Below are positions 1 to 40,985 of a DNA stretch of 40,985 bases, in pieces. The notes under the pieces were generated by a model. It ran no database searches and was not told the origin of the DNA. It was given only the letters and a program-made list of their open reading frames with translations. Source of the stretch: Clostridia bacterium (GTDB lineage Bacteria; Bacillota; Clostridia; UMGS1883; UMGS1540); contig JAZNUH010000094.1 in assembly GCA_045592225.1 (NCBI GenBank), positions 1 to 40,985 of the forward strand. Reading direction: 5' to 3'. The stretch's first letter is position 1. Every line of letters starts with the position of its first letter. A program made the translations under genes and the position numbers.

Positions 1-8
1 TTGGTATA

Positions 9-1094
9 ATGGGCAGGACAACCAACAGACAGTATAACCACCTGTTAAAGGATGCCCACGGTGATGTTGTTGCCGCGGTACAAAACGGCGATGAAAACAC
101 CTACGCCTACGATGCTTTTGGTAACGAAAAGACACCCGACAGCACAGACGATAACCCCTTAAGATACTGCGGTGAATACTTTGACAAAGAATCGGGACTT
201 ATCTATCTCCGTAACCGCTACTATGACCCTGAACTGGGAAGATTCATAAATGAGGATCCCATACAGGATGGACTTAATTGGTATGCGTATTGTGGGAATA
301 ATCCAACGAACTATATAGACCCAACAGGGAGTACATATGTTAGGCTGAGGGGAATATTCCGTACGTATGGTGGAATAGGACGTTATAACAGCAGAATAAG
401 TCAGGTTTGGGCAGATTTTGATGGGCATCCGGAAGTAAATAGAAATTATGGGGCAAAAGATGGTTTTTGGTCGTTCGTTGATAAAACAGATAATAAAATG
501 TATATATGGATACCTACCTCTTCTCAAAAAGACAACGGAATAAATATGCCTTCTTTATCTGGAAACCAGGATGTAGATGTAATGTTGTATGCTGCATTAG
601 GAATGAGAGGGTATCAGGAAACTGGCAACAACAATACTATGTTTGGAGAACAATATGGCATTAATGGAGTAGCGTGGTGTGCTATGTTTGTGTCTTGGGC
701 GGCGAGCAAAGCAGGAATTTTATGTGGCGATAGCGGAGCGGATCCTAATTTTACTCCCAAATTAGCAATGAGTAATAATGGCGTTGTACCAGCGTTTAAA
801 TATTGCCCATATGGGATAGCGGCATACGGAGATAGATTCCATACAACCGCAGGGGGGTACTTACCTAAAGCAGGAGACACATTTTTTATGGGAGCAAAGG
901 GTGGAGATCATACAGGGTTGGTGTTAGCATATGAGAATGGTTATGTATATACAATAGAAGGGAACTCCAACGATAGCGTTGAAGTTAGACGGCGAAGTTT
1001 AAATTCAATTTATGGATTTGGTAGTAATGGAGGTACAAGTTATGGCATTGTTCCGAGTGACTACGATGGGATGGGAGGAGGAACCATACAGTGA
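9..1094 (+). CDS. RHS repeat-associated core protein with C-terminal CHAP (cysteine/histidine amidohydrolase-peptidase) toxin domain; probably 5'-truncated by the window edge
   Basis: RHS core signature YAYDAFG...NPLRYCGEYFDKESGLIYLRNRYYDPELGRFINEDP...NWYAYCGNNPTNYIDPTG. After DPTG come the CHAP motifs WCAMFVSW (Cys codon 678-680), PKAGD, HTGLV (His codon 909-911) and TIEGN. The frame is open back to position 3 (GGT ATA ATG), so the ATG at 9 is probably internal. Confidence 0.88.
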   Translation: MGRTTNRQYNHLLKDAHGDVVAAVQNGDENTYAYDAFGNEKTPDSTDDNPLRYCGEYFDKESGLIYLRNRYYDPELGRFINEDPIQDGLNWYAYCGNNPTNYIDPTGSTYVRLRGIFRTYGGIGRYNSRISQVWADFDGHPEVNRNYGAKDGFWSFVDKTDNKMYIWIPTSSQKDNGINMPSLSGNQDVDVMLYAALGMRGYQETGNNNTMFGEQYGINGVAWCAMFVSWAASKAGILCGDSGADPNFTPKLAMSNNGVVPAFKYCPYGIAAYGDRFHTTAGGYLPKAGDTFFMGAKGGDHTGLVLAYENGYVYTIEGNSNDSVEVRRRSLNSIYGFGSNGGTSYGIVPSDYDGMGGGTIQ

Positions 1095-1714
1095 AAAAGA
1101 ATATTGTATTTTTAAGCGGGATTTTTATTTTGCTACTTTCTGCTTGTGCCGGTAAAGAAAGTATAAACAGGGAGCCTTACATAAAGGAGAATATTTATTC
1201 GCAGGTTGAACTGGTTTCAAGTAATGCGGATATTATATACGAAAACAAAAACTGTGGTTACCGAATTTTGTTTCCCGAAGATTGGAATGGTTGGTTTAAT
1301 GTTTATGAAATAGAAAAGGGATGTACTCAAGTTTGGTTTGAAGGAGTATCAACTGTTTATTCTGTTGGCGACACAATAACAGGCTACCCGAAGGGAAGCC
1401 CAATGTTTTACATCATAACGCAAGAATATGCGGAAAACAATGTTGTGGATTCTATAGAAGTAATAGGAGAGATAGCCGGAGAAAAGTATTTTGTCGCAAC
1501 AGGGAGTAGTTCTCCGTGGGATTTTAGTATGTACCCAAGTGACGGACAATTTGACGAGTTCGATGAACAGTTGCTTAAGAAGCTGCTTTTACAGGAATCC
1601 TTAACAGAAGAAGATGCAATTCTGCTAGACCAATTAAAAGCAAGAAAGATGTCAACAGAAATAAGCCAAGTGTTACGCAGTTTTGGTGAGAGAAAAGGGG
1701 ACGGTTTGCGGTGA
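1091..1714 (+). CDS. Lipoprotein of unknown family, putative cognate immunity protein of the RHS-CHAP toxin
   Basis: The GTG start overlaps the toxin stop (GTGA) and follows a GGAGG RBS. Signal peptide MKKNIVFLSGIFILLLSA-C has lipobox LSAC, and the mature region is acidic. The immunity role is inferred from position. Confidence 0.75.
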   Translation: MKKNIVFLSGIFILLLSACAGKESINREPYIKENIYSQVELVSSNADIIYENKNCGYRILFPEDWNGWFNVYEIEKGCTQVWFEGVSTVYSVGDTITGYPKGSPMFYIITQEYAENNVVDSIEVIGEIAGEKYFVATGSSSPWDFSMYPSDGQFDEFDEQLLKKLLLQESLTEEDAILLDQLKARKMSTEISQVLRSFGERKGDGLR

Positions 1715-1751
1715 CCCCAAGGAAAGACAAGGGGATGGTTTTGCTGTGTCC
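1691..1751 (+). repeat. Two imperfect ~26-bp direct repeats (AGA[A/C]AAGGGGA[C/T]GGTTT[T]GC[G/T]GTG[A/T]CC)
   Basis: agaaaaggggacggtttgcggtgacc (1691-1716) aligns with agacaaggggatggttttgctgtgtcc (1725-1751). Confidence 0.6.
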
Positions 1752-1796
1752 TTATCTCCTGATGACCGATAGTGTCAGGACAAGAAAAATATAATG

Positions 1797-1830
1797 CAAA
1801 AAAAGCGGTGTGAATATTCACACCGCTTTT
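1797..1830. terminator. Bidirectional rho-independent terminator between the convergent lipoprotein gene and gap
   Basis: Perfect 30-bp palindrome aaaagcggtgtgaatattcacaccgctttt (1801-1830) with A/T runs on both sides. Confidence 0.85.
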
Positions 1831-1846
1831 AAGGTTTTGGGTTTAA

Positions 1847-2884
<1,038 letters not shown>

Positions 2885-2908
2885 TTAAATATTTAAAAAA
2901 TATTTTTA

Positions 2909-3526
2909 TTATTTAACGGTGATTGATTTTATCACCGGTTTTTCTATGGGTGTCTGTCCGTCTGCTGAAACGGGGGTAGCCGCCAGCTCGTCCAATGTTT
3001 CAAATCCGTTTATCACTCTGCCGAATGCCGCATACTGACCATCTAAATAAAGTGCATCCTCGTGGCAGATGAAAAACTGTGATGAAGCGCTGTTCATATC
3101 CTGGCTTCTTGCCATTGAAATTACGCCGCGCTTGTGCGAAAGAGTGTTTGCAACACCGTTGGCTGTAAATTCACCCTTTATGGTTTCCTTGGAGCCGCCG
3201 TAGCCTGTGCCCTCGGGGTCGCCGCCCTGAATCATAAAGCCGTGAATGATTCTGTGGAAGGTAAGACCGTTGTAGAAACCGTCATTTGCAAGCTTAACAA
3301 AATTTTCAACGGTTTTGGGGGCAATTTCGGGATAAAGCTCAAGGTCCATTGTGTTGCCGTTTTCCATTGTAATAGTTACCATGACTTTCTCTCCTTGAAT
3401 TATAGTAGTATCCTCTATGTTGCTCTGCTCTGCAGGAGCCTGTGTAGTTTCTGTAGCAGTATTACCTGCACAGCCTGCCGAGGCAAATAACATAATAACA
3501 CAGAGGAGAGTGCTTATAAGTTTCAT
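2909..3526 (-). CDS. Cyclophilin-type peptidyl-prolyl cis-trans isomerase, lipoprotein
   Basis: APKTVENF, FYNGLTFHRII.GFMIQGGDP, HKRGVISMARS, SASSQFFI and LDGQYAAFG motifs; N-terminal lipobox SAGC; GGAGG RBS. Confidence 0.93.
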   Translation of the reverse strand: MKLISTLLCVIMLFASAGCAGNTATETTQAPAEQSNIEDTTIIQGEKVMVTITMENGNTMDLELYPEIAPKTVENFVKLANDGFYNGLTFHRIIHGFMIQGGDPEGTGYGGSKETIKGEFTANGVANTLSHKRGVISMARSQDMNSASSQFFICHEDALYLDGQYAAFGRVINGFETLDELAATPVSADGQTPIEKPVIKSITVK

Positions 3527-3547
3527 TTAAAACACCTCCGAATCTAT

Positions 3548-3576
3548 ATTATAACCTTTTTTATCCATAATTTCAA
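3548..3576 (-). promoter_or_regulatory. sigmaA promoter for the cyclophilin(-gap) transcript
   Basis: Minus strand TTGAAA-N17-TATAAT just upstream of the RBS. Confidence 0.7.
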
Positions 3577-3617
3577 TACTTTTTTTAAATATATATAGGA
3601 AATAACAGGATTACGGA

Positions 3618-4517
3618 TTAGTAACCGAATTCAGCAGAAAGCAGCTGGGCAGTAGCACCGTCATCCTTGAGGTAGTAGGATGTGGAGCCTACATACTCTG
3701 CGTGCCCGGGAATCATATATGTGGCAACATTATCAACACCAATATCAAGGCAAAGCTTTGCATATTCGGTAAGGTCGCCTACTGTGAGGTTGCTTATAAC
3801 ATTTTCGGTAAGGCTGTCATATACCTCGGGCAGCTGGAAAATGTACTCGGGGCGAAGCTTTTGCCGTACCATTTCGGAAATAAAGTCCTGCTGAACCTCA
3901 ATTCTCTGCAAATCGCCGTTTGCGTAGTCGGCGCGGTAGCGGATAAGACCCTCTGCCGCCTGACCGTCAAGCACCTGCTGTCCCTGATAAATACAAATAT
4001 GCAAATCCTGATAGGGGTCGTCATATATATAATCTCTTGGAACGTTATACTCAACACCGCCGAGTGCATCCACAATTTCGCGGAAGGTTTTGGTGTTGAT
4101 TACAGCATAGTAATGAATGGGCAGACCTGTAAGGTCGCTTATGGTGCTGATGAGCAGCTCTTCTTTTTTCTGTCCCGTGTTTATTGCGTAGGCATAAACA
4201 GAATTCAGCTTGCGGTAGTTGCCGCCAACATAAACTCTTGTGTCACGGGGGACAGACATTACATTAACCTTGCTGTCTTTTTTGTTTATATTCAGAACCA
4301 TCATAACATCGGTGTTATATCCGACTGTGTCCATACCCACAACAAGGATATTTACAATACCGTCACTGCGTACAGGCTGAAGTGCATTACCGTGGTCACC
4401 AACCTTAAAGGGTGAAACTGCAATGCGCGCAACAAATACACCGCTGGCAACAGCAATAAAAATCATAACAACCGATGCAACTATAAGAAGATATTTCTTA
4501 ACATTCATAGTAATCAC
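3618..4517 (-). CDS. LCP (LytR-CpsA-Psr) family cell-wall glycopolymer transferase
   Basis: N-terminal TM helix, then NILVVGMD...TDVMM...SVPRDTRV...KLNSVY...VDALGGV...LDGQAAEGLIRYR...GDLQR. The start may be the ATG at 4508. Confidence 0.9.
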   Translation of the reverse strand: MITMNVKKYLLIVASVVMIFIAVASGVFVARIAVSPFKVGDHGNALQPVRSDGIVNILVVGMDTVGYNTDVMMVLNINKKDSKVNVMSVPRDTRVYVGGNYRKLNSVYAYAINTGQKKEELLISTISDLTGLPIHYYAVINTKTFREIVDALGGVEYNVPRDYIYDDPYQDLHICIYQGQQVLDGQAAEGLIRYRADYANGDLQRIEVQQDFISEMVRQKLRPEYIFQLPEVYDSLTENVISNLTVGDLTEYAKLCLDIGVDNVATYMIPGHAEYVGSTSYYLKDDGATAQLLSAEFGY

Positions 4518-4553
4518 CGTAAAAGATTCAAAGTTTGTGTTTAGCCATTTTGC

Positions 4554-4582
4554 ATTATATCAAAAATTTTCTCAAAAGTCAA
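4554..4582 (-). promoter_or_regulatory. sigmaA promoter (extended -10) for the LCP gene
   Basis: Minus strand TTGACT-N17-TATAAT with TG two bases before the -10 box. Confidence 0.7.
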
Positions 4583-4635
4583 TTTAATAATTTATAAATA
4601 AAATGTGAATAAACTGTGTATTTTTAGGCATTTTA

Positions 4636-5709
4636 TCAGTTTGACAGGCGCACAGACAAACTTTTGCTGCCACCCCCCTGACCGATAAGGGTTACGCTGA
4701 CCCTGTCACCCGGCTTGTAGCTGAAAAGCTGCTGTCGGAGTGTGAGCATGGAATTTACTGCTACGCCACCTATATGGGTTATTATGTCTCCCTGCATTAT
4801 TCCTGCGTCGGCAGCAGGACCGTCCGGGTCGGTTTCGGATACATAAATGCCGCTTTCTCCTTTAAAACTGCCTCCCATATAAAGGGTGGTATTTTTGTCA
4901 TAGGCAAAAAGTCCGAGATAGGGTGTGACGAAATCGCCCTCGGCAACAATGCGGTCAACTATGGGGCGGAAAAGGTCGGAGGGAATGGCAAAGCCAATGC
5001 CCTCGGCAGAGGATACCTTGACGGTGTTTATTCCTATAACCTCGCCCGACATATTTATAAGCGGACCTCCGCTGTTTCCCGGGTTTATGGAAGCGTCGGT
5101 CTGGATAAGATTTTCCATGTAGTACTCCGAGCCGTCTGAAGCGGTAAGGGGCACACTTCTGCCGGTAGCACTTATTATTCCTGCGGTAACAGTTCGCTGA
5201 AACTGAAGGGACAGGGGATTGCCTATGGCTATAACACCTTCTCCCACCTGTACCGACGAGGAATTACCCAAAGCTGCGGTGGGAAGGGAAGAGGCGGAAA
5301 CGTCAATTACCGCAAGGTCTAAAAATTCGTCACTCCATACAGTGGAGGCAGTAAGGCTCTGCCCGTCGTGAAGTGTTACATATATATTGTCTGCATTAGC
5401 TATAACGTGATGGTTTGTCAGAATGTAACCGTCGCTGCTGACAATTACTCCCGAACCCATACTCCACGCCTCGGATGCAGAGGGTGAGTAAAGGGAGTGC
5501 CTGTTTGTATTTGACGAAATTCCCACCACCGAGGGGATAAGCTGTTTTGAAACGGTGGGAATATCACCCGAAGCGGGTTGCGACAGGCTTGAAATTTCAT
5601 AAGTGGGAGCAGGCGCAGAGGGTGTTTTGTGGTTTACCATAACCGATATGCCCAAAGCCACCAGCCCGGAAGCAATAACTGTAAGCAAAAACCCTATATT
5701 TTTTCTCAA
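4636..5709 (-). CDS. htrA: HtrA/DegP-like membrane-anchored serine protease with PDZ domain
   Basis: GSGVIV...ILTNHHV (His), DLAVI (Asp), IQTDASINPGNSGGPL (Ser) and a C-terminal PDZ (GPAADAGIMQGDII). The start is moved to TTG 5709 because an AAGGAG RBS lies just upstream. Confidence 0.92.
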   Translation of the reverse strand: MRKNIGFLLTVIASGLVALGISVMVNHKTPSAPAPTYEISSLSQPASGDIPTVSKQLIPSVVGISSNTNRHSLYSPSASEAWSMGSGVIVSSDGYILTNHHVIANADNIYVTLHDGQSLTASTVWSDEFLDLAVIDVSASSLPTAALGNSSSVQVGEGVIAIGNPLSLQFQRTVTAGIISATGRSVPLTASDGSEYYMENLIQTDASINPGNSGGPLINMSGEVIGINTVKVSSAEGIGFAIPSDLFRPIVDRIVAEGDFVTPYLGLFAYDKNTTLYMGGSFKGESGIYVSETDPDGPAADAGIMQGDIITHIGGVAVNSMLTLRQQLFSYKPGDRVSVTLIGQGGGSKSLSVRLSN

Positions 5710-5797
5710 AAAATCATCTCCTTTGCCTTTATTTTTCCGCCGGTGCATAAAAAAATGAAAAAACTTAAAATAAATTTAATTTTTTTTTAAAAAACTA

Positions 5798-5826
5798 TTG
5801 AAATCCATGTAAAAATGGTGTAAAAT
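5798..5826 (+). promoter_or_regulatory. sigmaA promoter of the dcw operon
   Basis: TTGAAA (5798-5803)-N17-TAAAAT (5821-5826) with an AT-rich upstream tract. Confidence 0.7.
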
Positions 5827-5832
5827 TTGTGT

Positions 5833-5869
5833 AAAGTGGTATAAAGTAGCACGAAATGTCACAAAGTGG
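5833..5869 (+). promoter_or_regulatory. MraZ-binding direct repeats (10-bp period)
   Basis: AAAGTGG (5833), AAAGTAG (5843), GAAATGT (5853) and AAAGTGG (5863) lie immediately upstream of mraZ, matching the known GTGG-type MraZ operator arrays. Confidence 0.75.
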
Positions 5870-5881
5870 GGAGGTGAAGGC

Positions 5882-6316
5882 ATGTTCGAAGGTCAATTTT
5901 TTCATAATATTGATGCAAAGGGAAGGATAGTTATGCCTTCACAGCTCAGGGAAGGACTGGGTGAAACTTTTGTAATCACACGAGGATATGAGGGCTGCCT
6001 CACCGTTTATTCGCAGGAAGAATGGGAAAGGTTTGCGGCAAGGCTTGCGGCAATGCCGGAGCATAATGCAGCTGCAAGACGAATTCTTCGTATTTTCTCG
6101 TCGGGCGCAGCAAGATGTGAAGCGGACAAGCAGGGCAGAATATTAATTCCTTCTCATTTAAGAGAATATGCCGGCATTGAAAAAGAGGTTGTAATAATCG
6201 GCACACTTTCAAAGATTGAACTCTGGGATGCTGAAAAGTGGAACAAATATAACAGTGATGATGATGCCCTTTCTCTCGAAGAGGCTGCTGAAAGTCTTTC
6301 TGCTTTCGGAGGTTGA
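5882..6316 (+). CDS. mraZ: Division/cell wall cluster transcriptional repressor MraZ
   Basis: Two DxxGR motifs ([16 protein letters not shown]); first gene of the dcw cluster. Confidence 0.97.
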
Positions 6317-6318
6317 TT

Positions 6319-7242
6319 ATGGAGTTTCACCATATTACAGTGCTCAAGCAGGAAACGGTAAACGGTCTTTGTGTTAAAAAAGGCGGTATTTACGTTGATA
6401 TGACTCTCGGTGGCGGCGGTCATAGCGAGGAGATAATAAAAAGAGGCGGCAAGGTTATTGGAATTGACCGCGACATAAATGCCATCCGCGCGGCAAGTGA
6501 GCGACTTGCATGGGCGGGGGACAGCTTTAAGGCGGTAAAGGGCAACTTTAAAGATATAAAGCCCATACTTGCAGAGCAGGGTATTGACAAGGTTGATGGT
6601 GTGGTAATGGACCTTGGAGTATCATCCCCACAGCTTGATGAAGCGGAAAGAGGCTTTTCCTATATGCAGGATGCACCCCTTGATATGCGAATGGACAGGG
6701 ACGAGCTATTTACTGCATATGATGTGGTAAACGGATATGACGCATCAAAGCTTATGCGCGTTATAAGTGACTACGGTGAAGAGCGCTGGGCAAAAAGAAT
6801 TGCCGAATTTATAGTAAAGGCAAGACAAAAGGAAGAAATCAAGACCACAGGTGAGCTTGTGGATATAATAAAAGCCGCAATTCCCAAAGCGGCAAGGGGT
6901 GACGGACATCCCGCGAAAAGAACCTTTCAGGCAATAAGAATAGAGGTTAACGGTGAACTTAAAATTTTAGAGCAGGCGGCGGCAGATGCTGTGGACATGC
7001 TCGCAAAGGGCGGCAGAATATCGGTAATAACCTTCCATTCGCTTGAAGACAGAATAATAAAGAATTTGTTTGTAAGCCTTAAAAACAGTTGCACATGCCC
7101 CAAGGATTTTCCTGTTTGTGTGTGCGGCGGTGAACAGAAAATAAAAATAATAACAAGTAAGCCGGTAATTGCAGATGCCAACGAACTGGAGCAAAACTCC
7201 AGAGCAAAAAGTGCAAAACTCCGGGTTGCGGAAAGGATGTAA
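6319..7242 (+). CDS. rsmH: 16S rRNA m4C1402 methyltransferase RsmH (MraW)
   Basis: [47 protein letters not shown] and ITFHSLEDR motifs. The ATG at 6319 is chosen from GGAGG spacing. Confidence 0.97.
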
Positions 7243-7245
7243 ACG

Positions 7246-7701
7246 GTGCAACCAGTATACGGAAGCAATGCGTACAAATATGAAACAGCTCGTCAGTACA
7301 GTAAAGAGACGCAGGTAAAAACACGAAAGAAAGTAAGCAGAAGACCTAAAAAAGCGGTTATAAAGAGCTTGTTACTCACCGCTTTAGTTACCTTGCTTGC
7401 TTTTTGTCTTTTAGGAAGAAATGCACAGATTATTGAACAGTCGAGCCAGATTGCACGTTTAGAAAACGAGATTGCCGCAACCGAGGCTAAAATTATAGAA
7501 AAACAGTTTGAAATGGAAAAGAAAATCGACCTGAATGCTATAGAGGACAGAGCTATAGCTGTTCTTGGAATGCAAAGACCTGAAAAATCGCAGATAGTTT
7601 ACATAGATATGCACGCAGAGGATTATACAGAGGGTGGTGCACAGCAGAAGAATAACGCGGGAATTATAAGTGCATTTATAAAACGTATATGGAATAATTA
7701 A
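7246..7701 (+). CDS. ftsL: FtsL-like cell division protein (basic N-terminus, single TM helix, coiled coil)
   Basis: Lies between rsmH and the class B PBP; TM helix followed by a coiled coil and IEDRAIAVLGMQRP. Confidence 0.75.
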   Translation: MQPVYGSNAYKYETARQYSKETQVKTRKKVSRRPKKAVIKSLLLTALVTLLAFCLLGRNAQIIEQSSQIARLENEIAATEAKIIEKQFEMEKKIDLNAIEDRAIAVLGMQRPEKSQIVYIDMHAEDYTEGGAQQKNNAGIISAFIKRIWNN

Positions 7702-7755
7702 ATGCACGTGTTTATATATTAATATTATAAAATTTAAAAAGGAGGTCTGTCATAG

Positions 7756-9942
7756 GTGGCTAAGAGCAAGAAAAATATCAAGAAGCGTATGATGGGTCTC
7801 TATATTGTTTTTTTAGTATGCATGGTCATTTTACTGGGTGTAACCGCCTACTGGCAGTTTATACGCGGCAGCTGGCTTAAGGAGGAGGCTGAAAAGCAGC
7901 AGACGCGCGACAGCCTTGTAACCGCAAAGCGCGGTGTTATTTATGACCGTAATATGAAGGTTATTGCACAAAGTGCAAGTGCATATATGGTGTGCGTTGT
8001 GCCTGTGGAAATAAATAAAGAAGAAGGCAACGCCGAAATGGTGTCCAAGGCACTTTCCGAAATCCTTGATATAGACTATGAAGCGGTATATGAAAAAACA
8101 CAGAGAGATTCATACTACGAAATTGTAGCAAAAAAAGTAGAACAGAGTGATGTTGATAAAATTAAGGCGCTGGAGCTTCCCGGTGTAAGATTTGACGAGG
8201 ATACAAAGAGATATTACCCCAACGGTAACTTTGCATCCCACGTTATCGGCTTTACAGGGGATGATAACCAGGGCCTTGACGGCATTGAGGCAATTTTAAA
8301 CGAGGAGCTCAGCGGAATATCGGGCAGAATAAGAACGGCAAAGAATGCGGCAGGCACCGATATGCCCTACGAACACGAAGAATACGTTGACCCGGTAGAC
8401 GGAGGAGACGTTGTACTTACAATAGATGAGGTTATCCAGCACTTTACCGAAAAGCACCTTGAAGATGCACGCATAAATAATAGTATTCTGGAGGGTGCTT
8501 CAGCCATTGTTATGAATCCGCAGACGGGCGAAATACTTGCAATGACCACCAAGCCCGATTTTGACTTAAATCAGCCATTCCTTATAGAGGACGAAGAAAT
8601 TCTGAGCATAATTGCCGAGCTTGAAGGTGACGAAAAAACCAAAGCAGTAAACGAGGCACTGCAAAAGAAGTGGAGAAACAAGGCAACGGTTGATACATAC
8701 GAGCCGGGCTCAACCTTCAAGGCAATGGTTGCGGCAGCGGCAATAGAAGAAAATGTTATAGGACCGAATGACACCTTCACCTGCACAGGCTCCAAAACAG
8801 TTTCGGGCGTGCCTATAAGATGTCACAAGGTTACCGGACACGGCACACAGACCTTTGAAGAAGCGGTTAAAAATTCCTGTAACCCCGCACTTATGGAAAT
8901 TGGCGCAAAGCTGGGCAAGGAAAACTTTATAAAATATTTCAAGGCATTCGGATTTATGGAAAAAACAGGACTTGAGCTTGGCGAATCTGTGGGTATTTTC
9001 CATAACCCCAAAAGCTTTACAGAACTGAATCTGGCAACAAGCTCCTTCGGACAGAGCTTTACTGTTACACCCTTGCAGATGATTAATGCAATGTGTGCAA
9101 TAGCAAACGGCGGCAATCTTATGAAGCCCCACCTTGTAAAAGAGGTAATCGGGCAGGACGGTTCAATAATAACCACGGTAGAGCCGGAGATAATCCGTCA
9201 GGTTATATCCAAGGATACAAGCGACAAGATGCGTACAATACTCGAAAGCGTTGTATCCGACGGCGGCGGTAAAAACGCCTATGTAAAAGGCTACAGAGTA
9301 GCCGGCAAAACGGGTACAAGTGAAAAGCTTCCCCGTGGAAGCGGAACATACATAGCATCATTTCTGGGCTTTGCCCCTGCCGACAATCCGCAGATAGCGG
9401 TTATAGTAATGCTTGACAATCCCGGTGGTGACGAATACTACGGCGGTATGATTGCGGCACCTGTTGTAGGCAGAATAATGGAGGATACTCTCCGTTATCT
9501 GGGCGTTGAACCGCAGTACACGGCAGAAGAGCTTGAAAGCAACGAAACAGCAATACCCGAGGTTGTGGGTATGAGCCTGTCCGAAGCACAGGGCACACTT
9601 GCAAATAACGGATTTAAATATCTTGTTGTGGGTGAGGGTGACAAGGTAATAAGCCAGATGCCCAAGGCAGGAACAAGACTCGGTGCAAATGCAATTTGCA
9701 TACTTTATACTGCAGAGGGAAGCGACGGACAAACGGCAGTAGTGCCCGATGTAACACAAATGTCGGCGTATGACTGTAACTATACACTTACAAACGCAGG
9801 GCTTAACTTTAAAGTAACAGGGCCGGGCAAAAACATACAAAACGGCGCGGCAATGGCAATTAAGCAGGAGCCTGCACCGGGAACAGAGCTGCCGCTCGGC
9901 TCGGTGGTAAGCGTTGAATTCAGAAGTGTGAGCATTGAATAA
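7756..9942 (+). CDS. spoVD: Class B penicillin-binding protein with two PASTA domains (SpoVD/FtsI type)
   Basis: RGVIYDRN and RYYP dimerisation-domain motifs; SxxK (EPGSTFK), SxN (SCN) and KTG (GKTGT); C-terminal PASTA repeats (IPEVVG, VPDVT). Confidence 0.88.
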   Translation: MAKSKKNIKKRMMGLYIVFLVCMVILLGVTAYWQFIRGSWLKEEAEKQQTRDSLVTAKRGVIYDRNMKVIAQSASAYMVCVVPVEINKEEGNAEMVSKALSEILDIDYEAVYEKTQRDSYYEIVAKKVEQSDVDKIKALELPGVRFDEDTKRYYPNGNFASHVIGFTGDDNQGLDGIEAILNEELSGISGRIRTAKNAAGTDMPYEHEEYVDPVDGGDVVLTIDEVIQHFTEKHLEDARINNSILEGASAIVMNPQTGEILAMTTKPDFDLNQPFLIEDEEILSIIAELEGDEKTKAVNEALQKKWRNKATVDTYEPGSTFKAMVAAAAIEENVIGPNDTFTCTGSKTVSGVPIRCHKVTGHGTQTFEEAVKNSCNPALMEIGAKLGKENFIKYFKAFGFMEKTGLELGESVGIFHNPKSFTELNLATSSFGQSFTVTPLQMINAMCAIANGGNLMKPHLVKEVIGQDGSIITTVEPEIIRQVISKDTSDKMRTILESVVSDGGGKNAYVKGYRVAGKTGTSEKLPRGSGTYIASFLGFAPADNPQIAVIVMLDNPGGDEYYGGMIAAPVVGRIMEDTLRYLGVEPQYTAEELESNETAIPEVVGMSLSEAQGTLANNGFKYLVVGEGDKVISQMPKAGTRLGANAICILYTAEGSDGQTAVVPDVTQMSAYDCNYTLTNAGLNFKVTGPGKNIQNGAAMAIKQEPAPGTELPLGSVVSVEFRSVSIE

Positions 9943-9958
9943 TATGGAGGAGTAATTT

Positions 9959-11410
9959 ATGCGATTAAGCCGAATACTTAAAAACGTAAATTGCGATATA
10001 AACGGCAAAGACGTTGAAATAACATCAATTGAATATGATTCCCGAAAGGTACGTGAGGGCTCTTTGTTTGTTGCAATAAAGGGCTACAGCACCGACGGAC
10101 ACCTTTATATTGATAAGGCAATAGAAAAGGGCGCGGCGGCAATTTTAGCAGAAAACTGTGATGCACAGGGCATAACTGTTGCAATAGCAAAGGACACACG
10201 CAAGGCGCTTGCTATGGCAGCTAAAGAGTTTTACGGCAACAGTGCTGACCGTCTTAAGATAATAGGTGTAACGGGAACCAACGGAAAAACGACAACAACC
10301 TTTCTTATAAAGCAGATTCTGGAGCTTGTGGGATACAAGACAGGACTTATAGGCACAAACCAGAATATGATTTGTGACAGAGTTATTGAAGCCAGCCGCA
10401 CAACCCCCGAATCGGCTGAACTGCACAAGCTTTTCGGCGAAATGGAGGATGCAGGTGTAACTCATGTAATTATGGAGGTTTCCTCCCATTCGCTTTATCT
10501 TGACAGAACCTATGGCATAAACTTTGAGGTGGGTGTGTTTACAAACCTTACACAGGATCACCTTGATTTTCACGGAACCATGGAAGAATATATGAAAAGC
10601 AAGGCAATCCTCTTTTCAAACTGCAAAAAGGGTTGCATAAACGTGGATGACAGCTGGGCGGACGGCATAATGAGCCGCGCTGCATGTCCCGTAAGCACCT
10701 ACGGCATAAAAAAGGCTTGTGACCTTAAGGCAGAAAACATCCGTATGAGTGAAAGAGGAGTAATATTCAGTCTTTACACCGACGGGGCTGAGCATACTGT
10801 AAGACTCGGCATACCGGGTAACTTTTCGGCATACAATGCTCTTTCGGCAATAGCCGCTTGTAAAGCACTTGACATAAGCATGGAAGACATTGTCAAGGGT
10901 CTTGTGGTTGCAAAGGGTGTAAAGGGCAGAGCAGAGGTGGTATCAATCCCCTCGCCTTATACAGTAATTATAGATTATGCACACACACCCGACGGGGTTG
11001 AAAATATAATAAATGCGGTAAAAAGCTTTGCAGAGGGCAGAATAATAACCCTTTTCGGCTGCGGCGGTGACCGTGACAGAACAAAAAGACCCATAATGGG
11101 CAAAATTGCGGCACAGCTTTCAGATTACTGCGTAGTAACAAGCGACAATCCCCGTACCGAAGACCCTGTTTCAATTATCAACGATATTTTAGAGGGTATG
11201 AAAGGCTTTGAAGACAAATACACCGTTGTACCAGACAGAGTACAGGCGATACGTACAGCTATGGAAATGGCAGGGGAAAAGGATATAATTATTCTTGCAG
11301 GCAAGGGTCACGAAACCTACCAGATACTCAAGGACAAAACAATAGATTTTGATGAGCGCGTTGTTGTAAAAAGTATATTCAAGGAATTGTCAGGAGAAGT
11401 AGATGATTAA
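9959..11410 (+). CDS. murE: UDP-N-acetylmuramoyl-L-alanyl-D-glutamate--meso-diaminopimelate ligase
   Basis: GVTGTNGKTT, TTPES, MEVSSH, FTNLTQDHLDFH, DYAHTPD, DNPR (meso-DAP specificity motif) and GKGHE. Confidence 0.97.
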   Translation: MRLSRILKNVNCDINGKDVEITSIEYDSRKVREGSLFVAIKGYSTDGHLYIDKAIEKGAAAILAENCDAQGITVAIAKDTRKALAMAAKEFYGNSADRLKIIGVTGTNGKTTTTFLIKQILELVGYKTGLIGTNQNMICDRVIEASRTTPESAELHKLFGEMEDAGVTHVIMEVSSHSLYLDRTYGINFEVGVFTNLTQDHLDFHGTMEEYMKSKAILFSNCKKGCINVDDSWADGIMSRAACPVSTYGIKKACDLKAENIRMSERGVIFSLYTDGAEHTVRLGIPGNFSAYNALSAIAACKALDISMEDIVKGLVVAKGVKGRAEVVSIPSPYTVIIDYAHTPDGVENIINAVKSFAEGRIITLFGCGGDRDRTKRPIMGKIAAQLSDYCVVTSDNPRTEDPVSIINDILEGMKGFEDKYTVVPDRVQAIRTAMEMAGEKDIIILAGKGHETYQILKDKTIDFDERVVVKSIFKELSGEVDD

Positions 11411-12746
11411 ATTAACCGCTAAAGAAATATGCAGTGCAGTAAAGGGTATACTGCAGGGAAACGGAGATATAGCTTTAACCGAGGTAAGCACAGACAGCCG
11501 CAAGGTAAATGAAAACTGCCTGTTTATAGGCATAAAGGGTGAAAACTTTGACGGCTCTCTTTATGCTGACAAGGCGCTTTGTGCAGGTGCAGCTGCAGCA
11601 CTTGTAAGCAGTGACATAAAAGCACCCGAGGGTAAGGCGGTTATAAAGGTAGATGACACACGTGCGGCACTTCTGGCCCTGGCAGGATATGTGCGTGACA
11701 AGTTTGACATAAAGCTTGTGGGTATAACAGGCAGTGTGGGTAAAACCACCACCAAAGAGATGATATACAAGGTTATGTCGGCAGGGTTTAATACCCATAA
11801 AACAGAAGGCAATTTTAATAATGATATAGGACTTCCGCTTACACTTTTAAAGCTTGCGGAGGGGCACAGCGCCGCAGTAATCGAAATGGGTATGAGTGCG
11901 GCGGGAGAAATTTCTGTTCTCACCCGAGTGGCAAAGCCTACCGCGGCGGTTATAACCAATATAGGAATGAGCCATATTGAACACCTTAAAACAAGAGAAA
12001 ACATTTTAAAAGCAAAGCTTGAAATACTTGAAGGCTTAAAGAGTGACGGTGTTCTCATAATAAACGGTGACGATGAATATCTTTCAAAGGTAGTCGACAC
12101 AGGCTTTAAAACAGTAAAATACGGCTTTGGCGAAAACTGTGATGTGAGAGGAGAAATAACCTCGGAAAATACCATGCTGGTATTTGGCGAAGAGGTTAAA
12201 ATACCCATAGAGGGCAGACATAATATGTACAATGCCCTGGCGGCAATTGCAGTGGGCAGAGAATACGGCATAAGCGTAAAGGATGCGGCACAGAGTATTG
12301 CACAGTTTAAAACCGACCAGAGACGTCAGAATACAGTTGACGTTGGCGGGGTTTCGGTTATATGTGATTATTACAATGCAAACCCCCAGTCAATGGCGGC
12401 GGCGCTTGAGCTTTTATGCGGCGGTGAAGCAAAAAGAAGAATAGCAGTATTGGGAGATATGCTCGAGCTTGGTGATTTCAGCAGGCAATGTCACGCCCAA
12501 ATTGGTGAAAAGGCGGCACAGACAGGAGTGGATATGATTTTTGCCTATGGCGAAATGGCAGAAACTCTTGTCAATGCGGCAAAGCAGGCAGGCATTGATA
12601 AAGCAACGGCATATTCTGATAAAAAACAACTTGCGGCAGAGCTTACAGCCACACTCGAAAAGGGTGACAAGGTACTTATCAAAGGCTCACGCGGAATGAA
12701 AATGGAAGAGGTTTACGAGGTGATTTCAAGTGAAATGGATAATTAG
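11403..12746 (+). CDS. murF: UDP-N-acetylmuramoyl-tripeptide--D-Ala-D-Ala ligase
   Basis: GITGSVGKTTTKE, GNFNNDIGLP, EMGM, YNANP.SM, LGDMLELG and KGSRG. Confidence 0.97.
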   Translation: MIKLTAKEICSAVKGILQGNGDIALTEVSTDSRKVNENCLFIGIKGENFDGSLYADKALCAGAAAALVSSDIKAPEGKAVIKVDDTRAALLALAGYVRDKFDIKLVGITGSVGKTTTKEMIYKVMSAGFNTHKTEGNFNNDIGLPLTLLKLAEGHSAAVIEMGMSAAGEISVLTRVAKPTAAVITNIGMSHIEHLKTRENILKAKLEILEGLKSDGVLIINGDDEYLSKVVDTGFKTVKYGFGENCDVRGEITSENTMLVFGEEVKIPIEGRHNMYNALAAIAVGREYGISVKDAAQSIAQFKTDQRRQNTVDVGGVSVICDYYNANPQSMAAALELLCGGEAKRRIAVLGDMLELGDFSRQCHAQIGEKAAQTGVDMIFAYGEMAETLVNAAKQAGIDKATAYSDKKQLAAELTATLEKGDKVLIKGSRGMKMEEVYEVISSEMDN

Positions 12747-13671
12747 TTTTATGGTGGCTTTTGCCGTTTCTGCTATATTGGGCAAGTTTTTAATTCCTGT
12801 ACTGCACCGAATGAAATTCGGTCAGCAGATAAGAGAGGAAGGCCCCAGCTGGCACGAGAAGAAAAGCGGCACACCTACCATGGGCGGTATAATGTTTATC
12901 ATTACCTTTATAGTGTGTGTGGCGGTGCTTATAAGAGATATAAGGGCAATCGCGGTAGCGGTAGCGGCTGTTTTGTTCGGAATTATCGGTTTTGCGGATG
13001 ACTATATAAAGGTAGTAAAAAAACGTAATCTGGGTCTTACTGCGGCACAGAAGTTCCTGGCACAGCTTGTTGTTGCCTGTGCATTTGTATTTACTCTTAT
13101 GTATACCAAAATGATTGATACCTCGGTATATGTACCCTTTTTCGGTGGAGTAAATCTTGGCTGGGCATTACCTCCGCTGGCGGTAATATTTATGGTTGGC
13201 ATGGTTAATGCAGTAAATCTTACCGACGGAATTGACGGTCTTGCAGGCTTTGTATCCCTTGCTGTTATACTGTTTTTTGCAGTAGCGGCGGCTATGGTGG
13301 GCAAAGAGGAAATAGGCATTTCAGCGGCAATAGCGGCAGGTGCCGTTTTAGGGTTTTTGGTATATAACATTCATCCTGCACAGGTGTTTATGGGCGATAC
13401 AGGCTCGCTGTTTCTGGGCGGCTTTATATCCGCCGTATCCATTGCAATGGGATTTGAAATACTGCTCATAATGTGCGGAATAATGTTTATCGTTGAAACA
13501 CTTTCGGTTATACTGCAGGTGGCTTCGTTTAAGCTTACCGGCAAACGCATATTTAAAATGAGCCCCATTCACCATCATTTTGAAATGTGCGGAATGAGTG
13601 AGAATGCAATTGTAATTATGTTTGTGGGAATAACAGTGGTAATGTGCATACTGGCATATTTTGCTGTATAA
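12730..13671 (+). CDS. mraY: Phospho-N-acetylmuramoyl-pentapeptide transferase
   Basis: KSGTPTMGG, DDYIK, NAVNLTDGIDGLA, FMGDTGS and PIHHHFE; multiple TM helices. Confidence 0.97.
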   Translation: MKWIISFMVAFAVSAILGKFLIPVLHRMKFGQQIREEGPSWHEKKSGTPTMGGIMFIITFIVCVAVLIRDIRAIAVAVAAVLFGIIGFADDYIKVVKKRNLGLTAAQKFLAQLVVACAFVFTLMYTKMIDTSVYVPFFGGVNLGWALPPLAVIFMVGMVNAVNLTDGIDGLAGFVSLAVILFFAVAAAMVGKEEIGISAAIAAGAVLGFLVYNIHPAQVFMGDTGSLFLGGFISAVSIAMGFEILLIMCGIMFIVETLSVILQVASFKLTGKRIFKMSPIHHHFEMCGMSENAIVIMFVGITVVMCILAYFAV

Positions 13672-13681
13672 GGAGTTTAAT

Positions 13682-14842
13682 ATGGCACGCAGAAGGCAGA
13701 GCTTAAAAATTAATAAAAGAAGCAAAAAGGGTGGTATTGATATGCCTCTCTTTATTACCTTGCTTATAATGCTTGCCTTTGGTCTTATAATGATATTCAG
13801 CGCAAGCTCACCCTCGGCATATTACGAGGTGGGCGACAAATTTTACTACATAAAAAGACAGCTTTTGTTTACGGTAGTGGGATTTGCGTGTATGGTATGG
13901 GCAATGAACATATCAATAAAAACTATAAAAAAGTATGCTCCCCATCTGTGCCTTGTTTCGCTGATACTGATGATTGCAGTTATATTTGTAGGACAGTCGG
14001 GCGGTGGTGCACAGAGATGGCTGGCTTTCGGGCCAATCACCTTTCAGCCCTCCGAGCTTGCCAAATACGCACTTGTGTTTTATTTTGCAAAGCTTTTAAC
14101 CGAGCGCCCCAAAAATCATCTTGATAATTTTGTCAGCGGATTTCTTCCCTATATAGGTATAATGGGTGCTTTTGCACTTTGCCTTTTTTTACAGGACCAC
14201 TTAAGCGGTATAGTAATTATTTTTGCATCGCTTATGGTATTACTGTTTGCGGCAGGGGCAAAGCCTTCGCATTTTATTGTGGTTCTGATAGTGGGTGTAA
14301 TTGGCCTGTTTGTACTGGCGTATATTGAACCCTACAGACTTAAAAGACTTACAGCCTTTATAGACCCATTTGGAGATAAAATGGACACAGGCTGGCAGAT
14401 AGTTCAGGGACTTTATGCAATAGGCTCGGGCGGAATGTTTGGCAGAGGTCTGGGACAGAGCCGACAAAAGTTTTTGTACATACCCGAAGCGCACAATGAC
14501 TATATATATGCGATAATCTGTGAAGAGCTGGGCTTTATCGGAGCACTTGCGGTAGCAATACTCTTTGCGGTGTTTATTACAAGAGGAATATATATTGCTT
14601 TGAATTGTCCCGATAAGTTTACATCACTGGTGGCATTCGGAATAACCTCGGTGCTGGGTCTTCAGTATCTTATAAATGTAGGGGTTGTTACTTCTGCCAT
14701 TCCAAACACAGGTATGCAGCTGCCTTTCTTCAGCGCCGGCGGAACATCACTTTTAATTATGATGACAGCGGTGGGTGTATTGCTTAACATTTCGCGGTAT
14801 GCCAAAAAGAAGGAATCGGAAGGAGAAGAGGCGGAAAAATGA
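13682..14842 (+). CDS. ftsW: SEDS peptidoglycan glycosyltransferase FtsW/SpoVE
   Basis: GAQRW, QPSELAK, GSGG.FGRGLG.S.QK..YIPEAHNDYI..IICEELG and LPFFSAGGTS. Start set at ATG 13682 after AAGGAG. Confidence 0.93.
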   Translation: MARRRQSLKINKRSKKGGIDMPLFITLLIMLAFGLIMIFSASSPSAYYEVGDKFYYIKRQLLFTVVGFACMVWAMNISIKTIKKYAPHLCLVSLILMIAVIFVGQSGGGAQRWLAFGPITFQPSELAKYALVFYFAKLLTERPKNHLDNFVSGFLPYIGIMGAFALCLFLQDHLSGIVIIFASLMVLLFAAGAKPSHFIVVLIVGVIGLFVLAYIEPYRLKRLTAFIDPFGDKMDTGWQIVQGLYAIGSGGMFGRGLGQSRQKFLYIPEAHNDYIYAIICEELGFIGALAVAILFAVFITRGIYIALNCPDKFTSLVAFGITSVLGLQYLINVGVVTSAIPNTGMQLPFFSAGGTSLLIMMTAVGVLLNISRYAKKKESEGEEAEK

Positions 14843-15927
14843 GAATTATTTTGTCAGGCGGAGGTACAGCAGGACACATAAACCCTGCTATTGCAATAGC
14901 AAATTATTTTAAAAGCCGTGAACCCGACTGTGAAATTTTATTTATAGGAACTCCGGGCGGAATGGAATGCGGTCTTGTAGAAAGAGAAGGCTATCCCATG
15001 CGCCATATAAAGGTGACGGGACTTAAAAGAAGCCTTAGCCTTGACACGATAAAAACCTTGAAAAATGCCGTAACCTCCTATTCTGCGGCGAAAAAAATTA
15101 TAAAGGAATTCGCCCCTGATGCAGTTATAGGAACAGGTGGATATGTTTGTGCGCCTGTTATGTTTGCGGCGGCACACTATAAAATACCCACCCTTGTGCA
15201 CGAGCAAAATGTAATTCCCGGTCTTACGGTAAAAATGCTTGCAAACTGTGTGGATGTAACTGCAATAAGCTTTGAAGAAACAGTGCAGTACCTTAAAAAA
15301 GTACGTCGCACAGAGCTTGTGGGCAATCCTATACGAAACGGCATTCTTTCTGCCAAAAAGACAGAAAATGACGAACCTGTTGTGCTTATCAGCGGCGGCA
15401 GTCTTGGTGCGGACAGTATTAACAATGCACTTGTAGAGCTGCTTGGTCTGCCGGGACAGGGGTATTATAAAATTATTGCTTCGGTAGGACAGAGAAATTA
15501 CGATAAAATAATGCAAAAAATTAAGGAAGCAGGTATTACTCCCGGCCCTGATAAAGAAATTCTTCCTTATATATATAATATGGATGAAGTACTGGCAATG
15601 GCAGATGTGGCAATTACACGCGCCGGAGCTATAACGGTAAGCGAGCTTTGTGCAATAGGTAAGCCGGCAATTATAATTCCAAGCCCCAATGTTGCACACA
15701 ATCATCAGCTTTACAATGCGCGCTATATGGAAAAACGCGGCGCGGCAGTAGTAATACTTGAAGAGGAGCTGACGGGTAAGCTGTTGGCAGAGCAGATTAA
15801 AAAACTTCTTTCAGACAAAGAACTTCTTAAAAAGATGAGCCGGGCAGGTAAGGCGGCGGCAATAACCACCTCTTGTGAGGGTATATATAATATAATGAAG
15901 GAACTCATCATAAAAAGGGGCAAGTAA
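14839..15927 (+). CDS. murG: Undecaprenyl-PP-MurNAc-pentapeptide GlcNAc transferase
   Basis: GGGTAGHINP, GTGGYV, HEQN, GNPIR, GGSLGA, RAGA and HQ..NA. Confidence 0.97.
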   Translation: MRIILSGGGTAGHINPAIAIANYFKSREPDCEILFIGTPGGMECGLVEREGYPMRHIKVTGLKRSLSLDTIKTLKNAVTSYSAAKKIIKEFAPDAVIGTGGYVCAPVMFAAAHYKIPTLVHEQNVIPGLTVKMLANCVDVTAISFEETVQYLKKVRRTELVGNPIRNGILSAKKTENDEPVVLISGGSLGADSINNALVELLGLPGQGYYKIIASVGQRNYDKIMQKIKEAGITPGPDKEILPYIYNMDEVLAMADVAITRAGAITVSELCAIGKPAIIIPSPNVAHNHQLYNARYMEKRGAAVVILEEELTGKLLAEQIKKLLSDKELLKKMSRAGKAAAITTSCEGIYNIMKELIIKRGK

Positions 15928-15954
15928 CCACTTTCGGCATCTTTGCATAGTATG
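15926..15954 (+). promoter_or_regulatory. Possible mother-cell (sigmaK/sigmaE-type) promoter for murA
   Basis: AACC (15926-15929)-N16-CATAGTATG (15946-15954) fits the sigmaK consensus (mACm-N16-CATAnnnT); the -10 also fits sigmaE. Confidence 0.4.
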
Positions 15955-15973
15955 TATTTGCGGAGGTGCTTTG

Positions 15974-17224
15974 ATGAGCAAAATTATAATTAACGGAGGA
16001 CGTCCCCTTCGGGGCAGTGTGAGTGTTCAGGGAGCAAAGAATTCAGTTTTACCTATTCTTGCGGCAACAATACTCAGCGGCTGCGAAAGTGTAATAGAGG
16101 GATGCCCCGATTTAAACGACGTAGATTATTCCATACAGATTTTAGAATACTTAGGATGCAAGGTAAAAAGGGAAGGCAGTACCATAACTGTTGATTCATC
16201 TACCGTAAAAACCAGCTGCATTCCCGATGAGCTTATGTGTAAAATGCGCTCGTCCATTACCTTTTTAGGCCCTATTACCGCCCGCTGCGGAAGTGCATAT
16301 ATGTGTTCTCCCGGCGGATGTGAGTTGGGTCCCCGTCCCATTGACCTACATATAAAGGCTTTGGGTAAAATGGGTGCCGAGGTGACTGAACAGGGCGGAC
16401 ATGTAAAGGCAGTTGCACCCGGTCTTATAGGCAGGGATTTGCATCTGGATTTCCCGAGTGTGGGCGCTACCGAGAATATTATGATGGCGGCAACACTTGC
16501 AAAGGGAACAACAATAATTACAAATGCGGCAAAGGAACCCGAAATAGTGGATTTGCAAAACTTTCTTGTAAAGATGGGCGCAAAAATCCGCGGCGCAGGA
16601 AGTGACGTAATCATTATAGAAGGCGTAACACGTCTTTATCCTGTAACCCACAGAATAATACCTGACAGAATTGTAGCGGCAACCTATCTTTGTGCCGCGG
16701 CAATGACAGGCGGCAAGGCAGAGCTTAAAAATGTAAAGCCGGGTCATATCCGCGCCATACTTTCTGCTTTAAAGGATACAGGTGCGGCGGTTATAAGCCG
16801 CAAAAATTCGGTGCTTGTTACAGCAGGGTCACGTCTTTTGCCTTTAAACATACTGCGTACCCTTCCATATCCGGGTTTTCCCACCGATGCACAGGCGATG
16901 CTCACCGCAATGCTGTGTGTGGCAGACGGAACAAGCATAGTGGTTGAAAGCATTTTTGAAAACCGTTTCCGTCATTGTCCCGAGCTTTGTAAAATGGGCG
17001 CAAAAATAAATGCCCACGGTAATGTGGCGGTTATAAAGGGTGTAAAGCACCTTACCGGTGCCGAGGTAACTGCGGCAGAGCTTCGCGGTGGTGCGGCGCT
17101 TACCGTTGCAGGTGTTGCAGCAAGAGGAAAAAGTGTGGTACACGGAACAGAATATATTCACAGAGGCTACTCTGATATAGTTGGTGATTTATGTTGCCTC
17201 GGGGCGGACATAACGGAGGAATGA
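15974..17224 (+). CDS. murA: UDP-N-acetylglucosamine 1-carboxyvinyltransferase
   Basis: GAKNS, PGGC.LG.RP.DLH (catalytic Cys retained), SVGATEN, AKEPEI, PYPGFPTD and FENRF; GGAGG RBS. Confidence 0.96.
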   Translation: MSKIIINGGRPLRGSVSVQGAKNSVLPILAATILSGCESVIEGCPDLNDVDYSIQILEYLGCKVKREGSTITVDSSTVKTSCIPDELMCKMRSSITFLGPITARCGSAYMCSPGGCELGPRPIDLHIKALGKMGAEVTEQGGHVKAVAPGLIGRDLHLDFPSVGATENIMMAATLAKGTTIITNAAKEPEIVDLQNFLVKMGAKIRGAGSDVIIIEGVTRLYPVTHRIIPDRIVAATYLCAAAMTGGKAELKNVKPGHIRAILSALKDTGAAVISRKNSVLVTAGSRLLPLNILRTLPYPGFPTDAQAMLTAMLCVADGTSIVVESIFENRFRHCPELCKMGAKINAHGNVAVIKGVKHLTGAEVTAAELRGGAALTVAGVAARGKSVVHGTEYIHRGYSDIVGDLCCLGADITEE

Positions 17225-17227
17225 TAA

Positions 17228-17968
17228 ATGACAAAGAAAAGAAAAAAACGCAGACGTATAAGGAAGCTTCCAATACTCATTCTGCTTTTTATAATAGCCA
17301 TAACAGTTACCCTTACAACGCCAACCTTTAATATAAAAACCATACAGGTAAGCGGTAATGAAAAGGTTGCAAGCGAGGAGATTGTGCTAAATTCGGGAAT
17401 ATTAACAGGAACAAATCTTTTTACCTTTAGTAAAGGCAGTGCAACAGAAGGAATAAAAAGGCTTGCGTATATAGATACGGTTAAAATACAAAGAAAAATA
17501 CCAAAAACAGTTCTTATAACCGTTACCGAGTGTGTGCTGGCGGCATATATTGATGACGGCACACAGCTGGTAGGTATAGATAAAAAGGGAAAAGTACTTG
17601 AACTTTTCCCTCAAAATACCAATTTGGACAAGCCTGTGGTAAAGGGAATTACCACAGCGACATGTAATGTCGGTGAAACAATAGTAACCGAGCCTGCAGA
17701 AATGGCAGATACTCTTGTAAGATTTATTTCAAAGCTTGATGAGTATGGCGCACTTGCCGTTACTGCAGAAATAAGAATGAATTCACGTACCGATATGCAG
17801 TTTGTAACAAAATCGGGGCTCAGGGTAATGATGGGCTCGGAGAGTGAAATGGATTATAAATTCAAGTATTATGAGTCGGTGCTTCAGAAAATAGGCGAGG
17901 ATGCCGGCGGAGTACTGGATATTACAAGCGGCAGCGAAAAAGCAACCTACAGAAAGAGTGATGATTAA
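17228..17968 (+). CDS. divIB: Cell division protein FtsQ/DivIB
   Basis: Basic N-terminus, TM helix and POTRA domain (FNIKTIQVSGN...YIDTVKIQRKIPKTVLITVTE); dcw position. Confidence 0.88.
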   Translation: MTKKRKKRRRIRKLPILILLFIIAITVTLTTPTFNIKTIQVSGNEKVASEEIVLNSGILTGTNLFTFSKGSATEGIKRLAYIDTVKIQRKIPKTVLITVTECVLAAYIDDGTQLVGIDKKGKVLELFPQNTNLDKPVVKGITTATCNVGETIVTEPAEMADTLVRFISKLDEYGALAVTAEIRMNSRTDMQFVTKSGLRVMMGSESEMDYKFKYYESVLQKIGEDAGGVLDITSGSEKATYRKSDD

Positions 17969-18687
17969 TGAAAATCAAAAGTTCGCAGCTTGCTATCGGA
18001 CTTGTCTGTATTCTACTTGGCTTTGTCATAACAATGCAGATAAAAAGTGTAAGCTTTAATACCAACCGTGAAACGGCAATAAAAAGCGGAAACACCCGTC
18101 TTGAAGAGGCAAGCAGTCTTAAGGCCGAGAATGAAGAGCTTAAGAAAAAAATTATTATGCTTGAGGAAGAAATAGACTTTTACAACCAGAACTTAGGTGC
18201 AACAGGGGACGGAAGGGTTATGCTTGAGCAGATTAAGAGGGCAGAAACTCTTGCAGGTCTTACAAGCCTCACAGGCGAGGGTGTGGTTGTCACAATGAAT
18301 GACAGTAAGGCAAAGGGAGCAGATGGCGTCTCGTCAGAAAACTATCTCATACACGATGATGACGTGCGCAAGGTTGTAAACGAGCTTTTTGCGGCGGGCG
18401 CCGAGGCAATATCCATAAACGGGGAACGAATGATAGTTACCTCTGCCATAAGATGTGTAGGACCTGTGATAGTAATAAACAATAACAGGTATTCACCACC
18501 CTACGTTATAAGCGCAATAGGGGACAGAAAAACACTTTCGGCTGCGCTCAACCAGAGAGACGGTGTTGTAGACACACTGCGAAACCTCTGGAAGATTGAA
18601 ATAGATATCGTGGAAAAGGAAAAAGTGGTTATTCCGCGGTACACCGGAACAACAACATTCAAATATGCCAAAAAAACAGCGGAGTAG
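17968..18687 (+). CDS. DUF881 family membrane-anchored coiled-coil protein (YlxW/YlxX-like)
   Basis: AGLT.L.GEGVVVTMND, IHDDD...VVNELFAAGAEAISING.R...SAIRCVG and PYVISAIG. Confidence 0.9.
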   Translation: MKIKSSQLAIGLVCILLGFVITMQIKSVSFNTNRETAIKSGNTRLEEASSLKAENEELKKKIIMLEEEIDFYNQNLGATGDGRVMLEQIKRAETLAGLTSLTGEGVVVTMNDSKAKGADGVSSENYLIHDDDVRKVVNELFAAGAEAISINGERMIVTSAIRCVGPVIVINNNRYSPPYVISAIGDRKTLSAALNQRDGVVDTLRNLWKIEIDIVEKEKVVIPRYTGTTTFKYAKKTAE

Positions 18688-18699
18688 GAGGGGATAAGC

Positions 18700-19074
18700 T
18701 TGATAGCCATAACAGGACTGCTGATTGGGGTTGCGCTGGCATTTTGTATAAACTTCCATATTCCGGATGCTTATACAGTATATGTTGCGGTAGGAATTTT
18801 GGCTGCACTCGACTCTGTTTTCGGGGGAATTGCGGCATCAATGAAGAAAAAATTTAATATTGTAATCTTTCTTACAGGGTTTTTCAGCAATGTTTTAATT
18901 GCGGCGGGACTCACATATTTTGGAAAAATCCTTGGTTTGGACCTATATATGGCAGCAATTATAGTGTTTGGAACAAGATTATTTCAAAATTTTGCAATAA
19001 TTCGCAGATTACTATTGATTAAATTGGAAAAAAGAGATAAAATATATGTTAGTGAAAACTCAGATGAGGACTAA
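18700..19074 (+). CDS. sbp: Small basic protein (DUF1290) membrane protein
   Basis: [10 protein letters not shown]...F.TGFF.N...A..L...G..LG.DLY.AAI..FG.RLF.NFA.IRR; follows the DUF881 gene as in Bacillus/Clostridia. Confidence 0.88.
19015..19043 (+). promoter_or_regulatory. Internal sigmaA promoter for ftsZ within the sbp 3' end
   Basis: TTGATT (19015-19020)-N17-TAAAAT (19038-19043), 45 bp before the ftsZ ATG. Confidence 0.55.
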
Positions 19075-19088
19075 GGAGGAATTTTGAA

Positions 19089-20150
19089 ATGAATGCATCC
19101 GATATGAATTTAGCACAGGTTATAAAGGTAATAGGTGTTGGCGGCGGCGGAAGCAACGCTGTTGACAGAATGATTGACGCCGGACTTCAGGGCGTGGAAT
19201 TTCTGGCAGTAAATACCGATAGCCAGGCACTTGGAAAATCCAAGGCACAGGAAAAAATACAGATAGGCGAAAAAATAACAAAAGGTCAGGGCGCAGGTGC
19301 TGACCCCGAAATAGGCAGAAAGGCTGCTGAAGAAAGCAGAGGCAGTATTGAAGCTGCTATTAAAGACGCTGACATGATTTTTGTTACAGCAGGTATGGGC
19401 GGCGGAACAGGTACCGGCGCAGCTCCCATTGTTGCATCCATGGCAAAGGAAATGGGTATTCTTACAGTAGGTGTTGTAACAAAGCCCTTCTCTTTCGAAG
19501 CAAGACGCAGAATGACTCAGGCAGAAGCTGGTATTGCAGCGCTGAGCGAAGCTGTTGATACAATAATTGTTATCCCCAATGACAGACTGCTGTCCATAAG
19601 CAGCGCTAAAACAACTCTTACAGATTCCTTTAAGATGGCAGACGAAAGCCTCCGTCAGGGTGTACAGGGTGTATCCGATCTTATTTACAGACCCGGTATC
19701 ATGAACGTTGACTTTGCCGACGTTACAGCTATTATGAAGGACGCAGGCTTTGCTCATATGGGTATAGGCAGAGCAAGAGGCGACAACAGAGCAGAAGAAG
19801 CAGCTCGTATGGCTATTGAAAGTCCCCTGCTTGAAACAACCATCGACGGTGCAACAGGTGTTCTTATCAACATCACAGCAAGCGAAGAAAGCCTTACACT
19901 CTTCGAATTCAATGCAGCAGCAGAACTCATCCACAGCTGTGCAGACCCCAATGCTAACATTATCGTTGGTACATCCACAGATGAAAACCTGGGTGATGAC
20001 CTTATGGTTACTGTTATTGCTACAGGGTTCCAGAAGAAGAACGCAAAGAACATTACCGACCCCACAACATTCGTAGCAGGCGGAAATGCTTCATCCTTCG
20101 ATTCTGAAGATTTACAGCTGCCCGATTTTCTTAAAAAGACAGAATTCTAA
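19089..20150 (+). CDS. ftsZ: Cell division protein FtsZ
   Basis: [14 protein letters not shown], tubulin signature [15 protein letters not shown] and C-terminal peptide [10 protein letters not shown]. Confidence 0.99.
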
Positions 20151-20166
20151 TTTATAAAGTACATAT

Positions 20167-20197
20167 AAAAGTCTCCGCTATTGGCGGAGACTTTTTT
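20167..20197 (+). terminator. Rho-independent terminator of the dcw operon
   Basis: aaaagtctccgc-tattg-gcggagactttt followed by a T run. Confidence 0.88.
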
Positions 20198-20278
20198 GCT
20201 GATAAGCCAAAAACAGAAAAAGTGATGCACAAGGTATTGTGTTTTCGTTTTAAATAAAAACACATTATAATGGGGGAG

Positions 20279-20516
20279 AATACCCCTGTTTTTTTATGTG
20301 TATATATAATAAGGAAGAAACTCGGTCAATTTTAATTAAAAAGAGAGGTGAAAATGCCCTTAAGACCGCTGTTTTGGTCAGCCTGAAACAAAGTGTTTTT
20401 TAACACACTTTAAGAGGCACAAAAAACCAACAAAAACACCCCTGAAAAACCATGCGATTATAAGCCGGTTTATGGCGTAAAAACACCCCTGTTTTACACC
20501 CTGAAACAGGGGTATT
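20279..20516. repeat. Cluster of ACCCCTG-core repeats: a 13-bp perfect inverted pair and a 13-bp direct pair
   Basis: aatacccctgttt (20279-20291) is the exact reverse complement of aaacaggggtatt (20504-20516); aaaaacacccctg occurs at 20432-20444 and 20479-20491. Confidence 0.7.
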
Positions 20517-20869
20517 TCACCCTCTTTTTTACACAAAAATTCGCATTTTTACGGCATTTTAAGCCAAAAAAATCTGTATGTATTTCAGGGCGAAAACCGG
20601 TGTTTTACCCTCAACTTTACCTAAATTTTAATAACATATAATGTAAAATAATCCATAAAAAGTAAAATATATTTCCAAAAAATGTAAGAAAAATTTAGAT
20701 TGACATATTTTTTTCTAAAAAATTTAAAAATTTTTGTAACAATTTTTTAATTATTTCTAAATATTTGAAATGCCCTTGTATCAAGGGATAGAGGAAATTT
20801 GCCGGAGAGGAGTGAAATGTAAATAAAAGGCAACGGTGGTATAAAAAGTTAAAAAAATAATATAATAAT

Positions 20870-20898
20870 TTGACAAAAGCCATTTTTTTGGGTAAAAT
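20870..20898 (+). promoter_or_regulatory. sigmaA promoter for the YabE-like gene
   Basis: TTGACA (20870-20875)-N17-TAAAAT (20893-20898). Confidence 0.78.
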
Positions 20899-20920
20899 AT
20901 CAAACGAACGAGGTGATTTG

Positions 20921-22135
20921 ATGTTTAAAACAAGCGGATTGTTAAGCAAACAGCTTGGAAAATTACTTACCGTTGTTCTTGCAATAACAATCCTTGTTAC
21001 AGTATCGATTCTCTTTTCGGCATCTACAGTTGAAAAAACAGTTAACATTTATGCAGATGATAATGTAACAATTACAGGCACTAAAGCAACAACAGTTACA
21101 GGTGCTCTGGATGAGGCAGGTATTAAACTTTCTTCTCTGGATATGGTTGTACCTGACGGAACCACTCCGGTGTGTGCCGGAATGGACATTAAAGTATACA
21201 GAGCAATCAATGTTGCAATAGTAACAGACGAAAAGGCCATAACAAAAATACTTTCTGCAAGAAACGTAGGAGAGGCCTTGAAGAAAGCCGGAGTAGAACC
21301 CGGACTTTACGATATGGTTATGCCCGATGCCAGCAGTGAAGTTTATGACGGTATGATCATAACAGTTAAAAAAGCTACTAATCTCAAACTGAATATTCAC
21401 GGAACAGGATATGATATATCCACACAGGCTGAAACAGTCGGCACTCTTTTCGAGAGCATGGGCATTAAAATTTCGGAGGAAGAACGCGTAAACGTTGATC
21501 TTACCCAGCCCATTACCGAAGGAATGAACATTGATATAATAAAGCTTGGAAAGAACTATGTTGATGTAATTGAAGACATTCCCTACGGTACAGATGTTAA
21601 GTACACTGATGAACTTGAAAAAGGTGATTCGCGTAAGGCGAGCGACGGTAAGCTCGGTAAGCAGACAGTAACATATCTGGTTTCATATGAAAACGGCGTT
21701 GAGGTATCCAGAGAGGTTACAGGCAAAATGGTAATAGAACAGCCTGTAAACGAAGTTTATGAGTACGGCACCGCAACCTTTGTGGTAACAAGCAGGGGAG
21801 AACGTGTACGTGCACGCAGAACACTCAACGTAGTTGCAACAGCTTATGACTTATCCTACGAAAGCTGTGGCAAAAACCCCGGTGACAGAGGTTACGGAAT
21901 AACAGCCAGCGGTATGCCGGCACAGTACGGTGTTATTGCTGTTGACAGAAGCGTAATCCCTCTGGGAACAAGACTTTATGTAGAAGCGCCTGACGGTTCG
22001 TGGAGCTATGGCTATTGTATAGCAGGTGACACAGGCGGCGGTATCCGCGGCAACCGTATCGACCTTTTCTACAATTCAAGACAGGAAGCAATCAATTTTG
22101 GCAGACGAAACGCGGTTGTTTATGTGCTTGACTGA
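20921..22135 (+). CDS. YabE/Sps-like cell wall protein: signal/TM, three DUF348 (ubiquitin-like) repeats, G5 domain, 3D lytic transglycosylase-like domain
   Basis: Three TV..AL..AG...D.V.P-type repeats, a G5-like segment (G.LG...VTY...YENG.EV.RE....V..QPV.EV...GT) and a 3D domain (ATAY...GITASG...IAVD..VIPLGT.LYV...AGDTGG.I.GNRIDL). The ATG at 20921 follows a GAGGTG RBS. Confidence 0.9.
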   Translation: MFKTSGLLSKQLGKLLTVVLAITILVTVSILFSASTVEKTVNIYADDNVTITGTKATTVTGALDEAGIKLSSLDMVVPDGTTPVCAGMDIKVYRAINVAIVTDEKAITKILSARNVGEALKKAGVEPGLYDMVMPDASSEVYDGMIITVKKATNLKLNIHGTGYDISTQAETVGTLFESMGIKISEEERVNVDLTQPITEGMNIDIIKLGKNYVDVIEDIPYGTDVKYTDELEKGDSRKASDGKLGKQTVTYLVSYENGVEVSREVTGKMVIEQPVNEVYEYGTATFVVTSRGERVRARRTLNVVATAYDLSYESCGKNPGDRGYGITASGMPAQYGVIAVDRSVIPLGTRLYVEAPDGSWSYGYCIAGDTGGGIRGNRIDLFYNSRQEAINFGRRNAVVYVLD

Positions 22136-22167
22136 TTTCGACATACTCTTCTTTTATGGAGTGGTAC

Positions 22168-22208
22168 AAAGATGTGCTCATACAGTTATGTGTGAGCACA
22201 TCTTTTTT
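22168..22208 (+). terminator. Rho-independent terminator
   Basis: aaagatgtgctca...tgagcacatcttt stem followed by T6. Confidence 0.85.
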
Positions 22209-22255
22209 GTAATTTTGAAAATTAAAAAAATTTTCGCAAAAAATAAAAATATATG

Positions 22256-22284
22256 TTGACTTGCAACATTTTTTTTGCTATACT
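22256..22284 (+). promoter_or_regulatory. sigmaA promoter (extended -10) for ptsH
   Basis: TTGACT-N17-TATACT with TG at 22276-22277. Confidence 0.75.
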
Positions 22285-22318
22285 AATTTCTATAAATAAA
22301 CGAGAAGGAGCGTAACTT

Positions 22319-22582
22319 ATGTTAGCTAAAGACGTTGTAATACAAAATCAAGTTGGCTTGCACGCTCGTCCTGCAACATTTTTTATCCAGAAAGCTAACG
22401 AGTTTACGTCGAGCATATGGGTTGAAAAGGATGAGAGAAAGGTTAATGCAAAAAGCCTGCTCGGGGTACTTTCCCTCGGTATAGCGGGTGGAACAAATAT
22501 AACCATCATCGCTGACGGTGCAGACGAAAACGAAGCAGTTGATGCTTTATGTGACCTTATCAACTCAAACTTTGCTGAATAA
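22319..22582 (+). CDS. ptsH: Phosphocarrier protein HPr
   Basis: GLHARPA (His15) and NAKSLLG (Ser46); 87 aa; AAGGAG RBS. Confidence 0.95.
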   Translation: MLAKDVVIQNQVGLHARPATFFIQKANEFTSSIWVEKDERKVNAKSLLGVLSLGIAGGTNITIIADGADENEAVDALCDLINSNFAE

Positions 22583-22592
22583 AAACTAATAC

Positions 22593-22621
22593 AAAAAAAC
22601 AGTCCGTGTGGGCTGTTTTTT
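22593..22621 (+). terminator. Rho-independent terminator after ptsH
   Basis: aaaaaaacagtcc-gtgt-gggctgtttttt. Confidence 0.7.
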
Positions 22622-22658
22622 GACGTGTGGAATATGATAAGAAATTGGGAAGAGGAAT

Positions 22659-24497
22659 ATGAATAATAAAATAAGTGAAAAACTTAAACAGCTTCCTGAC
22701 CTGCCCGGGGTATACATCATGAGGGACAGTACCAGGCTTATTATCTATATCGGAAAAGCCAAAAACCTTAAAAACCGCGTCAAGCAGTATTTCGGCAGCG
22801 GCAGTGGTCATACACCCAAGGTTGCGGCTATGGTGGAGAAGATTGACGAATTTGAATATATAATTACAGACAGCGAGTTTGAGGCACTGTGCCTTGAGTG
22901 TAATCTTATAAAAAAGCATAAGCCGAGATACAATATTCTGCTGAAGGACGATAAAGGCTATCCCTTTATAAAGGTTACGGTAAAGGATGAATTTCCGCGC
23001 ATAAGCCTTGCGCGTAAAAGCGAAAACGACGGTGCAAAATATTTTGGCCCCTACCCAAACAGCGCTGTAATACGTGACACAATAGATGTTTTGCGTAAAA
23101 TTTTTAAAATTCAGCATTGCGGGAAGCAGTTTCCGAGGGACATTGGCAAAGAACGCCCTTGCCTTTACTATTCCATGAACAGGTGTATGGCGCCCTGCTC
23201 GGGTAATATTGACAGTAAAGAGTATAGAAAGGTGTTTGAGCAGATATGCGGCTTTTTAGAGGGTAAACACAGTAAACTGATTGCAGAGCTTAAAGCCGAC
23301 ATGCAAAAGGCGGTGGATGAGCTTGCCTTTGAACGCGCCGCGGCAATACGTGACAGAATTGTGGGTATAGAAAAAATATCCGAGGGACAAAAGGTTACTG
23401 CAGGTACCTTGCACGAGGCGGATATAATTGCTCTGGCGCACGATGATGACCTTGCGGTGTTTACCTGCTTTTTTGTTCGCGGTAATAAGCTTGTGGGCAG
23501 CCGCACCTTTAAACAAAGCGGTATGCTTATATTAAACGAGGAGGCAGCGGTTTCCGAGTTTATAAGTGCATATTACAGCGCGGATAATGATATACCTGCC
23601 CGCGTGGTTTGCGCGGTATCTCCCGGCAATATGGAGGAGATAGCAAGGTGGCTTACCGACAAAAAGGGTAAAAAGGTAACAGTAATGGAACCTAAAAGAG
23701 GCGAGGTACGAAAGCTTGCCGATATGGCAATAAAAAACAGCAGACATTCGCTTATGGAATATAAGCTTAATATACTCAAAAAGAATGACAAAAATCTTGC
23801 CCTGCGTGAGCTGGCAGAGGCATTGGGATTACCTGAAGAACCCGAGGTAATAGAGGCATACGATATTTCCAACACAGGCGGCGAGGAAAATGTAGGCTCC
23901 ATGGTTACATTTATTTCGGGCAAAAAAAGCTCAAAGGATTATAAGCGCTTTAAAATAAAAAACATTGTTGGCTCAAACGACTATGAGTGCATGAAGGAGG
24001 TTCTTGTAAGGCGGTTTATCCACTACCACGAGGATAAATCGGGCGGATTTAAAAGACTGCCCTCACTCATTTTAGTTGACGGCGGACGCGGCCATGTAAG
24101 TGCCGCAAAGGAAGCACTGGGTTATCTTGATATTAATGTGCCTGTTTACGGCATGGTAAAGGACGACAGGCACAAAACCTCAAACCTTACCGATGAAAAT
24201 GCCGTTGTGGGTCTTACACCCGGCACTCCTGCCTTTCGTCTTGTAACACAAATTCAGGACGAGGCGCACAGGTTTGCAATAACCTACCACAAAAGCCTGC
24301 GCAGTAAAAAGACATTTGAGAGCGAGCTTTCGGGCATAAAGGGTGTGGGTGAGGCGAGAAGACGCGCTCTTATGAAGCATTTTAAGAGTGTTAAAAAAAT
24401 AAAAGAGGCGGATATTGCCGCCCTGTCACAGGTCCCCGGTATTGACAGTGCAACTGCAAAAAATATTTACGATTATTTTGCGGGGGACAAAAATTAA
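22659..24497 (+). CDS. uvrC: Excinuclease ABC subunit C
   Basis: GIY-YIG (PGVY...IYIGKAKNLKNRV), PRYNILLKDDK.YP, UVR domain (FERAAAIRD), RNase H-like (YDISN, VDGG.G, DEAHRFAI) and HhH (GVG, VPGI). Confidence 0.97.
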   Translation: MNNKISEKLKQLPDLPGVYIMRDSTRLIIYIGKAKNLKNRVKQYFGSGSGHTPKVAAMVEKIDEFEYIITDSEFEALCLECNLIKKHKPRYNILLKDDKGYPFIKVTVKDEFPRISLARKSENDGAKYFGPYPNSAVIRDTIDVLRKIFKIQHCGKQFPRDIGKERPCLYYSMNRCMAPCSGNIDSKEYRKVFEQICGFLEGKHSKLIAELKADMQKAVDELAFERAAAIRDRIVGIEKISEGQKVTAGTLHEADIIALAHDDDLAVFTCFFVRGNKLVGSRTFKQSGMLILNEEAAVSEFISAYYSADNDIPARVVCAVSPGNMEEIARWLTDKKGKKVTVMEPKRGEVRKLADMAIKNSRHSLMEYKLNILKKNDKNLALRELAEALGLPEEPEVIEAYDISNTGGEENVGSMVTFISGKKSSKDYKRFKIKNIVGSNDYECMKEVLVRRFIHYHEDKSGGFKRLPSLILVDGGRGHVSAAKEALGYLDINVPVYGMVKDDRHKTSNLTDENAVVGLTPGTPAFRLVTQIQDEAHRFAITYHKSLRSKKTFESELSGIKGVGEARRRALMKHFKSVKKIKEADIAALSQVPGIDSATAKNIYDYFAGDKN

Positions 24498-24591
24498 TTA
24501 TTAAATTTTCAAAAAATACTTTACAAAGTGAATGTTTTGTAGTACTGTGTAAATATTATTAACTGTCTGCAAAGAAATTTCGGAGGTAAAA

Positions 24592-26664
24592 ATGGCAAAG
24601 AATCTTGTTATTGTTGAGTCACCTGCTAAGGCTAAAACAATAAAAAAATACCTGGGCAAGGATTTTGAAGTGGTTGCGTCTATGGGTCACCTGCGCGACT
24701 TACCCAAAAGCCAGCTGGGTGTTGATATAGAAAATGACTTTGAACCCAGATATATAACTATTCGCGGCAAGGGTGAGCTTTTAGGTAAGCTCAAAAAGGA
24801 TGCTAAAACAGCAAAGCACGTTTATCTCGCAGCCGATCCTGACCGTGAAGGAGAGGCTATATCCTGGCATCTTGCACAGTGTCTTGAAATAGACCCTGCA
24901 TCAAAGTGCAGAATAACTTTTAATGAAATTACAAAAAATGCGGTGAAAGCGGCTGTGAAAGAACCCAAGGGTATTGATATAAACCTTGTAAACGCACAGC
25001 AGGCACGCAGAATACTTGACAGAATAGTTGGCTATAAGCTCAGCCCGCTGCTCTGGAAAAAGGTTAAAAAGGGACTCAGCGCAGGAAGAGTTCAATCTGC
25101 AGTTACCGGAATAGTTGTTGACAGAGAACGCGAAATCGAAAAATTTATTCCCGAGGAATACTGGACAATAGAAGCAAATCTTACCGACGAAAAGGGCAAA
25201 AATGCCTTCAAGGCAAAATTCCACGGCGTAGGAGGTAAGAAAAAGGCAATAGCCGACGGGGATACAGCAAAGGAAATACTCGCAAAGGCAGAAAATGCAA
25301 AGTATGCTATAAAAACGGCAAAGTACGGCGAAAAGAAAAAGTCGCCCCTGCCTCCCTTTACTACAAGTACCCTGCAGCAGGAAGCATCAAGAAGACTTGG
25401 CTTTACATCCAAAAGAACAATGGCGGCAGCACAGACTCTGTACGAGGGTGTTGACGTTCAGGGTCATGGCACATTGGGTCTTATCACATATATGCGTACC
25501 GACTCGCTGCGTATTTCGGCAGAGGCTATGGCAGCGGCTGCAGACTTTATAAACGCAAACTACGGTAAGGAATTTTTGCCCTCCGCACCCCGCCACTTTA
25601 AAACAGGTAAAGCGGCGCAGGATGCCCACGAAGCAATAAGACCTACCGATGTTACTATAACACCCGAAAAGGCAAAGGCTACCCTGACTGCCGACCAGTA
25701 TAAGCTTTATAAGCTTATCTGGGAAAGATTTATGGCAAGTCAGATGGCGGTTGCTGTTTATTCCACTCTGGCTATAGATATTGATGCCGAGGGACTCTGG
25801 TTTAAGGCATCCTTCTCAAAGGTTAAGTTTAAGGGATATGAATACATTTACGAGGACGGCAGAGAGGAAGAGGATGTAAACCATCTGTTACCCTCATTCG
25901 CAGAAGGACAGGAGCTTAAGCTCTCTAAAATTCTGCCCGAGCAGCATTTTACCGAGCCACCTTCAAGATACACAGAAGGCTCACTTATTAAGGCTATGGA
26001 GGAGAGAGGCATTGGCAGACCCAGTACCTATGCCCCCACCATTACCACCATTCTGGCAAGAGGATATGTGGTGCGTGAAAAGAAGCTTTTGAAACCCACA
26101 GAGCTTGGCTATGTTACCACCGACCTTATGAAGGAATACTTCTCGGATATAGTTAATGTTGAATTTACTGCCGATATGGAAGGACGTCTTGATAAAATCG
26201 AGGACGGCGATCTGGAATGGGTATCCATACTCAAGGACTTTTACGGACCATTTAAAAACGAGCTTGACCACGCCGATTCTGTTATAGGTAAGGTTGAGGT
26301 TAAGGACGAGGAGTCGGACGAAATCTGCGAAAAGTGCGGCAGAACAATGGTATATAAAATGGGCAGATTTGGTAAGTTTTTGGCTTGCCCCGGTTTCCCA
26401 CAGTGCAGAAATGCAAAGCCCATTATTATTGACACAGGTGTAACCTGCCCCAAATGCGGCGGCAAAATTACCGAACGCAAATCCCAACGCGGAAAGAAAT
26501 ACTATGCCTGTGAAAACAGTGCAAAATGCGGTACTGTTTTATGGGATATGCCTTCAAAAGAGGTGTGCGAAAAATGCGGCGGCGTTAAGGTTATAAAAAA
26601 TTCCAGAAGCGGAAAGAAAACAGTTTGTCCTAACAAGGAATGTGAGGAGAACACAAAGAAATGA
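24592..26664 (+). CDS. topA: DNA topoisomerase I with three C-terminal Zn ribbons
   Basis: LVIVESPAKAK, DPDREGEAI, SAGRVQS, ITYMRTDS (catalytic Tyr), GIGRPSTY and three CxxC...C repeats. Confidence 0.98.
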   Translation: MAKNLVIVESPAKAKTIKKYLGKDFEVVASMGHLRDLPKSQLGVDIENDFEPRYITIRGKGELLGKLKKDAKTAKHVYLAADPDREGEAISWHLAQCLEIDPASKCRITFNEITKNAVKAAVKEPKGIDINLVNAQQARRILDRIVGYKLSPLLWKKVKKGLSAGRVQSAVTGIVVDREREIEKFIPEEYWTIEANLTDEKGKNAFKAKFHGVGGKKKAIADGDTAKEILAKAENAKYAIKTAKYGEKKKSPLPPFTTSTLQQEASRRLGFTSKRTMAAAQTLYEGVDVQGHGTLGLITYMRTDSLRISAEAMAAAADFINANYGKEFLPSAPRHFKTGKAAQDAHEAIRPTDVTITPEKAKATLTADQYKLYKLIWERFMASQMAVAVYSTLAIDIDAEGLWFKASFSKVKFKGYEYIYEDGREEEDVNHLLPSFAEGQELKLSKILPEQHFTEPPSRYTEGSLIKAMEERGIGRPSTYAPTITTILARGYVVREKKLLKPTELGYVTTDLMKEYFSDIVNVEFTADMEGRLDKIEDGDLEWVSILKDFYGPFKNELDHADSVIGKVEVKDEESDEICEKCGRTMVYKMGRFGKFLACPGFPQCRNAKPIIIDTGVTCPKCGGKITERKSQRGKKYYACENSAKCGTVLWDMPSKEVCEKCGGVKVIKNSRSGKKTVCPNKECEENTKK

Positions 26665-27962
26665 AAATAACCGTTATAGGCGGAGGACTGGCAGGCTGTG
26701 AGGCGGCGTGGTATGCTGCCAACGCAGGCGCAAAGGTAGTCCTTAAAGAAATGAAACCAAATAAATATTCACCGGCTCACAAGGCAAACAAGCTTTGTGA
26801 GCTTGTTTGCAGTAATTCCCTTAAAGCTGACAGATTGGACAGCGCAGGCGGACTTTTAAAAAAAGAGATGGAAATGTTCGGCTCGGTTGTGTGCGCGGCG
26901 GCTGCACAAACACGGGTGCCCGCAGGCGGTGCATTGGCGGTTGACAGGGAAAAGTTTGCCGATTTGGTTACAGATATGCTTTCAAGGCACCCCAATATAG
27001 AAATAGTAACAGAGGAAGTAAAACAAATCCCCCGCGAAGGTGTGGTAATTGTTGCGGCAGGCCCCCTTGTGGAAGGTGAGCTTGCACAGGATATAAAAGA
27101 GCTTACAGGCGATTACTTCAGCTTTTACGATGCGGCGGCACCCATTGTAACAAGAGAAAGTATAGATATGGAAAGTGCTTTTCTGGGCGCACGCTACGGC
27201 AGAGGGGGAGATGATTACATAAACTGCCCCATGACCCGCGAGGAGTATTATGACTTTTATACGGCACTTATAACCGCTGAAAGAGCAGAACTTCACGAGG
27301 GGATTGAAAACCCCAGGGTGTTTGAAGGATGTATGCCGGTGGAGATAATGGCGGCAAGGGGAGAGGAAACCCTTTTGTACGGTCCCTTAAAGCCTGTGGG
27401 ACTTTATGACCCCAAAACAGGCAAGCGCCCCTTTGCAGTTGTTCAGCTTCGTCAGGATAACCGCGAGGGCACCTTATATAGTCCTGTGGGCTTTCAGACA
27501 AATCTTAAGTGGGGCGAGCAAAAGAGAGTATTCTCTATGATACCTGCACTTAAAAATGCAGAATTTGCACGCTACGGTGTAATGCACAGAAACAGTTTTA
27601 TAAACTCACCGCAGCTTTTGGAAAAGGATTTTTCACTTAAAAGCAACAGGAACATATTTTTTGCAGGGCAGATAACAGGTGTGGAGGGCTACACCGAATC
27701 TGCAATGAGCGGCATACTTGCAGGAATAAATGCGGTGAGAAGATGCAAGGGTGAAGAAGAATTTATCCTGCCCCGTGAAACCATGATGGGTGCACTTACC
27801 GATTATGTTACCGGTGGAGCAACAGGCGACTTTCAGCCTATGAATGCAAATTTCGGGATTATACCGCCCCTTGAAACAAGAATTAAAGATAAAAAAGAAA
27901 GATACACGGCACTTGCACAACGTTCTCTGGAACTTCTGGGTAAAACAAAGAGCTTTTTATAA
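26661..27962 (+). CDS. trmFO: Folate/FAD-dependent tRNA m5U54 methyltransferase TrmFO (Gid)
   Basis: GGGLAGCEAA, ELVCSNS, FEGCMP, GFQT.LKWGEQ, RYGVMHRN and AGQITGVEGY; conserved topA-trmFO synteny. Confidence 0.96.
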   Translation: MKITVIGGGLAGCEAAWYAANAGAKVVLKEMKPNKYSPAHKANKLCELVCSNSLKADRLDSAGGLLKKEMEMFGSVVCAAAAQTRVPAGGALAVDREKFADLVTDMLSRHPNIEIVTEEVKQIPREGVVIVAAGPLVEGELAQDIKELTGDYFSFYDAAAPIVTRESIDMESAFLGARYGRGGDDYINCPMTREEYYDFYTALITAERAELHEGIENPRVFEGCMPVEIMAARGEETLLYGPLKPVGLYDPKTGKRPFAVVQLRQDNREGTLYSPVGFQTNLKWGEQKRVFSMIPALKNAEFARYGVMHRNSFINSPQLLEKDFSLKSNRNIFFAGQITGVEGYTESAMSGILAGINAVRRCKGEEEFILPRETMMGALTDYVTGGATGDFQPMNANFGIIPPLETRIKDKKERYTALAQRSLELLGKTKSFL

Positions 27963-27969
27963 AAAAGTA

Positions 27970-27998
27970 TTGACGGACATTCCTTATTTTGATAAAAT
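27970..27998 (+). promoter_or_regulatory. sigmaA promoter (extended -10) for guaB
   Basis: TTGACG-N17-TAAAAT with TG at 27990-27991. Confidence 0.75.
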
Positions 27999-28024
27999 AG
28001 AAAAAAGTGCAGAAAGGAAAGTGA

Positions 28025-29488
<1,464 letters not shown>

Positions 29489-29598
29489 TCTTCGGCGGGA
29501 TGTTAAAATTCCGCATACCGCAAAAGACAGTTTGTATATGATTTAACATTTTTAAATAAATGTGCTTACAAAAGATAAAATACATTTAAGTTTTAGAG

Positions 29599-29630
29599 GA
29601 ACAAACCCAAAATCGGGTTTGTTCTTTTTT
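29599..29630 (+). terminator. Rho-independent terminator after guaB
   Basis: gaacaaaccc-aaaatc-gggtttgttc followed by T6. Confidence 0.8.
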
Positions 29631-29642
29631 GTGTCTTTTGCT

Positions 29643-29698
29643 ATAAACGAATATGACCGCCGATATACCTCGTATAATCGGCGGTCATGTTCGTTTAT
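29643..29698. repeat. Long inverted repeat (22-bp arms, one mismatch) downstream of the LysR gene
   Basis: ataaacgaatatgaccgccgat / atcggcggtcatgttcgtttat with a 12-nt spacer. Confidence 0.75.
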
Positions 29699-29724
29699 TC
29701 TGCAAAATTTTTCCTATCCCTTAT

Positions 29725-30600
29725 TTACTGCTCAATAAATTTCAAAAACTCCTGTGCCGCAAGAGAAAGCGGATTATGTTTAAGATATGCATAGCCTATG
29801 CTGCGTGCGGGAATGGGAGGAGTAAGGTTCATTTTTAAAACTCTTCCGCTGTCTATGGCATCCTTTGAAAATTCCTCTATAACACAGGCGACACCCAAAT
29901 GAATGGATGCAAAACGCAGCAGAAGGTCATGCGCCGCCATTTCGATATGAGGCTCAAGGGTAATTTTATCCGACTCAAAAATTTTGTTTATATATCTTCG
30001 TGTGGATGAATTTTCTTCAAGTAAAATAAGCGGCTCCTTTGCCATTTGTCCTCGCGTATATGTCTTTTTTGCGTTGTAGTCTGCGCCGCACACAAAAACA
30101 TCGTGTATTTCAAAACAGGGTTTGATTTCAAGCTCATCATCCTCGGCGGGCATATTTACAAAGGCAAGCTCTGCCTTGCCCTCTTTTACAAGAGCGAGCA
30201 TACGCGACGAATAGGAGTTTGCCATTTCAATATGTATTTCGGGATATGTGGCATGAAACTTTTCAAGATAGGGGAGCAGATAGTGGCTTGTAATTGTATC
30301 ACCTGCGGCAATAACAAGCGAGCCGCTGTCTAAATGATGAAGCCTGGCAAGCAGAGTTTCGCCCTGCTCTATTGACAAAATTGCATTTTCCACCTTCTGA
30401 AAAAGCAGTTCACCCTCTTTTGTAAGGGTAACACCGCGGCGTGAACGTACAAACAACTGTGTGTTCAAATCCTGTTCAAGCTGATGAATGCACTGGGATA
30501 TCGCCGACTGTGAAATGTAAAGATGGCGTGCCGCTGTAGAAAATGAAGCGTGGCGTGCGGTTTCGTAGAAAATTTTATAATAATCCAGCTTTGTTTGCAT
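29725..30600 (-). CDS. LysR family transcriptional regulator
   Basis: HTH SFSTAARHLYISQSAISQCIHQLEQDL...LFVRSRRGVTLT.EG plus a substrate-binding domain. The ATG at 30600 follows AAGGAG. Confidence 0.95.
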   Translation of the reverse strand: MQTKLDYYKIFYETARHASFSTAARHLYISQSAISQCIHQLEQDLNTQLFVRSRRGVTLTKEGELLFQKVENAILSIEQGETLLARLHHLDSGSLVIAAGDTITSHYLLPYLEKFHATYPEIHIEMANSYSSRMLALVKEGKAELAFVNMPAEDDELEIKPCFEIHDVFVCGADYNAKKTYTRGQMAKEPLILLEENSSTRRYINKIFESDKITLEPHIEMAAHDLLLRFASIHLGVACVIEEFSKDAIDSGRVLKMNLTPPIPARSIGYAYLKHNPLSLAAQEFLKFIEQ

Positions 30601-30615
30601 ATAAGCACTCCTTAT
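30601..30615. promoter_or_regulatory. Putative LysR recognition box (T-N11-A inverted repeat)
   Basis: ATAAG-cactc-CTTAT overlaps the lysR RBS and lies ~22 bp upstream of the divergent -35. Confidence 0.6.
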
Positions 30616-30637
30616 CACTGTTGTAAGATATATCTAT

Positions 30638-30666
30638 TTTACTTATGTCTTTAATTGTATTATAAT
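30638..30666 (+). promoter_or_regulatory. sigmaA promoter for the CofE-like gene
   Basis: TTTACT-N17-TATAAT; the weak -35 is consistent with activator dependence. Confidence 0.65.
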
Positions 30667-30706
30667 AAGTAAGGTGATAAAAGTCAATAATCGGGAGGAG
30701 ATTTTT

Positions 30707-31897
30707 ATGGCAAGAAAAGTCGGAACCATTTCAAGAGGTATTCGTTGCCCTATTATCCGTGAGGGAGACGATATTGCAGAGATTATGGTAACAAGCGTTA
30801 TGGAAGCAGCAGAGGAAGAAGGCTTTGAACTTCGTGACCGTGATGTTGTTGCGGTAACAGAATCTGTTGTTGCACGTGCACAGGGTAACTATGCATCTGT
30901 TGAGGCTATTGCACAGGATGTAAAGGAAAAGCTTGGTGACGGTACAATAGGTGTAATTTTCCCCATTCTCAGCCGTAACCGCTTTGCAATCTGTCTGCGC
31001 GGTATTGCAATGGGAGTTAAAAAGGTTGTGCTTATGCTCAGCTATCCCAGTGACGAGGTGGGCAATGCAATTGTTTCCTTGGACCAGCTTGACGAGGCGG
31101 GCATTAACCCTTATACAGACGTTCTCACAGAAGCAAAATACAGAGAACTGTTTGGTGAAAATCCTCACCCCTTCACCAATGTGGACTATATTAAGTACTA
31201 TGGTGACTTAATCCGTTCCTGCGGTGCAGAGGCTGAAATTATTCTTGCAAACGACCCCCGTGCTATATTAAAGTATGCAGACAGTGTGCTGACCTGTGAT
31301 ATTCACAGCCGCGCACGTACAAAGAGAATACTTCTTGCTGCAGGCGCAAAGCGTGTGGCAGGACTTGACGATATTCTGAACAAACCCGTAAACGGTAGCG
31401 GCTACAATTCAAAGTACGGTCTTTTAGGCTCCAATAAATCCACAGAGGACACAATTAAGCTGTTCCCCCAGGAATGCTTTGAAATGGTAAATGATGTTCA
31501 AAAGAGATTTAAAGAACGCACAGGTAAAAATGTTGAGGTAATGGTTTACGGTGACGGTGCCTTCAAGGATCCTGTGGGCAAAATATGGGAGCTTGCTGAC
31601 CCGGTTGTTTCACCTGCATACACAAAGGGACTTGAAGGAACACCAAATGAGCTTAAGCTCAAATACCTTGCGGACAACGATTATGCTGACCTTAAGGGCG
31701 AAGAACTTAAAAAGGCTATTGAAGAGGCAATCCGTAAAAAGGATGCAGACCTTGTGGGAAACATGGCATCCCAGGGCACAACACCCCGCCGCCTTACCGA
31801 CCTTATCGGTTCACTTTGTGACCTGACAAGCGGCTCGGGCGATAAGGGAACACCCATAATACTTGTTCAGGGATATTTTGATAATATGACAGACTGA
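30707..31897 (+). CDS. Coenzyme F420-0:gamma-glutamate ligase (CofE)-like protein, true substrate unknown
   Basis: N-terminal P.I..GDD....I...DVVAVTESVVARAQG and C-terminal DL..GSGDKGTPIILVQG resemble CofE family termini. The ATG at 30707 follows GGAGG. Confidence 0.78.
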   Translation: MARKVGTISRGIRCPIIREGDDIAEIMVTSVMEAAEEEGFELRDRDVVAVTESVVARAQGNYASVEAIAQDVKEKLGDGTIGVIFPILSRNRFAICLRGIAMGVKKVVLMLSYPSDEVGNAIVSLDQLDEAGINPYTDVLTEAKYRELFGENPHPFTNVDYIKYYGDLIRSCGAEAEIILANDPRAILKYADSVLTCDIHSRARTKRILLAAGAKRVAGLDDILNKPVNGSGYNSKYGLLGSNKSTEDTIKLFPQECFEMVNDVQKRFKERTGKNVEVMVYGDGAFKDPVGKIWELADPVVSPAYTKGLEGTPNELKLKYLADNDYADLKGEELKKAIEEAIRKKDADLVGNMASQGTTPRRLTDLIGSLCDLTSGSGDKGTPIILVQGYFDNMTD

Positions 31898-31901
31898 TAC
31901 T

Positions 31902-31929
31902 AAGGGGACGCGACAGCGTCCCCTTTTTT
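31902..31929 (+). terminator. Rho-independent terminator
   Basis: aaggggacgc-gaca-gcgtcccctt followed by a T run. Confidence 0.87.
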
Positions 31930-31940
31930 AATCTAAAATA

Positions 31941-31969
31941 TTGAAAAGGAAAGCTGATTGTGTTATAAT
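31941..31969 (+). promoter_or_regulatory. sigmaA promoter (extended -10) upstream of the glycosidase gene
   Basis: TTGAAA-N17-TATAAT with TG at 31961-31962. Confidence 0.78.
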
Positions 31970-32026
31970 CTTTTTATATTATATCTTTTTTGCGAAAAAC
32001 CTGCTTAAACAGAGGAGATACATACA

Positions 32027-34117
32027 ATGAACAAGGATATTTACAGCCCTTTACGAATGCTCCATGACGATTATGGATATAAAAAAGAAGACAGTTTTGA
32101 AAATAAAATAGATTGCATACACACCCGCCTTAAACAGCTTAAAGAGAAGGGTTTTGGCGGTGTTGTTACAAATGTTGCACATCAGGACTATTTACAGGAT
32201 GAAGAAGAGCTTGCACTTATGGCGGAAAAGGCAAAAGCCTGCAAAGAGCTTGGTATGAGAATGTGGCTTTATGACGAGGATGGCTGGCCCAGTGGTCCGG
32301 CTATGGCCCTGACGGTAAGTGCTGACCCTGAGTGTCAGGCAAGAGGCTGTGCAATGGTGGTAAAAATTTTGGCACCGGGCGAAAAAATGAGCTTGCCTTT
32401 GCCAAAAGGTCATTTAAAGCTAATGCAGGCAGTAGCTTACCTTATGCAAGGGGAAACACCTACTGATGAAGAGCTTCTCACGGTTTATGACCGTAGCAGC
32501 ACTCTGCCTGTGGAATTTGCCAATAATACAGATAAAAATATGCTATGCCTGTCCTTTTTTGAAAAATATGCCTTTGAAGGTACGCAGGCACAAAACAACG
32601 GCTATGCCTGCCGCAGATATATTGACGTAACAAACCCCAAGGCGGTACGCCTGTTTATTGAAAATACATATAAGCCATATACAGAAAAGCTGCAGAAGTA
32701 TTATGCAAAATCGGTTGACGATATGGGAGAAGATGCTGTGATTGAGGCAATCTTTACCGACGAGCCTTCCTTTATGGGCATTTATATGAATAACGGCAAT
32801 ATGCATGGGGAGATTTTACACACACCCGATATGGAAATACCTTTGTATCCCATGGTCAGCTGGGGACGTCACCTTTCGGAACAATTTAATAAAACATACG
32901 GCTATGCGATAGAGGATGAGCTGACCGCTTTGTTTATGGGCCACGGCAAGCATTTTTGCCGTGTGCGTGAAGACTTTTACAAGCTTATGAGCACACTTTA
33001 CGAGGAGGCGTACTTCAAGCAGCTTTCCGAATATTGTGCATCTGTTGGTTTGAACTTCTCGGGGCATTTGCTTTTAGAAGATAAAATAGGTATGCATACC
33101 GTGTTTGAAGGAAACTATTTTTCGCTTCTTCGTCATATGCACATTCCCGGCTTTGACATTTTAAACGGCGTTCCTGAAAGAGTGTTTGCGCAAGCGTTTA
33201 CACCCCTTCTGGTACGCAGTATCGCAGAGCTTAACAATCGCGCCTATGTTATGGATGAAACAGGATGCCAGCAACAGGGAAATGTGATTTTACCAAAGCA
33301 TATGTACTGTTCACTTATGATGCAGGTGGCTTTGGGCGGTGACATATTCCACTCTTATTATCCTGAAACTGAGGATGAGGAGAAAAAGAAAAACTGGGAT
33401 GCACTTGCACGTGTCAACAGCGCAATTTACGGAACACGATTAACAGATACGCTGCTGTACTACCCCATCGAAACTATGATGCGACACAGAAAACCTCTTC
33501 AGCAGGGGTATGAAAATAATCGCGGTAATTATGCAGATTACCGTGAAGTGGGGGACAACTCACCCCAAGTTATAGCGGCTTGTGATAAAGCTATGACCGA
33601 TGCGCAGTATGCAATGCTCAATGCGCAGCACCCATTTACCTTCATTGATGCCAAAACGGCGGTAACACAGCCCGGGGACAAGTGGAAAAGCTTTGTTGTA
33701 GGTGCCTGTGAACTCAGTGGTGAGCTTGTTTGCGCAATAAATAAAATGCTGGGTGACGGATGTAATGTTATCTGGTATCGTCCTTTGGAGGATACAGTTT
33801 TTGAAAACACAGATGCATCACTGCCAAAAGGCGTACATATTGCGCGTACAGCTGAAGAACTCATGGCTCTGGTACGTCCCGAGGGTGCACGCCTTATTGC
33901 ACCGGAAGGCTCAACAGAGGGTGTTATAATCAGGCAGACAGATAAATGCACTTTGCTTGTAAACAGTAAAAACGAGACAAAGAAACTCTGTTGGAAGGGC
34001 ACCGTTGCACGCATTGTTGACCCTTACACAAACACAGAAATTTTTATAAAAAGTGATAAGAGGAACATCTTCTTTACTTTGGAGGCCTACCAATCGGCTT
34101 TACTATATATAAAATAA
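32027..34117 (+). CDS. Glycoside hydrolase, GH106 (alpha-L-rhamnosidase)-like, cytoplasmic
   Basis: LKEKGFGGV, LGMRMWLYDEDGWPSG, IFTDEP, L.FSGH, PGFD and MDE motifs resemble the GH106-like TIM barrel; no signal peptide. Confidence 0.65.
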   Translation: MNKDIYSPLRMLHDDYGYKKEDSFENKIDCIHTRLKQLKEKGFGGVVTNVAHQDYLQDEEELALMAEKAKACKELGMRMWLYDEDGWPSGPAMALTVSADPECQARGCAMVVKILAPGEKMSLPLPKGHLKLMQAVAYLMQGETPTDEELLTVYDRSSTLPVEFANNTDKNMLCLSFFEKYAFEGTQAQNNGYACRRYIDVTNPKAVRLFIENTYKPYTEKLQKYYAKSVDDMGEDAVIEAIFTDEPSFMGIYMNNGNMHGEILHTPDMEIPLYPMVSWGRHLSEQFNKTYGYAIEDELTALFMGHGKHFCRVREDFYKLMSTLYEEAYFKQLSEYCASVGLNFSGHLLLEDKIGMHTVFEGNYFSLLRHMHIPGFDILNGVPERVFAQAFTPLLVRSIAELNNRAYVMDETGCQQQGNVILPKHMYCSLMMQVALGGDIFHSYYPETEDEEKKKNWDALARVNSAIYGTRLTDTLLYYPIETMMRHRKPLQQGYENNRGNYADYREVGDNSPQVIAACDKAMTDAQYAMLNAQHPFTFIDAKTAVTQPGDKWKSFVVGACELSGELVCAINKMLGDGCNVIWYRPLEDTVFENTDASLPKGVHIARTAEELMALVRPEGARLIAPEGSTEGVIIRQTDKCTLLVNSKNETKKLCWKGTVARIVDPYTNTEIFIKSDKRNIFFTLEAYQSALLYIK

Positions 34118-34139
34118 TTAACTATACCTGGAGGTAACT

Positions 34140-35057
34140 ATGCCTATAAAAATACCCGATAAATTACCCGCAACAAAAACCCTCAGAGGAGAAAATATTT
34201 TCGTAATGACAGAGAAAAGGGCACAGGGACAGGATATACGTCCCTTAAGGATTGCTATTTTCAATCTTATGCCTACAAAAATTGCTACCGAGACACAGCT
34301 TATGCGTGCGCTCAGTAACTCACCCTTGCAGGTGGAGATAGTGTTGCTTCACACCTCGTCACATCAGTCAAAAAATACGTCGGAGGAGCACCTTGCCTCA
34401 TTTTACAAGACCTTCGCTGACATAAAGGACCAGAAATTTGACGGACTTATTATAACAGGTGCACCGGTTGAACGTCTTGAGTTTGAAGAGGTGGATTACT
34501 GGGAAGAGCTTAAGGATGTAATGGAGTGGTCAAAAACCCACGTTACAAGCACCTTCCATATATGCTGGGCGGCACAGGCGGGGCTTTATTACCATTACGG
34601 AATTGGTAAATACGAGCTGCCTAAAAAGATTTCGGGCATATATAAGCACAAGGTAAAAAGACCCAAGGCAAAGCTTGTAAGTGGCTTTGATGAGGAATTT
34701 TATGCACCCCATTCCCGATATACAGGAATACGCAAGGAGGACATAAAAGCAGTACCCGAGCTTGCTATTTTGGTATCATCAAAGGAGGTTGGACCCTATA
34801 TTGTTGCATCGGGTGACGGAAAACACGTGTTTGTTACAGGCCACTCGGAATATGATGCCGACACTCTGCACAATGAATATATAAGAGATTTGGAAAAGGG
34901 CATAAATCCCGACATACCTGCCAACTACTACCCCAACAACGACCCCACACAAAAACCGGTGGTAAGATGGCGCTCCCATTCCAATTTGTTATTCACAAAC
35001 TGGCTTAACTACTATGTATACCAGATTACACCATACGATATAGGTGATATAGGCTGA
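34140..35057 (+). CDS. metA: Homoserine O-acyltransferase MetA family, predicted acetyltransferase
   Basis: MPIKIP, NLMP.K..TE.Q, ITGAPVE (Glu at the specificity position), HICWAAQA (Cys), PHSR and GHSEY. Confidence 0.95.
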
Positions 35058-35557
35058 TGAAATACGATTTTATAAATATTTATAAAAGGGCATACAAAAT
35101 ACTTGAGAATGTAACACCCCTGCCTTACGATTGCGGCAAGCTGTGTAAGGGCGCCTGCTGTAAGGATAACGATGTGGGTACCGGAATGTATTTGTACCCC
35201 TGCGAAATTAAAATGTATAAAAACCTTCCCGAATGGGCGGAAATAGAAAAATCCGATTTTGTATACGGTGGAAAGGCGGCGCACATTTTGTCGTGTAACG
35301 AGCACTGCGACAGAAAAATGCGACCTTTAGCCTGCAGAATTTTTCCGCTTGTGCCCTATGATGACGGAGAAGGAATAAAAATTATTATGGACCCGAGAGC
35401 TATGGACATGTGTCCTGTAGCACGTGGAATGAAGGTATCACCCGAGTTTATAAACGCGGTTACAAGAGCCATGAATATGCTTAAAAAAACAAAAGAGGGC
35501 AAGGAGTTCATAAGAGAACAATCTCACATAATTGACGATTATATAAATATTTTATAA
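35057..35557 (+). CDS. Cys-cluster protein (CxxxCxxxCC...C...C..RP..C..FP...CP), YkgJ/CxxCxxCC-like metal-binding family
   Basis: DCGKLCKGACC, CNEHC, RPLACRIFP and CP motifs; the start overlaps the metA stop (TGATG). Confidence 0.7.
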   Translation: MKYDFINIYKRAYKILENVTPLPYDCGKLCKGACCKDNDVGTGMYLYPCEIKMYKNLPEWAEIEKSDFVYGGKAAHILSCNEHCDRKMRPLACRIFPLVPYDDGEGIKIIMDPRAMDMCPVARGMKVSPEFINAVTRAMNMLKKTKEGKEFIREQSHIIDDYINIL

Positions 35558-35563
35558 AGGGGA

Positions 35564-37900
35564 ATGAAAATGAACAACGTAAAAAAATATGTAACATTTA
35601 TTTGCATCATTTGTATGTTGTTTACACTGGCTCCGACAAAAATGGATGTCAGAGCAGATGGTACAGCTGACATTTTGGAATACCTGACTATACTTGATAA
35701 AGACCCGGCATATCTTACGGTAATGGCATCTTCACTGGTGACGGTTGACAGCTTGTTTGCGGGGGATGACTATGTCCTTCGTGACGCGGCAGATATGGAT
35801 TTGATTGTTATTGAAATATCAGTTCTGTACGATATGACAGAGGAACAGGAAGCACAGCTTCGCCTGTGCCTTGAAGAATTGTATGGATTTTTTGCGGACA
35901 AGCCGGACAGATTTAACGAGTTTATACACTATCTTATGAACAGAGAAAACTTTGTACTGCCGGTAGGAGATCAGGCAGGCTTTGAAGAGCTTTTCCCCAC
36001 AATCGTTACAGAGGCAGAGTCGACTATGTACAGCTTTACATACTTTATGAATGTAATGGATGACTTTAATAAGCTGTATATAGATAAAAGAGGCGAAACA
36101 CTCTTTTACTATACTGACGGATATGTAAAACAGCGTGGCAATGCAAATGTACTTTTCTCTTCAACTGCTATTACAGGTAAAGGCAGAATGGATGCTGACC
36201 TTTATGGTGTAATGACAGACACACTGGATAACATATTTAACATCGCAGATGAAAATGAGAGGGGTATGTTTGTTAATTACCTGATTATGGCAGGTATTGC
36301 AGGCGAGGAAGTATCAGTAGATTCCATGCAGCCTGATATGATGGTTGAAAGTCTTTATGATGCACTTTCGCCCCAGTACACTCAGAAGAATGGATTTATA
36401 CATGCATTTGAGTCGGCACAGGATATTTATAACGAATACAAGGCAATGGCGGAACAGTATAAAATGACAGACAAGGGCACAGAAATTGTTGCCCAGGCTA
36501 TGAGCCGTGCAGCAACCATAAAAATTTCTGCATCGGATGTCAGCGGAGATGACGGCATAAGCGTTTACTTTGACGGGGAAGATGCATTTAATTTTGCTTA
36601 TGTAAATGCACAAAAGGTCAGAAATTTGTTTGTTCAAAATGAAATTCCTGTGTCAAAAACAATTAAATTTGATATGAGCATCACCTTTGATGATGCAGAT
36701 GCAGATAAGGCAGAGGTGTTCTTCCCAGAGTCTGCAATGAGTATTGCGGCAAACGGTGCGGTAAGAACATATAATCTGGTTATTGACGGTGTGACCGCCG
36801 CTATGATTACTGAAGAAATAAAAGAAAGCGGCCTGCTGAGCGGCAGAGAAATCGGACTTGCTTTATCGGTGGAATCATCAGAAACCAAGCTGCCCGACCA
36901 TGCAAAAAAATTAAACAATGCCGATGTAATAAGTGTTAATCTGTACAGAGACGGCGATGAAATTGTTGACCAGGTTCCCGCAGGTGCAATTAAACTTATA
37001 ATCACCGACGGCAAAACCGAAAATAACTTTTATGCTATTGACAGCGAGGGCGAATGTATCGAGGTTACAGATTTTAATATTGAAAACAGTAATGTAAGCT
37101 TTAGCATAGGTGAGGGACGTATGTTTGTATATGTAACCGAGTTTGCAGAGGAAACAGAGCCCACACCCACACCTACCACTACTACAAAGCCTACAACATC
37201 ACCTACCACCACACCCAAGCCTTCGGGCGACAGTAATGTACCCGGATGGGGTTCTTCCGGGGATGAGGATGAAACAACCTCGCCAGAGCCCACTCCCACA
37301 ACAGCTCCGGAGCAGAGCAATGAGCCTGAGGCTACACCCGACATACCCGAAATAGAGGTTGACTTTTCCGATGTACCCGAAACACATTGGGGCAGAGAAT
37401 ATATATACGCCCTTGCAAGGCGCGGAATAATAAGCGGCGTGGGTGACGGAATGTTTGCACCCGAGGCAAACATAACACGCGAACAATTTGCAAAGATACT
37501 TGTAGAGGCATTTAATTTGCGTGACGATACGGCACAATGTGATTTTAAAGATGTAAAAAAAGGCGAATGGTATGAAATTTATGTTGCATCTGCACAAAAA
37601 TGTGGTATAATAAACGGTATTGGCGACGGTTTGTTCGGAGTGGGACAGAATATTACCCGTCAGGACATGGCGGTAATGATTACACGTGCGGCACAGGCAG
37701 CAAAGGCGACAATACCTGCAAAAAAGGGTATGCCGCAGTTTACAGACTATGCTGACGTAAGCAGCTATGCAACCGTATCAATACGAATACTCACATCGGG
37801 CGACATTATTAACGGCTTTGAGGACAACACCTTCAGACCCTTTGCATTTGCAACCAGGGCACAGGCCGCTAAAATGATATATATGCTAATTTTAAAATAA
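35564..37900 (+). CDS. Secreted S-layer homology (SLH) protein with Pro/Thr linker and uncharacterised acidic N-terminal region
   Basis: Signal peptide, PT-rich linker and three SLH repeats ([10 protein letters not shown]...GIISG...[13 protein letters not shown]; FKDV..GEWY...GIING...ITRQDMA; FTD...[12 protein letters not shown]...TRAQAA). Confidence 0.9.
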
Positions 37901-37916
37901 AATGGAGGAATGCAAT

Positions 37917-39137
37917 ATGGCAAAAGACAAAATTGTATTAGCTTATTCGGGAGGACTTGACACATCAATTATTATTCCGTGGCTGAAAGAAAACTATGAC
38001 TGCGAAGTAATAGCTGTATGTGCAGACGTAGGTCAGGGCAAGGAAACAGAAGGTCTTGACGAGCGTGCAAAGGCAAGCGGTGCTGCAAAGCTGTACCTTG
38101 AAGATTTGCGCGAAGAATACGTAAAAGACTTCATTTATCCTACACTTAAGGCGGGCGCAGTTTACGAAGGTAAATACCTGCTGGGAACATCTCACGCACG
38201 CCCCATTATCGCAAAAAGACTTGTTGAAATTGCAGAGCAGGAAGGCGCAGTTGCTATCTGCCACGGTGCAACCGGTAAGGGTAACGACCAGGTAAGATTT
38301 GAGCTTACAGTTAAAGCACTTGCTCCTCACCTTAAAATAATAGCTCCCTGGAGAATATGGGACATTAAATCCAGAGAAGACGCAGTTGACTATGCAGAAG
38401 CTCACGGAATTGAAATTCCTGTTACAAAGAAGGACCTCTATTCAAGAGACCGTAACCTCTGGCACATCAGCCACGAAGGTATGGACCTTGAAGACCCCTA
38501 TAACATGCCCATGTTTGACAGCCTTTTAAAGCTGACAGTTCCCCCTCTTAAAACACCCGATGAACCCAAGTACATATCCATCGGCTTTGAAAAGGGTGAA
38601 CCCGTTTCTGTTGACGGCGTAAAAATGGCTCCCGTAGAACTTGTTGAAACACTCAACAAAATCGGTGGCGAATACGGTATTGGTATCGCAGATATCTGCG
38701 AAGACAGACTTGTTGGTATGAAGTCCCGCGGTGTTTACGAAACACCCGGCGGTACAATTTTATATTACGCTCATAACGAGCTTGAATACCTCTGCCTTGA
38801 CAGACAGACACAGGCATTCAAACGTCACGTTGGTATTAAATTTGCAGAGCTTGTTTACGACGGTAACTGGTTTACACCCCTGCGTGAAGCACTGTCCGCA
38901 TTTGTTGACAGCACACAGGAAACAGTTACAGGTGAAGTTCGCCTTATGCTTTACAAGGGCAACATTTACTCCGCAGGTGCTAAATCCAAATACTCACTCT
39001 ATAACGAAGAAATTGCAAGCTTCGGTGACAGCAAAGAGCTTTACAGCCACAAGGATGCAGAAGGATTTATCAATCTGTTTGGTCTGCCCCTTAAGGTTCG
39101 CGCTATGATGCTGGATAAAAACAAAGAGGAGAAATAA
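37917..39137 (+). CDS. argG: Argininosuccinate synthase
   Basis: [34 protein letters not shown] and [10 protein letters not shown]. The ATG at 37917 follows GGAGG. Confidence 0.98.
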
Positions 39138-39141
39138 GTAA

Positions 39142-40527
39142 ATGAAGCTTTGGGGAGGACGTTTTGAAAAAAGCACCGACGAATCGGTGGATGATTTCAA
39201 CTCGTCAATCAGATTTGACAAAAGAATGTACAGAGAAGATATTGCCGGCAGTATTGCCCATGCAACAATGCTTGGCAAGCAGGGTATAATTCCTGCAGAA
39301 AACTCTGCACTTATTGTAAAAACATTAAAGGAAATTCTCTCGGATATTGACGCGGGCAAGGTGGAATTTGAGATAGGCGCCGAGGACATTCATATGAATG
39401 TTGAAAAAATTCTTACCGAGCGCATTGGCGATGCGGGTAAACAGCTGCACACCGGCAGAAGCAGAAATGACCAGGTGGCACTTGATTTGCGCATGTACTT
39501 AATGGGTGAGGAAAAAGAAATTTTTGAAATGGTAAAAGACCTGCTTTCCACACTTATTGACCTTGCTAAAAAGCATACAAATACTGTAATGCCCGGTTAC
39601 ACACATCTGCAAAAGGCACAGCCCATTACATTTGCACATCATCTTATGGCGTATGTGGGCATGTTTACAAGAGATTTGTCCCGCCTTGCAGACACAAAAA
39701 AGCGCACCGACTTAATGCCTCTCGGCTCGGGCGCACTTGCGGCAACAACCTATCCCCTTGACAGGGAACAGGTTGCACGCGACCTCGGCTTTGCAGGTGT
39801 TACACTCAATTCTCTTGACGGTGTAAGCGACAGGGATTTTGCCCTTGAGCTTGCATCCACACTTTCGCTTATAATGATGCATTTAAGCAGATTTTCCGAG
39901 GAAATAATTTTGTGGAGCAGTCACGAATTTTCATTTGTTGAAATGGATGACGCATATTCCACAGGCAGCAGTATTATGCCCCAGAAGAAAAACCCCGATG
40001 TTGCCGAGCTTATCCGCGGTAAAACCGGCAGAGTATACGGCGATTTGATGGGACTTTTAACAATGATGAAGGGACTTCCCCTTGCATACAACAAGGATAT
40101 GCAGGAGGACAAGGAACAGATATTTGATGCTGTTGACACGGTTAAAATGTGTCTGCCTGTATTTACAAAAATGATTGCTACAATGAAGGTAAATGAGCAG
40201 AAAATGAGAGAGGGCGCGGCAGGTGGCTTTACAAACGCAACCGATGCGGCTGACTATCTTGTTAAAAAGGGTCTGCCCTTCAGAGAAGCACACGAGATTG
40301 TGGGCAAAATGGTGCTTTATGCAACAAAGCAGGGCAAGGCACTGGATGAGCTTACCCTTGCCGAATATAAAGATTTGTCCGATATTTTTGAAGAGGACAT
40401 TTATGAGGCAATTAACCTTAAAACCTGCGTTGACGGACGTGCTATAATTGGCGGTCCGGCAGAAAAAGCGGTGCTTGAGGCAATAGCTTGGTCTGAAAAA
40501 ATAATTGAATCAATCAGTATAAACTAA
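39142..40527 (+). CDS. argH: Argininosuccinate lyase
   Basis: [39 protein letters not shown] and YNKD.QEDK. Confidence 0.98.
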
Positions 40528-40565
40528 GCCCCGGGGCAGATAATATATCATAAGGAGTGATTCTT

Positions 40566-40820
40566 ATGATAGTAGCCGTACAAAAGGGACTTGGTAACAC
40601 GGGAGAACAACTGCGGAGCCGCGGGTTTGATGTTGTAACCTACGGTGAATATAATTATCCCATTGATGCTGTTGTATATATGGGAACAGAAAACTCACCG
40701 GTCACGCAGAATATGAGTATATCGGGCGGCAGTAGTGTGCTTATGGTAAATGCCACCGGCAAAACACCGGGGCAGATAGCACAGATACTAAACCGCAGAC
40801 TCTACTCTCCACTGTTTTAA
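40566..40820 (+). CDS. YkuS (UPF0180) family protein
   Basis: IVAV..GL.....L...G..VV...DAVVY.G...VNATGKT..QI pattern. The ATG at 40566 follows AAGGAG. Confidence 0.75.
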   Translation: MIVAVQKGLGNTGEQLRSRGFDVVTYGEYNYPIDAVVYMGTENSPVTQNMSISGGSSVLMVNATGKTPGQIAQILNRRLYSPLF

Positions 40821-40826
40821 CAAAGT

Positions 40827-40862
40827 AACAATCGCACAGAAAATTCTGTGCGATTGTTTTTT
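40827..40862 (+). terminator. Rho-independent terminator
   Basis: aacaatcgcacagaa-aa-ttctgtgcgattgtt followed by a T run. Confidence 0.87.
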
Positions 40863-40985
40863 GGGGGTTATTTTATGTATTGTATTTGGTAGGTTTTCAA
40901 AATGACTAATCTAATGAAAATAGCTTGAAGGTTCTAGTGTGTCAAGGGTCTTGCCATCTCCTTTCTATGTTTTTATTATACAACC

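Follow-up and report, generated by a model that had tools for sequence, protein, structure and literature searches.

The window, which is the whole stretch of 40,985 nucleotides analysed here, starts at base 1 of contig C94 (C94:1-40985), and an RHS gene is cut there by the edge of the contig. On the forward strand an open frame of 363 aa runs from base 3 to a TGA at 1092-1094. In an earlier note on this DNA the gene was given a start at position 9; an ATG does stand there, but it is merely the first ATG in a frame that is open from base 3. The 3' part of the RHS gene occupies positions 3-329 (+ strand), and the model TIGR03696 (Rhs_assc_core) matches aa 36-109 of the frame (nt 108-329) with an E-value of 7.2e-27 and 93.7 bits, against a cut-off of 32.5. 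Only one RHS repeat is left in the frame, because the contig ends there, and it stays below threshold (14.4 bits against a cut-off of 22). The core runs up to a DPTG motif that separates the conserved core from the variable tip (318-329, +; codons gac cca aca ggg), and both the end of the match at nt 329 and the codons read exactly as the earlier note had described them. Its label "RHS toxin" holds in so far as the Rhs-associated core is significant; the gene is truncated, its N-terminus, signal and RHS shell being missing, so it is the core alone that carries the label. A search of the organism's genome, which is 96% complete, revealed no other RHS body, and RHS-repeat relics are scattered on other contigs of the same genome. 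The fragment in the window could be a promoterless, silent orphan cassette. A full-length RHS relative (P0002) has a length of 1693 aa, a Sec-type signal peptide and a CHAP tip that is 44% identical.

Behind the boundary lies a linker or pre-CHAP region (aa 110-181; 330-545, +). It has no family match in Pfam or NCBIfam and aligns partially with a CHAP protein encoded on a phage contig (C159). The region is followed by a CHAP peptidoglycan-hydrolase domain with a conserved tail at its C-terminal end (FGSNGGT.YG..P), up to and including the stop codon (546-1094, +), an assignment based on Pfam and PHROG. PF05257 covers aa 221-321 (nt 663-965) with an E-value of 1.1e-7 and 32.7 bits, against a cut-off of 26, and PHROG endolysin families match the tip at E 3e-14. 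In the HMM search that had been proposed as a check, the RHS core (TIGR03696) and the CHAP domain (PF05257) both pass their curated cut-offs. The Cys, the His and the TIEGN motif described earlier as intact are indeed present: Cys226 is encoded at 678-680 (tgt, +), His303 at 909-911 (cat, +), and Glu319 and Asn321 belong to the TIEGN motif at 951-965 (+), which aligns with TIEQN of the solved chain 5udm_B. We take these four residues to be catalytic, by analogy with characterised CHAP enzymes, and the Cys, His and Glu are invariant in all seven CHAP domains that are linked to a lipoprotein. The matches of the tip at E-values up to 1 are limited to two Pfam families, CHAP and RHS_repeat, and three NCBIfam models, namely TIGR02594 and two models of the RHS core, with no Tae or Tai family among them. 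A phmmer search with the CHAP domain alone against solved structures returned nothing, and none of the contigs of four read runs covers window positions 389-970 at 90% likeness. The computational evidence supports the tip as a putative peptidoglycan hydrolase of the CHAP type.

The next gene (1091-1714, +) encodes a lipoprotein of 207 aa, the proposed cognate immunity protein. A Shine-Dalgarno-like gggaggagga (1072-1081, +), read from the sequence, stands ahead of the GTG start, and this GTG at 1091 overlaps the TGA of the toxin gene (GTGA), the two genes sharing 4 nt. The N-terminus of the protein, MKKNIVFLSGIFILLLSAC, has by pattern reading the layout of a lipoprotein signal: a charged start (MKK), a hydrophobic stretch (NIVFLSGIFILL) and a lipobox L-S-A-C, the Cys19 of which is encoded at 1145-1147. 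The GTG overlapping the toxin stop codon and the LSAC lipobox bear out the claim of a translationally coupled lipoprotein gene. Two copies of a short dispersed repeat with the core AAGGGGAYGGTT are found at and just past the lipoprotein stop (1691-1760, +). The repeat occurs in 11 copies across 8 contigs, and it has an 84% match at the same position behind the immunity gene of a second RHS locus of this genome, located on contig C160. Further downstream a hairpin of 13 pairs with A and T runs on its flanks (1801-1830) is likely a two-way terminator, common to the lipoprotein gene and the convergent GAPDH gene (1847-2857, - strand).

The RHS end on contig C160 (C160:28050-28371) shares 89% DNA identity with the RHS part of the window, and the likeness stops at window base 322. 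At the protein level this paralogue, whose RHS repeats score 41.5 bits, is 85% identical across 114 aa of the core and unrelated after DPSG. Its tip is a CDI_toxin_EC869-like nuclease (PF21111, E 3e-11), and the partner of that tip is a protein of 184 aa without a signal peptide, i.e. cytoplasmic. The tip position is variable, because the paralogue swaps to a nuclease tip at DPSG. An RHS array in an unrelated genome (G192:C33) carries four different tips, one of which is of this CHAP type. An invariant tip, as expected of a housekeeping autolysin, was therefore not what the relatives displayed.

In total, seven distinct cassettes of a CHAP and a lipoprotein gene were identified. Three reside on RHS cores (the window, G192:C33 and L182), two are located beside phage head genes (C159, in the same genome as the window, and L030), and two follow other N-terminal modules (L032 and L114, the latter being the same element as G736:C42). 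In the array of G192:C33 the cassette forms an orphan RHS C-terminal module, with the CHAP domain (E 1e-30) and the member of the lipoprotein family (E 2.9e-52) encoded 7 nt apart; the remaining cassettes of that array have different tips and different partners. Arrays of the lipoprotein gene next to a CHAP enzyme consist of five tandem paralogues on C159 and two genes on L030. The similarity between the CHAP domains and that between the lipoproteins correlate across the seven pairs (r 0.57), a value that was reached in 33 of 5040 permutations. Since the domain hits pass curated cut-offs and the gene pair recurs, the combination of the RHS/CHAP gene with the lipoprotein gene is not due to chance. 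The comparison supports the view that CHAP and lipoprotein genes travel as one putative cassette among RHS, phage-borne and other N-terminal scaffolds.

Homologues of the lipoprotein are linked to toxins at part of their loci; the general lack of linkage that would have spoken against the earlier interpretation was not seen. Seen from the lipoprotein side, a related CHAP gene is located directly upstream at four of seven robust loci (5 genomes), whereas the other three have no CHAP neighbour: an orphan (G054), a member with an internal TAA (G192:C43), and a locus among housekeeping genes where the domain, as a fusion, forms the end of a secreted protein of 652 aa (G014). Seen from the CHAP side, the next gene downstream encodes a family member in 2 of 80 and in a further 2 of 80 loci, the best-ranked hit included. 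Such a member was absent from the fetched flanks of 75 of the 80 genome loci and of 77 of the 80 metagenome loci, many of the metagenome flanks being short.

The lipoprotein falls in an unnamed family with 143 representatives. A lipobox is present in 97 of them and another hydrophobic N-terminus in 23 more, the lipobox being counted with a pattern of our own. No Pfam or NCBIfam model matches the window lipoprotein at E-values up to 1. A word-index search with the protein retrieved itself alone (one of 183 candidates), and pattern scans with the lipoprotein alignment A3 yielded no confirmed relative among 25 pattern hits in genome contigs, 75 in viral and 46 in metagenome sequences. Within the family the only recurring Pfam domain is PsbP_2 (PF18933), found in 9 of 72 members at E-values up to 1 (best 9.1e-5); its cut-off is reached by one of the 36 members scanned (27.5 bits against 27), and the atlas leads to a PsbP-like fold are weak (0.80-0.81). 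The family thus appears, at most remotely, PsbP-like. Other members are fused to Cu_amine_oxidN1, LRR, YARHG or BlaR1-M56 modules. The family is not exclusively one of immunity proteins, as orphans and fusions to unrelated surface proteins also occur.

Co-folding of the CHAP tip with the lipoprotein gave scores of 0.83, 0.84 and 0.77 (median 0.83); the best of three controls scored 0.00. The mark applied is passed by 116 of 157 solved complexes and by 2 of 215 mismatched pairs, counts that are only a rough guide for runs with our own alignments. The runs share at least 82% of their contacts, and the pLDDT of the partner is at least 86. The predicted interface comprises the CHAP residues around Cys226, His303 and Glu319-Asn321 and, on the lipoprotein, the loop ATGSSSPWDFSM (aa 136-147; 1496-1531, +), which holds the conserved 'YYATGT' motif of the family. 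A search by sequence found no solved relative of the lipoprotein, so the result does not represent recall of a structure of the same family. The binding between lipoprotein and CHAP domain that the earlier note had anticipated is therefore predicted by the model, with the active site covered and the conserved loop of the lipoprotein placed on the catalytic residues.

We consider it probable that the gene whose 3' end lies in the window encodes an RHS polymorphic toxin with an exchangeable CHAP tip and is followed by the gene for the cognate immunity protein, in what is probably a Gram-positive gut member of the Bacillota. The domain and cassette comparisons together with the co-fold support the earlier interpretation of the pair as a putative CHAP toxin with a lipoprotein immunity protein; from the same material we infer the inhibition by the lipoprotein, the wall as the target, and killing. 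RHS cores are known to release their tip by self-cleavage. The RHS protein would be exported, probably through Sec as in the full-length relative, and the tip would be freed at the DPTG boundary by such self-cleavage of the core. Acting from outside, the CHAP domain would then cleave peptidoglycan in the exposed wall of neighbouring cells. Producer cells and their kin would make the membrane-anchored lipoprotein, whose conserved ATG(S/T) loop is predicted to plug the Cys-His-Glu active site, and which would neutralise the toxin that reaches the membrane-adjacent zone or is released during export. An inhibitor that is tethered to the membrane on a short linker may leave the outer layers of a thick wall unprotected.

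A broader alternative, which we regard as rather doubtful, is that the PsbP-like lipoproteins are dedicated surface "anti-lysin" inhibitors, carried in arrays by temperate phages, and that RHS and other polymorphic toxins have borrowed the cassette. If this were true, lysogens would be shielded from attack on their wall from outside, whether it came from the lysins of related phages or from the CHAP toxins of neighbours, and the cell wall would be the site of a kind of superinfection or community immunity.

To each of two other explanations we assign a low probability. In the one, the wall remodelling is self-directed: the CHAP domain opens the wall of the producer for large proteins, and the lipoprotein acts as a local regulator. 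The model for such a role is EssH, a CHAP hydrolase that the type VII system of S. aureus requires for secretion; some other type VII loci also contain CHAP genes, for which these papers show no toxin role (PMC10765036, PMC13492133). Moreover, the majority of the relatives in this CHAP subfamily resemble ordinary wall hydrolases or phage lysins. The CHAP domain of the window, however, is placed after DPTG, in the exchangeable toxin position where the C160 paralogue has a nuclease instead, and the two genes are shared, as a mobile cassette, by unrelated scaffolds and are found in orphan arrays and multi-copy partner arrays. In addition, the 96%-complete draft genome has neither an EssC above the cut-off (best 117.8 against 778.4 bits) nor a WXG100 protein. 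On the same grounds a type VII route found no support.

In the other explanation a phage lysin module was captured by a decayed RHS remnant, and the pair is by origin and function a phage lysis or anti-lysis unit next to a non-functional orphan RHS fragment that delivers nothing. The truncation of the gene and the RHS-repeat relics on other contigs would fit such decay, but the reading frame runs unbroken through core and tip, and all catalytic residues have been kept. Likewise, the match of PHROG endolysin families to the tip and the location of two of the seven cassettes beside phage head genes, with two to five lipoprotein copies, point to phages, whereas the existence of the 1693-aa RHS protein with a signal peptide and a related CHAP tip, and of three independent fusions to RHS cores, points to a toxin. 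It is very improbable that the lipoprotein is a chaperone or adaptor and not an inhibitor, comparable to the PsbP/Mog1-like Eag proteins beside type VI Rhs effectors. PsbP/MOG1-like proteins do adjoin type VI toxins in the catalogue of Zhang et al. 2012 (PMC3482391), and the family is remotely PsbP-like. Such chaperones, however, work in the cytoplasm, whereas the lipoprotein is exported; its gene follows the tip, and its variation goes with that of the tip and not with that of a delivery domain; like immunity genes, the family is found in tandem arrays and as orphans; and the predicted contact covers the catalytic site.

The RHS toxin with its lipoprotein immunity protein most likely belongs to a known kind, that of the polymorphic toxins with cognate immunity, in a wall-cutting and lipoprotein form of which no study in Gram-positives is known to us. 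The RHS-type toxin WapA of B. subtilis carries tRNase tips, which are countered by cytoplasmic immunity proteins (WapA-WapI). The pair described here resembles that system in that a Gram-positive RHS-type toxin varies in the C-terminal tip that follows its core and is encoded immediately ahead of an immunity gene, and the Sec-type signal peptide of the full-length relative fits the same export mode. It differs in that the tip is a predicted wall hydrolase and the partner an exported lipoprotein; the N-terminus of the window protein is missing.

The earlier note had also drawn a parallel with the Tae/Tai pairs of type VI systems. In pairs such as Tse1-Tsi1 and Ssp1-Rap1a a peptidoglycan-cleaving cysteine peptidase is neutralised by a cognate protein in the compartment of the wall (PMC3852654). 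The parallel stands as a functional resemblance, since in both cases a wall-cleaving cysteine peptidase would be combined with a cognate inhibitor, here one that is predicted to cover the active site. It does not extend further: neither the tip nor the lipoprotein matches a Tae or Tai family in Pfam or NCBIfam, the fold family of the immunity protein is distinct and unnamed, and the toxin would be delivered from outside onto the exposed wall and not injected into the periplasm. A type VI system is not expected here, because the organism is a probable monoderm. TelC of Streptococcus intermedius, an LXG lipid II phosphatase with type VII export (PMC5555719, PMC6193138, PMC10765036), is likewise a Gram-positive polymorphic toxin; its target is found beyond the membrane in the inner zone of the wall, and for this reason immunity of the TipC type is surface-exposed. 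The present toxin differs from it as a CHAP hydrolase on an RHS core, in a genome in which no type VII components were found.

Papain-like wall peptidase domains as tips of RHS-repeat toxins have been catalogued by Zhang et al. 2012 as Tox-NlpC/P60, with a predicted role in degradation of the target wall (PMC3482391). That work assigns these tips to Bacteroidetes and delta-proteobacteria, gives T6SS, PVC or TcdB/TcaC as their delivery and a "-" for immunity, and names Imm65 as the sole lipoprotein immunity protein of its collection; in its passages on these toxins a pair of CHAP and lipoprotein from the Bacillota does not appear (PMC3482391). The X-Tfe/X-Tfi pairs of the Xanthomonas type IV system also consist of wall-targeting effectors with cognate immunity proteins, which may guard against self-action as well as against attack by sister cells (PMC10933484). 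They differ from the pair described here in being Gram-negative, delivered by a type IV system and built from unrelated proteins. The literature searched, subscription journals and supplements aside, contained neither a CHAP-tipped RHS toxin with lipoprotein immunity in the Bacillota nor this lipoprotein family.

For the most part, the characterised Gram-positive toxins that depend on contact or proximity are directed at nucleic acids, NAD, membranes or lipid II. A toxin table in a 2026 review of type VII secretion in streptococci and enterococci lists no peptidoglycan cutter (PMC13492133). We propose that the pair in the window represents a toxin directed from outside at the exposed wall and, with it, a new family of protein inhibitors of CHAP enzymes, for which the co-fold offers a concrete predicted mechanism, the conserved loop in the active site. 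A function is hereby proposed for about 143 clusters of "hypothetical lipoproteins". Finally, since CHAP lysins are under development as antibacterial enzymes, a natural family of CHAP inhibitors on mobile cassettes and phages would bear on resistance to such lysins.

The reading frame of the RHS protein runs on the forward strand from position 3 to the TGA at 1092-1094 and encodes 363 aa. Because it is open from base 3 and window base 1 is the first base of the contig, the gene is cut by the contig end; the start at position 9 given in the earlier note is indeed an ATG, but not an established start. The RHS core recognized there is clearly identified by NCBIfam TIGR03696 (RHS repeat-associated core; aa 36-109, E 7.2e-27, 93.7 bits versus a cut-off of 32.5), with a single sub-threshold Pfam RHS repeat ahead of it, and it ends, as had been stated, at a DPTG boundary readable at 318-329 (forward strand). 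The next 72 aa match no family in profile searches and lead to a CHAP domain (PF05257, aa 221-321, 32.7 bits versus a cut-off of 26). Its residues are intact, as claimed: Cys226 (codon 678-680), His303 (909-911) and the TIEGN motif (951-965) were all located on the forward strand. A full-length RHS relative of 1693 aa combines a signal peptide, RHS repeats and a CHAP tip 44% identical to that of the window. The same genome holds another weak CHAP-like match (contig C106, 4990-5298), 29-34% identical to the tip.

The lipoprotein gene (207 aa, forward strand) has its GTG start codon at 1091, overlapping the toxin stop as GTGA, and is preceded by gggaggagga at 1072-1081; its product begins with MKKNIVFLSGIFILLLSAC, a standard lipobox with Cys19. 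This arrangement agrees with the lipoprotein gene coupled to the toxin gene that the earlier note describes. A 13-pair hairpin at 1801-1830, between this gene and the convergent GAPDH gene, is a likely terminator. Elsewhere the window carries core chromosomal genes (cyclophilin, an LCP protein, HtrA, an mraZ-to-ftsZ cell-division cluster with a PASTA-bearing PBP, uvrC, topA, guaB, an SLH protein and argGH), so that the locus is chromosomal, and this gene content is consistent with a Bacillota organism. The genome is a 1.83-Mb draft of 164 contigs, 96% complete. No secretion-system genes were found in the 39 kb downstream of the pair.

Co-folding of CHAP (aa 182-363, 8-row alignment) with the lipoprotein (aa 44-207, 16-row alignment) predicted binding, with scores of 0.83, 0.84 and 0.77 (median 0.83) versus 0.00 for the best of three controls. 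Of solved complexes, 116 of 157 reach the mark applied, as do 2 of 215 mismatched pairs; these counts are rough, own alignments having been used. At least 82% of the contacts agree between runs, and the partner pLDDT is at least 86. The confident predicted contacts join the CHAP segments with Cys226, His303 and Glu319-Asn321 to lipoprotein residues 136-147 (ATGSSSPWDFSM), the most conserved motif of the family (consensus YYATGT). The model therefore supports binding of the lipoprotein to the CHAP domain, and suggests that it would occlude the active site.

Neither Pfam nor NCBIfam has a model that the lipoprotein matched at E up to 1, and a word-index search returned nothing besides the protein itself. 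In its own genome tblastn recovered five tandem paralogues (contig C159), 24-28% identical. A profile built from the six domains (the window's and the five paralogues') and searched against 1.84 billion representatives retrieved 143 proteins at E up to 1e-3; a limit of 1e-10 leaves 87 of them, and one of 1e-30 leaves 6. Most are 170-260 aa long and have the domain C-terminally. By our own pattern, 97 of the 143 carry a lipobox and 23 another hydrophobic N-terminus; the 23 with neither include several that are visibly truncated. Among Pfam families PsbP_2 alone recurred, in 9 of 72 members at E up to 1 (best 9.1e-5); one of 36 scanned members just reached its cut-off. No solved structure was related by sequence (best match E 0.044, on the signal-peptide region). 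The family is unnamed and, judged from these distant profile matches, probably has a PsbP/Mog1-like fold.

A few members have two or three domain copies, and a few are fused to Cu_amine_oxidN1, LRR, YARHG, NAGPA or BlaR1-M56 modules. The fusions to a BlaR1-type M56 sensor, Cu_amine_oxidN1, LRR and YARHG (P0277, P0197, P0202, P0233, P0249 and P0258; locus L014, 7944-9902) are the reason why the fold seems to serve as a surface binding module of general use, and not as an immunity domain alone. The lipoprotein gene itself occurs with 0-4 differences in contigs of three animal-gut DNA runs from three studies; a single RNA-library contig matches its 3' part, which by itself is no sign of transcription. 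The animal-gut pieces match window 1023-1719, starting at about 1023-1036, and two differ from the window over 39-45 letters upstream, where other strains may have a diverged or different gene.

The family is rare. Members were found in 5 genomes among 87 of the order, 13 among 400 of the class (E up to 1e-6) and 14 among 401 of the phylum (E up to 1e-8, mostly partial matches), in overlapping samples that include the window's own genome. Strong full-domain matches were found at seven loci in five genomes. At four of these (the window, C159, G192:C33 and G736:C42, the latter two in other genomes) a CHAP gene lies directly upstream, whereas at three it does not: an orphan amid small membrane proteins (G054:C68), a gene with an internal TAA (G192:C43) and a 652-aa secreted protein amid nusA and infB that ends in the domain (G014:C27). 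Whether homologues always follow CHAP-tipped RHS genes was a check named in the earlier note; they do so at some of these loci, and some cassettes are found off RHS cores. On C159, a phage-like contig with portal and major-head genes, a 351-aa CHAP protein, which shares 37.5% identity with the window tip between roughly the DPxG position and the C-terminus, is directly followed by the five paralogues (L004, 4672-9204); these have a membrane anchor and a long Pro/Thr-rich linker in place of the lipobox, the linker of the window lipoprotein being short. The most telling locus is G192:C33 (L027, 2-8997), where three orphan modules, with a common core fragment at their start, lie behind an RHS gene end. 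The first module (356 aa) carries a CHAP-like tip, and a family member of 202 aa comes 7 nt after it (E 2.9e-52); the tips of the other cassettes differ (unknown, SH3-bearing, weak lipase-like), each with its own small unrelated partner.

Approached from the CHAP side, the best 80 relatives in species-representative genomes have a family member at five loci (E up to 1e-4), strong and directly downstream at L030 (rank 1) and L032 (rank 3). In L030, phage head genes precede a 512-aa CHAP protein and two lipoproteins. L032 (4788-9822, a MAG Clostridia record) encodes a protein of 581 aa in which a helical N-terminal module is combined with two PG_binding_1 domains, LysM and CHAP; the lipoprotein follows directly, and after it a paralogue with the same N-terminus that lacks CHAP. 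The helical module, without a Pfam match, recurs with a different wall-hydrolase end in L047 (5081-10180, a Paenibacillus aceti record), where a 788-aa CHAP protein is followed by several lipoproteins and, about 2 kb downstream, a distant family member; these proteins seem to form a polymorphic toxin system of wall hydrolases in its own right. Among 80 metagenome CHAP loci three have a family member, the strong cases being L114, an element already listed as G736:C42, and L182, where a 217-aa lipoprotein comes after a CHAP tip on an RHS core. L114 (4286-8936) and L190 (260-3448) contain a repeated N-terminal part of about 175 aa that includes a peptidoglycan-binding domain: once it leads into a CHAP end, accompanied by a family lipoprotein, and about 1.6 kb on into another end that has another small partner. 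The CHAP gene of L114 is broken into two frames. The fetched flanks of the remaining CHAP loci contained no family member; several of the closest relatives without a lipoprotein, which come from genomes of Oscillospiraceae, resemble conserved hydrolases of a housekeeping kind.

Altogether the distinct CHAP/lipoprotein cassettes number seven: three have an RHS core, two lie next to phage head genes and two follow other N-terminal modules. Cys, His and Glu are kept in all seven lipoprotein-linked CHAP domains. Pairwise similarities of CHAP and lipoprotein correlate over the seven pairs (r 0.57, reached by 33 of 5040 permutations), which with so few pairs shows that the two are inherited together as a unit but does not prove co-evolution.

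An invariant tip, as in a housekeeping autolysin, is contradicted within the genome itself. The 3' end of another RHS gene, lying at the edge of its contig (C160, 26856-28684, minus strand; L005), shares 89% DNA identity with window 1-322, and 85% identity over 114 aa; the likeness ends at the DPxG boundary, beyond which C160 carries a CDI_toxin_EC869-like nuclease domain (E 3e-11) instead of CHAP. Two tips thus occur on one core type, and the tip is variable. The partner gene after the nuclease tip encodes 184 aa without signal peptide or family, so that the predicted match of target and immunity location extends to both loci: a cytoplasmic partner for the nuclease, an exported one for the wall hydrolase. 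A short dispersed repeat (core AAGGGGAYGGTT, often GACAAGGGGACGGTTCTNTTGTC; 11 copies on 8 contigs, including window 1691-1760, C160 26828-26874, C57, C61, C64, C150 and C162) lies at the 3' edge of both immunity genes and adjoins small RHS-repeat relics (…EHFAYD.LGNLIA…) on C61, C162 and C160. Possibly this repeat marks places where RHS cassettes were joined by recombination.

The domains, the variation of the tip, the linkage of the two genes as a cassette and an exported partner are matters of observation. In the mechanism that we propose, the RHS protein, if this copy is expressed and is no mere orphan, would be exported, with Sec as the best guess because the full-length relative has a signal peptide and neither EssC above its cut-off nor WXG100 was found in the window's own genome. 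Self-cleavage at the core belongs to general RHS biology, and would free the tip here as well; the CHAP tip would then attack the exposed wall of neighbouring cells, and the lipoprotein would protect against it. With its short linker, an inhibitor tethered to the membrane may not shield the outer part of a thick wall.

The closest scaffold is WapA of Bacillus subtilis. The parallel drawn with the type VI Tae/Tai pairs stands as a functional likeness, the immunity protein being placed where the wall is, but not as membership; the same applies to TelC/TipC. In Zhang et al. 2012 (PMC3482391), NlpC/P60-type tips are described on RHS toxins of Gram-negative groups, without an immunity family, and Imm65 is the single lipoprotein immunity named. 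Type VII system reviews (PMC10765036, PMC13492133) mention CHAP genes of unknown role at some loci. Full-text literature searches yielded no account of the CHAP/lipoprotein pair or of the lipoprotein family. The concept is a familiar one, realized here with a toxin class that is new for Gram-positive RHS proteins and with an immunity family that is as yet unnamed.
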